The notes below the pieces were generated by a model. It was not told the origin of the DNA. It did no database searches and saw only the letters and a program-made list of their open reading frames with translations. Made by a program: the position numbers and the translations under genes. This document shows positions 1-64,000 of a stretch of DNA of 64,000 bases, piece after piece. The DNA is from an uncultured Verrucomicrobiae bacterium. GTDB taxonomy: Bacteria; Verrucomicrobiota; Verrucomicrobiia; Limisphaerales; UBA11358. The stretch's first letter is position 1. The number at the start of each line of letters is the position of its first letter. The stretch covers positions 566,857 to 630,856 of the forward strand of contig CAWDIX010000002.1 of NCBI GenBank assembly GCA_963802515.1. The letters run 5' to 3'.

Positions 1-975
1 GCTTCCAGATTTCGGGTTTGCACCCAGTTCTTCCAATGCCGCGAGGCCCGCCGCCATGGCGAGCGGATTGCCACTCAACGTTCCGGCTTGATAGACCGGC
101 CCGATCGGCGCGAGCAAATCCATGATGTCGGCGCGCCCGCCGAACGCGCCCACCGGCAAGCCGCCGCCAATGACTTTGCCGAACGTGGACAAATCCGGCG
201 TAATGTTAAAGCGTTCCTGCGCGCCGCCGGGCGCAAGCCGGAAACCCGTCATCACTTCGTCGAAAATCAGCAGCGCGCCGTTGGCCCTGGTAATTTCGCG
301 GAGAAATTCCAGATAACCCGGTTTCGGCAAATAAAGTCCCGCGTTGCCCGGGACCGGCTCGACGATAATCCCGGCGATTTGCTTTTTGTTCGCGCCGAAA
401 GCGGCCTTCACTGCGTCCACGTCGTTGAAGGGCAAAACGATGGTGTGCTGCGTGAACGCGGCAGGGACGCCCGCGCTGTCGGGATTGCCAAACGTGAGCG
501 CGCCGGAGCCGGCCTTCACGAGCAACGAATCCGCGTGGCCATGATAGCAGCCATCGAACTTGATGATCTTGTCGCGTTTGGTGAATCCGCGCGCGAGCCG
601 AATGGCGCTCATGCACGCCTCCGTCCCCGAATTGCACATACGAACCTTCTGCACACTGGACACGAGCGAACAAATCAACTTCGCCATCGTCACCTCGTAC
701 GGATTCGGGATGCCGAAGCTGGTGCCACTCTCAGCAGCGGCTTTGACAGCGGCGATGATTTTCGGATGGGCATGGCCGAGAATCGCCGGCCCCCAGGTGC
801 AGACGTAATCGATGTATTCATTGCCATCCACGTCCCACACGTGTGCACCCTTCGCCTTGTTGACGAAGAACGGCTGGCCGCCGACGGCACGGAAAGCGCG
901 CACCGGCGAGTTCACGCCGCCGGGCATGTATTTCAATGCCTCGGCGAACAGCTTTTTAGATTTGTCACAAATCAT
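1..975 (-). CDS. hemL: glutamate-1-semialdehyde 2,1-aminomutase, N-terminal 325 codons (3' end lies beyond window start)
   Basis: Minus-strand reading from the ATG at complement 973-975 gives [33 protein letters not shown]...[18 protein letters not shown]...[16 protein letters not shown]...[16 protein letters not shown]. This is the HemL/class-III aminotransferase pattern. It is missing from the ORF track only because no stop falls inside the window. Confidence 0.9.
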
Positions 976-1047
976 CTATTGCAAATTATTGGGAAAAGAT
1001 TAAAGGTTCAGGAGGTTAACTGCGAGAACTTTGAGTTTTCAAAACCG

Positions 1048-2580
1048 ATGAGGAAGGCACAATCAAAAATCAGCTTTTGCTGTGTGATGACGTGTCTTGC
1101 TCTGGGCTTAAGCGCGCCGTCCGCCAGTGCTTTTGCGTTGCTCGGTCCGGTCCAGCCGTGGATGCAAACGACCAATGGAGTTATTTTTCCAGGTGACATT
1201 GGCGGGCCGATGTGCATCAGCAATGAATATCGCTGGAATGTGCCGGTGGTGACTTACGGCTTCGACCAATCGTTTTTGGATTACTTCGGAACAAACGGCG
1301 TGGCGGCGGTTGAGAGCGCGATTCAAATCCTCAATGATCTGCCACCTGCTTCGCAGATTGTATTGACAAATTATCCACTCGAATCACGAAACCTCAATTA
1401 TGCCGCCCAAGCCCAATCATTTTACGATTTGAAATCACAAACACTTTCCTTGCTTTTGGAACATCTCGGTTTGGCACAACCTACGCGATATATTTATGTG
1501 CTGCGGCAATGGAATCCTGTTTTAACAGACCCTTCAAATGAAAATTTATTGGTTAGCGTGTTTGAAGGAACAAACATTTCAAACTACGTTGTTGCACGAA
1601 ATTTTGACCCGCAAAATTTGAATGCCAGTCCTTACGTCAACGATACTCTTTATTCGGGGTATATCGCCTATGAAGGCAACCACAATATCATAATCCCATT
1701 TCAAGTTGATACTTTTGCTATCGCTTACAATGCCGTTGCTGATGGCGACTTGGGCGCAGGCGTATTGTATCGTGGAATGACTCGTGATGATGTTGGCGGT
1801 TTGGCTTATTTGCTTTCCACAAACAACATCAATTACGAAACGCTGCTGCCCGGCGTTTATAATGTTTGCACAAACGCGGACCCGGTTGTGAACGGCGCGT
1901 GGCGCCCGGGCGTTGATAAAATCACATTTGTTCCGCAGCCAGTGGATTTACTAACCGGCGCATTCCTGCCAATGACCAATCAATTCTCGGACACTTACAT
2001 CACGAACGGCAATCTCATGCAACAGCAATTGGCACGTGTGACTTCGCAGCCGGATTTTCTTTTTTCGGTTGCGGACACTGGCAAGGGTGATTTTACGACG
2101 CCGTGGTTCGTGCGCACCGGAACAACAAATTGGATTAACAACGCGGCATTGAATGGGAATCCGGCCGGCGCCGGGCCGGGCATCATTCAGCCGCCGGTTC
2201 AGATTATTTTCAACAAATTGGGGCAGTCTTTTGGGTCCGGCAATTATTCGGACGAGGTTGCCTTTGGCACGCCACAATTTTGGGGTTCTTTTGACGCTTC
2301 CACCAATCCACCGGTCGTTTATCCAGTGCCGCCGCAAACCGGAACCAATCAAATGACCCTTCGCATGTGGCTGGAGATGGGAACGTATCCGAGCTGGACA
2401 ACGACAAGTTTTGAATGGAACCCCATCAGCGTATCGGGCGCGCAATTCCTTTTTCAAACTTCGACCGATCTGACCGACTGGGTCACGCTCTTCACAAATT
2501 TGAACAACGGCACCATCACTACTTGCTTCGTCAACAATCCCGCCAGCGCCCATCGCTTCTATCGCCTCGTTCCACAGTAA
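1048..2580 (+). CDS. secreted hypothetical protein
   Basis: The in-frame ATG at 1048 inside track ORF 88..2580 starts MRKAQSKISFCCVMTCLALGLSAPSASAFA, a signal peptide. The upstream part of that ORF is antisense to hemL. The gene is AT-richer than its flanks and Asn/Thr-rich, has no motif I recognise, and ends HRFYRLVPQ. Confidence 0.6.
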   Translation: MRKAQSKISFCCVMTCLALGLSAPSASAFALLGPVQPWMQTTNGVIFPGDIGGPMCISNEYRWNVPVVTYGFDQSFLDYFGTNGVAAVESAIQILNDLPPASQIVLTNYPLESRNLNYAAQAQSFYDLKSQTLSLLLEHLGLAQPTRYIYVLRQWNPVLTDPSNENLLVSVFEGTNISNYVVARNFDPQNLNASPYVNDTLYSGYIAYEGNHNIIIPFQVDTFAIAYNAVADGDLGAGVLYRGMTRDDVGGLAYLLSTNNINYETLLPGVYNVCTNADPVVNGAWRPGVDKITFVPQPVDLLTGAFLPMTNQFSDTYITNGNLMQQQLARVTSQPDFLFSVADTGKGDFTTPWFVRTGTTNWINNAALNGNPAGAGPGIIQPPVQIIFNKLGQSFGSGNYSDEVAFGTPQFWGSFDASTNPPVVYPVPPQTGTNQMTLRMWLEMGTYPSWTTTSFEWNPISVSGAQFLFQTSTDLTDWVTLFTNLNNGTITTCFVNNPASAHRFYRLVPQ

Positions 2581-2589
2581 CGTTTGGTA

Positions 2590-3114
2590 TCACCGACGAT
2601 TCGGGAAAAACGTTTCCGCCAACGAACCTTTTTCGGTACGGATGACCATGCCAGTACCGATGTTGTGCCGCGCAAACCAGCCGTCCCTGGTTTCCAAAAC
2701 GTATTGGATGTTGTCGCTGGCGGCGACCACCGAGTTGGTGTCGTTCTGCTCCAGGTGATGGATTTCCTCGATGACGCCGTCGGGCCCGATGTAGGCGGCG
2801 GAAAGTGATTCCGGGCAGTTCTTCATCCAGAATGAGGCGCGTTGCGGAACGGGCAGGACAAAAATCATCGCGTCGGTCTCCAGGATATTCGTGCGGAACA
2901 TCATGCCGGTTCGCTCCTGCTCCTGGTTCAGCGCCATCTCGGCGTCCAATTGCTCCGCGCCAAGATAAATCCGGATGGTTGGCAGTTTCGGCTGCGCGTG
3001 GATTGGCAACGAATCGTCAAGGGACGACGGTGGAGCGCTGGTTTCGCCGGATTTCTTGCAGCCGGCCAGGAGCGTCGCGGTTAAAAGCAACGCAATGAAT
3101 CCTGTCAGTTTCAT
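2590..3114 (-). CDS. DUF192-family lipoprotein
   Basis: The internal ATG at 3114 gives MKLTGFIALLLTATLLAGCKK (lipobox). It is followed by LDAEMALNQEQERTGMMFR...MIFV...FWMKNCPESLSAAYIGPDG, a DUF192-like pattern. Confidence 0.75.
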   Translation of the reverse strand: MKLTGFIALLLTATLLAGCKKSGETSAPPSSLDDSLPIHAQPKLPTIRIYLGAEQLDAEMALNQEQERTGMMFRTNILETDAMIFVLPVPQRASFWMKNCPESLSAAYIGPDGVIEEIHHLEQNDTNSVVAASDNIQYVLETRDGWFARHNIGTGMVIRTEKGSLAETFFPNRR

Positions 3115-3236
3115 GGGGCAAGGGTGCGAAAAGCGGCCGCGCTTTTCAATCAATCGTTTGATGGGAATCGCGCCGGGGGTGCTGTGTCCAGGCCGGCACC
3201 GTGACCGGCGAAAGGAATGCCGCGGCGTCTCAACCC

Positions 3237-5249
3237 TCAAGCGGTTTGCGCTGACAAGGCCCGGTCCGGCGCGGGCGCGCGGTCGTGCCTGCCTTCAAGC
3301 GAGGCGTCCAGGCATTTCCGGACTGTCTGCGCCAATTGGAGGGGCAAATAAGGTTTGGCGAGAAAAGAGGTGTTGTGTTCGCTGGAATCTTCTCCCATCA
3401 ATTCGGAACTGTAACCGCTGGTGTAGATCACTTTGAGTCCGGGCTTTTGTTTTCTTAATCTCGCCGCCAGGTCGTTCCCCGTCATGCCGCCGGGCATGAT
3501 CATATCGGTCAGGAGCAAATCCACCCGGCCATTTTGTTCATCCCAAACGCGCAGGGCTTCCGCCCCGGACGAAGCGGCCAAAACGCGGTAACGGTAGCCC
3601 TGGAGAACGTTTCGCACCAGTTCCAGCAGGCCGGTTTCATCCTCGACAATCAGAATGGTTTCTTCGCCTCCCCTTGCCGGTTTGGGTTCGGCGGGCGGCG
3701 CTTCGGTTGCATGGTTGGCTTTGCTGGCCACCGGCAGAAAGACCTTGAAGTTGCTGCCGACCCCAATCTCGCTTTGTACTTCAATCCAGCCCTGATGTTG
3801 TTTGACCATGCCGTAAATGGTGGCCAAACCAAGTCCTGTCCCCTTCCCCACCTCCTTGGTTGTAAAAAACGGTTCGAAAAGCCGCTGCAATACCTTGTGA
3901 TCCATGCCGCAGCCGGTGTCCGTGACCGTCAAACAAACGAACCAGCCCGGCCGGGCTTCGGGACGTTGCCGCACATGGCTGGCCCCGATTTCAACGGCGG
4001 AAGTGGCAATGCGGAGTTTGCCGCCTTTGGGCATGGCGTCGCGCGAATTGACGGCCAGGTTCATGATAATCTGTTCGATCATGCCGGTGTCCGCTTCGAT
4101 GTGTGGCAGGTTGGGCTGGTAAGAGGTCTCCAGCACGATGTCTTCGCCAAGCATCTGCGGGAGCATGTTTCCCAAATTCTGCAGCACCGTGTTCAAATCG
4201 AAAATTTTGGAGCGGAAGATCTGCTTGCGACTGAAGGTGAGCAATTGCCGGACGAAACTGGCCGCGCGTTCCGACGCCGCGGAAATTTGCTTCAATGATC
4301 TTACCGAGGTTGACTCCGGCGGCGTGACATTGAGCAACAGCCCCGCGTGACCCTGAATAACGGTCAAAATGTTGTTGATGTCATGCGCCACGCCGGCGGC
4401 CAACTGGCCCACCGACTCCATTTTTTGCGATTGTCGCAATTGGGCTTCCAGCGTCAGCCGTTCGGTGATGTCCTCGACCGTGGCCACCATGCCGTCAATT
4501 TTGCCGGTGGCGTCGAAGAGGGGCGTGGCGTTGGTCGAAAGCAAAGTGTGACGACCATTGGGGCGACCGATCGTAAAGCGGACGTCGTGCGCCACCTGGC
4601 CGGAATCGAGGACTTGTTTTAATGGTGAGGATTGTTCAACCAATGGATTGCCTTCCAGGTCGGTCGAGTGCCAATCCAGAACCCTGCCTGTTCTTTGGGC
4701 GATTGCTTCCCTGGTCAGGCCCAGCACTTCCTCGGCCCGATGGTTGGCAAAAGTGATTTTTCCAGCCTGGTCGGTGACGACGATGCCGACGGGGCTGGTT
4801 TCCATGATGCGACTGATGAGATCGCGGTCACGGCGGAGGCGTTCCTTGGCGCGTTGGCCTTCGATGGCATAGCGGATGGCGCGTTCCAGTTTGTCGGCGT
4901 CCAACTGGCCCTTGATCAGGTACTCGGCGGCACCGGCCTTTGTGGCTTCGAGATCAATCTCATGATCGCCCTGGCCGGTAAGCAGAATCATCGGTGGCCG
5001 TCCGCTGAACGACTGCGATTCGCGCAACAACTCAAGTCCGGTCCGCTCGCCCAGGCGATAATCCAACAGACAAATGTCGTGCTCGCGACGCTGGAGCGCC
5101 GCCAAAGCGGCTTCGTAATTGTCAATCCACTCCAGCCGATAAGGGGGATTCCCGATTTGAGAAACGAGATCGCGCGTGATGATATAGTCATCCTCATCAT
5201 CATCCACCAACAGCACTCTGACGGCGGGGTCGGACATAAGACGGATCAC
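3237..5249 (-). CDS. hybrid sensor histidine kinase/response regulator (REC-PAS-HisKA-HATPase-REC)
   Basis: N-terminal receiver: VRVLLVDDDEDDY...ICLLDYRLG. H-box: GVAHDINNILTVIQG. ATPase G-boxes: DTGCGM...GTGLGLATIYG. C-terminal receiver: ILIVEDE...LLLTDMIMPGGMTG. The track start is a GTG at 5249; an ATG alternative lies at 5237. Confidence 0.9.
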   Translation of the reverse strand: MIRLMSDPAVRVLLVDDDEDDYIITRDLVSQIGNPPYRLEWIDNYEAALAALQRREHDICLLDYRLGERTGLELLRESQSFSGRPPMILLTGQGDHEIDLEATKAGAAEYLIKGQLDADKLERAIRYAIEGQRAKERLRRDRDLISRIMETSPVGIVVTDQAGKITFANHRAEEVLGLTREAIAQRTGRVLDWHSTDLEGNPLVEQSSPLKQVLDSGQVAHDVRFTIGRPNGRHTLLSTNATPLFDATGKIDGMVATVEDITERLTLEAQLRQSQKMESVGQLAAGVAHDINNILTVIQGHAGLLLNVTPPESTSVRSLKQISAASERAASFVRQLLTFSRKQIFRSKIFDLNTVLQNLGNMLPQMLGEDIVLETSYQPNLPHIEADTGMIEQIIMNLAVNSRDAMPKGGKLRIATSAVEIGASHVRQRPEARPGWFVCLTVTDTGCGMDHKVLQRLFEPFFTTKEVGKGTGLGLATIYGMVKQHQGWIEVQSEIGVGSNFKVFLPVASKANHATEAPPAEPKPARGGEETILIVEDETGLLELVRNVLQGYRYRVLAASSGAEALRVWDEQNGRVDLLLTDMIMPGGMTGNDLAARLRKQKPGLKVIYTSGYSSELMGEDSSEHNTSFLAKPYLPLQLAQTVRKCLDASLEGRHDRAPAPDRALSAQTA

Positions 5250-5701
5250 ACTCCATCCTGCGGGAGTTTGACGACCTCGAACCAGTATTGGCCAAGAACC
5301 TTGATCAATTCCACCAGCGACTTGAAGGTCACGGGTTTGGTGACGTAGGAATTCACACCCAGATCGTAGCTGCGCAGAATATCCTCTTCGGCCTTTGAAG
5401 TGGTCAGGACAACGATGGGAATCCGGCGCAGGACGGGGTCCGCCTTGATTTCCTTGAGCGCTTCGCGTCCATCTTTGCGGGGCATGTTCAAGTCGAGCAG
5501 AATCAGGCCCGGCAAAGGATCGCCGTTCAAATTGCTGTAGCGGCCGCGCCGGCGCAAGTAGTCCATTAATTCCTCACCGTCCTCCACGCAATCGAGTTCG
5601 TTGGCCAGGCGGTTTTCCATAAACGCATCACGCGTCAACTGCCGATCGTCCGGATCGTCGTCCGCCAAAAGAATTGTAATCATTTTCCCTTCCTTTTTCA
5701 T
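5246..5701 (-). CDS. single-domain response regulator (CheY-like)
   Basis: ITILLADDDPDDRQL...LILLDLNMPRKDGREALKEIK...PIVVLTTS. The stop overlaps the downstream kinase start. An alternative ATG lies at 5683. Confidence 0.9.
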   Translation of the reverse strand: MKKEGKMITILLADDDPDDRQLTRDAFMENRLANELDCVEDGEELMDYLRRRGRYSNLNGDPLPGLILLDLNMPRKDGREALKEIKADPVLRRIPIVVLTTSKAEEDILRSYDLGVNSYVTKPVTFKSLVELIKVLGQYWFEVVKLPQDGV

Positions 5702-5708
5702 GGTATCC

Positions 5709-8700
5709 TCATTCGTTTTGTTCGTTGTTGTTCAATTCTTTGGGATGGGTCACTGGCAACGTCACAATAAACGTAGCCCCCGATCCCGGTTTGCTCTTCG
5801 CGGTGATGTCACCACGGTGAAACACGGCAATTTTCCGGGCAATTGCCAGCCCCATGCCCGTGCCTTCGTATTCGTTCCGGCTGTGCAACCGCTGAAACAC
5901 ATTGAAGATCCGGTCCAGATATTTTTCGTCGAATCCAATGCCATTGTCGCTGACCGTCAAACGGCAAAGTTTCTTCGCCATGCCGGTGCCGCCCTCCGGT
6001 GTCGGACCGGCAATGATTTCCGCCGCGACTTTGACCACGGGCGGCGCCTCGGGACGGCGGAATTTGAGCGCGTTGCCGATCAAGTTTTGCAGCAACTGAC
6101 GCATCTGCAGCGCCTCGGCGTCAATCACCGGAAGCGTTTCCACTTCGACACGGCCCTTGACCTGTTCAATCCGCCCCTCCAAATCGGCCAAAACTTCACG
6201 GGCCACTTCGGCCAGGTCAACCTGGACGAACGGACGGGCCTTGGTCGTGACGCGCGAAAAAGACAGCAAATCGTTAATCAGCGTTTGCATGCGCGAGGCG
6301 GCCTTTTGCATCCGCTCCAGATAATCACACGATTCCTTGTCAAGCTTCCCGGCGCCCTGATCCTTGAGCCGTTCGCCGAAAACCACAATTTTTCGCAACG
6401 GTTCCTGCAAATCATGCGAGGCGACATAGGCAAAATCCTGCAACTCCCGGTTGCTGCGTTCAAGCTGGGCCGTGAACTGGCGCAATTTCTCCTCACTGTT
6501 CCGCAGGGCATCTTCCGCCCGCTTGCGTGCCGTGATGTCACTGCCAATACCCACCAGCCCGGTAATTTTGCCGCTCTGATCGCGCAGCGGCAGTTTGCTG
6601 GTCAGCAGCCAGTGTTTCCGGCCTTTTTCGTCGAAGAAAAACTCCTCCCGTTTGAGCACCGGGTAACCCTGAATCACCTTCTGGTCATCAGCCCAGAATT
6701 TCTCGGCGATGTCCTTGGGGAACAGATCGAAATCCGTTTTGCCGATCGCCTCGGCCTCGGTTTTGCAGCGCAGATTTTTCAGGTCAGCTGGGTTGGCCAG
6801 TGTTTTCCGGCAGGCGGCGTCCTTGGCGTAAATGGAATCCGGCAGGTTGTCAATCAAGGTGCGCAATAGAAGGCGCTCCCGGGCCAGGGCCCCTTCCGTC
6901 TCTTTGATCGCCGTCACGTCCTTGGAAACGCCAAATGTGCCGACGATGTTTCCGTCCCTGTCACGCCATGGCATCTTTGTCGAGAGCCACCAAACGCCCG
7001 TGCCGTCGGGCAGTTTCACTCTTTGGAGTTTGCCCACGATCGGCCGGCCGGTGCGAATAATTTCCTGCTCGTCGTCATACGCGGCGCGCGCGTGCGCCTC
7101 CGGGTAAGTGTCGAAATCCGTTTTCCCGATCAACCATTCGCCGAAAGCCTTAACGCCTGCCAGATGGGCTGGCCACTCGCTGGCATCGGCGGCCGGATGG
7201 GCGGCGCGATAGCTGCAGCGGACGGTTTGGAATGTAGATTCCACCTTCGATCTGCTCGCTCGCACGAGGTGGGATTGGCAATCTTTGAAATAGATGTCGT
7301 CCGGAATGGTATCCAAAAGCGTATGAAACAGTTCCTTTTCGTATGCCAGTTTGGCTTCCACCCGCTTGGATTCGGTGATGTCCCGTCCGATACCCACGAG
7401 ACCGGTGATTTTTCCATTTTGATCGCGCAGCGGCAGCTTGCTGGTCAGCAGCCAGTGCTCCTGGCCTGCTTCGTCCAGGAATTTTTCCTCCCGGTTGAGC
7501 ACCGGCTGGCCGTGGATCACCTTCTGGTCGTCGGCCCAGAATTTTTCGGCGTCGTCCTTCGAAAAGAGATCAAAATCGCTCTTCCCAATGGCCTCGGCCT
7601 CGGTTTTGCAGCGGACGTTCTTCAAGTCGGCCAAATTAACCAGTGTCTTCCGGCCCTCGGTGTCCTTGATGTAAACGGCATCCGGCAGGTTGTCAATCAG
7701 GGTGCGCAGGAGGCGGCGTTCCTGGGCCAGTGCCTCCTCCGCGTGTTTCTGCTGCGTGATGTCCCGGTTGATGCCCGCGACGCCAATCACCTTGCCCGCC
7801 GCGTCCCGCAGCGGCACCTTGGTCACCGAAGCCCAGGTGACTTCGCCGCCGGGCTGGGTCTGCGCTTCGATCTTGTTGATCAAAGGCTGGCCCGTCTGGA
7901 TGATCTTTTGCTCGTCCTGGAAAAACTCCTGGGCTTTGTCCGGCGGAAAAAAATCAAAGTCCGTTTTGCCGACGGCTTGTTCCGGGTCCGCCACCCCGAT
8001 GCGCTTGGCGAGCGCCTGGCTGAGCTTGAGAAACCGCGATTGGCTGTCCTTGAAATAAATCCGGTCGGGAACGTTGTCCAGCATCGCCTGCAATAGCTGT
8101 TGGGCCCTGACCAGGGCTTCTTCCGCTCGCTCCCGTTCGGCGATTTGTTGTTGCAGCGCCACATTCCTCTCGGAAAGCTCGGCGGTGCGCTCGGCCACCC
8201 GTTTTTCCAGTTCGTCGCGTGACTGGCGCAGCGCCTCTTCCGTCCGTTTTTGCTCCGTAATGTCCCGGTTGATGCCCGCGATGCCGGCCACTTTGCCCGC
8301 CTTGTCCCGCAGGGGCACCTTGGTGGTGGAGGTCCAGGCGATTTCGCCGTTGGGCAGGATCTGGCGCTCGGTCTTGTTGACCAGCGCCTCGCCGGTGCGG
8401 ATAATCCGCTGCTCATCCTGGTAAAATTCCTCGGCCTTTTCCCTGGGATTGAAATCAAAGTCCGTCTTGCCAACGGCTTCTTCGGGGTCTTTCACGCCCA
8501 GCCGGTTGGCGAGCGTTTTGCTGAGCTTCAAAAACCGGGACTGGGTGTCCTTGAAATAAATCCGGTCGGGGACATTGTCCAGGATCGCCTGCAACAGCAG
8601 GTGGGCGCCGGCCATCGCCTCCTCCGTTCGCTTCAGTTCCGTGATGTCCCGGCTGATACCCATCAAGCCCACCACGGCCTGTTGCTTGTCCCGCAGTGGC

Positions 8701-9155
8701 ACTTTTGTGGTTTGCAGCCAGCGCGTTTCGTTGGTCCGTGGATTCACCGCCTTTTCTTCCCGATTCAGTGGCTGGCCTGATTCCATCACCGCACGTTCGT
8801 CATTGTAATACTGCCTGGCCAATTCCGCCGGGAAGATGTCGAGGTCCGTTTTGCCAATCACCTCGTCCTGGGTGGTTGCGCCCATGGCCCGCACGTGTGC
8901 CGGATTGTTGACCAAAAACCGGCTCTGCCGATCTTTGATAAAAATGCGATCGGGCAGGCTGTCAATCAGCGTCCGTAGTAAATCGTAATCCTGCCTGAGT
9001 CGCGCATTTTCCCGGGTAAGCCGTTGGTTCTCTTGCGCCAGCGACTCGCCTGGTTCCGCGGATTTCGAGCCATCCAAACACTTCACGGGACGGTCGTCCG
9101 GCGGAGCGGGGACGACTTCAGCCAATGGCGGTTCATTGTAACCAATTGTTTTCAT
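5709..9155 (-). CDS. multi-PAS sensor histidine kinase (six PAS-like modules, HisKA, HATPase)
   Basis: The module pattern (L)LxxL(I/L)DxxPDxIYxKD...GKTDFD(L/F)F...TSKxPLRDxxGKxxG...RDIT recurs six times. H-box: ASHDLQEPLRKI. ATPase: DNGIGF...GTGMGLAIARKI. Confidence 0.9.
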   Translation of the reverse strand: MKTIGYNEPPLAEVVPAPPDDRPVKCLDGSKSAEPGESLAQENQRLTRENARLRQDYDLLRTLIDSLPDRIFIKDRQSRFLVNNPAHVRAMGATTQDEVIGKTDLDIFPAELARQYYNDERAVMESGQPLNREEKAVNPRTNETRWLQTTKVPLRDKQQAVVGLMGISRDITELKRTEEAMAGAHLLLQAILDNVPDRIYFKDTQSRFLKLSKTLANRLGVKDPEEAVGKTDFDFNPREKAEEFYQDEQRIIRTGEALVNKTERQILPNGEIAWTSTTKVPLRDKAGKVAGIAGINRDITEQKRTEEALRQSRDELEKRVAERTAELSERNVALQQQIAERERAEEALVRAQQLLQAMLDNVPDRIYFKDSQSRFLKLSQALAKRIGVADPEQAVGKTDFDFFPPDKAQEFFQDEQKIIQTGQPLINKIEAQTQPGGEVTWASVTKVPLRDAAGKVIGVAGINRDITQQKHAEEALAQERRLLRTLIDNLPDAVYIKDTEGRKTLVNLADLKNVRCKTEAEAIGKSDFDLFSKDDAEKFWADDQKVIHGQPVLNREEKFLDEAGQEHWLLTSKLPLRDQNGKITGLVGIGRDITESKRVEAKLAYEKELFHTLLDTIPDDIYFKDCQSHLVRASRSKVESTFQTVRCSYRAAHPAADASEWPAHLAGVKAFGEWLIGKTDFDTYPEAHARAAYDDEQEIIRTGRPIVGKLQRVKLPDGTGVWWLSTKMPWRDRDGNIVGTFGVSKDVTAIKETEGALARERLLLRTLIDNLPDSIYAKDAACRKTLANPADLKNLRCKTEAEAIGKTDFDLFPKDIAEKFWADDQKVIQGYPVLKREEFFFDEKGRKHWLLTSKLPLRDQSGKITGLVGIGSDITARKRAEDALRNSEEKLRQFTAQLERSNRELQDFAYVASHDLQEPLRKIVVFGERLKDQGAGKLDKESCDYLERMQKAASRMQTLINDLLSFSRVTTKARPFVQVDLAEVAREVLADLEGRIEQVKGRVEVETLPVIDAEALQMRQLLQNLIGNALKFRRPEAPPVVKVAAEIIAGPTPEGGTGMAKKLCRLTVSDNGIGFDEKYLDRIFNVFQRLHSRNEYEGTGMGLAIARKIAVFHRGDITAKSKPGSGATFIVTLPVTHPKELNNNEQNE
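6540..8615. repeat. intragenic duplicated PAS-module DNA (two pairs, each about 340-360 bp)
   Basis: About 6540-6880 aligns with about 7383-7722, and about 7752-8105 aligns with about 8253-8610, at roughly 80 percent identity by eye. Example: gtccttgaaataaatccggtcgggaacgttgtccag versus gtccttgaaataaatccggtcggggacattgtccag. Confidence 0.8.
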
Positions 9156-9482
9156 ACCCAGACCAGAACCCGAGCACGCGAGACAACTCAGGATTAGTCA
9201 AACACAGCAGTTTGAATGCCTTTTCCAAGCCAATCTATTTGCTACTCGTTCGTCTTGGAAAACCAGCTCTTTGCCATTAAACGGGACATGACAAAGGGGT
9301 AACGATACAAGTCCGGATCGGCAGGACTATGCACAAAACCTGACGGCACAGGAGCTTTTGCCAACATTGCTGCCTTGTGCGGAAGTTGAAACATTTCCCG
9401 TCAACCGCTGAAAACTCCGGCGGACGGGAAGCGGACGGGGGCCTTGCGTGGCGGGTGCGTTGCCGTTAATGTCCCTTCGGCT

Positions 9483-9559
9483 GCGCCCGTAGCTCAGATG
9501 GATAGAGCATCTGCCTTCTAAGCAGAGGGTCCCGCGTTCGACTCGCGGCGGGCGCGCCA
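9483..9559 (+). tRNA. tRNA-Arg (anticodon TCT), CCA encoded
   Basis: Hand fold: acceptor GCGCCCG/CGGGCGC, D arm GCTC-AGATGGATA-GAGC, anticodon arm TCTGC-CTTCTAA-GCAGA, T arm CCGCG-TTCGACT-CGCGG, discriminator G, CCA. Confidence 0.93.
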
Positions 9560-9928
9560 CGGTTGACGCAAAAGCGTTTCCCTTTGCAGGAGGCAAAGCG
9601 ACAAGCCCAAACTTTTTCGGCTCTGAAAAACAAACCGGAGACTTCACTTTTTCCTGCAACCGCGACCTGTCGCCGCCGCCGGGGATGAATTGAGCAAAAA
9701 AATCCGTCGCGCTTGTCGCGCCGTAGCTTGGAGAAGGCGGACGCCGGCTGGCTTCACCCCATGGCACGCCGAGCCGCAGAAAATCTTTGGTGTTCATAAC
9801 AACCAATAACCGTCAGCCAATAATCATCCGGCCGATTTGGAATCCCAACGGGATTCCATCATTCAGCCCAAGGTTGCGCCACAGGCGCTACCTTGGGTAC
9901 CTTACGCACCGTTTGCCTCGGCGCGGCA

Positions 9929-9961
9929 GCCTTCGCTCACTCCAAAGTCGCGAGCGAAGGC
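9929..9961 (-). other. 10-bp-stem hairpin abutting the 3' CCA of the tRNA-like pair
   Basis: gccttcgctc (9929-9938) pairs with gagcgaaggc (9952-9961) across a 13-nt loop. No U-tract follows, so it may be a processing or termination structure, or a repeat-family member. Confidence 0.4.
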
Positions 9962-10036
9962 TGGTGCCCACGGTCGGAGTTGCACCGACACAGTGCGCGT
10001 TTTAAGTGCGCTGCCTCTGCATCGGGCTACGTGGGC
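9962..10036 (-). tRNA. non-canonical tRNA-like gene, anticodon TAA, class-I (short variable arm), GTGC T-loop, CCA encoded
   Basis: Hand fold of the reverse complement: GCCCACG-TA-GCC(C)-GATGCAG-(A)GGC-A-GCGCA-CTTAAAA-CGCGC-ACTGT-GTCGG-TGCAACT-CCGAC-CGTGGGC-A-CCA. All stems pair except one A.C in the anticodon stem. Confidence 0.5.
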
Positions 10037-10041
10037 GAAAT

Positions 10042-10119
10042 TGGTAGCGCGTGAAGGATTTGCACCTTCAACACCTTCCCGTTCTGAGCGGGACGCCTCT
10101 GCTATTGGGCTAACGCGCC
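10042..10119 (-). tRNA. non-canonical tRNA-like gene, anticodon CAG, class-I (7-nt variable region), GTGC T-loop, CCA encoded
   Basis: Hand fold of the reverse complement: GGCGCGT-TA-GCC(C)-AATAGCAG-(A)GGC-G-TCCCG-CTCAGAA-CGGGA-AGGTGTT-GAAGG-TGCAAAT-CCTTC-ACGCGCT-A-CCA. There is a G1.U72 wobble; all other stem pairs are Watson-Crick. Confidence 0.5.
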
Positions 10120-10266
10120 GATATACTGGCGCATCCGGCAGGACTCCCACCTGCAATTCGAGCAACTCGATCAAAGATTGAAAGGCATTAAGTTGCACTG
10201 TTTAATAAAGATCGTCATACTTCCGGCGTAGCAGCGGCGTTTTGTGATTAACATTCGACCTCATTC

Positions 10267-11286
10267 ATGGGCTTATCCAATGCGCCATCGGAGACCGGTT
10301 CCGATCGGGTTAAAGCGGAATTTCCTTCAGTTCCGCTTTCGTGGTTTTATTTGTGTTCCAGTGGTGAACTGAATCGCGGGCCAACGAGCGTGGAACTTTG
10401 CGGCCACACCTATGTCGGTTACCGAACCCGGTCTGGACGAGCGATTGTTTTATCGGGGCGGTGCTCGCATCTTGGCGCGCAACTGTGTAACGGAGCCGTG
10501 AAGGGCGAACGGCTGGTTTGTCCCTTGCATGGTTGGGAATATGGCCCGGACGGCGTCTGCGAACAAATTCCGGCGGCGGAAACGATCCCGGGTTTTGCCC
10601 GGCAAGCGAGTTATCCCGTTGAGGAGCGAGGTGGTCAGGTTTTTTTCTTCAATCGTCAGCCAGCCCGGTTTGCCCTGCCCTTTTTTGACGGATGGTCACC
10701 GGATCAGCTATTGTCCGCCAGGTCGTTTGAACTGATTGCCGAAACGCCCTGGTATTTCATTGGCGCGAACGGATTTGACATCCAGCATTTCCGGATGGCG
10801 CACGATCGAACGTTGATTGGCCAACCCGAGGTGAGTAACCCATCGCCTTTTGCCCGGCGGGTGGTGGCGCACTTTGAGGTTTCCGGTGATTCTTATCAGG
10901 ATCGACTGACTCGTTGGATTGCCGGGGCGCGAGTTACAATGGATATCACCGTGTGGTGCGGCGGTTTGATCCTGGTACGCGCTGAATTCCCGCGCACAAT
11001 GAGTTTTGGAATCTTCAATGTTCTGCCCATTGACGCCAACCGGACTCGTGGCCGGGTGATTGTCTGGGTGCAGCGCAGTAAAAATGCGCCCGGGCGCGCA
11101 TTTTTCGATCCGCTCAATGCCGCCATTCGCCGAATGTTCATTCGAACATTTCTGCGTTCAGACTTGCCGCGCATCGCCGGTTTGCGTTATCAACCCGGAA
11201 ATCTGATTGCCGCCGACGGAGTTATGGCGGAATATTTTGCGTGGCTGGAAAATGTTTCCAGACCACTACCCATGGAGAACACATGA
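10267..11286 (+). CDS. Rieske [2Fe-2S] non-heme iron oxygenase
   Basis: Rieske motif CSHLGAQL...CPLHGWEY. A downstream mononuclear-iron motif DIQHFRMAH fits D-x2-H-x4-H. Confidence 0.85.
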   Translation: MGLSNAPSETGSDRVKAEFPSVPLSWFYLCSSGELNRGPTSVELCGHTYVGYRTRSGRAIVLSGRCSHLGAQLCNGAVKGERLVCPLHGWEYGPDGVCEQIPAAETIPGFARQASYPVEERGGQVFFFNRQPARFALPFFDGWSPDQLLSARSFELIAETPWYFIGANGFDIQHFRMAHDRTLIGQPEVSNPSPFARRVVAHFEVSGDSYQDRLTRWIAGARVTMDITVWCGGLILVRAEFPRTMSFGIFNVLPIDANRTRGRVIVWVQRSKNAPGRAFFDPLNAAIRRMFIRTFLRSDLPRIAGLRYQPGNLIAADGVMAEYFAWLENVSRPLPMENT

Positions 11287-11894
11287 AAAAGCTTCTGGTC
11301 ATTATTGTTACGCTTGCCTCTTTTGCGCTCACAGCGGAGGCTCAAGTCAACCCACCGCCGATGGATACCGCCACCGAGCAAGCCATCACTAAATTGCGCG
11401 AAGGATTGGTGGACAGCTTCAATCACGGGGACATTGACCGGCTCCTGACTTACCTCGACACAAACACGGTTGTAACCTGGCAAAATGGAGAGGTTTGCGA
11501 AGGAGCCGGAGCAGTGAAGGCGTATTACGAACGCATGATGAAAGGGGAACATCCGGTGGTCAGCAAAGTCACCGCCGATCCAATAGTTCTCGGGCGTCAT
11601 TTCCAAGGAGACTGGGCGGTTTCGTGGGGAAATTTAAACGACCACTTTGTCTTGACCGACGGACGCGAATTGCCGTTGAACAGCCGGTTCACCGCGACCA
11701 TCGCGCGACGGGGTGACCGTTGGCTCGTGACGGCCTTTCATGTGTCGGTCAACGCTTTCGACAATCCGGTCCTGTCTTTGGCTGTAAAAAAGACATCTAT
11801 GTTTGCCAGCATCATCGGTCTGGTGGCCGGTTTTCTTACCGGTGTGATGGTAATGCGTTTGTTGCGGCGCCCCAAGGACAGCAGCAGAGCATGA
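11283..11894 (+). CDS. NTF2/SnoaL-like (DUF4440-like) protein with signal peptide and C-terminal TM helix
   Basis: The ATG at 11283 overlaps the Rieske stop (ATGA). Signal peptide: MKKLLVIIVTLASFALTAEA. NTF2-like core: ...DIDRLLTYLD...RRGDRWLVTAFHVS. The tail is hydrophobic: IIGLVAGFLTGVMVM. Confidence 0.65.
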   Translation: MKKLLVIIVTLASFALTAEAQVNPPPMDTATEQAITKLREGLVDSFNHGDIDRLLTYLDTNTVVTWQNGEVCEGAGAVKAYYERMMKGEHPVVSKVTADPIVLGRHFQGDWAVSWGNLNDHFVLTDGRELPLNSRFTATIARRGDRWLVTAFHVSVNAFDNPVLSLAVKKTSMFASIIGLVAGFLTGVMVMRLLRRPKDSSRA

Positions 11895-12913
11895 TCAGCC
11901 GGCCCGAAGTGATTTCCGCAGAAGACAAGGATTTGCTGGCACAGGCGGGGGCGTGGGAGCAATGTCCCGTTTTAGAAGATTGCACACCACTTAAACTGGC
12001 GGCGGTCGCGCGCAAACACGGGCTTGAATTCGCCACCGCCGTGCTTTACGACCGGGTCCTGCGTAAGGTGGCGCATCGGACGTTTTTTCAGGGGGTGCAA
12101 TCCGGCGACACCTGCGCGCCCCTTGCGCCAACACTGGTCGGCATCGTTCCTGGAGCCTTCTATTTGGAGCACAGAAACACCGGTGCGGACGGAGCGCGTC
12201 TGGCCTCCATCATCGAATCGATGAATTGTCCCGTCGAACGGGTGCCCGTTGAAAGCTTCGGCTCGTTGGGCAGAAATGCTTTGCGAATTGCGGATTGGCT
12301 CATGCAACACAAACAACAGCGAGTCGTATTGATCAGCCTGAGCAAGGGAAGCGCGGATATGAAGGTTGCGCTGGCGTTGCCCGACGCCATTGAACTTTTC
12401 GGCAATGTGGCTGCCTGGATCAGTTTGAGTGGATTGCCGCAAGGAACCCCGTTGGTAACCTGGCTTCGCCGCCAGCGGTTGCGGCAACCGGGTGTGCGCC
12501 TGTTGCTCTGGCTACGCGGCCAACGGTATTCAGTCGTGGAGGAGTTGCGGCCGGAATCCGATGGGCCGCTGGCAGCATGGCCGGTGCTGCCGCCGAACTT
12601 GCGGGTCATTCATATGGTCAGTTTTCCCCTGCGCCGGCACCTCGCACATCCCTGGGCGGCGCGCGCCTACGAGCGTGTCGCCCCTTGGGGGCCTAACGAC
12701 GGTGGCGGTTTCCTTTTGGCAGATGTGACTCGTCTTCCCGGCACGGTATTTCCAGTGTGGGGGGCTGACCATTATCTTCAGCCCGCATGGGATTCAACGG
12801 AACTCTTGCGCAGGGTGCTGGTTGAATCAATGGCGCCGCATGCCGAGTTATGCCAGGCTAACCAATCCGCAGCCCAGCCGATCACACCTCCCGCCAACAG
12901 ATCGAGCGCGTAG
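11891..12913 (+). CDS. alpha/beta-hydrolase-like protein (putative esterase/lipase)
   Basis: The ATG at 11891 overlaps the previous stop (ATGA). Candidate nucleophile elbow VVLISLSKGS; later NDGGG and GADHY are possible Asp/His triad members. The assignment is tentative. Confidence 0.55.
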   Translation: MISRPEVISAEDKDLLAQAGAWEQCPVLEDCTPLKLAAVARKHGLEFATAVLYDRVLRKVAHRTFFQGVQSGDTCAPLAPTLVGIVPGAFYLEHRNTGADGARLASIIESMNCPVERVPVESFGSLGRNALRIADWLMQHKQQRVVLISLSKGSADMKVALALPDAIELFGNVAAWISLSGLPQGTPLVTWLRRQRLRQPGVRLLLWLRGQRYSVVEELRPESDGPLAAWPVLPPNLRVIHMVSFPLRRHLAHPWAARAYERVAPWGPNDGGGFLLADVTRLPGTVFPVWGADHYLQPAWDSTELLRRVLVESMAPHAELCQANQSAAQPITPPANRSSA

Positions 12914-13485
12914 TGCTGTTTCGTGGCGAGGGTGGCAAAAAGAATTAGAATCGCCCAAACCAAGAGGAGGGCCGACATCCCGGCGTTCATCTGCCGCCCC
13001 AATAAACGCCGGCACAGGAGGAGCGTGTAAATGAGAAACCCCGCATGTAACGATGGGAAAGCGTTCAGCGGACCATCCACCCGGGTTATGAAAATCAAGG
13101 TGGCGTTTTCTCCCAGGTTTGCCGGCCGAGGCGACGCAACTGGAAAAAGGGCGAAGATCACAAAGCTCAAACCCGAGAGCACCACAAAACCGGCTGTATA
13201 ACGGCGCAACTCCGCCCGCGAGGCCATTAACCAGGGGATGATTCCTGTGATCAGGAAATTGGATTCATATATCCATGCCCAGGGATATGGCCGGAATCCC
13301 GCCCATCGGTCCAGGCACGTCATTGGCAGAGTATGAATCGGAAGCAGCGCGTGTCGTGAAAGAAGAAGATAACCACCCCAAAACCAAACACTCAAAACCA
13401 CAGTCAACACCAGTTTAACCGGCCAGAGCGTCTGCAGGCGCTGCAAACCGCGGACGCCACGTTCAACGGATGACGCGTCCGGCAT
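12778..13485 (-). CDS. PAP2-superfamily membrane protein (sphingomyelin-synthase/PAP2_C-like)
   Basis: Polytopic protein with FPSLHAGF and KQHYALDLLAGGVIGW motifs. The ATG at 13485 is preferred over the track start at 13524. The 3' end overlaps the convergent gene by 136 nt. Confidence 0.7.
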   Translation of the reverse strand: MPDASSVERGVRGLQRLQTLWPVKLVLTVVLSVWFWGGYLLLSRHALLPIHTLPMTCLDRWAGFRPYPWAWIYESNFLITGIIPWLMASRAELRRYTAGFVVLSGLSFVIFALFPVASPRPANLGENATLIFITRVDGPLNAFPSLHAGFLIYTLLLCRRLLGRQMNAGMSALLLVWAILILFATLATKQHYALDLLAGGVIGWAADWLAWHNSACGAIDSTSTLRKSSVESHAG

Positions 13486-14425
13486 ATTGATTCTCGATGT
13501 GCTCCTTTGCCTTACGCGGGCCACGCCACATTTTGAAATAAGACCAGAGCAAGAAACCGCGCTTTTCGGTTTGGGTCGCGTTGCCGAGCACCGGCAAATG
13601 AATCCACGGCACGGTGGGATGTTCGTGATGCACCCGGTGCCAGTTGTGATTCAGCCACAGACGATCAATGGGTTCCCACAATCTGAGATTGCGTGCGCCG
13701 CGCGTCACATGCCGTTCGGTGCCGTAATGATGCACGTATTGCATGGCCGACCACGTCAGACCGAAACCGAAATACATCACCGCGTAGTTCAGCAGCGGAA
13801 TGTGAAAGAAGCAGATAATCAACGTGTGCAGGCCGATTACCGCGAGGCATTCTAGTTGAATCAGCCGACGATAGGATGGGTTGAGAGATTCCATGAATGC
13901 ATGGGACGGCCGGTCGAAATCCCAGTACTTTTTATTGGCAGCAAACGGGAAAAACAGAAACACAACGTTGCCCAAAACCACCACGATCCAATAACCGCCA
14001 GTCAGAATTCCGTAAAGGACCAAATATCGCCATAAGCGGTGGTCTCCATCAAAATAGAGGTCGAAGGCTTCGTCATCCGAACGGTTGCGAAAATGATGTC
14101 CCAGATGCCCTTGCCGGATCAGATGGAAGGGTGCCGGGAAAAATAAGGCCATTAATGCGCCAGCCGCGTCGTTCCAGCGCCGGCTCGGGAAGAGCATGGC
14201 GTGTTCCGCCTCGTGAATGATTGAATACACGGAATTCATCACGATGCCGAAGACGAGCGCCAGACAGGCCAGACTCCAGGGCTGGTGCATGCGTGCGGCA
14301 GCGTAACAGCAGAGAGCAATGGCGGTGAGCTGTGCGGCCATGAACACCAGGTTCATCCCCACGGGAATGTCCATGGGGCTGGACGTTGGCTCAATGACCG
14401 GCGCACTTGGAAGTCTGGTCGGCAC
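13463..14425 (-). CDS. membrane fatty-acid-desaturase-family protein
   Basis: Three His boxes (HEAEH, HLGHHFRN, HNWHRVHHEH) in a polytopic protein. Confidence 0.85.
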   Translation of the reverse strand: MPTRLPSAPVIEPTSSPMDIPVGMNLVFMAAQLTAIALCCYAAARMHQPWSLACLALVFGIVMNSVYSIIHEAEHAMLFPSRRWNDAAGALMALFFPAPFHLIRQGHLGHHFRNRSDDEAFDLYFDGDHRLWRYLVLYGILTGGYWIVVVLGNVVFLFFPFAANKKYWDFDRPSHAFMESLNPSYRRLIQLECLAVIGLHTLIICFFHIPLLNYAVMYFGFGLTWSAMQYVHHYGTERHVTRGARNLRLWEPIDRLWLNHNWHRVHHEHPTVPWIHLPVLGNATQTEKRGFLLWSYFKMWRGPRKAKEHIENQYAGRVIR

Positions 14426-14599
14426 AACGCCGAATTATGGCAAATGACGTCCGACCCCACAATTTCAAAAATTCGGGGCCACATTAAAAAAATCGTGGAC
14501 CCATTGAAATTTTCAACCCGACCCCGCCGCCATTCCGCTTGAAGCTGCGGGAGTTGAGGTCTATATCTTGTTTGCAGAAACAGGCAGCGACAGAAATCC

Positions 14600-15988
14600 A
14601 TGTCCGACCGAAAAATTAAAATCGTTTTGGTTTCTCCGAAAGGGCCGCTCTACCGGCATCGCGGGGGTATCTGGAAGAAGTCACTGCGCTATCAACCGTT
14701 GACCTTGACGACGCTCGCGGCACTCGTGCCGCCGGAGCTCGCGGTTGATTTGGAGCTTTTCGATGAGGGCATCACCGATGTGCCGGTGGATTTGGAAGCG
14801 GACCTCGTCGGACTGACCGTCATCACCGGCACGGCCAGGCGCGCGTATGAGTTGGCCGATCTTTTTCGGCAACGCGGCATCACGGTCGTTCTCGGCGGCC
14901 CGCACGTGACCTTGATTCCCGAAGATGCGCAACCGCACGCGAACGCCATCGTGGTGGGGTATGCGGAGGATTCCTGGCCGCAACTGATACGAGATTTTGC
15001 GAACGGTGAATTACAGCCGCGCTATGACCAGGCGCCGGGCTTGGATCTGGCCAATCGTCCATTTGCGCGGCGCGAACTCCTGCCGGGCAGTCGCTATCTG
15101 ACCAACAACGTTTTTGAGGCCACGCGCGGTTGTATTCACAACTGCGATTTTTGTGTCGTCCCAACCGCCTGGGGGCGCAAGCCATATCTAAAACCGGTGG
15201 CCGATGTCGTGGCTGACATTCGTCAGCACGGCGCTCGCAAGCTCATATTCGTTGACTTAAACATCATCGCCGATCTTGAATATGCTCGGCAGTTGTTTCT
15301 CGCGCTGGTTCCCTTGCGGGTGCAGTGGTATGGGCTGGCCACGGTGCTGCTCGCCGATGATTTGGAACTGCTCAAACTGGCCGCGCGCAGCGGTTGCAAA
15401 GGTTTGCTGATGGGCTTGGAATCCATCTCGCAGCAAAACTTGCGACAGAATCACAAGGGCTTCAACTCCCCGGAAAACTTTGTTCGTGTTGTTGAGCGCC
15501 TGCACGAGCACGGCATCGCGTTGCAAGGCTGCTTCGTATTCGGCCTGGATCAGGATGAACCCGATGTCTTTCTGAAAACCGCTGAATTCGCGGTCGCCGC
15601 CAGGATTGATTTGCCGCGCTATGCGGTCGTCACGCCGTTTCCGAACACCGGGCTTTACAAACGTCTCGAAGCTGAAGGCCGGATTCTCACGAAGAACTGG
15701 GAGCTGTACGACGGACAGCATGTCGTTTTTAAGCCGGCGAAAATGAGCATCGAAGAACTGCAAACAGGAATCGAAAACGCGTGGAAATTCACCTACAGCC
15801 TGTGCTCGATTGTCAAACGCATTCGCCATTCGCCGGCCCCCTGGCCCGTCAAGCTCGGCACGAATCTCGGATACCGGTTTTACGCGCACAACCTGGGCCG
15901 TTTTTACAACTGCGACTGGATCATCGGCCGGGCAAAAGCAAATCCCGTGAATTTCCAACCCGCCCAGCCATCGGTGGAGGCGGTTTGA
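14600..15988 (+). CDS. B12-binding-domain radical SAM protein (COG1032-type, DUF4070-like tail)
   Basis: N-terminal Rossmann-like segment: KIVLVSP...DLVGLTVITGTA...VVLGGPHVT. Radical SAM motif: RGCIHNCDFCVV. C-terminal: LYDGQHVVFKPAKMS. Confidence 0.9.
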   Translation: MSDRKIKIVLVSPKGPLYRHRGGIWKKSLRYQPLTLTTLAALVPPELAVDLELFDEGITDVPVDLEADLVGLTVITGTARRAYELADLFRQRGITVVLGGPHVTLIPEDAQPHANAIVVGYAEDSWPQLIRDFANGELQPRYDQAPGLDLANRPFARRELLPGSRYLTNNVFEATRGCIHNCDFCVVPTAWGRKPYLKPVADVVADIRQHGARKLIFVDLNIIADLEYARQLFLALVPLRVQWYGLATVLLADDLELLKLAARSGCKGLLMGLESISQQNLRQNHKGFNSPENFVRVVERLHEHGIALQGCFVFGLDQDEPDVFLKTAEFAVAARIDLPRYAVVTPFPNTGLYKRLEAEGRILTKNWELYDGQHVVFKPAKMSIEELQTGIENAWKFTYSLCSIVKRIRHSPAPWPVKLGTNLGYRFYAHNLGRFYNCDWIIGRAKANPVNFQPAQPSVEAV

Positions 15989-15994
15989 AAAGTC

Positions 15995-17350
15995 ATGCGC
16001 CTCACCCTTGTCCATCCCTGTGTTGGCCGGAAGCCGGGACAAAAATACATTCGCACGTGGCAAATGGAAGCGTTGCCCGCCGCCACCCTCGCCGGGCTGA
16101 CGCCGAGCGATGTCGAAGTGCGGTTCTATGACGACCGCTTGGAACAAATTCCGTTTGACGAACCGACCGATCTGGTCGCCATCAGCGTCGAAACCTATAC
16201 GGCGAAGCGCGCTTACCAGATTGCCACGGAATTTCGCAAACGCCGCGTGCCCGTGGTCATGGGCGGTTTTCATGCAACACTTTGCCCGGACGAAGTTGCG
16301 CTGTACGCTGAATCTGTTGTTTGCGGTGAGGCCGAATTGCTCTGGCCTCGGGTAATTGATGACGCGCGGCATGGGCGATTGGAGAAGTTTTATCGTCAGT
16401 CCGCCAGGCCTTCGCTGGCCGGATTAAAACCCGACCGGTCCATTTTTCGAGGCAAAAGCTATCTGCCCATCGGGTTGGTCGAGGCCGGACGCGGGTGCCA
16501 TTTCAAATGCGACTTCTGCGCCGTGCAAACCGTCTTCAACGCCACACAAACCCGCCGGCCTGTTGACAAAATCATCGCGGAAATCGGGCCGCTGAAACAC
16601 ACGCGGAAACTTTTCTTTTTCGTAGATGACAACATCACATCGAATCTCGAACAGGCGAAGGAATTCTTCCGCGCCCTGATTCCGCTAAAAGTTCGGTGGG
16701 TCAGCCAGTCCTCCATCAACGCGGCCCACGACGAGGAATTTCTGGATTTACTCAAGCGCAGCGGCTGCCAGGGCGTCCTTATCGGCTTTGAGAGCCTGAA
16801 CCAGGCAAATCTCAAGGACATGAACAAGGCCTTCAACACCATGTGCGGCGGATTCGAAAAGGCTCTGGCGAACCTTCATCGCCATCGCATTCGCGTCTAT
16901 GGCACGTTCATTTTCGGCTACGACCGTGATACGCCGGAAATATTTGCCCGGACCGTTGCCTTTGCCAAGGAACACGCACTTTACATCGCAGCCTTCAATC
17001 ATCTCACGCCGTTTCCCGGTACGCCGCTGTACGCCCGACTTCAAGCCGAAGGCCGTCTGCTCTACGAGCGATGGTGGCTGGACAACCGGTACAGCTACAA
17101 TCGCATTCCATTTCAGCCGCGCGGTATGACGCCTGATGCACTCCAGCAGAACTGCCTGGCCTCGCGTCGGGAATTTTATTCATGGCGCAGCATTGCCAGT
17201 CGCAGTCTGGCGCCGGTGAACCGGAGCGACTGGTTTATGTGGCGAAATTTTTACACGATCAACGCGCTTCATCGAAATGATGTTAGCCTGCGCGATCACT
17301 ACCCGCTCGGAGACGAATCATGGCAAGGACCATTCTTGAACGCGAACTGA
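15995..17350 (+). CDS. B12-binding-domain radical SAM protein (paralogue of the preceding gene)
   Basis: Same architecture as the preceding gene: DLVAISVETYTA...VVMGGFHAT, then RGCHFKCDFCAV. It starts 7 nt after the previous stop. Confidence 0.9.
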   Translation: MRLTLVHPCVGRKPGQKYIRTWQMEALPAATLAGLTPSDVEVRFYDDRLEQIPFDEPTDLVAISVETYTAKRAYQIATEFRKRRVPVVMGGFHATLCPDEVALYAESVVCGEAELLWPRVIDDARHGRLEKFYRQSARPSLAGLKPDRSIFRGKSYLPIGLVEAGRGCHFKCDFCAVQTVFNATQTRRPVDKIIAEIGPLKHTRKLFFFVDDNITSNLEQAKEFFRALIPLKVRWVSQSSINAAHDEEFLDLLKRSGCQGVLIGFESLNQANLKDMNKAFNTMCGGFEKALANLHRHRIRVYGTFIFGYDRDTPEIFARTVAFAKEHALYIAAFNHLTPFPGTPLYARLQAEGRLLYERWWLDNRYSYNRIPFQPRGMTPDALQQNCLASRREFYSWRSIASRSLAPVNRSDWFMWRNFYTINALHRNDVSLRDHYPLGDESWQGPFLNAN

Positions 17351-18453
17351 CGGTTGCCCGTTCCGGTGACACCTCTTTCAGCGTCGCCAACGAAGGCGAC
17401 GACCCTGATATTCGCCGCCTGCTGCGCGAAAACCCGATGCCCGGCAAAACCTCGATTTCCCTTGAGCGCGAGCCGGACTTTTTTGCCGACGCCGGTTTGC
17501 CGGATGAAACCAAACAAACGATTGTTGCCCGCAGCCGGGGACAGGTAATCGGCATGGGCAGTTGCACATTTCGCCGGCGGTTTGTGAACGGTGAGCCTCG
17601 GCGTGTGGGTTATCTGGGAGGGTTGCGGCTTGGTAAATCCCACGCCGGGCGTTTCGACTTTTTGCGGCGCGGTTACGGGTTTTTTCACGAACTCCAGGCC
17701 GATGCGCCCGCGGATTTTTATTTTACGAGCATCGCCGCCGATAATGAACCGGCACGACATTTTCTGGAACGCGGTTTGCGAGGAATGCCCCGCTACGAAT
17801 TCATTGGCGAATTTGTGACCTTGCTTTTGCCAACCATAGGCGCGGCGCGTTGGGATTTGGCAACCCGGCAACCAAATTGGGAGCGGCCCAAGCTGGCTGT
17901 AAAAGTAAACGAATTCAATCGGGATTATCAATTCGCTCCGTGCTGGTCGGCTGATGAACTGGCCGCGCTCGAATCACTGGGCTTGCGGACCGGGGATTTT
18001 CTTGTCAAGGAGCAGGAAGGAAGAATCGCGGCTTGCGCCGCGCTGTGGGACCAACGTTCGTTTAAGCAAACCGTTGTTCGTGACTATGCCCCGGCGTTAA
18101 AACGGGCACGAACACTGGTTAATTTTGCATCCAAGCTGGCTGGAAAGCCAATTTTGCCAGCCATCGGAGCGACACTTGCCTGCGCCACGGTTTCACATCT
18201 GGTAGTTGGCCGTGAAGCGTCAGTTGCGCTGGCCGAATGTCTGGCCGCGCTTCAAAGCCGGGCAGCTAAACGGAACGTAGAATTTATTTCGCTCGGCTTT
18301 GCTGCGAATGATCCGCGTCTCGCCACGGTCCGCGCGCGTTTCAAAAGTCGGGAGTATCGCAGCCGTCTTTATGTCGTGCGCTGGCCGGATGTGGGCGGCG
18401 CCTTAAATCAACTCGATGGCCGTGTATTGCAGCCGGAGCTTGCCCTGCTATGA
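17320..18453 (+). CDS. two-domain GNAT-fold-like protein, function unknown
   Basis: The ATG at 17320 overlaps the radical SAM gene by 31 nt. The segments IVARSRGQVIGMGSCTF...VGYLGGLRLGKSHAGRFDFLRRGYG resemble GNAT strand-helix motif A. At 377 aa it is compatible with a tandem acyltransferase fold. The call is tentative. Confidence 0.55.
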   Translation: MARTILERELTVARSGDTSFSVANEGDDPDIRRLLRENPMPGKTSISLEREPDFFADAGLPDETKQTIVARSRGQVIGMGSCTFRRRFVNGEPRRVGYLGGLRLGKSHAGRFDFLRRGYGFFHELQADAPADFYFTSIAADNEPARHFLERGLRGMPRYEFIGEFVTLLLPTIGAARWDLATRQPNWERPKLAVKVNEFNRDYQFAPCWSADELAALESLGLRTGDFLVKEQEGRIAACAALWDQRSFKQTVVRDYAPALKRARTLVNFASKLAGKPILPAIGATLACATVSHLVVGREASVALAECLAALQSRAAKRNVEFISLGFAANDPRLATVRARFKSREYRSRLYVVRWPDVGGALNQLDGRVLQPELALL

Positions 18454-19193
18454 ACCTGCCCATGCCAATTTACTCCGGGACCATCCCGCGCGGCGACCTC
18501 ACGCCAGCGCAGGTCGGAGAAATGTTCGAGTTGTTTGCCGGGCATTTCGACGGCGTGACGAAAGCACAATTCACACGCGACCTGGCAGAAAAGCACCGGG
18601 TCATTTTACTTTTGCGCGGCAATCGGCTCGTGGGCTTCTCAACCCTGTTGGCTTACACCGCCACGTTCGAGGGTGAATCGCTCAATGTGATTTATTCCGG
18701 CGACACCATCGTTGCGCCGGAGGCGTGGGGCACCATGGCGTTACCACGGGCATGGATTGCCGCCGTCAACGAGTGGCGTGAGGAATTGCCGGAAGGCCGC
18801 TGCTTCTGGCTGCTGCTCACGTCGGGTTTCCGAACGTACCGGTTCCTGCCGGTGTTCTGGCGCGAATTCTTTCCACGCTACGACAAACCATTGCCGATTC
18901 AAACGCGGCGCCTGCTGAACCAATTGTCGCAGGAGCGTTTCGGTTCGCAATTCGATTTGTCGGCAGGCATCGTCAGATTCAGTTCGCCCCAGCGACTGCG
19001 TTCGAATTTGCGGGATATTCCAAACGGGCGGGAGCGCGATTCGCACATCGCTTTTTTCCTCGCAACCAATCCCGGTCACGTCCGGGGCGATGAATTGGTA
19101 TGCCTTACCGAACTTTGTGACGAAAATTTGACGCGCGCCGGCAGGCGGATGATTGAACCCCGATACCATGAAACTCTCTGCGGTCATTGCTAA
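18450..19193 (+). CDS. GNAT-like acyltransferase-fold protein, function unknown
   Basis: ATGA overlap with the previous stop. LLRGNRLVGFSTL...GDTIVAPEAWGTMALPRAWI resembles GNAT motif A. The call is tentative. Confidence 0.55.
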   Translation: MNLPMPIYSGTIPRGDLTPAQVGEMFELFAGHFDGVTKAQFTRDLAEKHRVILLLRGNRLVGFSTLLAYTATFEGESLNVIYSGDTIVAPEAWGTMALPRAWIAAVNEWREELPEGRCFWLLLTSGFRTYRFLPVFWREFFPRYDKPLPIQTRRLLNQLSQERFGSQFDLSAGIVRFSSPQRLRSNLRDIPNGRERDSHIAFFLATNPGHVRGDELVCLTELCDENLTRAGRRMIEPRYHETLCGHC

Positions 19194-20793
19194 CTCGTTG
19201 TGGGCGGCCTCTACCGTTCCGGCGTTGATGCGGTTTCGCCGGGCATTGAACCGGCCGGCTGATACGCAATTGCAATTGCTGCGCGATTATCTGGCGCGAA
19301 ATGCCGACTCCGCTTACGGCGAGGCTCATGGCTTCGGTAGTATCCATTCCTACGACGATTTTGCCCGGTGCATTCCGCTTACGGATTACGATGACCTCGC
19401 GCCATGGATTGAGCGCGTCCGCAAGGGGGAGCAAAATGTGCTGACCAGCGATGTGGTAACGCGTTTGATTCCGACCAGTGGCTCGACCGGCGCACGAAAA
19501 CTCATTCCCTTCACCACAAGTTTGCAGCGTGAATTCAACCGCGCCATCGGGCCTTGGGTTGCGGATATTTACCGGCAGCATCCATTCGCGATGGCAGGTC
19601 CGGCATATTGGTCAATTTCGCCGGCCCTCCAGTCCCGGAGTGCCGCATCGTCGGCCCTGCCCATTGGCTTTGAAGATGACGCAGCCTATGTCGGCGGCCG
19701 AAGCAAACGACTCGTGGAGTCGGTGATGGCCGTGCCCTCCGAACTGCAGTTGGTTGCCGACATCGATCAATTTCGGTATCTGACCTTGCTTTGCCTGCTG
19801 CGACAACGCGGCTTGTGCCTGATTTCCGTCTGGCATCCATCGTTCTGGTCGCTCTTGCTGGATGCTCTGCCGGATTGCTGGGAATATTTATTGGGTGACA
19901 TTCAGAAAGGCAACTGTCGATTTTCGGATTCGTTGCCAGTAACGGTTTTGCGCGCATTGAAACTGCGCCCGATGCCAAAACGTGCCGGGCAGTTGGAAAA
20001 TGCTGGCCCATCTAAACCCGACTCCATTTGGCCTTCATTAAAAATCATCAGTTGTTGGGGGGACGGAAATGCCGAATTTGCAATCACTGACCTGCAACGT
20101 CGCTTTCCAAACACACCGGTTCAGCGCAAAGGCTTGATCGCCACCGAAGCTATTGTGTCCATTCCTTTTCTCGATTCGCGACCGCTCGCCGTGTGTTCTC
20201 ACTTTTTTGAATTCATTGATAGCACAGGTGGGATTCACCTCGCTCACGAATTGAAAAAGGACGAAACGTATGAAATCGCCGTAACCACAGGCGGAGGGCT
20301 TTGGCGCTACCGTTTGCGCGACGAGGTTCAAGTGACAGGATTCTCAGGACAAACGCCGTCGCTGCGGTTCCTTGGCCGAAAGGGACAGGTTTCGGATCGT
20401 TTTGGGGAGAAACTTTCTGAGATTTTCGTTGTGAAAGTGGTCCAGGAGCTTTTGTTAAATGTGTCCGCTCCGCCTTGTTTCGTATTGCTTGCACCCGACG
20501 AAAATCATTCAGGGTGTTGTTATACCCTCTATGTTGAGGGCGAGGTTCAACGAGACCTTGCGGCGCCTTTGGATGATTTATTGATGAGGAACCCGCATTA
20601 CGCCTGGTGCAGAAAGCTCGGCCAGTTGCAACCGCCACGGCTCTTTCGCATGAAGGCTGGCGGCAACAAGACTTTCATTGCCCACGAAATCTCCGAGGGC
20701 AAACGAGCCGGAGATATCAAACCATGTGCGCTTTCTCTTCAGGCCGGATGGTCACAGCGTTTCGCAGGAGATTATATTCAACCACCGTCATAG
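19168..20793 (+). CDS. GH3-family adenylate-forming amido synthetase-like protein
   Basis: LIPTSGSTGARKLIPFT (the ANL/GH3 P-loop-like motif), with length and N-terminal pattern typical of bacterial GH3 proteins. The track start at 19153 is a TTG; the ATG at 19168 is preferred. Confidence 0.8.
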   Translation: MKLSAVIANSLWAASTVPALMRFRRALNRPADTQLQLLRDYLARNADSAYGEAHGFGSIHSYDDFARCIPLTDYDDLAPWIERVRKGEQNVLTSDVVTRLIPTSGSTGARKLIPFTTSLQREFNRAIGPWVADIYRQHPFAMAGPAYWSISPALQSRSAASSALPIGFEDDAAYVGGRSKRLVESVMAVPSELQLVADIDQFRYLTLLCLLRQRGLCLISVWHPSFWSLLLDALPDCWEYLLGDIQKGNCRFSDSLPVTVLRALKLRPMPKRAGQLENAGPSKPDSIWPSLKIISCWGDGNAEFAITDLQRRFPNTPVQRKGLIATEAIVSIPFLDSRPLAVCSHFFEFIDSTGGIHLAHELKKDETYEIAVTTGGGLWRYRLRDEVQVTGFSGQTPSLRFLGRKGQVSDRFGEKLSEIFVVKVVQELLLNVSAPPCFVLLAPDENHSGCCYTLYVEGEVQRDLAAPLDDLLMRNPHYAWCRKLGQLQPPRLFRMKAGGNKTFIAHEISEGKRAGDIKPCALSLQAGWSQRFAGDYIQPPS

Positions 20794-21062
20794 GCCGCAG
20801 CCTGCGACCACATCGGCGACGCTGAAGTGCTGCAAATCCTGAACAATTTACCAACGCCAAAAGCGTCTCAAAAGCGCCCACTCCCTCACGCCGCGCGGAG
20901 CTGCACGTTCCACATCTGTTGACTTCGCCGGGAAACATGCATATTTCCCGGTGAAATTGACCTCGTGACCGTCTTCAACCCAGAGGATCACGCGTTCGAT
21001 TCGCGCCCGGCGCCTCACTCTTCCATTTACGATTGGCGATTGGCGATTTACGATTGTCCGTC

Positions 21063-21950
21063 ATGCTGACACTGGAACAACTGGCTGAACTGCTGGCGAA
21101 AAATCGCGCCGCCGCGACCGCGCGCGTGAAAGAATTTTCCATCGGCGACCGATCGTTCGCTTTTAATGCGCAGCCGGCCATTATGGGTGTCGTCAATCTG
21201 TCGCCCGATTCCTGGTACCGCGAAAGCGTCTGCCTGACAGTCGAAGCGGCGGTCCAGCGCGGCAGGGTTTTGATCGCGCAAGGCGCGGACATCGTGGACG
21301 TCGGCGCGGAGTCCACCCTCGCCCACGCCGCGCGCGTGGAGGATGCCGCTCAAAACAGCAAACTGGTTCCCGTCATCAGGGAATTGCGCCAAGGCAGCAT
21401 CCTGGTCTCGGTCGAATCCTATTCATTCGCCGTCACCCGCGCGTGTTTTGAGGCGGGCGCGAACATCCTGAATCTCACGGGCACGGACGGCAGCGATGAA
21501 TTGTATCGCCTCGTGGCCGCCCATGACGCGGCGGTGATTATTTGTTACGTTCAGGGCAAAAACGTCCGCGAAGTCGGCGATTTCGATTTCAGCGCCGATC
21601 CGATCGAAATGATGCGGGAATATTTTGCGCGACAAATTGAGATTGCGCAGCGCCACGGCGTGGAGAGAATTGTTCTGGATCCCGGCCTCGGCTTTTACTA
21701 CCGCAACTTGCAGGACAGCGGCATCCGCGTGCGGCATCAAATGACCGTTTTCCTGAACACGTTCCGTCTGCGGACACTCGGTTTCCCGATCTGCCATGCC
21801 CTGCCCCATGCGTTTGAGTTTTTCCGCGATGAAGTCCGTTGCGCCGAGCCGTTTTTTGCCGTGCTGGCCGCGCTGGGCAAAACGGACCTGTTCCGCACCC
21901 ACGAAGTTCCGCGCATCAAAGCCGTGCTGGACACGATGAAGGCGTTTTAA
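21063..21950 (+). CDS. pterin-binding (dihydropteroate synthase-like) domain protein
   Basis: IMGVVNLSPDSWYRES...AQGADIVDVGAESTL...LDPGLGF matches the DHPS/pterin-binding barrel pattern. The track start at 21033 is a TTG inside a short tandem repeat; the ATG at 21063 is preferred. Confidence 0.7.
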   Translation: MLTLEQLAELLAKNRAAATARVKEFSIGDRSFAFNAQPAIMGVVNLSPDSWYRESVCLTVEAAVQRGRVLIAQGADIVDVGAESTLAHAARVEDAAQNSKLVPVIRELRQGSILVSVESYSFAVTRACFEAGANILNLTGTDGSDELYRLVAAHDAAVIICYVQGKNVREVGDFDFSADPIEMMREYFARQIEIAQRHGVERIVLDPGLGFYYRNLQDSGIRVRHQMTVFLNTFRLRTLGFPICHALPHAFEFFRDEVRCAEPFFAVLAALGKTDLFRTHEVPRIKAVLDTMKAF

Positions 21951-21952
21951 TC

Positions 21953-22023
21953 CGTAGCGGCGTCTCCGCAGAGCACCGCACTCGAAAAAGAATTCAGCGT
22001 GGCGCTGTCGAACCGCCGCTACG
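21953..22023. repeat. palindromic element, family P2 (CGTAGCGGCG ... CGCCGCTACG)
   Basis: The arms cgtagcggcgtctccgcagagcaccgc and gtggcgctgtcgaaccgccgctacg flank an AT-rich centre. The element is related to the one at 52274-52347. Its right arm encodes the last codons and the stop of the minus-strand methyltransferase gene. Confidence 0.7.
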
Positions 22024-22998
22024 ATGCACAAGGAAAACGCCCTCCTCTTCGGATTTGGCAACCCACTGCCCGCACACTTCCAAACCGTGCCGGGCGAGGG
22101 CCACCTGAACCCGCTCCGGCGTGTAACGGTACGAAAAGAAAAGCCGGATGACTTCGCCACGCCGAAATCCAAAATCCTCGCCGTCAACCTCAATCCGGCG
22201 CGCACGGACGAAATGAAACCCCGCTGCTATGCATTTCAGGCCGCTGGTTGTGTCCGTTTCGATTTTGAAACGCAACGCGCCGTCGCCGCACTCGACGCCC
22301 AGATCGAGCAGAAAGGTCATCAGCCAGTCGCGCGTGAGCGGGTTGTCGTATTGCGGCAAGACCTTTTCCACCCCGGCGGCGTAATTTTTGGCCGGCGCCA
22401 GGTTCGCGCTGAACAACAGAAAATCCTTTGGACGAACCAGCGATGCCAGTTTCGGCAAAATCTGCTTCGGCTCAAAGTTTGGAATCATGCCGAAAAAAGT
22501 GACGATGCGTAGGGCGTGGGCCGTGACGCGGGAATCGAGGACAGCGCGCAAGTCATCCGTTGTGGCCAGGTCACAGACGAAGGGAAAACAATGCCTCTCC
22601 GGCACGACTGCCAGGGCGGTCTGCCGTGCAGTCAAAACCATCGCCGAGCTGACATCGCACGGCGTATAGAAAACTTCCCTGCCGCGCGACCGCAACGATT
22701 TCAACAGGCGCGCATCCTTTTGTCCGCCGCCACAACCGAGACCGATGACATGGACGCTCTGTTTTTTGACCCGGGCGGTAGCCGCCGCGAAACCTTTTTC
22801 ATACACCGCCTGACAATCCGCGTCATTCCGTGCCGGCGAGTAAGCCTGGTGCAGCGCCAGCCATTTTTGCGTTTGCCTGACGCTGTCGTAATGAAACTTG
22901 TGGTTCACCCGCCGCGTGCGGAGCGATTCCAGCAAATCGCGGCGAACCGCATCAGGAAACTGGCTGGGGTGAATTGTGACTGTGGCCATATCGGACAT
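21994..22998 (-). CDS. EgtD-like (Methyltransf_33-type) SAM-dependent methyltransferase
   Basis: KFHYDSVRQTQKWLAL...VIGLGCGGGQKDARLL...YTPCDVSSAMV...FFGMIPNFEP parallels the EgtD pattern as I recall it. The track start at 23013 is a GTG; the ATG at 22998 is preferred. Confidence 0.65.
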   Translation of the reverse strand: MSDMATVTIHPSQFPDAVRRDLLESLRTRRVNHKFHYDSVRQTQKWLALHQAYSPARNDADCQAVYEKGFAAATARVKKQSVHVIGLGCGGGQKDARLLKSLRSRGREVFYTPCDVSSAMVLTARQTALAVVPERHCFPFVCDLATTDDLRAVLDSRVTAHALRIVTFFGMIPNFEPKQILPKLASLVRPKDFLLFSANLAPAKNYAAGVEKVLPQYDNPLTRDWLMTFLLDLGVECGDGALRFKIETDTTSGLKCIAAGFHFVRARRIEVDGEDFGFRRGEVIRLFFSYRYTPERVQVALARHGLEVCGQWVAKSEEEGVFLVHRSGGSTAPR

Positions 22999-23021
22999 TG
23001 GGAGTTTCCTCACGGTGGCGA

Positions 23022-23471
23022 CTACGGTTTAATTTGCGGGAAAATTTGATAGAGCAACAGATAAACCACCACGCCGGTCACCGAAACATACATCCACAAC
23101 GGCCAGGTCCAGCGGGCGATTTGTTTGTGAAGCTCGAATCGCTGCAGCCGCGCGCGGTTCAGCGTCACCAGAATCATCGGCACGATGACAACCGCCAGCA
23201 CGGTGTGGGTCAGCAGAATCGCCAGGTAAATCGGGCGGAACCACGCCGGATCCAAAAACCGCGTCGGTCCTTGATGCAAAACAGCGGCGAGATAGCCGTG
23301 GTAAGTCAGGTAACATGCCAGGAAAATAATCGAGGTCACAAACGCCGCCATCATGCAGTTGCGGTGCGCAATTTTGTTCTTTCGACGAATAAAAACGAAG
23401 CCGGCGGTCAGGAAGACCGCGCTCAGGCCATTGAGCGAGGCGTTGACGGCGGGCAGACTGTGGAGGCTCAT
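23022..23471 (-). CDS. DUF420 (CtaM-like) membrane protein
   Basis: The ATG at 23471 forms an ATGA overlap with the SCO stop. LPAVNASLNGLSAVFLTAGFVFIRRKNKIAHRNCMMAAF is a typical DUF420 start, followed by four TM segments. Confidence 0.8.
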   Translation of the reverse strand: MSLHSLPAVNASLNGLSAVFLTAGFVFIRRKNKIAHRNCMMAAFVTSIIFLACYLTYHGYLAAVLHQGPTRFLDPAWFRPIYLAILLTHTVLAVVIVPMILVTLNRARLQRFELHKQIARWTWPLWMYVSVTGVVVYLLLYQIFPQIKP

Positions 23472-24124
23472 CGCTCGCGCTCCAATTGGCGCACGGTGAC
23501 GACGATGCGCGCCCGGACATTGCCCCATTCGATGCCATCGCCTTCAGTTTCAAAAATGGCGCGCAAGCGCGCGTGTTTGTCCACGGCGACAAAAATCGTG
23601 GTGTGGATGAACAAATCGGCGGAATTTGTCTGGTCTTCGGGTTTCACCGGAACGGCGCCAAGTTTCAAACTGCTGCCCGCCAGGCCGGCGATTTCCGCCT
23701 TGGTCCCGGTCAAAAATTTCCAGCGATTGAAGTTCGCGCCGAAACGTTCGCCGTACTTTTTCATCACCGGCGGCGTGTCATAATCGGGATCGGTGGTGAG
23801 CGTCACCAGTTTCGCCCGGTTCGCCGGCGGCAGCTCGTCCTGCAATGATTTCATCTGCGCCGTCATGATCGGGCACGGCCCGGCGCAACGGGTGAAGATG
23901 ATGTCGGCGATCCAGACGTGATTGGTCAAATCGGCGAGCGTAACGGTCTGGCCGTCCTGATTGGTGAGCGTAAAGTCGGCAACGTGGCCGAGCATGGGCA
24001 ACGGGCGCCGTTGCGTGCCGCTCAGTTCCGACAGCGAGAGCACATAGGCGACGCACAGCAGGGCGAGAAACAGCAGAATGCCGATCCAAAGCGTCCGCGG
24101 GAGCCGTTGAGAAACATCGTCCAT
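23468..24124 (-). CDS. SCO1/SenC-family copper chaperone (thioredoxin fold)
   Basis: TM anchor, then IIFTRCAGPCPIMT (CxxxC) and ...IHTTIFVAVD. The ATG at 24124 is preferred over the TTG at 24163. Confidence 0.85.
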   Translation of the reverse strand: MDDVSQRLPRTLWIGILLFLALLCVAYVLSLSELSGTQRRPLPMLGHVADFTLTNQDGQTVTLADLTNHVWIADIIFTRCAGPCPIMTAQMKSLQDELPPANRAKLVTLTTDPDYDTPPVMKKYGERFGANFNRWKFLTGTKAEIAGLAGSSLKLGAVPVKPEDQTNSADLFIHTTIFVAVDKHARLRAIFETEGDGIEWGNVRARIVVTVRQLERER

Positions 24125-24165
24125 GCCCGGTGCAATTTGGTCACACGCACACCGGCGCGTCAAAT

Positions 24166-24933
24166 TTATTCAAAACTGGTGGCCGCGCCGCTCTTGGACT
24201 TCAGCCATTTGTCGAAATCCGCCTGGCTTTCGACGGTCAGAAAGCCGCCCGACATGGCGGAATGCCCGTTGCCACAAAGCTGCGCGCAGTTGACCTGATA
24301 GCGGCCGATTTTCGTGGGCGTGAACCAGCAAGGAATCCGCAGACCGGGAATCGCGTCCTGACAGACGCGCATGGCCACGACCTTGAAGGAATGGATCACG
24401 TCCTTGGAACTGACATAGACGATGACGGGTTTATTGACCGGAACATGGATATCATTGACCGTTTGGAGGTCGTCCTTGCCTTTCGGGTCGGACGGGTCCA
24501 CGCCAAAAACGTTTGTGTCGCTGATAAATTTCATGTCCTGCTTTCCGAAAACACCGTCCGGACCGGCGTAGCGGATGTTCCAGTTGAATTGCTGGGCCAT
24601 CACGTAGATGACCGTGGAGTCCTTTGCGTCCGGGAAATGGTCCACGGCCCTGGCCCAGACCGGAATGGCCACTCCCACCAGCAGCACGGCTTCGGCAACG
24701 ACGACGCCCAGTTCAATATAGTTGGACGCATGATTTTTGACGCCGTGGTAATTGGCCTTGGGATTGCGCGCGGCGCGGAACCGCCAGACCGCGTAACCGA
24801 AATAAATCAGCCAGCCGATAAACAACGCTATCATCAGCCAATGGACATAAACAATCAGGGCATCAACCGCCTCGCCGTTTTTGGAGGCCAGCTCGGGCAT
24901 GCCGAGGACATGATTGGCAAACCACTCGGTCAT
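24166..24933 (-). CDS. coxB: cytochrome c oxidase subunit II
   Basis: Two N-terminal TM helices, then a cupredoxin domain with CuA motif HSF...CAQLCGNGHSAM. The ATG at 24933 forms an ATGA overlap with the upstream small ORF. Confidence 0.9.
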   Translation of the reverse strand: MTEWFANHVLGMPELASKNGEAVDALIVYVHWLMIALFIGWLIYFGYAVWRFRAARNPKANYHGVKNHASNYIELGVVVAEAVLLVGVAIPVWARAVDHFPDAKDSTVIYVMAQQFNWNIRYAGPDGVFGKQDMKFISDTNVFGVDPSDPKGKDDLQTVNDIHVPVNKPVIVYVSSKDVIHSFKVVAMRVCQDAIPGLRIPCWFTPTKIGRYQVNCAQLCGNGHSAMSGGFLTVESQADFDKWLKSKSGAATSFE

Positions 24934-25187
24934 ACGCCGGAGGGATTTTTCGGGGCCGGATTGTTGTCGTTTTGCGCCTTCTCGCCCCGGACGACGTGGA
25001 CGAAGAACAGCGCGATACACGTCAACACGGTCAAGATGACACCGAGCAGGGTAAAGATGCCCCAGTTCATGCCGATGGCCAGGGGCGAATCGGACTTGCC
25101 GTAGCACGCCGCGCAGGCGAACAACGGCGAAGGCGCAAGCGCCGCCAGCACGACAGTGGCAACCATTGTTTTGCGGAATGTTTTCAT
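24930..25187 (-). CDS. small membrane protein (signal peptide, CAAC motif, one TM)
   Basis: The ATG at 25187 gives MKTFRKTMVATVVLAALAPSPLFACAACYGKSD...IFTLLGVILTVLTCIALFF. It is translationally coupled to coxB. The upstream part of the track ORF is translation of a repeat. Confidence 0.5.
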   Translation of the reverse strand: MKTFRKTMVATVVLAALAPSPLFACAACYGKSDSPLAIGMNWGIFTLLGVILTVLTCIALFFVHVVRGEKAQNDNNPAPKNPSGV

Positions 25188-25206
25188 AGGTAACAATGCC
25201 TTTTGA

Positions 25207-25255
25207 GTTTGGAGTTCCGCGTTTACGCGGTCCGCCTGAAGGCGGGACTCCAAAC
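25207..25255. repeat. palindromic element, family P1 (outer stem GTTTGGAGT/ACTCCAAAC enclosing two GC hairpins)
   Basis: gtttggagt-tccgcgtttacgcgg-tccgcctgaaggcggg-actccaaac. It is intergenic, inside the oxidase gene string. Confidence 0.85.
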
Positions 25256-25262
25256 TGTCATT

Positions 25263-25448
25263 TCATAGGTAGCTGATTTTTTTCAGTTTCTTCAAAAAAT
25301 AAATTCCATAGACAATGACCAGGATGCCGGCAGTGATTCCGAGCGTTCCGAACAACGGCCGTCCCACGGCAAATCCCCACGCCGCGCAGCCGAACGACAG
25401 CGTCGTCAGCAGCGTCACGAAAATGAGATGGAAGGCCTTCAGCGACAT
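25263..25448 (-). CDS. small two-TM membrane protein
   Basis: 61 aa: MSLKAFHLIFVTLLTTLSFGCAAWGF...ITAGILVIVYGIYFL. It starts 2 nt after the upstream stop. Its position in the oxidase operon supports it weakly. Confidence 0.45.
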   Translation of the reverse strand: MSLKAFHLIFVTLLTTLSFGCAAWGFAVGRPLFGTLGITAGILVIVYGIYFLKKLKKISYL

Positions 25449-25449
25449 A

Positions 25450-25824
25450 TCAATGGGTTGTGCCCGTCGGAAAATCCTGCATGGCGTAAATCGTCAGCCA
25501 CATCAGGGCCGCGGCGAAAAACACGGTGAAACTGAGCACGGTGTAAATCATTTTCTTTTCCGAAATCAAGTGCATGAGAAAGCCGGCCACGACGAAGGCG
25601 TTGCAGCAGGCGACCGCCAGAATCAGCCCCACCTTCACCGGCCAACTGAAGCGCTCCTGCGGCAGATACGACGCCCAAATCATCAACGACACGGCGCAGA
25701 GGACCGCTATGAAAACGTAAACGCAGGTGCGGATGTAAGTTTTCAACTCAACCGGATGTTCGCGCAACACCGATTCACCCGTGAATGGCGCGTTGTGCTG
25801 ATTGGCCGTTTTCATTTCGCTCAT
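25450..25824 (-). CDS. cytochrome oxidase subunit IV-like membrane protein
   Basis: 124 aa with three TM segments, immediately downstream of subunit III. The pattern HPVELKTYIRTCVYVFIAVL resembles prokaryotic COX4. Confidence 0.65.
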   Translation of the reverse strand: MSEMKTANQHNAPFTGESVLREHPVELKTYIRTCVYVFIAVLCAVSLMIWASYLPQERFSWPVKVGLILAVACCNAFVVAGFLMHLISEKKMIYTVLSFTVFFAAALMWLTIYAMQDFPTGTTH

Positions 25825-25833
25825 AAAGTATTT

Positions 25834-26601
25834 TCAGGTCAAATATAAGACCGGAAACAAAAAGATCCAGACCAGGTCCACGAAATGCCAGAACAGGCCG
25901 GAAACCTCGACGCGATTGGTGAACTGTTCGGGGTTGGTCTTCCAGAGCCGCCGGCCCGGCCCCCACAGGTAGCCGATGACGATGCTGCCGCCGAGGATGT
26001 GCAGCGCGTGCAGGCCGGTGAGTGTGAAGTAAAGCGCCAGATACGTGTTGTGCCACGGACCGTAATTTTCCATGGACTTGATTTGCGAGCGCGGGATTTT
26101 GATTTCGTCGCGCGGGATGTTCTGCTGCGCGCGCAAATCGTAAAGCTGGCTCTCGTCGTTCACGTAGCGGCCCTCGATTGTCACGGAGTCGGCGTCGCTG
26201 GCAATCATGTGCCCGTCGGCAATGCGGCCGTCGGTGAGCTTGATTTCGTAGTGAATCCACTTGTCGTGGTACTCGTAGCCTTTGATGCACAAAAACGACA
26301 GCGCCAGCAACAGCGTGCAGGCGTGGAAAAACTTGAATTTGCCGAAGTCGCGGACTTTGCAGGCCGCCCACGCGAGCAGTGTCGTGATGGCCGAAAGCGC
26401 GAGGATGATGGTATTGGCGGTGCCGAGGCGGACGTTGAGCCAGCCGTGCGGCCATTGGTCGGCGCCGACACGCAACAGCACGTAGCCGGAAAACAAGGCG
26501 CCGAAGAGCATGACTTCAGACGCCAGAAACAGCCAGATGCCCATCTTGGCATTGTAAACGCCCGTGTCGGGCCGCGCATGAATAGCGTAGGGTATTTCCA
26601 T
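25834..26601 (-). CDS. coxC: cytochrome c oxidase subunit III (with a hydrophilic insertion of about 60 aa)
   Basis: WLFLASEVMLFGALFSGY...YFTLTGLHALHILGG...SGLFWHFVDLVWIFLFPVLYL. The segment EIKLTDGRIADGHMIASDADSVTIEGRYVNDE... lies between the conserved blocks. Confidence 0.88.
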   Translation of the reverse strand: MEIPYAIHARPDTGVYNAKMGIWLFLASEVMLFGALFSGYVLLRVGADQWPHGWLNVRLGTANTIILALSAITTLLAWAACKVRDFGKFKFFHACTLLLALSFLCIKGYEYHDKWIHYEIKLTDGRIADGHMIASDADSVTIEGRYVNDESQLYDLRAQQNIPRDEIKIPRSQIKSMENYGPWHNTYLALYFTLTGLHALHILGGSIVIGYLWGPGRRLWKTNPEQFTNRVEVSGLFWHFVDLVWIFLFPVLYLT

Positions 26602-26610
26602 GAAAAAGGT

Positions 26611-28483
26611 CTAATGGGCGGCTGGCACGGGTGAAATTTTTGGCGCAGTCACGGGTACGTCCGGTTCGTTTTGCGGTGTAAAATCCGTGTCGTGGCCGGG
26701 CACGCTGTATTCGTAAGGACCGCGCCAGATGTGCGGCGGCTCGGCAAAATTGCCATGCGGCGGCGGCGTGGGCGTCTGCCATTCAAGCGTGGTCGAGTGC
26801 CACGGATTCGTGCCGACCTTTTCGCCATGCTTGATGCTCCAGAATAAATTGAGGATGAACGGAATTTGCGCGATGCCCAACGCCACCGCCGCCCAGAGAA
26901 TCCAGGTGTGCAGTTCCATGATGGAACCGGGCAGCGTGTCAATCGCCCCCGGCACGCGCGCGGCGGAATAATTCGCGCCGCCATCAGCCATGCGCCGCAG
27001 CATGCCTTTCATGCCCTGCGCGAACATCGGCATGAAGACGAGATTCATGAACACGAACGAGCACCAGAAATGCACGCGGCCCCAGAACTCGTTCATCTTC
27101 CGCCCGGTCATTTTCGGAAACCAATAATAAATTCCGGCGAACAATCCAAAAATCGTGCCCGGCGCGACGACATAGTGGAAGTGCGCGATGACATAATAGG
27201 TGTCGTGCAGGTAAACGTCGCTCGCGTTGAACCCGAGCGGCAGACCGGTCAGCCCGCCGATGCCGAACATGGGCAGGAACGCCAGCGCAAAGAGCATCGG
27301 CGTGTTGAACCGGATCGAACCGCCCCACAACGAAATGAAGAGGCACGTCAGAATGATGACCGACGGTATCGAAATGATCATCGTCGTCGCCTGGAAGAAC
27401 GCGGAAATCTTCGTGCCCATGCCCGTCAGATACATGTGGTGCGCCCAGACGATGAACGACAGGAAACCGATCGCCAGCACCGAATAGACGAGCGATTTGT
27501 AACCCCAGATCGGTTTGCGCGTGTTGTTGGCGATGATTTCGCAGACGGTGCCCATCGCCGGCAGGATCAGGACATAGACTTCCGGGTGGCCGAGGAACCA
27601 GAACAAATGCTGCCACAACAACGGACTGCCGCCGCCGCTGATATGCGCCAGTTTGCCGCCCACCGCCAGACCCGTCGGCAGGAAGAAACTCGTGTGCGCC
27701 AGATTGTCCATCAACTGCATGATGCCGGCGGCTTCCAGCGGTGGAAACGCCAGCAACAGCAGGAACGCCGTCACAAATTGCGCCCAGACGAAAAACGGCA
27801 TCCGCATCCACGTCATGCCCGGGGCGCGCAGTTGGATGATGGTGGCGATGAAATTCACCGCACCGAGCAGTGACGACGTGATGAGCAGCACCATGCCGAT
27901 AATCCAGAACGCCTGCCCGTGCGTCGGAATTGTCGTGGCCAGCGGCGAATAGGAGGTCCAGCCCGCCTGCGCGGCGCCGCCCGGGAATGAAGAAACTCAC
28001 CAGCATGACGACGCCACCCAGAAAATATGCCTGATAACTTGCCATGTTGACGCGCGGAAACGCCATGTCCGGCGCGCCAATCATCAGCGGCACGACATAG
28101 TTGCCAAACGCGGCGAACGCCAGCGGCACGATCGCCAGAAAGACCATGATCGTCCCGTGCATCGCGCCGAAGGAATTATAAAGGTCGGGTGAAATCGCGC
28201 CTCCCGCAGCGACCTGGCCAAGCACTTTTTCGAGCAACGGGCCGATGAACGGCACCGGCTGCCCGGGATGCGCAATCTGCCAGCGCATCAGCAGCATCAG
28301 GAAAAATCCAAACAGCATGAAACACAGCGCCGTGAAGCCGTATTGAATGCCGATGATTTTGTGGTCGGTGGAAAAGACATAGCCGCGCCAGAAGCCGGGG
28401 TCGTGATGGGCATGTTCCGCATCGTGTCCGTGCTGCTCCCCAGGCTCACGGTACGGAGGAAATTGTTCAACCGTTGCGTCCAT
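26611..28483 (-). pseudogene. coxA: cytochrome c oxidase subunit I interrupted by a 1-nt frameshift near 27976-27990 (pseudogene or sequence error)
   Basis: Track ORF 26984..28483 carries the N-terminus up to ...MLVSFFIPG. The other frame continues GGAAQAGWTSYSPLATT...MVLLITSSLLGAVNFIATI... through to the stop at 26611. The two frames join in the run cccgggcggcgcc. Confidence 0.85.
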
Positions 28484-28571
28484 GTTATTTTGCTACAGCC
28501 ATGTGAACGGCAGTTTCGGAATCACTCATTGGGATTTCTCTGGTCATCCGGATTTGGGAATTCCTCATTTT

Positions 28572-29477
28572 CTATTTTACCTTGTCCCAAACCATCAACG
28601 ACAGCAACAACGGCAGATAAAGGATGGACGCCAAAAAGAGCAGCCGCGCGCGCCCCGGCGTGAGTTGCCGTGAAAATTGGATCGCACACCACAGATAACC
28701 CGCGCCCAACACCAACGCGCCGATGAGATAAACCGGCCCGGCCAGTTTGAAAACAAACGGCGACAGGCTGACCGCCAGCACCGCCAGCGTATGGCTCACG
28801 GCTTGTTCCCCGGTGCGGCGCCCGGCCGGTTCGACCACCGGCAGCATCTTGAAACCGGCGCGCGCGTATTCGTCCCGGTAAATCCACGCGATGGCCATGA
28901 AATGGGGAATTTGCCAGAACGCCACAATCGCGAACAATGCCCAACCTTCGACACTCAATTCACCGCGGGCCGCCGTCCAACCCATCAACGCCGGCAACGC
29001 GCCGGGCACCGCGCCAACGTTCGTGTTGAGCCACGTTACACGTTTCAGCGGTGTGTAGACGAACAAATAGCTGACCAACGTGACCGCGCCGATGACGCTG
29101 GTGAGCGGGTTCACCGCCAGCGCGAGATAAATCAGGCCAGCCGTCGCGCACGTGCCGCCAAAAAGCATTACCGTCGCGGGCTGCAAACGGCCCGACGGCA
29201 GGGGGCGGTCCTGCGTGCGGCGCATCTTCGCGTCGTATTCGCGCTCCAGCAACTGGTTCAACGCCGCCGCGCCGGAGGCCACGAGCGCCGTGGCGGCCAG
29301 CATGTGGAACATCAGGGTGAAATCCATCGCGCCGCGCCAGCCGAGGTAAAATCCGGCGAGCGTCGTCAGCAGCACCAAGGTGGTCAGCCGCGCCTTGACC
29401 AGATCGGCAACGACCGCCGTCCGGCTTTTTTCCGCGACCGGGGCCGCGCTTAAAATTCCAGCCGAGATTTCTTTCAT
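28572..29477 (-). CDS. ctaB: protoheme IX farnesyltransferase (heme O synthase)
   Basis: The ATG at 29477 gives MKEISAG...KARLTTLVLLTTLAGFYLG...DAKMRRTQDRPLPSGRL...WQIPHFMAIAW, the UbiA-family CyoE/CtaB pattern. Confidence 0.9.
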   Translation of the reverse strand: MKEISAGILSAAPVAEKSRTAVVADLVKARLTTLVLLTTLAGFYLGWRGAMDFTLMFHMLAATALVASGAAALNQLLEREYDAKMRRTQDRPLPSGRLQPATVMLFGGTCATAGLIYLALAVNPLTSVIGAVTLVSYLFVYTPLKRVTWLNTNVGAVPGALPALMGWTAARGELSVEGWALFAIVAFWQIPHFMAIAWIYRDEYARAGFKMLPVVEPAGRRTGEQAVSHTLAVLAVSLSPFVFKLAGPVYLIGALVLGAGYLWCAIQFSRQLTPGRARLLFLASILYLPLLLSLMVWDKVK

Positions 29478-29478
29478 T

Positions 29479-30582
29479 TCATTTGTTTGCGGCCAAAGCC
29501 GGTTGGACTCCGAATGCGCCGGGGATGGCGCCGGCAGGTTCAGTGCGGGACAGCGGTTCAAAACGATGGCAAGCCGCGGCACACCACAAGGCGCCAGTCA
29601 CGAGCGAAAGCGCCCCGACCAGCACATGCGCCGTCGCCACGTCGGCGGCCTTGTTCGACCAGATGGTCCACGCGCCAAGCGCAATTTGCCCTGCAATCAA
29701 CGCCAGCCAAAACACCGCCAGCCGTGTCAAAGGGTCCTTTTTACCAAGGCGCCGCCAGGCCCGCTGCGCACTCACGGCGACACCGATAAAAATGGCCACG
29801 GCGACCATCCGGTGCATCATTTGCAGAACGATTTGAAAGGCCGTAATCGGGTTTTCGGAAATGACCTCGATGCGGTCGGCGTTATAGCGCGCCACGGCAG
29901 CCGCGCTCGTGTCCGGCCAGATTTTTCCGTACGCCGCCGGAAAATCGGGAATCGCCAGGCCGGCGTGCTGGTGCCGCATCGTTGCGCCCAGAATCAGTTG
30001 CCCGAAAATCAAAATGGTGGTGAACAGAACGAGTCCGCGCAACAGAGTGCCGGCCTCCGGCACAGCGTGTTGGCCCGCCAAATTCTCTTCGCGCCGCGCC
30101 GGAGGCTGGCGCTCCATTTTATGCCACCAACGGCTGGTGAACAGGCCCAGGCCACAAATCAAAACAAAGAACAATTGCGCGAGCGCACCGTGAACGATGC
30201 CGAGTTTGTCCATGTCGAGCGTCACGCGCAGCCCTCCGAGCACACCCTGGAGCGCGACCAGCACAAACGCGAGCACGCCGAGCCAGCGCATCCAGCGGCG
30301 CGCATCCTTGCGCCAAAGCCAGACGGCGAGCACGGTTGTTAAAAGACCGATGCCGGAAGCGAGCAGACGATGGGTGTGTTCGTAAAAAATGCCGCCCACC
30401 CATTTTGAAACCGGAAACAGAAACATATTGTAACCGTAGGTGTTCGGCCAGTCGGGCACCGACATGCCGGCTTCGTGGCTGGTCACCATGCCGCCCGAGC
30501 CGAGCAGCAAAAACGTCGCGGCGGCGGTCACCACGATAAACCGGTGCAGCCACGAATTGTCATTTTGCGCATTGGCGTTCAT
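29479..30582 (-). CDS. ctaA: heme A synthase (COX15/CtaA family)
   Basis: The ATG at 30582 gives MNANAQ...GGMVTSHEAGMSVPDWPNTYGYNMF...EHTHRLLAS...MMHRMVAVAI. The protein is polytopic. Confidence 0.85.
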   Translation of the reverse strand: MNANAQNDNSWLHRFIVVTAAATFLLLGSGGMVTSHEAGMSVPDWPNTYGYNMFLFPVSKWVGGIFYEHTHRLLASGIGLLTTVLAVWLWRKDARRWMRWLGVLAFVLVALQGVLGGLRVTLDMDKLGIVHGALAQLFFVLICGLGLFTSRWWHKMERQPPARREENLAGQHAVPEAGTLLRGLVLFTTILIFGQLILGATMRHQHAGLAIPDFPAAYGKIWPDTSAAAVARYNADRIEVISENPITAFQIVLQMMHRMVAVAIFIGVAVSAQRAWRRLGKKDPLTRLAVFWLALIAGQIALGAWTIWSNKAADVATAHVLVGALSLVTGALWCAAACHRFEPLSRTEPAGAIPGAFGVQPALAANK

Positions 30583-30644
30583 ATTAAATATTCCGCAGCG
30601 TCGAGCCGGCGGCTCGATGTCGGCGCACAACCCCGGCGCTGCAA

Positions 30645-31355
30645 TTATTTGACTTCAAACGTGAAATTCACGGTCACGTCGCTGTCCTTGACCTCCACGT
30701 CCTGCGTCTGTGGGCCGAGTTTGCGGTGGTCGGCTTCCACGGTGTATTTGCCCGGCGGGACGTTTTTGATGATGAATTTGCCGTCGGCGCCGCTCACGCA
30801 ATAGTAAGGACTGTCAATGACACTCACCCACGCGAACATCCACGGATGGACGTCGCATTTGAATCTCAAAAACATCTCCGGTTTCGGAAACGAGTAGGTC
30901 AAATCCGCGCCGCCAGGCATCTGGGCGTCGTTGTGCTCATCATTGCCGGCCACGGTGGGCGTGCAATGGACGTTGTGAATGCAGTTGTCGGAATTTTTGA
31001 CGACCAGCTTCTGTCCCGTCTGGATTGCCATGATTTGGGGTTCATACAAGCAGCCCTTCTGGTCGAGCACGGCGGGAGGCGCGCTCGCGCCGGTGGATTT
31101 GCCGGTGACGCCCTTCAATGATACCACCACGTCGGCCAGTTCGCCCTTCGGCCCGACGACGTAGAAATGCGTCGTGGGCGTCGTCTTGTGCATCGCCGCA
31201 CAATCCGGATTGTCCATGAGAGGCGTGATGGGGATTTCCGGCGGTGGCGTGCCTTTGAGAGTGACAGTGCCGATGATGTCCGCCGCGCGCGCGGCCGGCG
31301 CGAGGGCCAACAGCGCGATCAACAGCAGAACCCGAGAAGCGTTTACGTTTTTCAT
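30645..31355 (-). CDS. secreted cupredoxin-like copper protein with C-terminal carboxypeptidase-regulatory-like domain
   Basis: Signal peptide: MKNVNASRVLLLIALLALAPAARA. Candidate type-1 Cu ligands: HNVH ... KCDVHPWM. C-terminal: GKFIIKNVPPGKYTVEA. Confidence 0.7.
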   Translation of the reverse strand: MKNVNASRVLLLIALLALAPAARAADIIGTVTLKGTPPPEIPITPLMDNPDCAAMHKTTPTTHFYVVGPKGELADVVVSLKGVTGKSTGASAPPAVLDQKGCLYEPQIMAIQTGQKLVVKNSDNCIHNVHCTPTVAGNDEHNDAQMPGGADLTYSFPKPEMFLRFKCDVHPWMFAWVSVIDSPYYCVSGADGKFIIKNVPPGKYTVEADHRKLGPQTQDVEVKDSDVTVNFTFEVK

Positions 31356-31601
31356 TTTTCGTGAATTCAACAAAGCGGATGCAGTTTATCATCCACACTA
31401 ATCTACGGCAAGCCCGTTGTGAAAAATTTCACAAGCGCTCATTGTCTTCCTCTTTTGTTTGACGGCGGCTAATCGCCGGCGTTCAAATCAGCCCACTTGC
31501 GGGTCCAGCTCGCGAAGGGGAAAAGCCGCCATTCTCCTCCCCTTTCATACGTTGATGGCGAATTTCAGACTGAAGGAACGGGGCGCAGGATTGTGAATCC
31601 C

Positions 31602-31820
31602 TCAAGACTTTCGCATCACCCGGAAGACAGTAATGCCGGCAAAAAGTCCGACCTGGCCGAGCAAGGTCCCGAGCAAACCCCAGTGAAAATAGAACAAGGT
31701 CGCCAGGGAAATCACGAGGGACAAGCCGCACCAGAGCAGGCGGGATTCGTTCTCGATTTCCGCCGCGCGGAAATAGAAGGCCGCGAACAGGGCCATCAGC
31801 AATATTGAAAGATAGGGCAT
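31602..31820 (-). CDS. small two-TM membrane protein (hypothetical)
   Basis: The ATG at 31820 gives MPYLSILLMALFAAFYF...LSLVISLATLFYF...VGLFAGITVF. There is no homology evidence. Confidence 0.4.
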   Translation of the reverse strand: MPYLSILLMALFAAFYFRAAEIENESRLLWCGLSLVISLATLFYFHWGLLGTLLGQVGLFAGITVFRVMRKS

Positions 31821-31830
31821 CGCCCGGGGT

Positions 31831-32334
31831 TCACGCCGCGTTCCCCCCATCCAGTTTTTTCATCACCCGCGCCATCGCCAGCGCGGCCTGCGCCGCCTCG
31901 GTGCCGCGGTTGTGCCTGGGATTCAGGCAGCGAACGCGCGCCTGCTCTTCGTTTTCCAGCAGCAGCACTTCGTGAATGATGGGGATTTCGTGCGCGAGCT
32001 GGATTTCCGTGAGCGCGCGGCTCACGGCCTCGCCGATGTGCGCGGCGTGGACCGTCTCACCGCGCAGGATCACGCCCAGACAGATAATGGCTGAAAGTCG
32101 GGATGCGAGATCCGTGCTGCGGGCTGCATTTTTCGCGAGCCGGGCGGCGACCACGGGAATTTCATACGCGCCCGGCACGCGGACGATCTGGATTCTGGAA
32201 ACGTCGGCGCGCCACAACTCCGCCTTGGCCGCGCGTAACATCGAGTCCACGTAATGAGCGTTGTAGCGCGACGCGACGATGGCAAATGAGCCATTGCCCG
32301 TCCCCGTTTTCTGTTCTGGATTTTTGCGCAACAT
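31831..32334 (-). CDS. ribH: 6,7-dimethyl-8-ribityllumazine synthase
   Basis: FAIVASRYNAHYVDSMLRAAKAEL...IVRVPGAYEIPVVAARLA...ICLGVILRGETVHAAHI...RHNRGTEAAQAAL. Confidence 0.9.
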   Translation of the reverse strand: MLRKNPEQKTGTGNGSFAIVASRYNAHYVDSMLRAAKAELWRADVSRIQIVRVPGAYEIPVVAARLAKNAARSTDLASRLSAIICLGVILRGETVHAAHIGEAVSRALTEIQLAHEIPIIHEVLLLENEEQARVRCLNPRHNRGTEAAQAALAMARVMKKLDGGNAA

Positions 32335-32452
32335 GGCTTTCTCAGCCGCAGATTATCAGAATGACCCGGAATTTTCCAAGTCAATCCGCCTGCCGGTTGT
32401 GGCCGGATTCGAACGGTGGGGCGCGGTTGAATGTGAAACCTGGGACCGCGAG

Positions 32453-33733
32453 TTATTTTTTGGAACCGTCCACCGGATGCCATTTGCCGTCGTAAGTGGC
32501 GACCACGACGATATCATCGCCCATGGCGGCATGCTGCCCATCTGCCGCGGGCGGTGAAATCCTGGGGGACAGTTGTTCCGGCGGCGCAGGTTTGGAAACC
32601 GTCGCAGTCCTCGCGGGAGCCGGATGGGGCGCGGTCATCAAAACAGTTTCTTCGTCGCTGGCGCGCGCGGCCTCCATCAACAGGTTTTCCCAGCCGGTTT
32701 GCACCGTGCGCCGCGTAGGCGCCTGAAACTGTTTCACCTGAAATTCGCCGCCTTTGAGCGACAGCAGGCGGTAAACCGCCGGTTCGCCGGTGAGCGTCCC
32801 GACGGCGGCATGGGTGATGGCTCCGGACTCAATGTAAAGCTGGCCCTGCGTCTGTGCATCGCGGATTTCCAGGATTGAAGAATGGCGCCCGATGCATTCC
32901 ATCTGGATGACCTCCTGCAAGCCGACCTGCCGCAACGCGCCGCTGAAACCCTCGCCGGGTCCCCACGACACCAGATCATTCAGCAGGTTGAAAACCACCT
33001 TGATGCCGTCGGCGGAAACGGGTTTCTCGATGAACAGTTCCGCGCCGCTGGATAGGCAGGCCGCACGGTTGCTTTCCGTGGCGCGACCGGTCATCACCGC
33101 CACTTTGACGCCCGGATAACGCCGGACGATGATGCCGAGCAACTGGATGCCGTCCACCATGGGAATTCCGATGTCCAGCACGACAAGATCCATCGGCGCT
33201 TCCTGCAGGACGGCCAGCGCCCGGTCCGCGGTCGTGGCGGAATAAATTTTCCACGTCTGGTTGGACAAAACGGAACACAACTCGCCGAACGTCTCCAGCA
33301 GCGCCATGCTGTCGTCCACGAACAACACACGATGTTTTATGGCTGCTTCGGCGGCAGCGGCCGGCGGACCGGCTGGCGGCGCGGCCGCCGATACGGATTT
33401 GGGCGATGCGCCTGAAATGAGCATTTTGGTGACTGACGGTGCGCCCGGCGAAGCTTCAAAACGCAATTCCACTTCACCTACGAGCAGCGTCTCACCGGTT
33501 TTCAGGACGGCCTCGGTGATTTTCTTTGTCCCGACAAATGTGCCGTTGGTGGAAAGCAGGTCGCGCACGACCAGTTCTCCGTCCTTCAACCGCACCTCGC
33601 AGTGCCGGGCGGAAATCGAGGATTCGACAATCTGGAAGGTGTTGCTGTCCGCACGCCCGATCGTCGTCCAGGCCCCATCCAATTCGTGGGACAGCCCGGT
33701 CAACCCCTTGTTAATGACGACGAGTTTAGCCAT
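32453..33733 (-). CDS. FHA domain - receiver domain - DUF4388-like protein
   Basis: FHA: TIGRADSNTFQIVESSISARHCEV...LLSTNGTFV. REC: RVLFVDDS...DLVVLDIGIPMVDGIQLL. C-terminal: FSGALRQVGLQEVIQMECIG. Confidence 0.8.
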   Translation of the reverse strand: MAKLVVINKGLTGLSHELDGAWTTIGRADSNTFQIVESSISARHCEVRLKDGELVVRDLLSTNGTFVGTKKITEAVLKTGETLLVGEVELRFEASPGAPSVTKMLISGASPKSVSAAAPPAGPPAAAAEAAIKHRVLFVDDSMALLETFGELCSVLSNQTWKIYSATTADRALAVLQEAPMDLVVLDIGIPMVDGIQLLGIIVRRYPGVKVAVMTGRATESNRAACLSSGAELFIEKPVSADGIKVVFNLLNDLVSWGPGEGFSGALRQVGLQEVIQMECIGRHSSILEIRDAQTQGQLYIESGAITHAAVGTLTGEPAVYRLLSLKGGEFQVKQFQAPTRRTVQTGWENLLMEAARASDEETVLMTAPHPAPARTATVSKPAPPEQLSPRISPPAADGQHAAMGDDIVVVATYDGKWHPVDGSKK

Positions 33734-33917
33734 GTGATTAATGCTTCGCAGTCTGAATCAACCGCCACGCACGGGCAAATAAAAAGTCAGTGATTGGGAG
33801 GGTTGCCTTGTCGGCGGCCTAAACTCTCCAGGGACGACGACACGCGGTCTTTCCCAAAAATTAACGTGTCGTGCCGCGGGCGCGGGCCGCTTTGATGGTT
33901 TTGAGGATTGGAAAATT

Positions 33918-34193
33918 TCAGCGTTTGCCGCGCAAATAGTTTTGCACCTCGTCGTGGCCGCCGGCGAAGTCAAAGGACAAAACGCCTTTCTCCGCGGCAA
34001 AAATCAGCCGCCAATCCAGATTCGTGCGGCATTCGTAAAGGTGCCTGCCAAGTTTTCGGATCGAAAGCCCCGTGTGCAGATGGGGATTTCCAAAACCCTC
34101 GACCACCCGCTGGAGGGTGGCGGAAACTTCGGCTTCGCGTCCGGCTTCCCGTACAATTTTTTTGAACCGCTTGGACAGTTCAACGGAAATCAT
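33918..34193 (-). CDS. RelE/ParE-superfamily type II toxin
   Basis: 91 aa: GNPHLHTGLSIRKLGRHLYECRTNLDWRLIFAAE...FAGGHDEV. It overlaps the upstream antitoxin-like gene by 14 nt. Confidence 0.7.
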   Translation of the reverse strand: MISVELSKRFKKIVREAGREAEVSATLQRVVEGFGNPHLHTGLSIRKLGRHLYECRTNLDWRLIFAAEKGVLSFDFAGGHDEVQNYLRGKR

Positions 34194-34452
34194 CCGCGCC
34201 TCCGGTGAACCGCGTCATTTCTCCGCCCTTCCGCGCCGCTTTGATTTCCGACCTGATGCGCTTTTCGGCCCTGGCCATCTCTGCCGGCGGCAGGCCGTAC
34301 TCTTGCAGCGCATAATCGGCGGACGTTACTTCCACCGGACGCAGCGCGACGATTTTGCCTTCAAAAACAAAACCAACGTCCTCGCCTTCGGTCGCCTTCT
34401 TGAGCCAATAACCCAGTCGTCCGCGGCCTTGCGTGATAGTCAGAGTCTTCAT
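34180..34452 (-). CDS. Phd/YefM-like antitoxin (tentative)
   Basis: The ATG at 34452 gives MKTLTITQGRGRLGYWLKKATEGEDVGFVFEGKIVALRPV. It is small, has a charged C-terminus, and its position and overlap are typical of a TA pair. Confidence 0.6.
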   Translation of the reverse strand: MKTLTITQGRGRLGYWLKKATEGEDVGFVFEGKIVALRPVEVTSADYALQEYGLPPAEMARAEKRIRSEIKAARKGGEMTRFTGGADDFR

Positions 34453-34612
34453 ACGCTCATTATACGCCACGCGCCTCTGACTTCAAGAAAATTGTTGCCG
34501 CGCCGGTTTTCAGGGACGGCGACACGCCGTCCCTCCCGAAAGACAATGGGCCGCGACGATAGCCAATGCGTAATGGCGCAGATTTCAAAAACAAAATCCG
34601 CGCAATCCGCGG

Positions 34613-35812
34613 TTAAAGCAAATGCCCCATCTTCTGCCGCTTGGTTTTCAAATACCGTTCGTTGTGCGGATTGGGTTTCACACGAATCGGCACCTGCTCG
34701 ACAATCTTCAATCCGTAACCCTCCAGTCCAACGACTTTTTTCGGATTGTTCGTCAGCAGCCGGATGGTTTTCAGGCCGAGGTCCACGAGGATTTGCGCCC
34801 CGAGTCCGTATTCGCGCAAATCCATTTCGTAACCCAGTTTCTGGTTCGCCTCGACGGTGTCGTAGCCCTGCTCCTGCAATTTGTAGGCCTTGATCTTTGC
34901 CGGCAGGCCGATGCCCCTGCCCTCCTGCCGCATATAAACAATCACACCGCGGCCGGCCTCGGCAATCTGCCGCATGGCCTGATGCAGTTGCGGGCCGCAA
35001 TCGCAGCGGCGCGAGCCGAACACGTCGCCGGTCAGACATTCGCTGTGGACCCGCACGAGGATTTTATCGCGTCCAGCCACGTCACCGTGAACCAGCGCCA
35101 GATGATGCTGCCCGTCCGGCCGCGAATGATACATAACCAGGTCAAAATCTCCGTAATCCGTCGGCAGGTTCACGGTCTCAACGCGCTCGACCAGTTTTTC
35201 ACGCGTGCGCCGGTATTCGATCAAGTCGGCGATGGTGCAGATTTTCAGGCGATGTTTCCGTCCGAATTTTCGCAATTCCGGCAGGCGCGCCATCGAGCCG
35301 TCGTCGTTCATGATTTCGCAAAGCACGCCGATGGGGCGCCGCCCGGCGAGTTGCGAGAGGTCCACCGCCGCTTCGGTGTGACCGGCGCGCTGCAGCACGC
35401 CGCCGGGACGCGCGCGCAATGGAAAAACGTGGCCGGGTTGGACCAGGTCCTCGGGCACGGCGGTGGGGGACGCCATGATTTGAATGGTTTTGGCGCGGTC
35501 GGCGGCGCTGATGCCGGTGGTGATGCCGCGGGCGGCGTCCACGCTCACCTGAAAATCGGTGCGAAAACTCTCGCGGTTCTGGTGCACCATGCGATCAATG
35601 CCGAGTTGTTGCAGCCGCCCGGCGGTCGCCGGCACGCAAATCAGTCCGCGCCCGAACCGGGCCATGAAATTGACGGCGGCGGGTGTGATGTGCTGGCCCG
35701 CCATGATGAGGTCGCCCTCGTTCTCGCGGTCTTCATCGTCCACGACAATGACCATTTTTCCCAGGCGGATGTCCCCGATGACGGATTCGATGCTGTCAAA
35801 AGCTTTTTTCAT
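34613..35812 (-). CDS. ribBA: bifunctional 3,4-dihydroxy-2-butanone-4-phosphate synthase / GTP cyclohydrolase II
   Basis: The ATG at 35812 gives MKKAFDSIESVIGDIRLGKMVIVVDDEDRENEGDL...GHTEAAVDL...VRVHSECLTGDVFGSRRCDCGPQL...YMRQEGRGIGL. Confidence 0.93.
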   Translation of the reverse strand: MKKAFDSIESVIGDIRLGKMVIVVDDEDRENEGDLIMAGQHITPAAVNFMARFGRGLICVPATAGRLQQLGIDRMVHQNRESFRTDFQVSVDAARGITTGISAADRAKTIQIMASPTAVPEDLVQPGHVFPLRARPGGVLQRAGHTEAAVDLSQLAGRRPIGVLCEIMNDDGSMARLPELRKFGRKHRLKICTIADLIEYRRTREKLVERVETVNLPTDYGDFDLVMYHSRPDGQHHLALVHGDVAGRDKILVRVHSECLTGDVFGSRRCDCGPQLHQAMRQIAEAGRGVIVYMRQEGRGIGLPAKIKAYKLQEQGYDTVEANQKLGYEMDLREYGLGAQILVDLGLKTIRLLTNNPKKVVGLEGYGLKIVEQVPIRVKPNPHNERYLKTKRQKMGHLL

Positions 35813-36113
35813 TCGGCGAATACAGCGTAATCGCCCCATGCGCAAACGCCAGCCGATTCGGGCAGTGTCCCGATTCGACAGTCGTAGTGCCGGCGCTGTG
35901 CGCTGATTTCGGGCCACAGGCTCGACGCTACAGTAAATTCGGACCGTACCCCGATTCGGCAGCGGTATGGCTGGAGCGGGCGCGGAGCTGTGTTCCAAAT
36001 CCAAAAAACCGCAAATTCAATCCACTTTTTTGTTGGTCGCGGCGGGCTATCGGTTTAATATCGGCGCGTTCATTCATTCAAGTTGCCGAAGGCAGGGGAA
36101 AATTGGTTTTGAT

Positions 36114-36875
36114 ATGCCAGCGAATAATTCGACCAAAAAAACCGGCAGCGCGAAAAGTTCCGTTGCATGGGACTCCACGCCGATCTCGGAACAGAGCATG
36201 CGGCGGCTCGACCGGCTCGCCAGCCTCGGATTGCTTTCGGCGGGCATGGCGCACGAAATCAAGAACAGTCTGGTTGCCGTCAACACCTTCGTCGGCCAGT
36301 TGCTGCAAAACGGCGGGGACCAGGAGTTTTCAGAAACCGTCCGGCGCGAATTGCGGCGGATCGACACGCTGGTGAGCCAGATGCTGCGGTTCGCCGCGCC
36401 GGGCCGGAATGAATTCGCCGCCGTGCACGTGCATGATTTGCTGGACCATTCCCTGCGGCTGGTTGAACACCAGCTCAAAGGCAAATTTATTTCGCTCAAC
36501 CGCCGTTACACCGCCGCGCCGGACACCGTCAGCGGAGACGAATACCAGTTGCAGCAGGCGTTCATGAATTTGTTGTTCAACGCCATCGAAGCCACGGGCA
36601 TGAACGGCACGCTGACCGTGAGCACGGACATTGCCGGGGAGAAGCCGGCCGAACGGCGCATGCGCATTCATGTTCAAGACACCGGCCTGGGCATTGCGCC
36701 GGAAAATCTTCCCCACCTGTTCGAGCCGTTTTTCACCACCAAGAAAAACGGCACGGGTTTGGGACTGGCCATCTGCCAGCGCATCGTTAACGAACACGAC
36801 GGCGACATCTCCGCGCAAAGCGAAGTCAAAAAAGGCGCGACGTTCTGCATCTCGCTGCCGGCGCTCTCACAATAG
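36114..36875 (+). CDS. cytoplasmic histidine kinase without sensor domain (HisKA-HATPase)
   Basis: The ATG at 36114 is followed by LASLGLLSAGMAHEIKNSL (H-box), NLLFNAIEA, QDTGLGI and GTGLGLAICQRIV. Confidence 0.85.
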   Translation: MPANNSTKKTGSAKSSVAWDSTPISEQSMRRLDRLASLGLLSAGMAHEIKNSLVAVNTFVGQLLQNGGDQEFSETVRRELRRIDTLVSQMLRFAAPGRNEFAAVHVHDLLDHSLRLVEHQLKGKFISLNRRYTAAPDTVSGDEYQLQQAFMNLLFNAIEATGMNGTLTVSTDIAGEKPAERRMRIHVQDTGLGIAPENLPHLFEPFFTTKKNGTGLGLAICQRIVNEHDGDISAQSEVKKGATFCISLPALSQ

Positions 36876-36916
36876 TCCGCCAAATTGAGGCAAGGCCAGG
36901 CACTGGCTTTCTGCCA

Positions 36917-37471
36917 TCACTTTGGCAGCGTATTGGTTTCAGTTTTGGGTGAGAGACGAATTAGAATTGGCGGCGTTGTCATTGTAGCGTGTTGATTATT
37001 CGTTGGCTGTTCGCTTAATGGGAACCAACCCACGGCGCTGACACTGTAAATCCCTGCATTTGTAATGGCATATGCTGCTACTAAATCAAAGTCGAAAACC
37101 CTGAATTCGTGGCTTTGAAGTGAAATGAGATAGTTGGATAGTATGGCACCATCCGACTTAAATCTGCACTCAGGTTTTTCTCCTGTTATAGACTCAATGA
37201 TTGAGAATCTACCAAAACCACAACTACAAGGGTTGTCAGCACTGCAATGAAGTATGTGTTCATTTTTTGTAATGTTGGATACAACTATGCTGGCAGATAT
37301 ATTGTCTCCAACCATCAGGTTTGTTTCCGGAATAACCAAGCGTAAATTTAGCCAAGACCAATTTGTATCGGTCTCGATTGCTACGGACGATTGCAATGTA
37401 GCCATAAATAACAGCATTACAGCTAACACTGCGCCGATACTCCGACCTGTTTCAAGTAGTGTGCTTTTCAT
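36917..37471 (-). CDS. hypothetical N-terminally anchored/secreted protein
   Basis: 184 aa in the AT-richer island, 12 nt downstream of the giant gene. It has a hydrophobic N-terminus (IGAVLAVMLLFMATL) and looks beta-rich. I recognise no motif. Confidence 0.5.
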   Translation of the reverse strand: MKSTLLETGRSIGAVLAVMLLFMATLQSSVAIETDTNWSWLNLRLVIPETNLMVGDNISASIVVSNITKNEHILHCSADNPCSCGFGRFSIIESITGEKPECRFKSDGAILSNYLISLQSHEFRVFDFDLVAAYAITNAGIYSVSAVGWFPLSEQPTNNQHATMTTPPILIRLSPKTETNTLPK

Positions 37472-37483
37472 AACATTGTTTCT

Positions 37484-40400
37484 TTACGGAATTGGATAAG
37501 TTGCATGGTACTGCCATTGTGACCTTATATTTATGACATTGTTGGTCCATTCAGGATGACTAAAACAATCCACTCCTACCGCCGCTTGCTGATTCGTGAA
37601 AGGCATAACTCCATGGAACAAAGGCGGCGAATTGGTGTTATCCCTTTGCGCTCGGCCATACCAATTCCAAGTCGCTAATTTTAACGGTACTGCTTTTCCG
37701 CCGGCAGGCGTGAACATCAGGAAGTCTTCAAAACTGTCGCGTCGCCATAGAAATGTGATGATACTGGTCAGTGCATGCGCCGGTGAATCAGTCCTATACC
37801 CGTTGGTTTTTGAATATGATGTCCAAGTTATGGGGAATTGGACATCATAGCCTGTTCCATTGATATACGACCCAAGAGAAATTCCATCTTGTTCGAGATT
37901 CTCCTTCCAATCGATGGTGACGATTTGATAGAATTGGATGTCATAGTCGTTGGTATAGCCTTTCAAGTCTGTCACTTGAAATGAAAAATACATTCCCACA
38001 TCATTTGTTGTGAAGCCTTTGCCAGTCCGCAAGTGATACAAACCGGCATAGGTTTGTTCCGGCTCATTATAATTCGTATCCACCGCCACAGAATCTTTCG
38101 GCGTCAATATCCACGTCACTTCCGGCCTGATTACCTGAAACCATGCCTGCTCTGTGACTGGTTTTCCATCCACCGTTGCCGAGCATTGAACGCGCATCAG
38201 GCCGTTGTTCGCCCAATAAAAAATCACATTGGAATTGATGATTGGAAAATTCGTGTAAAGTATCGCCGATGAGGCGGTGGCGACATAATCCGAAAACGTA
38301 ATTCCCGGCACTATCCACTGGAAATTCGTGAGCAATCCATTGTTTAGCAGGGCATTTGTCACATTCAATTGGCAGGTCAGATTCATCTGTTGCCCCACAA
38401 TTACTTTGTTCGTCTGCGCCGACAAATTCGTGCCTGTGTTGGCGTCCAAGATTTGCAGCGTCACCTTGGTTACCAACATTCTATTAAAAGAGATCTTTTG
38501 CAACGGTCTCTTGGGCGTTACCTCCGGAGTTGCGCCTTCGGGTGCTGAAACGAGTGCTAGACTCCACACCGACCCGTCGTCGTTGGTCACATCCGTCATG
38601 GTCGTTCCCCGGACTTCCAGCAAATTTCCTGGCACTTGCAAACTGCTGTCTTCGTCCAAGACTTGCGCGCTCACCAGATACAACGCGCTCTGTCCAGGCA
38701 CCGCCGGCCCCGAAGGCACAATCATCACGCGGGCATGGGCATCTTCACTCGAACTGCCCAGACCATATTGTTTTTGATAGTAACGAGCTGGGGGTTTTTG
38801 AGGATCATAGACGTAATACCAATAAGGAGGATAATAGAAGTTTTGCGCGACATTTTTGATTTCCCATGCCGGGGAATATCCGTTGTAACCACCGGCCAGG
38901 ATGGTCGGCGGACTGCTGCTGACAGGCTGGCAATCGCCATTAAGACCCGCGTATATCGTGCGATCCACGCCCCCGGATTGATAGAGCCAGTCCACGGTTT
39001 CATCTGTCGTGCCCGGCCTTGGTCCGTCGAGACAACCATAATACCAGGTAAGGTCAGAGTGGTAGTGGCGCGTATAGCTCATCAAACTGATAACGGGCGA
39101 TTGGGCTTGGTTCAAGGTTTGTGAACCGAGCGGATTGTTGCTCAAATCACTTAATTCCAAGTCAAAGCTGGCCATGCCCGTGGGACTCACTGGCACATCG
39201 CTCGCATTCCAAGTGCCATCGCCATTTACCGTCGCTGAAATGCCGTTGACGGTCACGTTCACATTGGAATCGCTCACCGTTCCGGTCACGTTGACAAGGC
39301 TTCGGTTCAATTGATCATCCGAAATCGGATCCATCGTCACCGTCACCACGCTTTTAATCAAGGTCAGATTCGTGGTCGTTGCATTGCCCGCCGCGTCCGT
39401 GGCCGTCAGGCTTACAGTGTTCGTCCCGTCAGCCAGCGGCAAATTATTGACCCAAGCCAGCCCGCTGCGTTCAACCAACCCTTGAACGATGTTGGTATCG
39501 CCATTCATTGAAGCAACGATGGTTGCCGTCGCATCGTCCAGTTGCGCTTGAATTGTAACATTGCTGCCGCTGATGCAGGTGCCATCCGGCGGCCAAAGGA
39601 TGCTCAAGGCCGGTGGCGTGGTGTCATCGGAATAATCCAGCGTGAAGCTGATGTTGGTGGTGGTTGAATTGCCCACCGCGTCCGTCGCGTGAAGGGTGAT
39701 GGTGTTCAAACCGTTGGTCAGGCGAATGTCGTAGCATTGAAAAACGTTCGTCGTAAAGTCGAGCACATTGGTGTCGAAAAACGCCGGGTTCCAAGATCCT
39801 TCCTGGTTGGTGACCACACCCACGGCATTGCTCACGTCGTAGGTCAATGTGTTCAACGCTTTGCTCACGAAACCCTGCAATTGAATCATCGGCGTGGAAA
39901 CCGTGCTGGAAATCGGATTGGTTATGACGAACGTCGGAGCAACAGTGTGAAACAAGGTCAGCTGTGCTGCCAACCATGTCTGCTGGGCATCGGATGGGAA
40001 CCCTCTCAAACCCACGCGCACGGAATAAACACCATCCCCGGCGTTTAATGAAACCGTGATGTTGGTTCCCGCGTAAGGTTGCCAACTGGCGTCGGCCTGA
40101 TTGGTATTGTTGACCAACACCGCCATATAAAAGGGCGTGCCGCCGAAAATGGTGACCATGCCATTGACGATGTTGGTGTTCACTTCATTCGGAAATTGCA
40201 GCGAGAAAAGGATCGGGTTCGGGTCGATGCCATTCTGATAATCTTCCAGCAATGTGCTGACGCCAAAGCCATCCGGATCGGTGTCCGATAAATCCACCGT
40301 GTGAAAGTATTTCCAAAACCACCATTCCGGCGTTTCATTGCCGCCCGAAGTGATACCCGTCCAGTCACGCGCCCAAATAAACAGGTTTGTCCTGCCCGAC

Positions 40401-41146
40401 TCTGAAACTGTGAACGGCATCACATCCTGATTCGTGCCGGGAAATACTTCCGTTTCATTGTCCCAATTGGATGCCAATAAATCCTGCTTGCTCCAGACCT
40501 CGTAAACGTAATCCGTGCCATGATGTAGATTCAAATATGCCAGCCCGTTTGCGACGTTGGTGATTTCCAGCCACAGGCCGTTGGTGTCAAAAGTGTAGCT
40601 GCTGCCGGCAAAATCCTGGCTGTCCATTTCCAAACCCATCGCCCTGGCCAGTGTATGCATTGCCGCGTTTGCCTGCGCTTCCTGAACCTGGCTGATCAAA
40701 TCCAGCACCATATTCCCCTCCACTTGGAGGAGGGTGGCAGAGTTTATGCCGCGCTGAACCTGGCGTGCGGTCGGTTGCGGCACGGCACCGCCGGTCGCGT
40801 CCACGAGGAACTGTCCTTCAAAACCCAATGAGAAAATCGGAGTGCTCGCCGGATCGTGTTCAGTTTGGAGAAAGGGCAATGGGGCTGGTGGTTGTGCGCC
40901 GGAAATGACCCAAAACGTCCCGAATCTCGGTATTTGATCCGGCGATGCCAGTGACAAACCCTGCGCCTCCGCCGTTATCTGCACCACCGAATCGGGCTGG
41001 CCGTCTGGCAAGGTGGCGTTGCCGGAGACGGATTGAGCCTGTGCGGTGGCGACCTGGGCATGAATGAAACCCGACCCCGACAACGCAATGAGTCCATAAA
41101 TGATTAGCAACCCGGCTAAAGTGGTTCTTAAGTTTTTCATGGCCAT
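37484..41146 (-). CDS. 1220-aa secreted protein with Ig-like repeats, function unknown
   Basis: Signal peptide: MAMKNLRTTLAGLLIIYGLIALSGSGFIHAQ. Central repeats of the bacterial Ig-like type: ...TITLHATDAVGNSTTTNISFTLDY..., ...TVSLTATDAAGNATTTNLTLIK.... The ORF is uninterrupted in AT-richer DNA. The C-terminal half has no motif I recognise. Confidence 0.75.
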   Translation of the reverse strand: MAMKNLRTTLAGLLIIYGLIALSGSGFIHAQVATAQAQSVSGNATLPDGQPDSVVQITAEAQGLSLASPDQIPRFGTFWVISGAQPPAPLPFLQTEHDPASTPIFSLGFEGQFLVDATGGAVPQPTARQVQRGINSATLLQVEGNMVLDLISQVQEAQANAAMHTLARAMGLEMDSQDFAGSSYTFDTNGLWLEITNVANGLAYLNLHHGTDYVYEVWSKQDLLASNWDNETEVFPGTNQDVMPFTVSESGRTNLFIWARDWTGITSGGNETPEWWFWKYFHTVDLSDTDPDGFGVSTLLEDYQNGIDPNPILFSLQFPNEVNTNIVNGMVTIFGGTPFYMAVLVNNTNQADASWQPYAGTNITVSLNAGDGVYSVRVGLRGFPSDAQQTWLAAQLTLFHTVAPTFVITNPISSTVSTPMIQLQGFVSKALNTLTYDVSNAVGVVTNQEGSWNPAFFDTNVLDFTTNVFQCYDIRLTNGLNTITLHATDAVGNSTTTNISFTLDYSDDTTPPALSILWPPDGTCISGSNVTIQAQLDDATATIVASMNGDTNIVQGLVERSGLAWVNNLPLADGTNTVSLTATDAAGNATTTNLTLIKSVVTVTMDPISDDQLNRSLVNVTGTVSDSNVNVTVNGISATVNGDGTWNASDVPVSPTGMASFDLELSDLSNNPLGSQTLNQAQSPVISLMSYTRHYHSDLTWYYGCLDGPRPGTTDETVDWLYQSGGVDRTIYAGLNGDCQPVSSSPPTILAGGYNGYSPAWEIKNVAQNFYYPPYWYYVYDPQKPPARYYQKQYGLGSSSEDAHARVMIVPSGPAVPGQSALYLVSAQVLDEDSSLQVPGNLLEVRGTTMTDVTNDDGSVWSLALVSAPEGATPEVTPKRPLQKISFNRMLVTKVTLQILDANTGTNLSAQTNKVIVGQQMNLTCQLNVTNALLNNGLLTNFQWIVPGITFSDYVATASSAILYTNFPIINSNVIFYWANNGLMRVQCSATVDGKPVTEQAWFQVIRPEVTWILTPKDSVAVDTNYNEPEQTYAGLYHLRTGKGFTTNDVGMYFSFQVTDLKGYTNDYDIQFYQIVTIDWKENLEQDGISLGSYINGTGYDVQFPITWTSYSKTNGYRTDSPAHALTSIITFLWRRDSFEDFLMFTPAGGKAVPLKLATWNWYGRAQRDNTNSPPLFHGVMPFTNQQAAVGVDCFSHPEWTNNVINIRSQWQYHATYPIP

Positions 41147-41260
41147 CTTCCTGAATAGCTTCAGCGTTTCTAACGGTAACGCCTGCGCAAGGCAAGAAGA
41201 AAAATACCAGCATGTTGCTGGTGTAGTAAGCGCAGCCTGCCCGCCTATTTTTTATGGGTT

Positions 41261-41512
41261 GTGGCGATCCTCAAGAAGAAACGAAAGCCGATTCTGCGAC
41301 ACCGGAAGCTCATCGGTGATGCTATTCGGCTTTATCGCAAGAAAAGTGGTTTCACTCAGGAGAAACTGGCAGAGTTGGTGGATTTAAATCCAAAATATCT
41401 TGGGGAAGTAGAGCGCGGCGAAAAAATTATATCCATCGAGGCTTTGCTGCGCATTGCAAAGGCAGTGAAAACCCCCATTCGCGAATTCTTTTGTGACATT
41501 GGCCCGTTTTGA
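41261..41512 (+). CDS. XRE-family helix-turn-helix transcriptional regulator
   Basis: IRLYRKKSGFTQEKLAELVDLNPKYLGEVERGEKIISIEALLRIAKAV. It has a GTG start and is divergent from the giant gene. Confidence 0.8.
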   Translation: MAILKKKRKPILRHRKLIGDAIRLYRKKSGFTQEKLAELVDLNPKYLGEVERGEKIISIEALLRIAKAVKTPIREFFCDIGPF

Positions 41513-41515
41513 ATT

Positions 41516-43813
41516 CTATTCCCCGACGAGGTGATACGGGCTGACGGCGTCGTCGCCAACGTGCATCTTCGGCGAGGCCTTGAGCGAGAAGCTGAAAGCG
41601 ATGGTGAAATCCTCCGGACCGGTGCCGTTGTCCACCACGCGGAAAGTCAGGGCGCTCGTCCAACTCCGGAAATCGCGGTAAAGCGTGTAAAATTGTTCCT
41701 GCAGGCGGCCGTTCTGCGCGTTGATATTGTCGGTGGCGCGAAAACCCCAGTTGTCGTTCAGGCGGTAAAACCAGGTGCTGGTGATGAAATTGTCGCCGCC
41801 CACGTCGTTGCCCAGCAGACCGCTGCGCAAATACCAGTGGCCGAGGCCCCAACTCCATCGTTCATTCGGCGTAAAGGTGAGTTGATGAAACGCGAGATTC
41901 AGGTGGCTGTCGTTGATGTCGTATCGCACCTGCGATTCCAGCGTGAGCCACGAACGCGGCCGGAACGCGAGCGCGGAATAAAGGTCGTTGAACGTTTTTT
42001 GCGGGCCCACCGAGGTCAAACCGTTTTGCAGCGCGTTGGTGCGCGTGTCGGGTTTGAGCCGCCAGTCCAGCATCACGTTCCAATCCAGCAAAGTGTCGAG
42101 CTGCCCGTCGCGCATGGTTTGCAGCGTGTTCCGCAAGCCGAAACGGATGACATTCTGGCTGTCAACGGAATCAATGTTGTTGTAATCGGGGGACTGAATC
42201 GGAAGTATCTCCAGGCCCGGCAATTCGGAATCGAATTGCGGCACTTGCGACGGCGGGGTGCTCGGGTCGGGAACGAAAACATAATTCATCGACGGCTCGA
42301 TGATGTGGCGCAGGCCGTCAATCTGAAGGAATGAATTGGTCGCGCCCGCCCACAGGCGCGAGGCTTTGAAGGATGTTTCAACCCCGGTGTTGAAGACTTT
42401 GCGGAAGATTTCGTCGTTCGTGCCGCCGGGGCCGGTCGCCTGGCTATAATACGTGAGGCGACCGCCGAGGCGCGGCGTGACGTTCAGCCAGTTGAAAAAT
42501 TTCTGCGGCAGGAGCACTTGCTGATACGTGTCGGCGCGCGCGGCGGAAAAATCGGCGAACGGACCATTGGTATTGACGTACAGCTGTTCGTTCGTGCCGG
42601 CAAAGACGTGCCGATAGTAACCCGCCGAACTTTCGCTTTCGTAATAAAGCGGCGTGTCAAACACCTGCTGGCGGAACCCGGTGAGCTTCACGTCCGGCAG
42701 CCGCTCGACCTGGTCGAAGAAATTGTTGATGCGCGGCGTGGTTTCGGCGTCCAGGCTCCAGTTCTCCCAGTATTTATTGACCTCGGTAAAGGTGTTCGGC
42801 TGCGGGTTATCGCTGTAATCACCTTCAAAAAAGTCGTGCAACACCAGCGGGTCGCTCTGGTAATTCACCAGCGCCTTCACGTTCAAATTGGTGTACGGCG
42901 TCGCCTGCCAGGCAAAATAAAAACGCTGCCGGTTCTGGGGGAGTATCCCCAGATTGGCGAAACTGGTGACGGGGCCGTTTGTGCTTACACTGGTGTTGGG
43001 ATTCTGGTCGTGGGTGTAATAATATTTGAACGCGAAGTCGCCCCAGCGGCCCATCTGCAAATTCAAATCCGGCCCCGCCCCCACGCCGCGGCGTTCACGG
43101 TAGTCCAGATGGATTTTGCCGTCCATGTTATCACCCAGATACCACGTGTAAGAATTCAGCAGATACGCACCGTAGGCGCTGCGGTAGCCGGGGGCAAAAT
43201 TGAAATTGTTTGCGCGCGCGCCGAGGTTGCGCTTGTAATACGGAAAGTAAAACGCCGGCACACCGTCCACATATAACACCGCGTTCCACATCTCGACATA
43301 TTTGCCGGGCACAATTCGCACCCGGCTGGCGCGCACACGCGTTGCCGGGTTGCTCACGTCATCGGTCGTGATAAAAATGTGGCGCGCGGTGTAGGTGTGA
43401 TTGGTGAGGTCGCCCGCCAATTCCCGGCCGGCGGCGTACACGGGCGGTTTGCCGGTGCGGAAATCCTCGCTTTGCATCTGGTGCGTCTTGAAATTGTAGC
43501 GGATGTGCTCGCCGACCCAGATCTGGTCGCCCGACTCGATGCGCACGTGCCCGTCGGCCTCGACGTCGCCGGTCTGCTCGTTCAACGTCGCGCTGTCCGC
43601 CGAGAGCGTCGCGTCGCCGTATTTCACGTAGATGCCGTTGGTGCCGCGTGCCAGACCCGACGTCAGGTCGTACATAAAGCCGCCTTCGGGCGTGCCCGGG
43701 ATGATCTTGTTGAGCGCCCGGATTTCCCACGACTCTTCCGGTTGTGCAGAGGAAACGAAGGGGAAAACCGCGACAAAAAAAATCAACGGGGCAATGGCGG
43801 GCAATTTTCTCAT
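41516..43813 (-). CDS. lptD: LPS-assembly outer-membrane protein LptD (OstA)
   Basis: Signal peptide, then an OstA-N pattern (ATLNEQTGDVEADGHVRIESGDQIWVGEHIRYNFKT) and a long aromatic/Gly-rich beta-barrel C-terminal region. Confidence 0.85.
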   Translation of the reverse strand: MRKLPAIAPLIFFVAVFPFVSSAQPEESWEIRALNKIIPGTPEGGFMYDLTSGLARGTNGIYVKYGDATLSADSATLNEQTGDVEADGHVRIESGDQIWVGEHIRYNFKTHQMQSEDFRTGKPPVYAAGRELAGDLTNHTYTARHIFITTDDVSNPATRVRASRVRIVPGKYVEMWNAVLYVDGVPAFYFPYYKRNLGARANNFNFAPGYRSAYGAYLLNSYTWYLGDNMDGKIHLDYRERRGVGAGPDLNLQMGRWGDFAFKYYYTHDQNPNTSVSTNGPVTSFANLGILPQNRQRFYFAWQATPYTNLNVKALVNYQSDPLVLHDFFEGDYSDNPQPNTFTEVNKYWENWSLDAETTPRINNFFDQVERLPDVKLTGFRQQVFDTPLYYESESSAGYYRHVFAGTNEQLYVNTNGPFADFSAARADTYQQVLLPQKFFNWLNVTPRLGGRLTYYSQATGPGGTNDEIFRKVFNTGVETSFKASRLWAGATNSFLQIDGLRHIIEPSMNYVFVPDPSTPPSQVPQFDSELPGLEILPIQSPDYNNIDSVDSQNVIRFGLRNTLQTMRDGQLDTLLDWNVMLDWRLKPDTRTNALQNGLTSVGPQKTFNDLYSALAFRPRSWLTLESQVRYDINDSHLNLAFHQLTFTPNERWSWGLGHWYLRSGLLGNDVGGDNFITSTWFYRLNDNWGFRATDNINAQNGRLQEQFYTLYRDFRSWTSALTFRVVDNGTGPEDFTIAFSFSLKASPKMHVGDDAVSPYHLVGE

Positions 43814-43930
43814 CGGGCGCGGCTAATAGAACAGAATAAACCGCGACTGCCAAGCGGATTTGATTCCTCCCCGCCCTGCAGGAGACGACGTCAGGAGTCT
43901 CGTTATTCAAAAAGCAACGAGCTTCGTCTC

Positions 43931-44290
43931 CTACCCTGAATCCTTCGGCAGGAACGCGAACGCCACTGCCGCCAGGATGCACACGAATGCCGCGACGTAA
44001 TTCCAGCGGATTTTTTCGTGCAGATACAGCATGGCGAAAACCACGAACACCGACAGGGTAATGATCTCCTGGATGATTTTGAGTTGCGCGGCGGAATAAA
44101 CCGAGTTGCCCCAACGATTGGCGGGCACTTGCAGGCAATACTCGAAAAAAGCGATGCCCCAGCTCACAAGGATGACCAGCAACAACGGTTTGTTCTTGAA
44201 CTTCAAATGGCCATACCACGCGATGGTCATGAAAATGTTCGAGCCGGTCAGCAGCACGATGGGCAGCCAGCGGGATTCAGTAATATTCAT
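43931..44290 (-). CDS. DMT-superfamily small membrane protein (DUF486)
   Basis: The ATG at 44290 gives MNITESRWLPIVLLTGSNIFMTIAWYGHLKF...FFEYCLQVPANRWG...AQLKIIQEIITL. Confidence 0.8.
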   Translation of the reverse strand: MNITESRWLPIVLLTGSNIFMTIAWYGHLKFKNKPLLLVILVSWGIAFFEYCLQVPANRWGNSVYSAAQLKIIQEIITLSVFVVFAMLYLHEKIRWNYVAAFVCILAAVAFAFLPKDSG

Positions 44291-44461
44291 TGCGCAAAAA
44301 TGAATTCGCCCGGCCAGGGTGTCAAACGAGAACGCGGAAATTTTCCCGGCAAGCGGGTCCAACAATTTCTCTCGCAAGGCGCGTTCGAATCGGGCGCACG
44401 CCGAAGTCGGTGGACAAAAACGGGTTTCCCGGCTTACTGTTCCCGGAATTCAAGCCGCAAA

Positions 44462-46921
44462 ATGAAATTGAATTTATCCGGATGTCTGGCGTTGGGCACA
44501 GTCCTGTTGCTGTCACGGGCCGGTTCCGCCGCGGAATTGCCGGACCACGGGTCAGCGCCCGGGAGCACAGTCATATCCGCCCGGACGGTAGAGGGCTTCG
44601 ATTTTGACTGGCGTTTCAGCCTTTGCGATTTTCCCACCGCCGCCATGCCGGCCTTTGACGATTCGGGCTGGCGCCAGGTAGATGTGCCCCACGATTGGAG
44701 CATCGCCGGGCCATTCAGCGCCGATTATGCCAGCGGCAACGGTTACGCGCCCGGCGGCATCGGCTGGTATCGCAAGCATTTTAAACTCGATCCGGCCCAA
44801 AAAGGCAGGCACGTCACCATTGAGTTCGACGGTGTTTATGATTTCTCCGAGGTCTGGATCAACGGCGTGTTTGTCGGCGCGCGGCCTTACGGCTACTCCA
44901 GCTTTGCGTATGACCTGACGCCTTATTTGAAGTTAGGCCTGGACGAAAACGTCATCGCGGTGCGCGTGGACCATTCGCGGTTCGCCGACTCGCGCTGGTA
45001 CACGGGCTCGGGCATCTACCGGCACGTGCGGCTGGTCGTGACCGGCCCGCTGCACATCGCCCATTGGGGCACTTATGTCACCACACCGATAGTTAAAGCC
45101 GATGAAGCCATCGTCCGAGTCGAAACCGCGGTCGAAAACGATTTAACTCAGGCAAAATCCTTTTCGCTGCAATCGGACATTCTTGGACCGGATGGCCGTG
45201 TCGTGGCGGGTTCGACCACAACAAAAACCACGGAGAGCGGAACGTCGCAGACTGTGATCCAAAAGTTCAAAGTCAGAAATCCGCAATTGTGGTCGCCGGA
45301 TTCCCCGACGCTCTACACGCTCCGCAGCCGGTTGATGGCCGGCGACGCAGTGGCTGACGAAACGACCACGGCCTTCGGTATCCGAACGGCCCGGTTTGAT
45401 CCTGACAAAGGATTTCTGCTCAATGGCCGGCCGCTGAGGCTCAAAGGCGTTTGCATTCATCATGACGCCGGCTGTCTCGGCGCGGCAGTGCCGGACAAGG
45501 TGCTGGAGCGGCGTCTGCGCCTGTTGAAAGACCTCGGCGTCAATGCCATCCGGACCAGCCATAATCCGCCGGCGCCGGAGCTGCTGGCCTTTTGCGATCG
45601 GCTGGGTTTGCTGGTTATGGACGAGGCCTTCGACGAATTCACGCCGTCCAAGAACAAATGGGTCCGTGGCCGGAACGTCGGGTTGCCGAGCCATTTTGGT
45701 TACGCCGAGGTGTTCAACCAGTGGTCGGTCACCGACATTCAGGACATGGTCCGCCGGGACCGGAACCATCCGTGCGTGATTCTCTGGAGCATTGGCAACG
45801 AGATTGATTACGCGAACGACCCGTTCACGGACCCGGTGCTGGGCGCCGAGTTTCAACCCGGAAATCCCCCGGCGCAGGACCTGGTCAAGTGCGCCACGCC
45901 GCTGATTGCCGCCGTGCATTCGCTGGACCGCACGCGTCCGGTGACCGCCGCGCTGGCGAATTTGCCCATGTCCGAAGCCGCCGGATTTCCTGAATTATTG
46001 GACGCCGTCGGCTACAACTATCAGGAATCGCGCTACGCCGCCGATCATAAAAAATTCCCCGAACGCATCATCTTCGGCAGTGAAAACCACCAGGCCTACG
46101 ACGCCTGGCTGGCGGTGCGGACGAACGATTACGTGGCCGGCCAGTTTCTTTGGACGGGCATTGATTATCTGGGCGAAGCCGGGGAATGGCCGAATCGCGC
46201 CAGCGGCGCCGGGTTGCTGGACCTGTGCGGATTCAAGAAACCGCTCGCCTGGTTCCGGCAAAGCCTCTGGAGCGACAAGCCGATGGTTTATCTCTGCGTC
46301 GCCGGTGGGAACCGCGCATTTGGCCGGCGCGGATTCGGTTTTGCCCCGATAGAAAGCTGGAACTGGCCGTCGAACGCCACGGTCTCCGTCCTTTGCTATG
46401 CGAATTGCCCCGAAGTCACGCTGACGCTCAATGACCGGGTCATCGGGACCAAGCATCTTTCGGACGCCATGAACGGCGCGTTGCGCTGGACAATTCCTTA
46501 CGAACCGGGCGTGCTCAAAGCCGTGGGCCGCGTCAACGGCAACGAAACTTGCAAATACGTGTTGAAGACGGCGGGGCCGGCCCGACGGATTGAATTGATA
46601 CCCGACGCGACCCGCCTCCAGGCCGACGGCAAGGACATCTGCCATCTGGAGTTTCAAGTCGTGGATGCCCAAGGCGTTCGCCTGCCGGACGCCAGCCCGG
46701 AAGTGACGTTTCAATTGACCGGTCCCGCAACTCTGCTTGGCATTGAGAATGGCGACCTGAACAGTCCGGAGCCGTATCAAGGCCCTGCTCGCAAAGCCTT
46801 TCATGGCCGTGGATTGGCCATTTTGGAATCCACGACTACCACCGGCAAAGTCGTGATCAAGGCCACTGCACCGGAACTTGAACCCGCCACCGTTGAATTG
46901 GAAACTGTGACCGGCAATTAG
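44462..46921 (+). CDS. glycoside hydrolase family 2 (beta-galactosidase/glucuronidase-like), secreted
   Basis: The ATG at 44462 gives the signal peptide MKLNLSGCLALGTVLLLSRAGSA. Then DDSGWRQVDVPHDWSI, WYRKHF, FDGVYDFSEVWINGVFVG, IRTSHNPP and WSIGNEI (acid/base region). Confidence 0.88.
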   Translation: MKLNLSGCLALGTVLLLSRAGSAAELPDHGSAPGSTVISARTVEGFDFDWRFSLCDFPTAAMPAFDDSGWRQVDVPHDWSIAGPFSADYASGNGYAPGGIGWYRKHFKLDPAQKGRHVTIEFDGVYDFSEVWINGVFVGARPYGYSSFAYDLTPYLKLGLDENVIAVRVDHSRFADSRWYTGSGIYRHVRLVVTGPLHIAHWGTYVTTPIVKADEAIVRVETAVENDLTQAKSFSLQSDILGPDGRVVAGSTTTKTTESGTSQTVIQKFKVRNPQLWSPDSPTLYTLRSRLMAGDAVADETTTAFGIRTARFDPDKGFLLNGRPLRLKGVCIHHDAGCLGAAVPDKVLERRLRLLKDLGVNAIRTSHNPPAPELLAFCDRLGLLVMDEAFDEFTPSKNKWVRGRNVGLPSHFGYAEVFNQWSVTDIQDMVRRDRNHPCVILWSIGNEIDYANDPFTDPVLGAEFQPGNPPAQDLVKCATPLIAAVHSLDRTRPVTAALANLPMSEAAGFPELLDAVGYNYQESRYAADHKKFPERIIFGSENHQAYDAWLAVRTNDYVAGQFLWTGIDYLGEAGEWPNRASGAGLLDLCGFKKPLAWFRQSLWSDKPMVYLCVAGGNRAFGRRGFGFAPIESWNWPSNATVSVLCYANCPEVTLTLNDRVIGTKHLSDAMNGALRWTIPYEPGVLKAVGRVNGNETCKYVLKTAGPARRIELIPDATRLQADGKDICHLEFQVVDAQGVRLPDASPEVTFQLTGPATLLGIENGDLNSPEPYQGPARKAFHGRGLAILESTTTTGKVVIKATAPELEPATVELETVTGN

Positions 46922-47047
46922 GACCGGTCTCGGATTTCCGCAACAATGCGAGGTCATCAAATTGAGTGGGGCGGCGTTTCAAAAACGGGCCTCCGTCGAA
47001 TGATTTTCTGTCACCCGAACATCCTTTTCAGGAACGTGTAGAGTGAT

Positions 47048-48538
47048 ATGATGACCATCAAGACCATGCCTGCAACGGAACAAAACGATGCCGAACTGGT
47101 GGCCGAAAGCCTGGACGGAAGCCGGGACGCTTTCCGCCGGATCGTTGAACGGTATCAAACCTTGATTTGCTCCCTGTCCTACAGCGCCACCGGCAACGTG
47201 AGCCGGAGCGAGGACATGGCCCAGGAAACATTCATCGCCGCGTGGAAACAGCTCCGCGCCTTGCGCGAGCCCGCCAAACTCCGGGCCTGGTTGTGCGGCA
47301 TCGCCCGCCATCGGATCCAAAAAAGCTTCGAGCGCGACGGACGCGAGCCGGCGCATAACGCCGCGCCTTTGGATGACGCGCACGATTCACCCGCCGTCGA
47401 AGCCCTCCCGTCCGAGCAAGCCATCACCCGCGAGGAAGAAGCCATTTTGTGGCGGTCGCTGGAAAAAATCCCCGAACTGTACCGCGAACCGCTCATCCTG
47501 TTTTACCGCGAACATCAATCCATCGAACACGTGGCGGTGGCCTTGGATTTGACCGAAGACGCCGTGAAACAACGGCTGTCGCGCGGGCGCAAACTGTTGC
47601 AGGACGAGGTGCAGACGTTTGTGGAAGGGGCCTTGCGCCGGACGGCACCCGGCCAGGCGTTTTCGGGCGCGGTGCTCGCGATGCTGCCGCTGGCCGCAGG
47701 CTCGGCGGCGACGGCCAGTGTGGGCGCGGGAGTGAAAGGTACCGCGGCGGCCAAATCGGGTTTCCTGGCCGCCTGGCTCCTGCCGTTGGCGCCGATTCTG
47801 GGAATCGCCGCCGGCGCCGGCGCACAATGCCTGATTGCCCGCTCCACGACCACCGATCGGAAAGAACAGGCCCAACAAAGCGCGGTGGTCATCGCATTCT
47901 GGGTCGTTTACCTGGGATTGGCCGCGTTGGGCGAATTCGCCATGCAGACTTTGGCGGTCCATTTTGGCTGGAACGATCGGACCCGATTTGTGACGGAAAT
48001 CGGTTTCTGGTGGCTGTTCGTCGTCGTCTCGATCGCCTTCATCAGTGTGGCCGTGCAATGGGCTACCGCCGCCCGCCGGGCGCGCGTTGACGCCGGTGAG
48101 CTTCCGCCGCCATCGACGACACCGTTGCCGCCGGGGAAACTCGCACTGGTGGTGGCCGGCACCTTTCTGCTGTTTGCCTGGGCGCCCCGGATGATGTGGG
48201 AGGCTCATGATGTCTGGGCCACCGGCTTTGCCGTCGGCACCATGCTCATGCTGGCGCTGTGGTCTTTCATCCGGCTGCGCGGCAAATCGGCCGCCGAGGT
48301 CGGGCCGGCGCTCGGTCGGCATATTAATCTGTTTGGGTTGATGATTCTGGCAATCTTCAACCTGCGCGCCAATGTTTGGGTCGCGCAGGCGTACGGCGTC
48401 AGCGTGGCCGAAGCGCACCACCTCCAACCCATCTGGATCATTCCCGTCCTCACCCTGGCCCTGATCGCCTGGACGGCCCTGATCCTCAATCTCACCAAAC
48501 CCAAACGCGGAGCTTTAACCGCGGATGGACGCGGTTGA
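47048..48538 (+). CDS. ECF sigma factor fused to a polytopic C-terminal membrane domain of about 300 aa
   Basis: Region 2: FRRIVERYQTLICSL...DMAQETFIAAWKQL. Region 4: YREPLILFYREHQSIEHVAVALDLTEDAVKQRLSRGRKLL. About eight hydrophobic segments follow. Confidence 0.85.
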   Translation: MMTIKTMPATEQNDAELVAESLDGSRDAFRRIVERYQTLICSLSYSATGNVSRSEDMAQETFIAAWKQLRALREPAKLRAWLCGIARHRIQKSFERDGREPAHNAAPLDDAHDSPAVEALPSEQAITREEEAILWRSLEKIPELYREPLILFYREHQSIEHVAVALDLTEDAVKQRLSRGRKLLQDEVQTFVEGALRRTAPGQAFSGAVLAMLPLAAGSAATASVGAGVKGTAAAKSGFLAAWLLPLAPILGIAAGAGAQCLIARSTTTDRKEQAQQSAVVIAFWVVYLGLAALGEFAMQTLAVHFGWNDRTRFVTEIGFWWLFVVVSIAFISVAVQWATAARRARVDAGELPPPSTTPLPPGKLALVVAGTFLLFAWAPRMMWEAHDVWATGFAVGTMLMLALWSFIRLRGKSAAEVGPALGRHINLFGLMILAIFNLRANVWVAQAYGVSVAEAHHLQPIWIIPVLTLALIAWTALILNLTKPKRGALTADGRG

Positions 48539-48652
48539 ACACGGATTCATTTCCACAGAAGAAAAAAGGTAACAAAGGTTGAAAACGACCTGCCGCGTGA
48601 GCCATGGTTTTTACGCGACTTCATTCCCTTCGTTTGCTTCTGTGATCTATGC

Positions 48653-49471
48653 TCACCCGCGCTGCCGATTCGCTTCGTAAAGAAAAATCCCCGTGGCGAC
48701 GGCCACGTTCAGGGAATTCATGTGACTCGGCATCGGGATTTCCACCATGTCGTCGCACTCCGCCAGCACGGCTGCTGTCAGGCCCGGTCCTTCGGCGCCG
48801 AACACCAGGCAACAGTCACCCCGCAAATCCACGGCAGACAGCTTTTTTGCCCCGGGCCGGGGATGCGCCGCCAGACATCGCACGCCCTGCGCTCGCAACG
48901 ACGTCAGTTTCTCCACCAGGTCATCCACGTGGATCAACGGTTGTTCGAAAGTGGTGCCCATGGAACCGGAAACCGCGCGGCGCTGGAACGGACTGCCGCA
49001 CGTCTCGCCCACAATCAGAAAATGCACGCCAAAAGCCGCGCAGTTCCGGACCACCGCACCCAGATTCTCCGCGCTGGCAATGCCCTCGACGGCGGCGAGC
49101 AGCATCGGACGCGGTGAATTTTTCAGGAGCGTTTCGAAATCCTGCTGCGGCGGGATTTTGGCCACGGCCAGCGCGCCCTGATGCAACTGGTAGCCGGTGA
49201 TGGTTTCCAGCAGCTTCCGTTCGCCGACATAGACGCAAATCTCCGGTTCCGGCCGTGCGCGCAACAACGGTTCGAGTTGCTCCAGCCACGCGGGCGTGAG
49301 CAACGCGGACACGACGGTGTACCGGCTCGCCAGCAACCGCTTGACCACCTTGATATTGGTGGCCACCAACACGCCGGCCCGCTCGTGTTCCTCGACCCGG
49401 CGGAGGGTGCAATACAAAGCCAGCTCCGGCGAATTGAGAGATTGGATCGGTTGGATGCGCAAATTCGCCAC
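48653..49471 (-). CDS. SpoU/TrmH-family RNA 2'-O-methyltransferase
   Basis: ENLGAVVRNCAAFGV...CLVFGAEGPGLT...EIPMPSHMNSLNVAVATGIFLYE. GTG start. Confidence 0.85.
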   Translation of the reverse strand: MANLRIQPIQSLNSPELALYCTLRRVEEHERAGVLVATNIKVVKRLLASRYTVVSALLTPAWLEQLEPLLRARPEPEICVYVGERKLLETITGYQLHQGALAVAKIPPQQDFETLLKNSPRPMLLAAVEGIASAENLGAVVRNCAAFGVHFLIVGETCGSPFQRRAVSGSMGTTFEQPLIHVDDLVEKLTSLRAQGVRCLAAHPRPGAKKLSAVDLRGDCCLVFGAEGPGLTAAVLAECDDMVEIPMPSHMNSLNVAVATGIFLYEANRQRG

Positions 49472-49539
49472 ACCGGGATTAAAGCCCGCAACCGCGGCAA
49501 TGAAAAGCGTGAAGGCGCGGAACCTCTGACACAGATTCC

Positions 49540-49700
49540 ACGAATTATCACCAATTCAACTGCGCTGAAGGCGCTACGGAATTTAGCCCAGGGTTGGAAC
49601 GCAGTGACTACCCTGGGTAATCGCGCCACAAAATAATTCCTTCTCCCATCGGATGGGAGAAGGTGGTCCCGCAGTGCGGGATCGGATGAGGGTCGTCACC
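49540..49700. repeat. left copy of a composite multi-hairpin repeat of about 150 bp
   Basis: Contains the hairpins gcgctgaaggcgc, cccagggttggaacgcagtgactaccctggg, cttctcccatcggatgggagaag and cccgcagtgcggg. It aligns at roughly 75 percent by eye with the reverse complement of 51741-51888. Confidence 0.8.
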
Positions 49701-49781
49701 ATAAATGCGCAGTGGAGACGCGTTTGTTCAACAAACATCTTGACGATTCTCTGGCTGCGCGCCAAAGACTCAGGGACACAA

Positions 49782-50855
49782 ATGGCCATGAAGTGGAACC
49801 GCGTCGGCTTGAGCCTGCCGTTGATGATTTTGTTGTCCTTGATCATCGAGGTCTCCTGCCTGCCTGCGTTTGCATTTGAGGACGGTTACCTCCCGCTCTC
49901 CAAAGCCGAAATCGCAACATCGTTTCCCCTGAAATTCCACGGCACGTTAGGTCCCGAACACATTATCAAAACGCTGCCAGCCGGTCCATCTGGGCTCACA
50001 GTTTCAACAAATCAAAACGGAGACCTCGTATTCACCGGAAACGACAAGCTACAGAAGAAATGGACAATCGCAATTTGCAGTGAAGGATTGAGTATTCCAT
50101 ATTACGTTTTCACTTCGGACCTCGACCACAACGGAACACTCGATCTTATCCTGGTTTGTGGAACCGGCGGCTGCGGCTTGGCCCCATCGTCACACATTCT
50201 ATGCTTCCTTTTCGATGCGAGCGGACGGCCAGTCCCCTTCACCGTCGATGGCTATTTCGACTACGATGAGCATGGCATTCGTGATTTGGTGGACTTTGAC
50301 GGAGATGGAAAAGCCGATCTCGTTTACATGAACTACGATGACGGCTATTGGATCACCAGTCTCTACCAAGCAAGAAATGGACACTGGCAAAAACTCCAAG
50401 GGCGTTGTGGGAGCCAGATTTTTCCCATCCACACTCGGTTTACCAACCGTGACAACCACACCCCAGTCACCCCAAAGAGTGGACGCCACCCCTTCGCTCC
50501 AGACCTATCAAACGCAGATTCTGCAACTCACGGCCGTCTTCTTGGTTACCGATGGGCCAACGTTAATCAGTCAGAAGATATTCAACTCAAAATAAAAACC
50601 TCCCGCGACGAAACAGTAATTTGCAAGCCTGTTTCGTGGTATTCGACATTTAGTGTCGTCTTGGACGAGCCCAACGGCCGCCAGATTGTATCGCTCTCGG
50701 CAAACGAAAAGTCAGTGAGAACACTTCTCAACAAAATCGTTGCGGCAAACTGCACAGTCGCCCTTTTCGGCCAAAGGCGCCCCAACTCTCCAAGCCCTGA
50801 ACTCCTCTGGGCCGTTCCACAGTCAAAGGACACTCAAATCTCGCCACCCAGGTAA
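49782..50855 (+). CDS. secreted FG-GAP/VCBS-like repeat protein (hypothetical)
   Basis: The ATG at 49782 gives MAMKWNRVGLSLPLMILLSLIIEVSCLPAFA. Calcium-loop-like repeats: DLDHNGTLDLILV and DFDGDGKADLVYM. AT-richer than the flanks. Confidence 0.6.
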   Translation: MAMKWNRVGLSLPLMILLSLIIEVSCLPAFAFEDGYLPLSKAEIATSFPLKFHGTLGPEHIIKTLPAGPSGLTVSTNQNGDLVFTGNDKLQKKWTIAICSEGLSIPYYVFTSDLDHNGTLDLILVCGTGGCGLAPSSHILCFLFDASGRPVPFTVDGYFDYDEHGIRDLVDFDGDGKADLVYMNYDDGYWITSLYQARNGHWQKLQGRCGSQIFPIHTRFTNRDNHTPVTPKSGRHPFAPDLSNADSATHGRLLGYRWANVNQSEDIQLKIKTSRDETVICKPVSWYSTFSVVLDEPNGRQIVSLSANEKSVRTLLNKIVAANCTVALFGQRRPNSPSPELLWAVPQSKDTQISPPR

Positions 50856-50913
50856 ACAGGCCAACAATTACAAAAATGTGTCAGTCCCGGCTATTGTAGA
50901 ATTTCCCTCGACC

Positions 50914-51591
50914 TCAGGCCGCGTGCGAGCCGTCGCAGAAGGGCTTGTTGTTCGAGGCGCCGCAGCGGCACAACGTCACTCGATTCCGAACCTCATAGGC
51001 TTTGCCATCGGCGGAAATCACCGGGATGCCGCCTTTAACCCAGATCGGGCCGCTCACCTTCTTGTCCGTGTCCTCGATCAACCCGAGCGACGGTTCAAAT
51101 TTCGGTTCGATGGCTTTGCCCGTTTTCTTGTCCCATACCACCAGCCGGCCAGCCGGACAATGCGCAGCCTCAAACTCTGTCAGACGCCGGGCTTCGGGAT
51201 CGTCGGATTGTTTGACCAGGTTCCAGATCCTCCCTTTCGGGTCGCAGAACCGGGCAAAGGCGCAAAGGCCCTCGGCGTCAGTCAGATTCAGAGTCGGCCC
51301 TTCGATGGTCTTGGCCTGCTTCAAGTAAGGCTGGTGGCTGGCGGTCTCGGTCCCGTCAAACTTAACCTTCTGGTGGCTGCCATCGCAGAACGGTTTGTTG
51401 CCGGAGTGACCGCATCGGCACAGCGCATATTGTTGCGGCGACGGATGCTTCTTGCCTTCCCGATAATCGAGCGAATCGCCCTCGGCATTGGTGACAATCC
51501 ATTGCTCGCTGAGCGGCAAGCCGCCGGTGACAAGGTAGGGACCGTCCCTGGTGACTTCGATTTTCGCGTTCGGCTGTTCGTTCATTTTCAT
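50914..51591 (-). CDS. CDGSH-type iron-sulfur domain protein (two CDGSH motifs)
   Basis: CRCGHSGNKPFCDGSH and CRCGASNNKPFCDGSH. The ATG at 51591 is preferred (MKMNEQPNAKIEVTRDGPYLV). Confidence 0.8.
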   Translation of the reverse strand: MKMNEQPNAKIEVTRDGPYLVTGGLPLSEQWIVTNAEGDSLDYREGKKHPSPQQYALCRCGHSGNKPFCDGSHQKVKFDGTETASHQPYLKQAKTIEGPTLNLTDAEGLCAFARFCDPKGRIWNLVKQSDDPEARRLTEFEAAHCPAGRLVVWDKKTGKAIEPKFEPSLGLIEDTDKKVSGPIWVKGGIPVISADGKAYEVRNRVTLCRCGASNNKPFCDGSHAA

Positions 51592-51740
51592 GGCAAATCT
51601 CTTTCTTTGCAGGAGACGAGGCCTGCCGGGTCGCAGCTTCGACGCGAACACCGGTGACGATTCTCTATTCTTTTGGAACTCTCAACACCCAATCAACCTC
51701 GATGGACCGCACCTGTCAATCCCGACTTGGTGGAAACCTG

Positions 51741-51888
51741 GGTTGTCACCTCATCCGGCCTCCGGCCACCTTCTCCCCAGAGCGGAGAAGGAATTTTATG
51801 TGGACGCTCACCCGGGGTAGTCGCGCTGCTTCAACCCCGGGCTAATTTCCTTTACGCCTTCAGCGTATTTTAATTCGTTCTAATTCGT
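51741..51888. repeat. right (inverted) copy of the composite multi-hairpin repeat
   Basis: Its reverse complement reads acgaattagaacgaattaaaatacgctgaaggcgtaaaggaaattagcccggggttgaagcagcgcgactaccccgggtgagcg...ttccttctccgctctggggagaaggtgg..., collinear with 49540-49700. Confidence 0.8.
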
Positions 51889-52002
51889 GTCAGCTTTTAC
51901 TGCGTCTTTGCGTCTCTGCGTTGAAATTTTTCGCGTGGTTCGTGTATTTCGTGGTTTCAGCCGGAAACCGGTGCCCGTCTCTCAACCCTCAACCCTCAAC
52001 TC

Positions 52003-53922
52003 TCAACTACCGCTCGGTAACGCCGCTGCCTTGATTGCGGTCAGTTCTTCCCATCGGGCATAGAGCTTTGCGAGGGTTTCCTTTGCGGCGGCGAGGTCGG
52101 CCACCAGCTGGTTCGTTTGCGTGGCGTGGGTGCGATGAAAATCCGGCGAGGCGAACAGCCCTTCGATACGGGCAATTTCCGCGTCCACAGCGTGTATCTT
52201 CGCTTCCATCCCTTCCAGTTCGCGCGCTTCCGCGAATGAGAGTTTGCGGGGCTTTGCGGGTTTCGCTGCCTTCGTAGCGGCGACTCGGGAGAGCGCCGCT
52301 GTTTTATTAAAAGCTAAGATGGCGGCGCTCTGCCGAGTCGCCGCTACAACCTGCCGTTGTTTTTTCTCCAGGTAATAATCGTAGTCGCCGACGCTGTGGT
52401 GGATTTTTTCGTCGCCTTCAAAAGCGAGGATGTCGGTGCAAACGCGGTTGAGAAAATAGCGGTCGTGGCTTACGACGCACACCACGCCGGGGAACGCAAT
52501 CAGCGCCTCCTCCAGCACCCGCAACGTCGGCAGGTCCAAATCATTCGTCGGCTCGTCGAGGATGAGGAAGTTGCCGCCGTTTTTCAGGATGCGCGCGAGC
52601 AACAGCCGGCTGCGTTCCCCGCCGGAAATCTTTTTGACCTGCGTCAGGATGCGTTCGTCAGCGAACAGGAAGCGCTTCAGGTACGAGCGCACGGAGATTT
52701 TCGATTCGCCCCAGATGACAAACTCCGTGCCGTCGGACGCCTCTTCCAGCACCGTGTGCTCGTCGTTCAATTGCAGGCGGCTCTGGTCCACGTAATTGAA
52801 CTTCGTAAGCTGGCCAGCCTTCACCGTGCCTTCCGTCGGTGCGACCTCGCCGAGGATGATTTTCAACAGCGTGGTTTTGCCCAGGCCGTTCCGGCCGCAG
52901 ACGCCCACGCGTTTGCCATTCTCGAAGGTGAAATTGAATCCGCGAAACAAGGTGCGCCCGCCGAGGTCCATGCCCACATTGGCCAACTCCACCGTGCGAT
53001 TGCCCAGTTGCGGCGGCGGCGGGATGACCAGTTCCATGTCCTCCTCAATCACCGGCCCGTCCTGGGCCGCGGTTTCGTAGTAACGCTCGAAACGGTCCTT
53101 CTGTTTGCTGCGTTGGGCGCGCGGGCCTTGCCGCACCCACGCCAGTTCCTTTTTCAGAAACATCTGCCGCTTGTGCTCGATCACCGCGTCAGCGGCCTGG
53201 CGCTCGGCCTTGTCGAGCAGGTAATCGGTGTAATTGCCGTCGTGCCACCAGAACCGTCCGTCGCTCAACTCGACGATGCGGCCCACCACGCGGTCGAGGA
53301 AATAGCGGTCGTGCGTCACCACGATGAACGTGCCGCTGAAGTTTTCGAGAAATTCCGCGACCCACTCGATGGATTCCGGGTCGAGATGGTTCGTCGGCTC
53401 GTCGAGCATCAGGCAATCCGGGCGCGAAACAATGGCCCGCGCCAGCGCCACGCGCCGTTTCTCGCCGCCGGAAAGCGTTTCGATGCGGCGCGCGCCGTCC
53501 GGACAATTCAGGTGCGAGAGCGCCGTCTCGATGCGTTGATCGAGCGTCCAGCCTTCGAGCGATTGGATGCGATGTTCCAGTTCCTCATGCCGTTTCGAGT
53601 CATGCGGCAACGCTTCAAATTCCGCGATGAGGTCGAGCACGTGTTTCGCTCCTGCGCGCACATTGCCGCGCACGTCGAGCGCCGGATCGAGCGTGAAATC
53701 CTGCGAAAGATAACTCACCACCAGGTCCCGCCGCCGCGTGACGGTGCCCGAATCCGGCGATTGCAGTCCGGCGAGGATTTTCAGGAACGTCGTTTTGCCG
53801 CTGCCGTTGCGACCGACCAGCCCGATGCGTTGTCCCTCGTCAACCGCAAGTGTCGCACGGTCGAGCACCACGCGGTCGCCGTAGCGCACGGTCAATTCGG
53901 TGGCGTTGAGGATGGTGGACAT
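52003..53922 (-). CDS. ABC-F family ATPase (Uup/EttA-like, two ABC domains, C-terminal coiled coil)
   Basis: The ATG at 53922 is followed by GLVGRNGSGKTTFLK and GVCGRNGLGKTTLLK (Walker A twice), and LSGGEKRRVALA and ISGGERSRLLLA (signatures). There is no TM domain. Confidence 0.92.
   Translation of the reverse strand: MSTILNATELTVRYGDRVVLDRATLAVDEGQRIGLVGRNGSGKTTFLKILAGLQSPDSGTVTRRRDLVVSYLSQDFTLDPALDVRGNVRAGAKHVLDLIAEFEALPHDSKRHEELEHRIQSLEGWTLDQRIETALSHLNCPDGARRIETLSGGEKRRVALARAIVSRPDCLMLDEPTNHLDPESIEWVAEFLENFSGTFIVVTHDRYFLDRVVGRIVELSDGRFWWHDGNYTDYLLDKAERQAADAVIEHKRQMFLKKELAWVRQGPRAQRSKQKDRFERYYETAAQDGPVIEEDMELVIPPPPQLGNRTVELANVGMDLGGRTLFRGFNFTFENGKRVGVCGRNGLGKTTLLKIILGEVAPTEGTVKAGQLTKFNYVDQSRLQLNDEHTVLEEASDGTEFVIWGESKISVRSYLKRFLFADERILTQVKKISGGERSRLLLARILKNGGNFLILDEPTNDLDLPTLRVLEEALIAFPGVVCVVSHDRYFLNRVCTDILAFEGDEKIHHSVGDYDYYLEKKQRQVVAATRQSAAILAFNKTAALSRVAATKAAKPAKPRKLSFAEARELEGMEAKIHAVDAEIARIEGLFASPDFHRTHATQTNQLVADLAAAKETLAKLYARWEELTAIKAAALPSGS
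52274..52347. repeat. 26-bp-arm palindromic element (family P2) inside the ABC-F coding sequence
   Basis: gtagcggcgactcgggagagcgccgc - 22-nt AT-rich loop - gcggcgctctgccgagtcgccgctac (one mismatch between arms). On the minus strand it is translated in frame as ...VVAATRQSAAILAFNKTAALSRVAAT... Confidence 0.85.
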
Positions 53923-54069
53923 GTCAGAACGTGAACAATAGCAGAGAATCGGGCGGGAACAAGCCGTGAGGCGTAGTTGAGAGGTTTGCTCCAACCAAAC
54001 CCAACGGCGCGTGATCGGAGGCAAAGTGCGTTTGGTTTGGACGTGGCGGAGGGGCGGCTCAAAAAAACT

Positions 54070-54097
54070 GGTAACCATTCGCTTCCAACACGTCAGG
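54070..54097 (+). promoter_or_regulatory. ECF-type promoter candidate GGTAACC-N14-CGTCAGG upstream of the sigma gene
   Basis: GGTAACC at 54070-54076 and CGTCAGG at 54091-54097, 30 nt before the ATG at 54127. The same bipartite motif recurs at 54890-54917. Confidence 0.5.
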
Positions 54098-54126
54098 CAC
54101 CTGTGGCATGATTTGTCCAGATTCCG

Positions 54127-54879
54127 ATGACCGCTGAGCCGACACCACCGACGCCCTGTCACCCATTGCAGGGGGCGCCGGGCGAGGATTTTCGGACGAC
54201 GCGCTGGACACAGGTCAGCCGGGCGAAAGCCGACTCGCCGGAGGGTCGCCGCGCCCTGGCCGAATTATGCAACGCCTACTACGAACCGGTGGCCGCATTC
54301 CTCCGCTACGAGTTGCGCGACGCGGATGCCGCGCGCGAACTCGCGCACGACTTCTTCGCCCACATGCTGGCGGGCGGGGCCATCGCCCGCGCCGAGCAGG
54401 AGCGCGGCCGGTTCCGTTCCTACCTGCTCGGTGCGGTGAAGCATTTTCTCTCGCATCAACGCGAGGCGCTGCAGCGGCTTAAACGCGGCGGCGGCGTGGA
54501 AACCATTTCGCTGAATGAAACCGAAGCCCGTTCAGTGCCGGATGCCGGCGTGTTGTCGCCCGACGCCGCCTTTGACCGGCAATGGGCGCTGACGGTGGTG
54601 GCACACGCGCTGGAAGCGCTCCGATGCGAATGCGTCGCTGAAGGGCGCGCGGATTTCTTCGAACTGGTCAAACCGTGGCTCACCGGCGACGCCGCGCGCG
54701 GCGACCAGGCGGCGCTGGCGGCCGGTCGCGGCATGAACGCGAACGCGCTGAAGGTCGCAGTGCATCGCTTGAAGCGGCGTTTCCGCCAGTTGCTGAAGGC
54801 GGAAGTTGCCGGCACACTCGACGACCCCGGCCTGGTCGAGGCCGAGATGCGCGCTCTGTTCGCCGCCCTGGGAAGTTGA
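54127..54879 (+). CDS. ECF sigma factor of the kinase-associated type
   Basis: TTRWTQVSRAKADSPEGRRALAELCNAYYEPVAAFLRY...LAHDFFAHML, with region 4-like ALKVAVHRLKRRFRQLL. It lies directly upstream of a Ser/Thr kinase gene. Confidence 0.85.
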   Translation: MTAEPTPPTPCHPLQGAPGEDFRTTRWTQVSRAKADSPEGRRALAELCNAYYEPVAAFLRYELRDADAARELAHDFFAHMLAGGAIARAEQERGRFRSYLLGAVKHFLSHQREALQRLKRGGGVETISLNETEARSVPDAGVLSPDAAFDRQWALTVVAHALEALRCECVAEGRADFFELVKPWLTGDAARGDQAALAAGRGMNANALKVAVHRLKRRFRQLLKAEVAGTLDDPGLVEAEMRALFAALGS

Positions 54880-54889
54880 GAAAAATGTC

Positions 54890-54917
54890 GGTAACCAAAC
54901 CACGTCGCCACGTCAGG
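54890..54917 (+). promoter_or_regulatory. second copy of GGTAACC-N14-CGTCAGG, 8 nt upstream of the kinase ATG
   Basis: GGTAACC at 54890-54896 and CGTCAGG at 54911-54917, with the kinase ATG at 54925. This would give a nearly leaderless transcript. Confidence 0.45.
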
Positions 54918-54924
54918 ACACAGT

Positions 54925-57900
54925 ATGAGCGAGACAAAGGCATCTTCGAATTCCTGTCCCAAATGCGGTGCGGTACTGCCTTCGGCCGCCACGGCCGGCC
55001 TGTGCCCGCGCTGCCTGATGGCCGAGGCGATGGCGCCGACGCAAGTTGACGCGGAACCGGCCGCGGCGCGGCAAACGCTTGCGCCGGCCGAACTCGCGCC
55101 ATTTTTTCCACAGCTGGAAATCCTCGAATGCCTCGGCCGCGGCGGCATGGGCGTGGTGTACAAGGCCCGGCAAAAAACCTTGAACCGTTTCGTCGCGCTG
55201 AAGCTGCTGGCGCCGGAGCGCGTGCGCGACACGCAGTTTGCCGAGCGCTTCACGCGCGAGGCGCAGGCGCTGGCCGCGCTGAGCCATCCGAACATCGTCA
55301 CCATTTACGACTTCGGCCAGGCAGGCGGGTTCTATTTCCTGCTCATGGAATTCGTGGACGGCGTGAATCTGCGCCAGCTCTTGCGCATGCGAAAGTTCAC
55401 GCCGGAAGAGGCGCTGGCCATCGTGCCGCCGCTGTGCGACGCGCTGCAACTGGCCCATGACCGTGGCATTGTCCACCGCGACATCAAGCCAGAGAACCTG
55501 CTGCTCGACAAAGACGGCCGCGTGAAGGTCGCCGATTTTGGCATCGCCAAAATGCTGGGGGCGGTGGACGCCGGCCGGGGCAGCGGAGCCTCTGCGCCGG
55601 GAACCACCACGCAAACCGCCGTGGGCACGCCCGGCTACAGCGCGCCCGAACAGAAGACCGATCCGCAGCGCGTGGACAGCCGGGCCGACATTTATTCGCT
55701 CGGCGTCGTTTTTTACGAAATGCTCACCGGCGAACTGCCCGGCAAACGCATCGAACCGCCATCGGCCCACATGGGCGGGATTCAAATTGACGTGCGTCTG
55801 GATGAAATCGTCCTGCGTGCCCTGGAGCGGGAACCGGAACGCCGTTACCAGACCGCCGGCGAACTCAAGACGGTCATCGAAACCGTGGTCGCTGAGACCC
55901 TGAAGCACGCCGGCGTCGGGAGCTTCGCGCCGGGGACCGGGCCCCGGGGAACAGCCGTGCTGTCGGCGCCACGCTGGTCACGCGCCGCCATTGCGGGTGC
56001 AGTGGGAATCGGATGCTTCCTGGTCGTGATGTTGTTGTGGATCATGGATTGGCCCGTATCCAGCGACCCCAGCTTCGGCCACACACTCCCCCAAATCCTG
56101 TTTCTCGACGCCGTGCTGCCCGCCGGCCTGATGGCTGTGCTGGCCGGCACGATTCTGGGGTGGATCGCCGTGGCCCGTATCCGCCGTTCGGCGGGCCGGA
56201 TCCGCGGCCTGAGATTGGCGGCTTTCGACGGGCTGTTCCTGCCGTTGCTGACGGTGGATTTCTTTATGCTGATCGTATGGGCTGTCGCGGTCAAAGCGTT
56301 GGCGGCCCACCGGGGTTTGGGCGGCTCGATGTTCCAAAACCTTTCGGACTTCGCGGCTTTCACGCTGCTGCTGGGACTGGTGGCCGGGTGGGTGGACTAT
56401 CTGATAATCCGGCCGGTCTGGCGAGCGATCAGCCGGAGCGCCGGCGGCGTCGCGCCAGACTCAGGCGCGCACACAGAGCGCAACCTGCGCTGGCTGGCTG
56501 TGGCGCTGGGTTTGATGGTTATTATCCTGCTGCCGGCTTACATGATGTTGAATGAAACCAGCCGCAAGGCCCGCTACGGCTGGGCCGCCGAAGCGGGAAT
56601 AGAGCTGAATTACCAGGTATTCGAAGCGGACGCGGCTCTGGTGGACCAACGGGTACCCTTTGACGTGCGTGAGCCGGGCAACGCGCTTTCCAGCGCCGGA
56701 ACCTACACCTTGGCGCCGACGTACACCGCGGTGGCTCAAATGGCGGAAATCGACGGCGCCATCCTGAGCGCCCTGCAGCAACCTGCCGCCACCAATTCCG
56801 GCCTCCTGGTCAATGCCACCAAAAAGGGAGAAAGCCTCTATCAGTGGAGATCGGACGCCTGGAGCTACAAGACCGATCAGGCCAGCGGCAAAGGGCAAGG
56901 CTTTTGCGGCATGGGCCGCGACCGGCAGTCGGTCAGATTCCGGATACGCTACCAGGTCAGCCATATTGTTGGCGGCAATGCGCGGCACCCGGTCACCGCG
57001 GAGATCTCCTACGATGGCCCAACGCCGCCCATGGGAAAAGCGCGCGCCTTCTTCATCCCATTCGGCCGCGACCAGCAGGCCAAATATCTGGTTATCGTGT
57101 TTACAGCCAAAGCGGCTTCCAAGGGCACGGCCTCGGAACCACCGCCGGCAGGCCCGGTGGAGTTGAAATGGAAAGCGCCAGCAGGTCCCGCCGACAGCCG
57201 AGTCATTGTCGAAGGCAAGGGATGGGGAGGTTTCAACGTTGGGGCCACGCGCGAGGAACTTATCAAAGCCCTCGGCCAGCCCGACAACGATTCGGATAAT
57301 CACTGGATGAAGTGGGACCAGATCCACGTGGATTGCCTCGTCGATGATGCCCGCGGCGCCTTCGAACTGCGGTTCGACGAAGGCTTTCCGGGACTTACCA
57401 CTGCGGGGATTGGGATTGGCTCTCACCTCAAAGACGCCCTGGCCGCCTACGGCGAACCGAGTTCGCAGAAGAACGTCGGAAGCGCGAAGAAAGCGCTCTG
57501 GTTCTCCAAAGGCATCCTGATCTGGTTTCACGAGGATAGGGCGGCGCAGATCGTCGTGTTTCCGAAAACAGAACAACAGTCCTCCATCGTCACGCCGCCG
57601 ACAGGCCCGGTGGAGTTGAAATTAAAATGGCCGCCGGTGGGCGAGCGCGTGGTGTTCGACGTGGAAATAAAACGAAACGGCGAGTATCTCTACCCGGGCC
57701 AGCCCGATCGCCAGCAGGAGGACCTTACCCTGGCAAAGAAATATGGGTTGACGGTGTTGCAGGCAACCCCCGGAGGCGGACATGAAGTGGAACTGGAGTT
57801 CCTCAGCATCCGGGATCGGATTGCCCTGGGAGGCCACACGATGCTGGATTACGATTCGACCCAAAAATCATCGGCGTCCAGGACGAACTCGCTGACCGAT

Positions 57901-58827
57901 TTATTTGGAAAAGTTGTCGGCTCCAAAATCCGGTATTTCCTGAATGCCAGCAACGAGGTCGAGCGAATGGAAGGCGTTGATGAACTGGAGCAACGGCTTT
58001 CGTCCGGCCTGTCGGCGAAAGCTTCCGCATTTTCCAGGATTCAGTTTAACGAAGGGAATCTCAAGCAGCTGATGAGCGGGCTGCACCTTTACCTGCCTTC
58101 CAAGGCGGTGCAACCGGGCGACACCTGGCCGGTTCAGACGGAGATGGCCATGGGCCCCCTCGGTACGGCGAGCATTGATCACACGGTTACTTTTCGAAAT
58201 TGGGAACAGCACTGGAAGCGCAACTGCGCCCGCCTGGAGTTTCAGGGAACCATGAAAACCAAACCCGGTCCTAATTCAAATCCGGCGGGTACATCCGCTT
58301 CCACCCTCGAGGGCACCGGTTCGGGTGTGGCCTGGTTCGACCCGGAACTGGGGATGGTCATTGAGACTGCCGCGAACACTGACATGAAAATGGTCATAAA
58401 CAATATGCCCAATCAGAGTGGAAACCCGGACGCCTCCGGACTGCCGCCAGGCACGATTTACCAAACGCACGATGCCGACAATGCGACCCTTCTCCAGCAC
58501 TATGTCCTCGAAGCGCCAGCCGCGAGCGCCGGCATCGGCATCATTTTCGACATGGGCGGAAAAAACATCACTATTGGCGGCATCGTTCCGGACTCGCCTG
58601 CCGCCGCTCAAGAGGACATCCATGTCGGTGACCGGATCATCGCCGTGGCCCAAGACACCGGGCCGGCGCTGCCGGTTCACGGCGGGCAGCTCGCACAGGC
58701 GATCGCTTTGATTCGAGGTTCCGCGGGCACCACGGTCCGTCTGACGCTTGTTTCTGCTGGAGAAGACGACTCCCACGCCCGGGTTGTCAGTTTGGTGCGT
58801 ACGGAACTGAAAGCGCCGCCTCCCTGA
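54925..58827 (+). CDS. Ser/Thr protein kinase with N-terminal Zn-ribbon-like CxxC pairs, TM segments, large extracytoplasmic region and C-terminal PDZ domain
   Basis: CPKCG...CPRCL, then LGRGGMGVVYKA...VALKLL, HRDIKPENLLL, DFGIAK and GTPGYSAPE. Hydrophobic segments lie around aa 350-520. C-terminal PDZ-like: GIGIIFDMGGKNITIGGIVPDSPAAAQEDIHVGDRIIAV. Confidence 0.9.
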   Translation: MSETKASSNSCPKCGAVLPSAATAGLCPRCLMAEAMAPTQVDAEPAAARQTLAPAELAPFFPQLEILECLGRGGMGVVYKARQKTLNRFVALKLLAPERVRDTQFAERFTREAQALAALSHPNIVTIYDFGQAGGFYFLLMEFVDGVNLRQLLRMRKFTPEEALAIVPPLCDALQLAHDRGIVHRDIKPENLLLDKDGRVKVADFGIAKMLGAVDAGRGSGASAPGTTTQTAVGTPGYSAPEQKTDPQRVDSRADIYSLGVVFYEMLTGELPGKRIEPPSAHMGGIQIDVRLDEIVLRALEREPERRYQTAGELKTVIETVVAETLKHAGVGSFAPGTGPRGTAVLSAPRWSRAAIAGAVGIGCFLVVMLLWIMDWPVSSDPSFGHTLPQILFLDAVLPAGLMAVLAGTILGWIAVARIRRSAGRIRGLRLAAFDGLFLPLLTVDFFMLIVWAVAVKALAAHRGLGGSMFQNLSDFAAFTLLLGLVAGWVDYLIIRPVWRAISRSAGGVAPDSGAHTERNLRWLAVALGLMVIILLPAYMMLNETSRKARYGWAAEAGIELNYQVFEADAALVDQRVPFDVREPGNALSSAGTYTLAPTYTAVAQMAEIDGAILSALQQPAATNSGLLVNATKKGESLYQWRSDAWSYKTDQASGKGQGFCGMGRDRQSVRFRIRYQVSHIVGGNARHPVTAEISYDGPTPPMGKARAFFIPFGRDQQAKYLVIVFTAKAASKGTASEPPPAGPVELKWKAPAGPADSRVIVEGKGWGGFNVGATREELIKALGQPDNDSDNHWMKWDQIHVDCLVDDARGAFELRFDEGFPGLTTAGIGIGSHLKDALAAYGEPSSQKNVGSAKKALWFSKGILIWFHEDRAAQIVVFPKTEQQSSIVTPPTGPVELKLKWPPVGERVVFDVEIKRNGEYLYPGQPDRQQEDLTLAKKYGLTVLQATPGGGHEVELEFLSIRDRIALGGHTMLDYDSTQKSSASRTNSLTDLFGKVVGSKIRYFLNASNEVERMEGVDELEQRLSSGLSAKASAFSRIQFNEGNLKQLMSGLHLYLPSKAVQPGDTWPVQTEMAMGPLGTASIDHTVTFRNWEQHWKRNCARLEFQGTMKTKPGPNSNPAGTSASTLEGTGSGVAWFDPELGMVIETAANTDMKMVINNMPNQSGNPDASGLPPGTIYQTHDADNATLLQHYVLEAPAASAGIGIIFDMGGKNITIGGIVPDSPAAAQEDIHVGDRIIAVAQDTGPALPVHGGQLAQAIALIRGSAGTTVRLTLVSAGEDDSHARVVSLVRTELKAPPP

Positions 58828-58948
58828 TTGGCACACGATAACTTGGACAGCAAAGAGTCAGTCCCGGCTAGTCCACTGGTGTGGCCAATCCCGGGCTGAA
58901 TGATTTCAATCCCGTTGGGATTGCCGGAAAGCAACGGCTCCAAATAAA

Positions 58949-60613
58949 TCATTCCCGCGCCGTCTGCACCGGCAGCGCGGAGAGCGGCACGCGGCCGTTG
59001 GTTTTGGTGAAATATTCCGCCGACCATTCGTCGGCAAACAGCACGACGGGATTTTTGCCGGTGTCGTAGGCGACCCGCGCACCGGTCGGCAGCGACAGGG
59101 CGTCGAGATCATCTTCCTTCATGTCCACCGGCAGCCAGCGGACGACGGTCCACGGGGCGGATTCGAGGCGCGAGACCGCACCGTATTCGTGTTCGAGCCG
59201 GAATTGCACCACCTCGAACTGCAACGGGCCGACGGCGGCGAGCAAAGGCGTTTTGACCGACGAATTGCGAAGGTAAAGTGCCTGAATAACTCCTTCCTGC
59301 ATCAACTGGTCCAGGCCCTGGCGGAATTGCTTGAACTTCGCCGTGTTCGGATTGTGCAGATAGCTGAAGGCCTCGGGCGTGAAGCGCGGGATTTCCTTGT
59401 AAACGATTTTGGGATCGGTCGTGAGGGTATCGCCGATGCCGAAACTGTCGTGACCGACGAGGCCGATGACGTCGCCCGGCCAGGCTTCGTCCACGATTTC
59501 GCGTTCATTGCCGAAAAGTTTGTGGGAGCTGGAGAGGCGCACCTTCTTTTCCGACCGCGAATGATGCACCGTCATGTCGCGTTCGAACTTGCCCGAACAG
59601 ACACGAACGAACGCGATGCGGTCGCGATGCCGCGGGTCCATGTTCGCCTGAATCTTGAAGATGAAACCGGAGAAGGCGGGGTGTTCGGGACTGATAAAGT
59701 TTGGAGTTCCGCCTTCAGGCGGATTTGAATTTGCACGTTTTCCATTCGCCGGGCCGCCTGAAGGCGGAACTCTGAACCTGCCGCGCGGTCCGGGCGCGTG
59801 TTTCAGGAACCCGTCGAGCAAAAGCTGGACGCCGAAATTATTGAGGGCGCTGCCGAAGAACACCGGGGTCGTTCTTTCCGCAAGCACGGCGACGTCATCC
59901 CACTCGTGCCCGGCGTGTTCGAGCATTTCAAGTTCCTCGACCGTCCGGCGAAAGGTTTCGTCATCAAGTTGACCGCGCACGGCGGGATCATCCAGTCCGC
60001 CGACCTGCACCGGGGCGCGATACTGGCCGCCCGTCGTGCGTTCGAAGAGATGCATCAGCTTCGTCTGCCGGTCATACACGCCCTGAAACTCGAAGCCGTT
60101 GCCGATGGGCCAGTTCACCGGGAAAGCGCCGATGCCGAGCACGCGTTCCAGTTCATCGAGTAGCGCGAGCGGGTCCTTCATCGGGCGGTCGCACTTGTTC
60201 ATGAAGGTGAAGATGGGCACGCCGCGCTGGCGGCAAACCTCGAACAGTTTGCGTGTCTGCGGTTCGATGCCCTTGGCCGAGTCAATCACCATCACCACCG
60301 AATCCACGGCGGTGAGCACCCGGTAGGTGTCTTCGGAAAAATCCTTGTGGCCCGGCGTGTCGAGCAGGTTGAGACGGTAACCGCTGTAATCGAATTGAAG
60401 GACCGTGGAACTGATCGAAATGCCGCGTTTTTTCTCCAGCTCCATCCAGTCGGACGTGGTGGCGGCCTGGTTCCGGCGCGCGGTGACCGAGCCGGCGAGC
60501 TGCACCGCGCCGCCATACAGCAACAGCTTTTCCGTCAGCGTGGTTTTGCCCGCGTCCGGATGCGAGATGATGGCGAACGTGCGCCGTTTCTGGATTTCTT
60601 CCGCAATGCTCAC
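58949..60613 (-). CDS. prfC: peptide chain release factor 3 (carrying an in-frame repeat insertion)
   Basis: RRTFAIISHPDAGKTTLTEKLL...DTPGHKDFSEDT...FMNKCDR...FIFKIQANMDPRHRDRIAFVRV. The GTG at 60613 is preferred over the TTG at 60652. Confidence 0.92.
   Translation of the reverse strand: MSIAEEIQKRRTFAIISHPDAGKTTLTEKLLLYGGAVQLAGSVTARRNQAATTSDWMELEKKRGISISSTVLQFDYSGYRLNLLDTPGHKDFSEDTYRVLTAVDSVVMVIDSAKGIEPQTRKLFEVCRQRGVPIFTFMNKCDRPMKDPLALLDELERVLGIGAFPVNWPIGNGFEFQGVYDRQTKLMHLFERTTGGQYRAPVQVGGLDDPAVRGQLDDETFRRTVEELEMLEHAGHEWDDVAVLAERTTPVFFGSALNNFGVQLLLDGFLKHAPGPRGRFRVPPSGGPANGKRANSNPPEGGTPNFISPEHPAFSGFIFKIQANMDPRHRDRIAFVRVCSGKFERDMTVHHSRSEKKVRLSSSHKLFGNEREIVDEAWPGDVIGLVGHDSFGIGDTLTTDPKIVYKEIPRFTPEAFSYLHNPNTAKFKQFRQGLDQLMQEGVIQALYLRNSSVKTPLLAAVGPLQFEVVQFRLEHEYGAVSRLESAPWTVVRWLPVDMKEDDLDALSLPTGARVAYDTGKNPVVLFADEWSAEYFTKTNGRVPLSALPVQTARE
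59699..59777. repeat. family P1 palindromic element inside prfC
   Basis: gtttggagttccgccttcaggcgga ... gccgcctgaaggcggaactctgaac. On the minus strand it is translated in frame as ...[27 protein letters not shown]... Confidence 0.85.
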
Positions 60614-60766
60614 AAGAGCCGTAAACGATAACAGAGAATCAGGCCGGAACAAGGTTTGGATTTTGGCGATCGAACTTCATTTTAACCACGGATAACACGG
60701 ATGAACGCGGATTCAGTTCAACGAAACATGCAATTATAGCGGTTTAACTAAAACCGTGGCCGTCGG

Positions 60767-60840
60767 AGGAGCGCGGGCTTCAGCCCGCTTCGACGTGAAT
60801 TTCATGGAGGACAATGAAGCGGCGTGAACGCCGCGCTCCT
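60767..60840. repeat. intergenic palindromic element (outer stem AGGAGCGCG/CGCGCTCCT, two inner GC hairpins)
   Basis: aggagcgcgggcttcagcccgc ... gcggcgtgaacgccgcgctcct. It has the same two-hairpin-in-a-stem architecture as family P1. Confidence 0.75.
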
Positions 60841-60989
60841 GAAAAACGGCTACAGTATTTCACAATTTGCTCTAGTATTTAAGTCGACACCTGACCCTGA
60901 CCCTCTTCCCGATCGAGGCGGAGAGGGAACAGCGTTAGTGTGGTTCGTGTATTTTGCGGTTCAACTCGGCTTCTCCGCGACGCTGCGGT

Positions 60990-63641
60990 TTATATCTTCT
61001 CAAACACCAATTCGTCCCCTTTGGCGTTGACCTTGATTTTGTCCCCCGGCTTGAACTCGCCTTCGAGCAGGCGCATCGAAAGCGGGTTGAGGATTCGTTC
61101 CTGCACGGCGCGTTTGAGCGGGCGGGCGCCGAATTGCGGGTCGTATCCTTCCTTCGCCAGCAGCTTCTTCGCCGCGGCGTCCACGTCGAGCGTGAGATTT
61201 TGTTGCGCCAGCCGTTCCTTGAGTCTTCCCAGTTGGATGTCCACGATGCGCTCAATTTCGCTTTCGTCGAGGCTCTGGAAAATGATGACGTCGTCCACCC
61301 GGTTCAGGAATTCCGGCCGGAAATGCCGTTTCAACTCGGCCATAATGCGGTCGTGCAATTCGTTCGGAGTTCCGCCTTTAGGCGGTTTGTCCGAACCACG
61401 ACGACCCGATTCCGCCTGAAGGCGGGACTCCAAACTTTCTTGAATCAGGTGCGAGCCGAGGTTGCTGGTCATGATGACGATGGTGTTCTTGAAATCCACC
61501 GTCCTCCCCTGCCCGTCGGTGAGCCGGCCATCATCCAACACCTGCAACAGCACGTTGAACACGTCGTGATGCGCCTTCTCAATTTCGTCGAACAACACCA
61601 CCGAATATGGCCGGCGGCGCACCGCCTCGCTCAACTGCCCGCCTTCCTCGTAACCGACATAGCCCGGCGGCGCGCCAATGAGCCGCGCGACGGTGTGTTT
61701 CTCCATGTATTCGCTCATATCAATGCGAATCATCGCGTTTTCGTCGTCGAACAAAAATTCCGCCAGCGCGCGGGCGGTCTCGGTCTTGCCGACGCCGGTC
61801 GGGCCGAGAAAGATGAACGAGCCGATGGGCCGGTTCGGGTCCTGCAATCCGCTCCGCGCCCGGCGCACGGCGTCGGACACGGCCTTGATGGCTTCTTTCT
61901 GGCCGACCACGCGCTGCGCGAGCCGTTCCTCCATCTTCACCAGCTTTTGCCGCTCGCCCTCGAGCATCCGCGAAACCGGGATGTGCGTCCATGACGCCAC
62001 AACCTTGGCAATATCCTCGTCCGTGACTTCCTGGCGGAGCAAGCTGCTCCTGCCACCTGCAGGCGAGACGCCTGCACCACTACTTTCCAGCTTCACGAGT
62101 TTCTTTTCCAAATCGGGAATCTTGCCGTATTGAATTTCCGCCGACTTCGTCAAATCGCCTTTGCGTTGCGCCTGTTCCAGTTCGAGTTTTGCCTGCTCGA
62201 GTTGCGATTGCACCACACTCACGGCATTGACGGCGGCCTTTTCATTCTGCCATTGGGCGGTGAGCGCCTTGGACTTGTCCTTGAGATTGGCAGTTTCCTT
62301 GTCAATCAGCTTGAGCCGTTCCTTGCTGGCAGCGTCCTTTTCCTTGGCCAACGACGTGCGCTCGATTTCCAATTGCAAAATCTGCCGGTCCAACTGGTCG
62401 AGTTCAGTCGGCTTGGAATCCAGTTCCATTTTGATGCGCGACGCCGCCTCGTCCACGAGGTCAATCGCCTTGTCCGGGAGGAACCGGTCGGTGATGTAGC
62501 GATGGGACAACATCGCCGCCGCCACGAGCGCCGAATCCTGAATCCGCACGCCATGATGAACTTCGTATCGCTCCTTCAACCCGCGTAAAATTGCGATGGT
62601 CGCTTCGACGGTCGGCTCCTCCACCTTGACCGGCTGGAAACGGCGTTCGAGCGCCGGGTCTTTCTCGATGTGCTTGCGGTATTCGTCGAGCGTCGTCGCG
62701 CCCACGCAACGGAGTTCGCCGCGCGCGAGTTGCGGCTTCATGATATTGGCCGCGTCCGTCGCGCCTTCCGCCGCGCCAGCACCGACGATGGTGTGCAACT
62801 CGTCAATGAACAGAATGATTTTGCCTTCGCTGGCGACGATTTCCTTGAGAAACGCCTTGAGCCGGTCCTCGAATTCACCGCGATATTTGGCGCCGGCAAT
62901 CATCGCGCTCAGATCCATTGCCACCAGCCGCTTGTTCTTGAGCGATTCCGGCACGTCACCGCTCACGATGCGCCGCGCCAGGCCTTCGGCGATGGCGGTC
63001 TTGCCCACGCCGGGTTCACCGATCAACACCGGATTGTTTTTCGTGCGGCGCGTAAGCACCTGCATGACGCGGCGGATTTCCTCGTCACGGCCGATGACCG
63101 GGTCAATCTTGCCCTGCCGCGCCAGCGCGGTAAGGTCGCGGCCGTATTTGTCGAGCGCCTGAAATTTGGCTTCGGGATTTTCGTCGGTCACGCGCTGGTT
63201 GCCGCGCAATTCGGCGAGCGCCTTCAGTACGGCATCACGTTTCAAGCCGTGCCTGGCGAAAATCTTTTTCAGCGCCGAACCGCCGCCGTCCAGCAGGCCA
63301 AGCAGCAGATGTTCAGTACTGACATAATCGTCCTTGAGCTTGGTCGCCTCGGATTGCGCGGCATCGAGCGCCTTCTGCAAATCGCGGCCGGCGTAGGCAT
63401 CGCCGGCGCCCTGGACCTTGTGCCGGCGGGCGAGTTCGGCTTCCAACTCCGGTTTCAGCTTCGCGACCGGCACGCCGATGCGTTCGAGCAGGTCGGGGAT
63501 GAGGCTCTCGGTCTGCCCGATGAGCGCGAGCGCGAGATGTTCGCCGTCGAGTTCCTGATGCGAATGCTCGCGGGCGATGCGTTGCGCCTCCTGCAAGGCT
63601 TCCTGTGATTTGAGAGTAAGTTTCTCCGGTTGCATAACCAT
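60990..63641 (-). CDS. clpB: ATP-dependent chaperone/disaggregase ClpB (carrying an in-frame repeat insertion)
   Basis: [15 protein letters not shown] and [15 protein letters not shown] (two Walker A motifs), coiled-coil middle domain, [20 protein letters not shown]. The second ATG at 63635 may be the true start. Confidence 0.95.
61366..61435. repeat. family P1 palindromic element inside clpB
   Basis: ggagttccgcctttaggcgg - tttgtccgaaccacgacgacccgatt - ccgcctgaaggcgggactccaaac. On the minus strand it is translated in frame as ...[23 protein letters not shown]... Confidence 0.85.
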
Positions 63642-63714
63642 CCATTAAACCGACTTTGCATTCCGTCAAGCCGGCAAAATGCCGTGCGAAGGAAAAAAAG
63701 CAAGGGCCAGATTC

Positions 63715-64000
63715 TTAGATTCCAGCGCGATCTTGAGCCACAATTTTGTAATTTGGATCTCCATAACTATCCCAATCACTGTATCCACGCTGAATCCGTG
63801 GATGACTTGGCAACGGATACCGAGCGATTAACAAATCTACCACCGTGCGGTCATAACGTTCATGATTTGCCCATAGCCAGTGCGACGCATAAGTGGCAAA
63901 GCTTGGTGCTTGTGGATTCCTGTGGAAGTGAGCCTCGATGACCATGAGCAATCCCCGCGCTCGCTCACCAGGAGTGTTGCTGCTTTCGTAAAGATTCCAG
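63715..64000 (-). CDS. hypothetical protein, C-terminal 95 codons (5' end beyond window)
   Basis: The open frame runs from the window edge to the stop at 63715: WNLYESSNTPGERARGLLMVIEAHFHRNPQAPSFATYASHWLWANHERYDR... AT-richer DNA. I recognise no motif. Confidence 0.4.
   Translation of the reverse strand, partial: WNLYESSNTPGERARGLLMVIEAHFHRNPQAPSFATYASHWLWANHERYDRTVVDLLIARYPLPSHPRIQRGYSDWDSYGDPNYKIVAQDRAGI

Follow-up and report, generated by a model that had tools for sequence, protein, structure and literature searches.

A probable REP-type hairpin doublet read in frame within the release factor 3 gene of an uncultured Verrucomicrobiae bacterium

The gene for release factor 3 (prfC) in a 64,000-nucleotide stretch of DNA from an uncultured Verrucomicrobiae bacterium (the window) carries a palindromic repeat within its reading frame, raising the questions of what kind of element this is, and whether it is simply tolerated. 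The initial annotation regarded it as a selfish hairpin that survives by being read through as a surface loop, comparable to the palindromic elements of Rickettsia (RPEs), and not described for this lineage. The sequence and the open reading frame both agree with its placement inside an uninterrupted prfC, and with the 27-residue translation given for it. A repeat search describes the element as a 79-nt inverted-repeat pair, with 24-nt arms that are 92% complementary and 31 nt apart (Table 1). As RNA it folds at -44.2 kcal/mol (z = -4.6 relative to shuffles); two outer pairs have already been lost from the left arm of this copy.

Table 1. Coordinates of prfC, clpB and the hairpin elements of the window
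Feature	Coordinates	Strand	Description
Family-A hairpin doublet in frame in prfC	59699-59777	-	arm 59699-59722, spacer 59723-59753, arm 59754-59777
prfC (release factor 3)	58949-60652	-	uninterrupted 567-aa ORF
Family-A doublet in frame in clpB (second in-frame copy)	61361-61437	-	arms ~61362-61385 and 61412-61435; 26-nt spacer; 25 residues
clpB	60990-63641	-	883 aa; family-A doublet at residues ~735-762, within AAA_2 envelope 604-784
Intergenic family-A doublet	25206-25256	.	arms adjacent, 1-nt spacer; between two minus-strand ORFs, one gene cluster
Single perfect small palindrome TGCAGGCGTCTCGCCTGCA in frame in clpB	62058-62076	-	peptide GAGVSPAGG
GTAG-headed REP doublet (GTAGCGGCGACTCGG...) in frame in ABC-F ATPase gene	52274-52347	-	peptide VVAATRQSAAILAFNKTAALSRVAAT
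Hairpin doublet of REP-like architecture in frame in COX15/CtaA gene (29479-30630)	30045-30114	-	
Hairpin doublet (GGAGCGCGG + small hairpin, twice) in clpB-prfC intergenic spacer	60767-60840	.	
GTAGCGGCG-headed doublet	21953-22023	.	at or overlapping 3' end of methyltransferase ORF (21994-23013, minus)

The host protein is otherwise an orthodox RF3. Pfam recovers the full domain set (GTP_EFTU 22-287, EF-G_D2 327-412, RF3_C 418-548), and a 100% identical RF3 is present in the database with a start 13 codons later (P0001, 554 aa). RF3 chains in the PDB are matched with E-values of 1e-130 to 1e-143, and the HMMER alignment to these solved chains leaves a clean 21-residue gap at VPPSGG...PPEGG, in keeping with the earlier estimate that the linker is about 20 residues longer here than in the E. 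coli protein. The segment spans 64 aa in the window, compared with 43 aa in orthologues lacking an insert: on the coding strand, 27 residues (candidate junction peptide FRVPPSGGPANGK) stand in place of six ancestral ones (VMGGIE-like), a net gain of 21. The insert falls between Pfam domains, in the linker joining the G domain to domain II. An AlphaFold2 model based on 30 close homologues was unusable (mean pLDDT 42), hence this structural placement relies on the alignment to solved RF3 chains and the Pfam borders.

The repeat is not unique to prfC. The intergenic copy initially reported at 25207-25255 is present with slightly wider borders, and a third copy, absent from the initial annotation, lies in frame in the neighbouring clpB, where it folds as RNA at -42.1 kcal/mol (z -4.5); a search with the 20-mer arm, allowing up to three mismatches, returned six matches in the window, where shuffles predict 0.01. 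These copies constitute family A. In each arm of approximately 24 nt, the head GTTYGGAGTYCC precedes a 5-bp stem closed by a 4-nt loop (CCGCC-TTCA-GGCGG in the window). The arms of a doublet are in inverted orientation with their heads facing outward, and the spacer between them is unconserved (31, 26 or 1 nt long in the three window copies). Translation of the left arm uses one frame in prfC, giving VPPSGG, and another in clpB, giving SRLQAE within SLESRLQAE.

Family A was also found across several phyla, a new observation, with 126 elements at 119 loci of other genomes. The initial description of a dispersed hairpin-forming repeat, read through as linker residues, therefore stands, given these loci and the two further copies in the window. 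A recognisable partner arm accompanies 75 of the 126 elements, and these paired elements measure 32-117 nt from head to tail; the arm-to-arm gap, read directly, shows that spacers are unrelated between copies, and vary from about 0 to about 60 nt. Of 79 small hairpins in partner arms, 69 are paired along the whole stem; the T[GA]AA loop is conserved, and six stem variants have changes on both sides. Frames giving GVPPSGG and PPEGGTP recur, and in-frame copies in other phyla occur in Ser/Thr kinases, an Akkermansia aldehyde dehydrogenase and a GDE_N protein. Copies were counted as inside genes where at least 80 codons were open on each side, supplemented by Pfam checks; stop-to-stop ORFs were rejected as a proxy for coding sequence, being so permissive that 90% of the DNA was scored as coding. 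Some metagenome-assembled genomes contain several loci (L040, L042, L068 and L104; L008, L031 and L045). Family A is sparse in the source lineage, with three elements in the 64-kb window, and no further copies in approximately 190 kb of relatives' flanks. A literature search for the arm sequence returned nothing relevant.

Other hairpins share the window with family A (Table 1). The doublet in the ABC-F ATPase gene separates the second ABC domain from the C-terminal one, and its head recurs at 21954. At its second variable site clpB has one small hairpin on its own; in some relatives this site contains an in-frame RAYT transposase gene. No second copy of this palindrome, and no further copy of the COX15/CtaA doublet, was present among the sequences examined. 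The doublet in the clpB-prfC spacer is missing from the corresponding spacer of L207, and its head resembles that of an element nested within the RF3 gene of L205.

The RF3 linker has a varied history among relatives: no fewer than four palindromic families occupy it, and in some genomes it holds nested copies, in others only the footprint of a deletion or no insert at all. L200 and L201 have the orthologous type-A copy, with a perfect 26-bp hairpin, while in L205 a second doublet is nested in a type-A element. At the same site L203 has a GTAGGACAGGCG doublet and L204 a GTAGCCGCCGAGG doublet; GTAG-type heads occur there in relatives (GTAGGACAGG, GTAGCCGCC); and L133, with a 68%-identical RF3, contains another palindromic family (z -3.8). 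In L202 only a footprint remains, NNGETPD with the GAAACTCCGGAC tail kept. The linker is empty at the DNA level in L121 and L207, and 18 of 120 RF3 homologues have no insert, whereas L143, L144 and L186 have a longer linker without a significant hairpin. Inserts range from 5 to 44 residues and are very different from one another, and all homologues remain in frame. In a neighbour-joining tree of RF3 with the insert masked, internal branches are 0.001-0.008 long, and insert types are interleaved. A metagenome scan with RF3 returned, among the matches listed, mostly empty or distant orthologues.

The closest empty allele is that of L207, in which RF3 is 94% identical, clpB-prfC synteny is kept, and the linker reads PRVMAGVS. 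Alignment with this orthologue gives no clean insertion borders, and neither the window nor L200 has a target duplication or direct repeat at the edges of the element (flanks ..GGCAGG / TTTATC..). The residues immediately upstream differ between occupied alleles (GP[KR]GR) and empty ones (P[PA]PK[PS]R), meaning the insertion was either not simple, or is old.

A connection to the RAYT transposases comes from ClpB. In six ClpB homologues the second hot spot is occupied by the whole arrangement of RAYT plus REPs, in frame; that some relatives have an entire RAYT in frame in ClpB is new, and a literature search combining the two names returned nothing relevant. The embedded transposase has a Y1 domain (PF01797/NF047646) with intact HUH and Tyr motifs, is flanked by inverted GTGG/GTAG REP clusters, and has standalone homologues annotated as RayT. 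Two standalone RAYT loci (L210 and L212) are likewise flanked by GTAG/GTGG REPs, not by family A. A transposase associated with family A was found neither in the window, nor at the 119 family-A loci, nor on 19 viral contigs, using tblastn and a profile HMM built from the six ClpB-embedded RAYTs; the query locus alone was matched.

Comparison of orthologues shows how unevenly these doublets evolve. Across four clpB orthologues (window, L207, L208 and L209), a single column of 51 is variable in the family-A arms, and one of 17 third positions, compared with 26% of columns and 54% of third positions in the rest of the gene (Fisher 6e-6 and 7e-5), while 17 of the 24 spacer columns vary. The clpB arms are therefore conserved far beyond synonymous sites, around a hypervariable spacer, which is also new. 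Homogenisation by gene conversion does not explain this, as arm-specific mismatches are common to all four orthologues. The ABC-F doublet is shared by five relatives at the orthologous site, pairing is kept in all six genomes, and four pairs of its 26-bp consensus hairpin have changed on both sides; its sense strand has no preference for G-U over C-A mismatches, hence nothing favours RNA over DNA. For RF3, the window and L200 differ at 3 of 48 arm positions, 5 of 30 spacer positions and 127 of 541 third positions elsewhere, a comparison of two DNA sequences only, such that arm conservation in the RF3 copy itself is no more than suggestive. The 16 arm-encoded residues are well kept among type-A RF3 homologues, a partly circular result, because these sequences were chosen by their arm motifs. 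Overall, the arms seem to be kept by active conservation, and not to be in decay. The near-invariance of the clpB arms, together with the pairing kept in ABC-F, suggests that family-A and ABC-F arms probably have a cis-acting nucleic-acid role, with transposase recognition, DNA structure, and mRNA pausing or processing as candidates.

The prfC feature is thus very probably a hairpin doublet of the REP type: a REPIN-like miniature element from a family that lacks the usual GTAG head. The ribosome would read through it as extra linker residues. The doublet may have been delivered in trans by a single-strand-DNA HUH/Y1 transposase of the RAYT type; alternatively, it could have taken the place of an earlier resident hairpin, since hairpins attract further hairpin elements. 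Such insertions would outlive selection only in the permissive linkers of essential genes. The persistence of in-frame doublets does not look like simple neutral decay: the proposal of survival by read-through holds in so far as the insert is tolerated in a linker, but a passive passenger is an incomplete description, given the conservation of the clpB arms beyond synonymous sites.

That conservation is what recommends an explanation overlapping with the REP doublet, rather than excluding it, in which the hairpins are host-selected cis elements, kept for a DNA or mRNA structure useful to the cell, with their mobile origin secondary. They could assist folding by slowing translation at a domain boundary, provide a site for mRNA processing or stability, or act as a structural or protein-binding site in DNA. 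The free spacer and shared mismatches of the clpB doublet, the ABC-F pairs changed on both sides across six genomes, the location of the RF3 and ABC-F elements at domain junctions, and the high stability of the hairpins (-42 to -44 kcal/mol) are all as such selection would predict. Yet a close relative, L207, does without the RF3 insert, as do the other empty homologues; the same site is occupied elsewhere by other families, by copies in decay or by the footprint of a deletion; and the window's own RF3 copy is missing its outer pairs. Simple tolerance predicts linker positions equally well, and the ABC-F mismatches do not point to RNA over DNA. Host selection is therefore possible, but rather unlikely. 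Selection might instead act on the peptide, as a structural or functional module added to the host protein in the manner of an RPE or MITE, consistent with in-frame copies in conserved proteins, the well-kept arm peptides of type-A RF3 homologues, and the recurrence of the GVPPSGG and PPEGGTP frames in other genomes. This is improbable, however, as the left arm encodes SLESRLQAE in clpB and VPPSGG in prfC, conservation of the arms extends to third codon positions, where protein-level selection has no need of it, the unrelated spacers leave no conserved core, and the elements here span 49-79 nt, compared with roughly 100-150 bp for RPEs (PMC10969869). Furthermore, a TGA in one frame of the reverse arm would alone bias which frames appear.

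Two simpler accounts would dispense with a translated mobile element. An ordinary lineage-specific loop, with DNA palindromic by chance, has in its favour that RF3 linker length varies across Verrucomicrobia, including the three longer linkers without a significant hairpin. Chance nevertheless fails to account for 20-24-nt arms at two other sites in the window, with six arm matches where 0.01 are expected, for arms at more than 119 loci in other genomes that span several phyla, for a perfect 26-bp hairpin in an orthologue, or for an empty allele in a 94%-identical RF3, making this very improbable. Should the insert be removed before the protein matures, as an intron or intein would be, RF3 would be no longer than usual. 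Nothing was found in favour of such removal, although a hairpin of this strength might conceivably act as a signal for RNA processing; there is no intron or intein signature, Pfam identifies only RF3 domains, and Rfam returned no match for two family-A copies, either at the gathering threshold or at E <= 1. That the frame survives in every homologue, across such different inserts (5-44 residues, 81 nt in the window), fits translation, not excision, and removal is extremely improbable. An ordinary-loop origin, membership of the RPEs or of the MITEs, and removal as an intein or intron are consequently all rejected on the evidence.

Retaining the REP-type doublet as the preferred explanation, a broader proposal can tentatively be made, that permissive loops of housekeeping proteins are long-lived nests for in-frame hairpins, in which REP families turn over and a RAYT can also reside, with the arms under nucleotide-level selection and family A shared across phyla. 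We consider this combination possible, rather than probable. The nests may comprise the RF3 G/II linker, both sites in ClpB, the linker of ABC-F, and perhaps CtaA. If so, the arms would be functional cis elements within coding sequence, rather than tolerated junk, such as ribosome-pausing or processing hairpins at domain boundaries, or landing pads for transposases. Sharing of family A across phyla, if true, would contradict a strictly vertical view of REPIN-RAYT systems.

The immediate value of these observations is to annotation, as in-frame hairpin inserts need to be told apart from frameshifts and odd loops. Potentially weightier are the reuse of one linker by several repeat families, the conservation of the clpB arms, and the RAYT in frame in ClpB. 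If these are correctly interpreted, REP and REPIN elements are not confined to extragenic space, and host- or element-level selection can act on them inside essential genes. Genes such as prfC and clpB would then be a natural system for asking what REP hairpins do, because they offer an alignable orthologous coding context, in which synonymous sites are a built-in neutral yardstick.

The nearest known systems are the REP dimers and REPINs (Bertels & Rainey 2011, PMC3116915). Intragenic REPs, present as dimers in ORFs and encoding 20-30 residues, have been reported, with the highest numbers in a verrucomicrobium, Opitutus terrae (Di Nocera, De Gregorio & Rocco 2013, PMC3733652), and the same work listed a REP dimer in that species' release factor 3 (Oter_2700, residues 304-318). 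The suggestion that such insertions were undescribed for this lineage was therefore wrong at the level of the phylum: in-frame REP dimers in Verrucomicrobia are already known, including in prfC, and the present case extends a published phenomenon. The family-A peptide motifs were not found in the supplementary files of that paper (PMC3733652). Its REP sub-families have complementary stem changes, and its tail-to-tail dimers a variable spacer (PMC3733652); family A likewise consists of short head-plus-hairpin units, paired in inverted orientation around a variable spacer, with sub-families distinguished by complementary stem changes, and several families occur in one genome. In contrast to REPs, the family-A head is GTTYGGAGTYCC, not GTAG or CGTC, the GTAG head being found in the window's ABC-F doublet. 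REPIN-RAYT systems are described as vertically inherited and almost exclusively extragenic, whereas family A has near-identical arms in several phyla, two of its three window copies inside genes (for which exceptions are published in Verrucomicrobia), and no cognate RAYT in the window, at the 119 loci or on the viral contigs.

REPtrons have the same arrangement of a Y1 gene with inverted REPs that is seen in relatives' ClpB, except that the latter is in frame in clpB, and its REPs are of a different family from family A. Bacterial MITEs (Correia, ERIC, BOX) are also small and non-autonomous, with terminal inverted repeats, and are occasionally in frame. Family A differs in having no visible target-site duplication and no conserved internal sequence, each terminal repeat being itself a small hairpin, and no related full-length insertion sequence was seen. 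RPEs are similarly palindromic repeats in frame in unrelated housekeeping genes, read through and tolerated on the protein surface, but they are found only in Rickettsia, measure ~100-150 bp, and have a family-specific conserved peptide (Ogata et al. 2000, via PMC10969869), whereas family A has 24-nt units, an unconserved core, and one arm read in different frames in two genes. Hence the initial comparison with RPEs gives way to a better fit: units of 24 nt, each a head plus a small hairpin, around unrelated spacers, with a left arm translated in different frames, are the architecture of a REP doublet.

The inverted repeat within prfC is probably a REP-type doublet, lodged in a permissive linker of release factor 3 (RF3) that such elements recurrently use as a nest. 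The underlying observation of the initial annotation is confirmed. The sequence it quoted is identical to that of the window, and lies within a single RF3 reading frame whose product matches the Pfam domains GTP_EFTU (22-287), EF-G_D2 (327-412) and RF3_C (418-548), as well as solved RF3 chains (E-values 1e-130 to 1e-143). The element is translated as 27 residues (293-319 of 567), in the gap that separates the Pfam G domain from domain II. A repeat search of the window found its 24 nt arms to be 92% complementary across a 31-nt gap, with two outer pairs lost in the left arm, and it folds as RNA at -44.2 kcal/mol (z = -4.6). The extra linker length, put at about 20 residues in the initial annotation, corresponds to one clean gap of 21 residues, at VPPSGG...PPEGG, in the alignment with solved RF3; an AlphaFold model of RF3 was of too low confidence to be used (pLDDT 42). 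Nor is the repeat unique to prfC: with at most three mismatches, the 20-nt core of the arm has six matches in the window, representing three elements, against an expectation of 0.01. The reported intergenic copy is real, and a third lies within clpB.

Repeat elements and their host genes in the window
Feature	Position	Strand, gene or arms	Remark
prfC (release factor 3)	58949-60652	minus	uninterrupted 567-aa ORF
Inverted-repeat element in prfC	59699-59777	arms 59699-59722 and 59754-59777	repeat search
clpB	60990-63641	minus	host of in-frame family-A doublet
Family-A doublet inside clpB, in frame	61361-61437	minus	third copy, overlooked by the initial annotation
Single perfect palindrome TGCAGGCGTCTCGCCTGCA	62058-62076	in frame in clpB (GAGVSPAGG)	second ClpB variable site
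Intergenic family-A doublet	25206-25256	adjacent arms	flanked by two minus-strand ORFs
GTAG-headed REP doublet, in frame in ABC-F ATPase gene	52274-52347	gene 52003-53922, minus	domain borders
Hairpin doublet of REP-like architecture, COX15/CtaA gene	30045-30114	gene 29479-30630, minus	in frame

The spacers of these three family-A elements (31, 26 and 1 nt) are unrelated to each other, and the left arm is translated in one frame in prfC (VPPSGG) and in another in clpB (SRLQAE). Hence the repeated unit is a nucleic acid, rather than a peptide module. The clpB element, read as 25 residues, folds similarly as RNA (-42.1 kcal/mol, z -4.5). A scan with a family-A 20-mer, using one genome per species, returned at least 119 stretches. 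The elements among the matches listed follow one plan: GTTYGGAGTYCC with a small hairpin comes first, and a spacer that varies separates it from a second small hairpin with GGRACTCCRAAC. In the same matches, a partner arm can be recognised for 75 of 126 elements, and 69 of 79 partner small hairpins pair along their full length. Stem variants with changes on both sides number six (CCGCC/GGCGG, CCGCG/CGCGG, CCGGC/GCCGG, CCGCA/TGCGG, CCAGC/GCTGG and CCTGC/GCAGG), and the family has a conserved loop, T[GA]AA. No Rfam family matches the element copies examined.

The metagenome-assembled genomes (MAGs) among the matches listed are labelled Verrucomicrobiota, Planctomycetota, Acidobacteriota (Blastocatellia, Pyrinomonadaceae and Chloracidobacterium), Lentisphaerota, Sumerlaeota, Desulfobacterota and others. 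Exact 20-nt arm matches are present in MAGs of these phyla and in predicted viral contigs, the latter contributing 19 further stretches. In other phyla, family A is also found in frame, within Ser/Thr kinases, an Akkermansia aldehyde dehydrogenase and a GDE_N protein. Taking the MAG labels as given, so wide a spread across phyla is not usual among REP families, which have been characterised as lineage-specific. Two viral contigs carry tandem arrangements: four arms head-to-tail with a 29-nt period (L217:3850-3956), and two doublets (L222:611-720).

The RF3 linker is variably occupied in relatives. Empty orthologues read ...AP[PA]PK[PS]R-VMGGIE-ISPEHP..., a segment of 43 aa versus 64 aa in the window, such that the insert swaps six ancestral residues for 27. 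Across 120 homologues (84-100% identity), 18 linkers were empty; others were of type A (a 17-residue peptide pattern), type B (..VGQASRLS..GDRRDACPTF) or type C (..AAEVTRR..PPPHVGGY), or were type A with a nested second element, decayed versions, or the short NNGETPDF. The relatives' DNA confirms a palindromic doublet behind every type: the type-A hairpin of L200 is perfect over 26 bp and has a spacer homologous to that of the window, L203 has GTAGGACAGGCG..., L204 has GTAGCCGCCGAGG..., and in L205 a GGAGCGCGG... doublet is nested between the arms of an A doublet. The NNGETPDF linker of L202 (L202:61-1668) retains only the terminal GAAACTCCGGAC of the type-A element, and looks like the footprint of element loss, through in-frame deletion between short GGC repeats. 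An RF3 of 68% identity (L133) carries a further, different palindrome (z -3.8). The ClpB sites of other relatives likewise hold types B and C. As in RF3, elements turn over in the ClpB of relatives, at both the window's site and the second site, where relatives have other palindrome-derived peptides.

This pattern could reflect one ancient colonisation of the linker followed by turnover, or repeated insertions or allele exchange. The former is favoured by the five residues upstream of the insert, which are GP[KR]GR in all occupied alleles and different in all empty ones, and by the nested intermediate in L205. No target duplication was visible in the window and relatives' DNA compared; together with the difference in the upstream flank, this argues against a simple cut-and-paste insertion, or else for an old event. 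The RF3 tree, with the insert masked, does not resolve the branching order of insert types. The closest empty allele, L207, has a 94.4% identical RF3, window-like clpB-prfC adjacency and the same clpB element. The RF3 proteins of the window, L200 (occupied) and L207 are mutually equidistant (94.2-94.7% aa), whereas the window ClpB is closer to that of L207 (93%) than L200 (88%), the latter having a different element family at the window's clpB element site. This discordance represents either gene-tree incongruence or allele exchange.

The arms show signs of selection at the nucleotide level, strongest in the clpB copy, which speak against simple neutral decay. In a codon alignment of the window, L207, L208 and L209, the clpB arms vary at 1/51 columns and 1/17 third positions, compared with 26% of columns and 54% of third positions in the remainder of the gene (Fisher 6e-6 and 7e-5); the eight-codon spacer varies at 17/24 columns. 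Arm-specific mismatches (the TTTA loop and GTTCGG head) are common to all four orthologues, and hence homogenisation from other copies is not the explanation. The RF3 copy is consistent with this, but weakly, its left arm in the window having lost two outer pairs and the comparison covering two DNA sequences: between the window and L200, 3/48 arm positions differ, against 5/30 in the spacer and 127/541 third positions elsewhere. Arm-peptide conservation among type-A homologues is partly circular, as the motif was used for their selection. The ABC-F doublet, placed in the stretch that separates the second ABC domain from the C-terminal domain, occupies the orthologous site in six genomes (the window and five relatives; 78-92% protein identity), forming a 26-bp consensus hairpin in which four pairs are changed on both sides, which could also represent replacement by a sister sub-family.

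Other doublets were present in the window. That in COX15/CtaA falls in a loop of the membrane protein, and its arms have no second copy in the window or relatives' DNA compared here. A hairpin doublet in the clpB-prfC intergenic spacer (60767-60840), absent from the L207 spacer, has a GGAGCGCGG head resembling the element nested in the L205 RF3 insert. A GTAGCGGCG-headed doublet (21953-22023) runs into the 3' end of the minus-strand methyltransferase ORF at 21994-23013, in keeping with the published observation that GTAG REPs frequently end next to a stop codon or provide one (PMC3733652).

Six ClpB homologues (P0138, P0208, P0222, P0223, P0225 and P0228; 1120-1149 aa) contain an in-frame insertion of ~265 aa at the second site. 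This is a Y1/HUH transposase (PF01797, 48 bits), with HUH and Tyr motifs intact in all six; its best NCBIfam match is 'REP-associated tyrosine transposase' (RAYT), at 70.7 bits, under the 80-bit cut-off. In L206, the insertion (L206:11546-12377, corresponding to window clpB near 62058-62076) has inverted clusters of GTGG/GTAG-headed REPs on both flanks. Standalone homologues, of at most 64% identity and annotated RayT, have their own REPs on their flanks. Together, the embedded and standalone genes show that REP-RAYT systems are active in this lineage and are able to reside within reading frames. Family A itself may be mobilised by a RAYT-type enzyme; the RAYTs found all lie outside family A, and searches of the window, family-A loci and viral contigs revealed no transposase beside family-A arms.

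As first stated, the finding is ordinary, its kind being already published; the leads worth following are the conservation of arms inside genes, the RAYT in frame in ClpB, for which no paper combining the two in this way was found, and a REP family common to several phyla. The interpretation in the initial annotation is partly supported. Its suggestion that such elements were undescribed for this lineage does not hold at the level of the phylum, as REPs wholly within ORFs have been reported, with GTAG REPs most numerous in Opitutus terrae (Verrucomicrobia) and more than half being dimers encoding 20-30 residues (Di Nocera, De Gregorio and Rocco 2013, PMC3733652). These include a dimer in O. 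terrae RF3 (Oter_2700, residues 304-318), at about the same position as the window's 293-319/567 when compared by residue numbers alone. ClpB is not among the genes in that list, nor are family-A peptides in its supplementary files. The analogy to Rickettsia palindromic elements, the classic in-frame case (summarised in PMC10969869), stands in spirit, as a palindromic repeat read in frame, but not as a family assignment, since size, conserved core and encoded peptide all set these elements apart. REPINs, as described by Bertels and colleagues, are almost exclusively extragenic and inherited vertically with their RAYT. Family A shares with the published REP units (PMC3733652) their unit design, sub-families with complementary stem residues and variable-spacer tail-to-tail dimers, differing in a head that is neither GTAG nor CGTC.

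Follow-up and report, generated by a model that had tools for sequence, protein, structure and literature searches.

In this work, we provide evidence that a palindromic segment lying in frame inside clpB is very probably a REPIN (REP doublet) of a RAYT system, which would have landed in a loop of the second nucleotide-binding domain (NBD2) of ClpB, come to be translated and then been inherited. A REPIN would act as a non-autonomous element: the RAYT, a transposase of the HUH/Y1 (IS200/IS605) type, would bind each of its hairpins on single-stranded DNA, cut at the conserved tail and insert copies of the doublet at other sites, leaving no target-site duplication. One such copy would have entered the variable-length NBD2 loop, between the sensor-1 strand and the helix preceding FRPEFLNR, and since its frame is open, its translation would contribute to a loop exceeding the base form by 12 aa. 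ClpB would have tolerated the insert, and several Limisphaerales-related lineages would have inherited the copy. The gene and the element are located in the 64-kb stretch of DNA that was analysed (hereafter, the window) as follows.

60990–63641, minus strand: clpB, an ORF of 883 aa with the Walker A/B, sensor-1, FRPEFLNR and GARPLKR motifs all intact
61362–61435, minus strand: REPIN (REP doublet) in frame in clpB, assigned from its sequence, its translation and its absence from base-form orthologues
61412–61435, minus strand: 5′ arm (gene sense), GTTTGGAGT-C-CCGCCTTCAGGCGG, read as LESRLQA
61386–61411, minus strand: spacer of 26 nt, encoding roughly SGRRGSDK, variable in sequence and fixed in length
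61362–61385, minus strand: 3′ arm (gene sense), CCGCCTAAAGGCGG-A-ACTCCGAAC, read as PPKGGTPN

The element comprises 74 nt, with two inverted 24-nt arms flanking the 26-nt spacer, and encodes ClpB residues about 736–760. On the plus strand, GTTCGGAGTTCCGCCTTTAGGCGG (61362–61385) and CCGCCTGAAGGCGGGACTCCAAAC (61412–61435) enclose the spacer (61386–61411), and the arms follow the formula GTTYGGAGT-N-CCGCCTNNAGGCGG. The 5′ arm consists of a 9-nt tail and a 6-bp hairpin with a single free base between them; the REP unit of the family as a whole has 24 nt, in which the tail GTTYGGAGT (9 nt) and a free base are followed by a 6-bp/2-nt hairpin, CCGCCT-NN-AGGCGG. Short imperfect palindromes (20–40 nt) that form a hairpin and conserve a tail at one end are what defines a REP, and the units of this family have this organization; their tail, GTTTGGAGT or GTTCGGAGT, is not the GTAG tetranucleotide. 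As mRNA, the clpB REPIN folds with −41.4 kcal/mol (z = −4.9). A preliminary description of this DNA had placed a palindromic element in frame inside clpB at 61366–61435; its presence there, its end and its 26-nt spacer were confirmed, while the start lies at 61362, four bases of the terminal repeat having been missed.

The Pfam set expected of ClpB/Hsp104 disaggregases, with their Clp_N domain, two AAA+ modules and middle domain, is found in homologues of the host protein, and the protein itself matches the solved structures 6dju, 1qvr and 4d2q over residues 4–880 (E = 0 to 5e-303). The insert site belongs to NBD2 and lies between the sensor-1 TSN motif and FRPEFLNR. The alignment with Thermus ClpB (1qvr) has a gap of 16 residues exactly at the insert; the earlier estimate had been that the linker is about 15–20 residues shorter in the E. 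coli and Thermus proteins. Many of the 120 listed orthologues (88–93% identical) lack the insert and have a base loop of 28 aa vs. 40 aa in the window ClpB. The insert measures 74 nt and the loop is only 36 nt (12 aa) longer than the base form, so either about 12 loop residues gave way to it or the loop had another form in the ancestor; these lengths do not fit a simple addition to the base loop. The loop itself ranges from 15 to 54 aa in 73 diverse ClpBs, a range given by the ClpBs among the matches listed in a metagenome scan with the ClpB C-terminus, all of them distant (54–74% identical). In a low-confidence AlphaFold2 model (mean pLDDT 54.6), poor because the alignment was confined to sequences at least 88% identical, residues 746–759 form a coil between two helices. 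The loop may be exposed on the protein surface.

Other inserts were seen in clpB as well. Among ClpB relatives, the same NBD2 loop carries at least 12 different inserts, of which the two read as DNA are GTAG-tagged palindromes that start with GTAG and end with CTAC. The window gene itself bears one more insert:

62058–62083, minus strand: second, unrelated REP-like insert in clpB, GTAG-TGGT-GCAGGCG-TCT-CGCCTGC, in the middle-domain/NBD2 linker

This insert is read as 11 aa, and the linker containing it exceeds the base form by 4 aa. In relatives, the middle-domain/NBD2 linker carries GTAG..CTAC doublets or a whole RAYT, the latter in frame in six orthologues. The ClpB-embedded RAYT was considered as the partner of the REPIN and rejected: it goes with a different REP family (GTAG type), it matched nothing when 118 element loci and the window were searched by tblastn, and no element-derived peptides were found in its 120 homologues.

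Three more copies of the REPIN family are present in the window, one of them in a second gene.

58949–60652, minus strand: prfC (peptide chain release factor 3), the second intragenic host
59699–59777, minus strand: REPIN of the same family in frame in prfC, with a 31-nt spacer, read as 26 aa
60768–60840, no strand assigned: variant REPIN in the prfC–clpB intergenic region, GGAGCG-CGGGCTTCAGCCCG ... GCGGCGTGAACGCCGC-GCTCC
25207–25255, no strand assigned: intergenic short-form REPIN with arms 1 nt apart, one arm having a covarying hairpin, CCGCGTTTACGCGG

Every one of the four window copies is a doublet, and three of them fall inside 1.8 kb. Such a density is far from random: CCGCCTNNAGGCGG occurs six times in the window vs. 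0.32 expected, a number reached in none of 100 shuffles, the 20-mer arm with at most three mismatches occurs nine times vs. 0.20 expected, and seven arms were counted vs. 0–3 in shuffles. Beyond the window, over 118 stretches from other genomes contain the exact arm, and several MAGs gave three or four separate contigs bearing it. Many other copies of the element thus exist, and the high copy number suggested in the preliminary description is plausible. Its statement that one palindromic repeat family lies in frame in both clpB and prfC was likewise borne out, with no stop codon on read-through. L201, the sole close relative compared, has a nearly identical PrfC without this insert, and the prfC copy looks like a later, lineage-specific insertion; this presence/absence difference is the one indirect sign of mobility. 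The same comparison indicates that prfC translation probably begins 13 codons further downstream than the ORF.

The peptides encoded by the two intragenic copies are partly shared. The 3′ arm is read as PP[K/E]GGTPN in both genes, so that GGTPN is common to the two insertions, as had been noticed before. The 5′ arm is read as LESRLQA in clpB vs. FRVPPSGG in prfC; hence, of the single preferred frame and orientation proposed earlier, the common frame holds for the 3′ arm and fails for the 5′ arm, and orientation says little about a near-perfect palindrome such as this element. The ESRLQA peptide is indeed repeated in an ORF over 25207–25255, but the match is uninformative since that ORF is spurious. 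The genome-wide frame bias that the same description proposed to look for is real and strong when the family is considered across genomes: in all 12 Pfam-verified intragenic doublets from other genomes the 5′ arm is read as FGVPPSGG, the 3′ arm gives PPEGGTPN or RLKAELQT, and TGA/TAA closes the third frame of the family. The clpB copy uses the minority frame.

The same arm consensus appears, by record titles, in Verrucomicrobiota, Planctomycetota, Acidobacteriota and other phyla. A partner tail was present at most 170 nt away for 110 of the 135 arm matches in other genomes, with spacers mostly of 6–31 nt and a family-wide range of 0 to 137 nt. Many of these doublets are heterodimers in which the two hairpins differ, each arm folding alone with compensatory changes, and the stem is kept in the variants CCGCGTAAACGCGG, CCGGCTAAAGCCGG and CCTGCTAAAGCAGG. 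Pairing in the unconstrained partner arm reaches 86% of cells vs. 72% in shuffles, and double-change cells number 38 vs. 9.9 expected, which none of 500 shuffles reached. The hairpin is under selection. The copies are dispersed doublets, apart from a tandem cluster in L068, and a CRISPR repeat, whose copies would form arrays, was dismissed. An integron attC site was dropped because the core sites do not come in the right order, and the sole Rfam match was a chance 26-bit hit to a plant miRNA hairpin with a gathering score of 90. A plasmid or phage vehicle is not supported either: plasmids and phages gave no blastn match to the element, and only four stretches with it were found in IMG/VR viral contigs.

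As for genomic placement, 97 of the 124 copies sampled are outside any long ORF; the remaining 27 lie within one, and about 13 copies (10% of the sample) were verified as intragenic. The family is thus predominantly extragenic, as REPs are, and the clpB copy belongs to an intragenic minority. Coding DNA makes up most of a bacterial genome. With so few intragenic copies, the family is depleted in genes rather than enriched, contrary to the preference for coding DNA that had been offered as one explanation for two hosts within 2 kb.

The link to a transposase rests on other genomes, since the 64-kb window contains no RAYT; the source genome presumably has a RAYT of the REPIN family. All-against-all clustering of ORFs near element copies revealed no enriched family, and an HMM built from 120 RAYT homologues gave a single weak match near the copies (E = 0.028), which led to the probable cognate RAYT in L042. 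This is a 206-aa ORF with the HUH (LPNHYHALLE) and Tyr (LNYVHHNP) motifs, preceded by the 5′ arm 20 nt upstream of its start and followed by the 3′ arm 39 nt past its stop. It matches the NCBIfam profile NF047646 “REP-associated tyrosine transposase” over profile positions 10–146 of 146 (E = 1.3e-21; 77 bits, with a cut-off of 80), while a Pfam search gave no family at E ≤ 0.01, PF01797 included. Three independent homologues, 70–75% identical (L209, L212 and L216), have the same arm upstream: in L209 and L216 it precedes the start by 18–19 nt, and in L212 it overlaps the longer called ORF. REP arms lie downstream in all three as well. The REPtron arrangement, with the RAYT flanked by arms of the family, was therefore found at four of four independent loci, and some members bear the JGI label “REP-associated tyrosine transposase”. 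Direct repeats of 3–6 nt, as expected of a target-site duplication, were present in none of 91 elements (2-nt repeats occurred at the chance rate), nor was any conserved flank found in them. Clean ends without a target-site duplication fit the HUH/Y1 chemistry and not a DDE-type MITE. Taken together, these observations suggest that the RAYT is what moves the REPIN.

The clpB copy is orthologous in five lineages (the window and L201–L204), in which the gene shows 83–88% nucleotide identity and the insert occupies an identical site, with a spacer of 26 nt throughout. Between these lineages the arms are 98–100% identical vs. 42–88% for the spacer; the 5′ arm is identical in all five, and the sole change in the 3′ arm falls on the free N position of the family. 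Synonymous variation affects one of 16 arm codons vs. 394 of 695 (57%) in the rest of clpB (P about 1.5e-6 for no varying codon, about 3e-5 for one or fewer). From these comparisons, the clpB copy appears to be old and constrained. Most likely, the conservation of the arms reflects selection on, or homogenisation of, the REP consensus at the DNA/RNA level, and not selection on the peptide. Its persistence over about 15% nucleotide divergence hints at a function, and a simple selfish-DNA model fails to explain it.

One might then suppose that the host has co-opted the copy, which would have ceased to be a mere passenger, the arm hairpin in clpB DNA or mRNA being selected for a function in cis such as translational pausing between the NBD2 subdomains, mRNA stability or processing, or heat-responsive control. 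The arms frozen at synonymous sites while spacer and gene diverge, the strength of the mRNA hairpin given above, and the retention of the copy in at least five lineages, as well as in the listed orthologues of the variant-A form, all speak for such a role. Yet the conserved positions are those of the family consensus, which would equally be expected from upkeep by the RAYT or by gene conversion, the variable site is the family's free position, most close relatives have no insert or unrelated inserts in the same loop, and no Rfam family is found at the element. We regard co-option as unlikely.

It also seems quite unlikely that the five lineages reflect independent hits on a specific target or a loop allele spread by recombination, in which case the identical arms would simply be those of young copies. 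Such a history would suit the neighbour-joining tree, where variant-A ClpBs are scattered among base-form and other ones, the nearest ClpB relatives outside the loop (distance 0.039–0.048), which carry other variants, and the variety of inserts, at least 12, received by this loop. Against independent hits, however, the insertion point and the frame are identical in all five lineages, the spacer is 26 nt in each although the family permits 0 to 137 nt, and all five have partly similar spacers (AATCGG...AAA) and, downstream, the linked flank ELHDRIMAE; young copies from a shared donor should not have spacers as little as 42–62% identical. Finally, a conventional MITE, that is, an IS deletion derivative whose 24-nt terminal inverted repeats are acted upon by a DDE transposase, would account for short, numerous copies with inverted ends but is extremely improbable, given the lack of 3 to 6 nt target-site duplications in 91 copies, the many heterodimers with individually folding, compensated arms, and the fact that a Y1/HUH RAYT (4/4 loci) was the sole gene detected between arms, no other ORF family being enriched near the copies.

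A REPIN of a RAYT system, our preferred reading, can be compared with several known elements. The Rickettsia palindromic elements (RPEs), reportedly described by Ogata and colleagues in 2000 (cited in PMC3733652), are said to lie in frame in essential genes and to be translated and tolerated, RPE-1 being reportedly longer (100–150 bp). RPEs are not known to have an associated transposase. The resemblance, a palindromic repeat in frame that is translated as a tolerated extra segment, is functional only; the phylum is unrelated, the host here being, to judge by its closest ClpB relatives, a verrucomicrobium related to Limisphaerales, and the REPIN family has a probable cognate RAYT.

Much closer are the REP/REPIN-RAYT systems (Nunvar 2010, PMC2817692; Bertels & Rainey 2011, PMC3116915; Quentin 2018, PMC6006769), which share with our family a short hairpin with a conserved 5′ tail, inverted doublets round a variable spacer, an apparently dispersed multicopy occurrence without target-site duplication and a transposase of roughly 200 aa with HUH/Tyr motifs flanked by the repeats. 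The differences are the tail, GTTYGGAGT here vs. GTAG, and a RAYT that has no match to Pfam PF01797 and scores 3 bits below the NCBIfam cut-off. Classic REPINs are described as lineage-specific and vertically inherited, whereas the arm described here recurs, by record titles, in several phyla, and the copy under study is inside a gene. The TIRYT/TIRtron elements, RAYT-like transposases with inverted-repeat flanks reported in Acidobacteria (Di Nocera 2013, PMC3733652), are similar in that the transposase is flanked by inverted repeats longer than a plain REP and partly self-complementary, but their TIR consensus GGGGWSAS does not match, and each arm of our family is a tail with its own hairpin, as in a REP.

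Intragenic REPs of the GTAG/CGTC type are also known from Opitutus terrae and other bacteria as the source of “REP-decorated proteins”, and they are commonest in a verrucomicrobium (Di Nocera et al. 2013, PMC3733652). Just as in our family, these are singlets or dimers in frame in genes of known function that encode 20–30 aa, and UvrA, a UvrD-type helicase, a tRNA synthetase and a pseudouridine synthase are hosts common to both. The clpB insertion is thus of an already known kind. The GTTYGGAGT family was not found in the text or supplements of that paper, nor were ClpB and PrfC found as REP hosts in its supplementary tables; a full-text literature search with the element peptides and the tail sequence gave nothing relevant, and no paper naming ClpB together with a RAYT was found. 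What is new relative to the known intragenic REPs, on the strength of the alignments, is that the arms have stayed unchanged while the surrounding gene diverged, since nucleotide-level conservation of an orthologous intragenic copy is evidenced here and not there.

Thus, a REP family without the GTAG tail, not found in the literature searched, is now paired with its probable RAYT, and the occurrence of the same arm in several phyla (by record titles) bears on the notion of a purely vertical inheritance of REPIN-RAYT systems. For annotation, the ClpB loop and the matching segment of PrfC would be of mobile-DNA origin and not part of the ancestral proteins, and RLKAELQT together with another element peptide motif marks the element in many unrelated proteins of several phyla (again by record titles). 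For protein engineering, the ClpB loop and linker appear to accept from 12 to about 290 extra residues. The clpB copy also provides a natural experiment, in which arms that resist synonymous change beside a drifting spacer could separate selection on DNA/RNA structure from that on protein.

A bolder proposal, of which we are doubtful, is that ClpB has been a long-term harbour for REP-RAYT systems in the verrucomicrobial clade and not their occasional victim. In its favour, the NBD2 loop and the middle-domain/NBD2 linker have repeatedly taken REP-like inserts, which are kept intact at the nucleotide level, and a RAYT with intact catalytic motifs is embedded in frame in clpB of six lineages. If this were true, the transposase would be made from, or together with, the transcript of a heat-shock chaperone, thereby tying REPIN/RAYT activity to the stress response, and the intragenic arms would be functional RAYT-binding or mRNA-structure sites and not relics.

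The element in clpB consists of two 24-nt arms that are reverse complements of each other, each with its own small hairpin CCGCCT-NN-AGGCGG. It falls within NBD2 (the second nucleotide-binding domain), with the sensor-1 TSN motif on one side and the FRPEFLNR motif on the other. Its parts, its host gene and the only window features with an Rfam match are as follows.

61362-61385, plus strand: left arm GTTCGGAGTTCCGCCTTTAGGCGG, read from the sequence
between 61385 and 61412: spacer of 26 nt
61412-61435, plus strand: right arm CCGCCTGAAGGCGGGACTCCAAAC, read from the sequence
60990-63641, minus strand: clpB ORF, 883 aa, matched over its full length by solved ClpB structures (E = 0 to 5e-303)
9483-10119: three tRNA genes, the sole Rfam matches in the window

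Sequence, translation and motif counts bear out the preliminary description of a palindromic element of one repeat family lying in frame within clpB: against expectations of 0.32 and 0.20, the window has 6 occurrences of the hairpin motif and 9 of the 20-mer arm. The element had also been placed properly, except that its start was set 4 bases inside the terminal repeat. According to fold prediction, the element in the mRNA forms a long hairpin (-41.4 kcal/mol, z = -4.9); it matched no Rfam family.

In the alignment with Thermus ClpB (1qvr), a 16-residue gap falls exactly at the insert. We compared the 120 closest ClpB proteins listed, 88-93% identical and from MAGs labelled Limisphaerales or Verrucomicrobiota; many have a loop of 28 aa (SPIIQEYFMDGRTDKSSHQTMEDKVMAE) vs. 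40 aa in the window, and the DNA of one such base-form gene (L119) bears no palindrome at the position of the element, so that the insertion is absent from many close relatives. The gain is not clean: the element measures 74 nt and the loop is merely 36 nt longer than the base form, which implies that part of the original loop was replaced or that the ancestral loop was a different one. Across 73 diverse ClpBs the NBD2 loop ranges from 15 to 54 aa, so that its length is free to vary. The AlphaFold2 model of the whole ClpB was poor (mean pLDDT 54.6); in it, helices 730-745 and 760-773 are joined by a coil of low confidence, residues 746-759.

Other copies of the element do exist, three of them in the window.

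25207-25255: intergenic copy with arms 1 nt apart
59699-59777: copy in frame in prfC (peptide chain release factor 3)
60768-60840: variant doublet with a GGAGCG tail and hairpins GCGGGCTTCAGCCCGC / GCGGCGTGAACGCCGC, in the prfC-clpB intergenic region

The latter two and the clpB copy, three related elements, share about 1.8 kb. A search with GTTTGGAGTNCCGCCTNNAGGCGG, one genome per species, yielded at least 118 stretches in other genomes (L001-L118); by title, the arm-bearing records listed belong to Verrucomicrobiota, Planctomycetota, Acidobacteriota (Blastocatellia, Pyrinomonadaceae), Lentisphaerae, Haliangiales, 'Proteobacteria' and others, the phylum spread of the exact 24-nt arm being that of MAG labels only. 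Among the matches listed, 110 of 135 arm matches have a partner tail within 170 nt, and the doublets mostly have spacers of 6-31 nt. The partner arm, which was not constrained by the search pattern, keeps its hairpin through compensatory changes (e.g., CCGCGTAAACGCGG, CCGGCTAAAGCCGG, CCTGCTAAAGCAGG, CCGCATAAATGCGG): 86% of its cells are paired vs. 72% in shuffles, and the double-change cells number 38 vs. 9.9 expected, a value reached by none of 500 shuffles. Neither a target-site duplication nor a conserved flanking base was found in 91 well-defined elements. Taken together, the tail plus hairpin, the inverted doublets with variable spacers, the independently folding heterodimer arms and the clean ends identify the family as REP/REPIN. 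These features do not fit a DDE-type MITE.

Larger arrangements were also seen. L068:334-700 is a tandem doublet array with a 95-nt period and four same-strand arms, resembling a BIME cluster. At several verrucomicrobial loci (L020, L040, L091, L092) the doublet is nested within a larger inverted repeat, CTTGACACTGTCC...GGACAGTGTCAAG(A/C)TGCGCCCC, and may form a composite element with it.

No enriched ORF family adjoins the dispersed copies, as would be expected of non-autonomous elements. In L042 (Ca. Udaeobacter), two arms bracket a 206-aa ORF: the 5′ arm upstream at a distance of 20 nt, the 3′ arm 39 nt past the stop codon. This ORF contains an HUH motif (LPNHYHALLE) and a Tyr motif (LNYVHHNP), matches NCBIfam NF047646 'REP-associated tyrosine transposase' (RAYT) with E = 1.3e-21 and 77 bits against a curated cut-off of 80 bits, and has no match in Pfam; JGI gives the name REP-associated tyrosine transposase to some of its 1749 relatives at E <= 1e-10. 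This arm also precedes each of three more independent homologues, 70-75% identical (L209, L212, L216): in L209 and L216 it is 18-19 nt upstream of the start codon, and in L212 it overlaps the longer called ORF. All three have REP or REPIN arms ending ACTCCRAAC just downstream. The REPtron arrangement, a RAYT gene flanked by its own REPs, is thus present at four of four loci. The 5′ arm is always found about 18-20 nt upstream of the start of the 206-aa form, and its hairpin may belong to the 5′UTR or the control region of the transposase itself. These loci link the element family to a RAYT; for the window's own genome, with no RAYT gene within the 64 kb, we infer the same link. The clpB element is most probably a REPIN belonging to a RAYT system, lying in frame within a ClpB loop of variable length.

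The DNA of four other clpB genes with this loop type (L201-L204) was also read. The insertion point, reading frame, 26-nt spacer and linked flank are common to these and the window, and the copies were therefore treated as one orthologous insertion. Nucleotide identity is 83-88% for the genes, 42-88% for the spacer and 98-100% for the 48 nt of the arms. At codons with an invariant amino acid, synonymous variation is seen at 1 of 16 in the arms vs. 394 of 695 in the rest of clpB (P about 1.5e-6 for no change and about 3e-5 for at most one), and the lone arm change sits at the sole free position of the family consensus. Such a synonymous freeze indicates that the arms are kept as nucleic acid rather than for their peptide. 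Frozen arms beside a diverged spacer and gene are not what simple decay of a relic would leave; they are what ongoing selection, or homogenisation of the REP consensus, would produce. L201 has a nearly identical PrfC that lacks the insertion (L201:12916-14520), and the clpB adjoining this element-free prfC does carry its insert; the prfC copy seems to have been gained later and in one lineage. TTTC is present at the empty site of prfC and at that of clpB, two sites on which we claim no target motif.

The preliminary interpretation of the element was partly right. Of 124 copies listed in other genomes, 27 fall in a long ORF, and about 13 (about 10%) are Pfam-confirmed inside genes. The hosts include an aldehyde dehydrogenase, a GCV_T-family protein, a glycogen-debranching enzyme, a protein kinase, UvrA, a UvrD-type helicase, a class II tRNA synthetase, a pseudouridine synthase, a U32 peptidase, GH2, GH9 and others. 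Coding DNA makes up far more than 10% of a bacterial genome, so that the proposed preference for coding DNA does not hold. A preferred frame was likewise proposed, and the bias is indeed strong: in 12 of 12 verified intragenic doublets the 5′ arm is read as FGVPPSGG, and the 3′ arm as PPEGGTPN or RLKAELQT, the third frame being blocked by TGA/TAA in the hairpin loop. The prfC copy uses the common 5′-arm frame, but clpB uses the minority one (LESRLQA). Within coding DNA, survival is limited to copies that are open in frame and harmless. One protein, the 1277-aa BNR-like protein of L006, has two in-frame doublets, SFGVPASAG...PPEGGTPN near residue 400 and EFGVPAPAG...PPEGGTPN at residues 718-750.

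The NBD2 loop of ClpB (window 61336-61455 and its equivalent in the orthologues P0001-P0120) is an insertion hotspot: orthologues that are 88-93% identical carry at least 12 different inserts, 31-44 aa long and scattered in the ClpB tree. The DNA of loop variants B (L120) and D (L218) shows GTAG...CTAC doublets; variants C and F, compared as protein, have arm peptides in common with them. In variant E (L219) the loop contains the heptamer CCGAACT in a run that encodes the peptide repeat PNSELRT, the heptamer overlapping the REP tail, and a similar run, (AATCAAACC)n, adjoins an element in L017. Variation extends to the linker that joins the middle domain to NBD2, a second hotspot.

62058-62083, minus strand: GTAG-tagged single hairpin GTAG-TGGT-GCAGGCG-TCT-CGCCTGC, an unrelated REP-like insert inside the clpB linker
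L120:6001-9441 (gene nt about 1545-2380): RAYT-bearing clpB read as DNA
P0018, P0088, P0102, P0103, P0105, P0108: the RAYT-bearing ClpB proteins

At the equivalent linker site, relatives bear GTAG..CTAC doublets (e.g., the L219 linker) or a RAYT. A complete RAYT (Pfam PF01797) lies in frame in the linker of these six orthologues (1120-1149 aa), with HUH (PNHVH) and Tyr (YIxxxP) motifs intact in all six and 80-90% identity among them; the L120 copy, the sole one read as DNA, is flanked by GTAG-CGGCGACG-CCT-CGTCGCCG REPs. A literature search for ClpB together with RAYT found no paper, and the RAYT within ClpB is more unusual than the clpB palindrome itself.

In-frame palindromic repeats are known from the RPE of Rickettsia. 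The present REP family was not found in a literature search. GTAG and CGTC REPs inside genes encode 20-30 aa, reach their highest frequency in the verrucomicrobium Opitutus terrae, and have UvrA, UvrD, tRNA synthetases and pseudouridine synthases among their hosts (Di Nocera et al. 2013, PMC3733652); unlike the GTAG REPs, the present family has a tail that is not GTAG. Its RAYT stands at the edge of current profiles. By MAG labels, several phyla share the exact 24-nt arm, an unusual spread given that REPINs are described as lineage-specific; RAYT classes have a patchy distribution consistent with horizontal transfer (PMC6006769). In-frame REPs as such are known, and the present family with its conserved intragenic copy adds new details.
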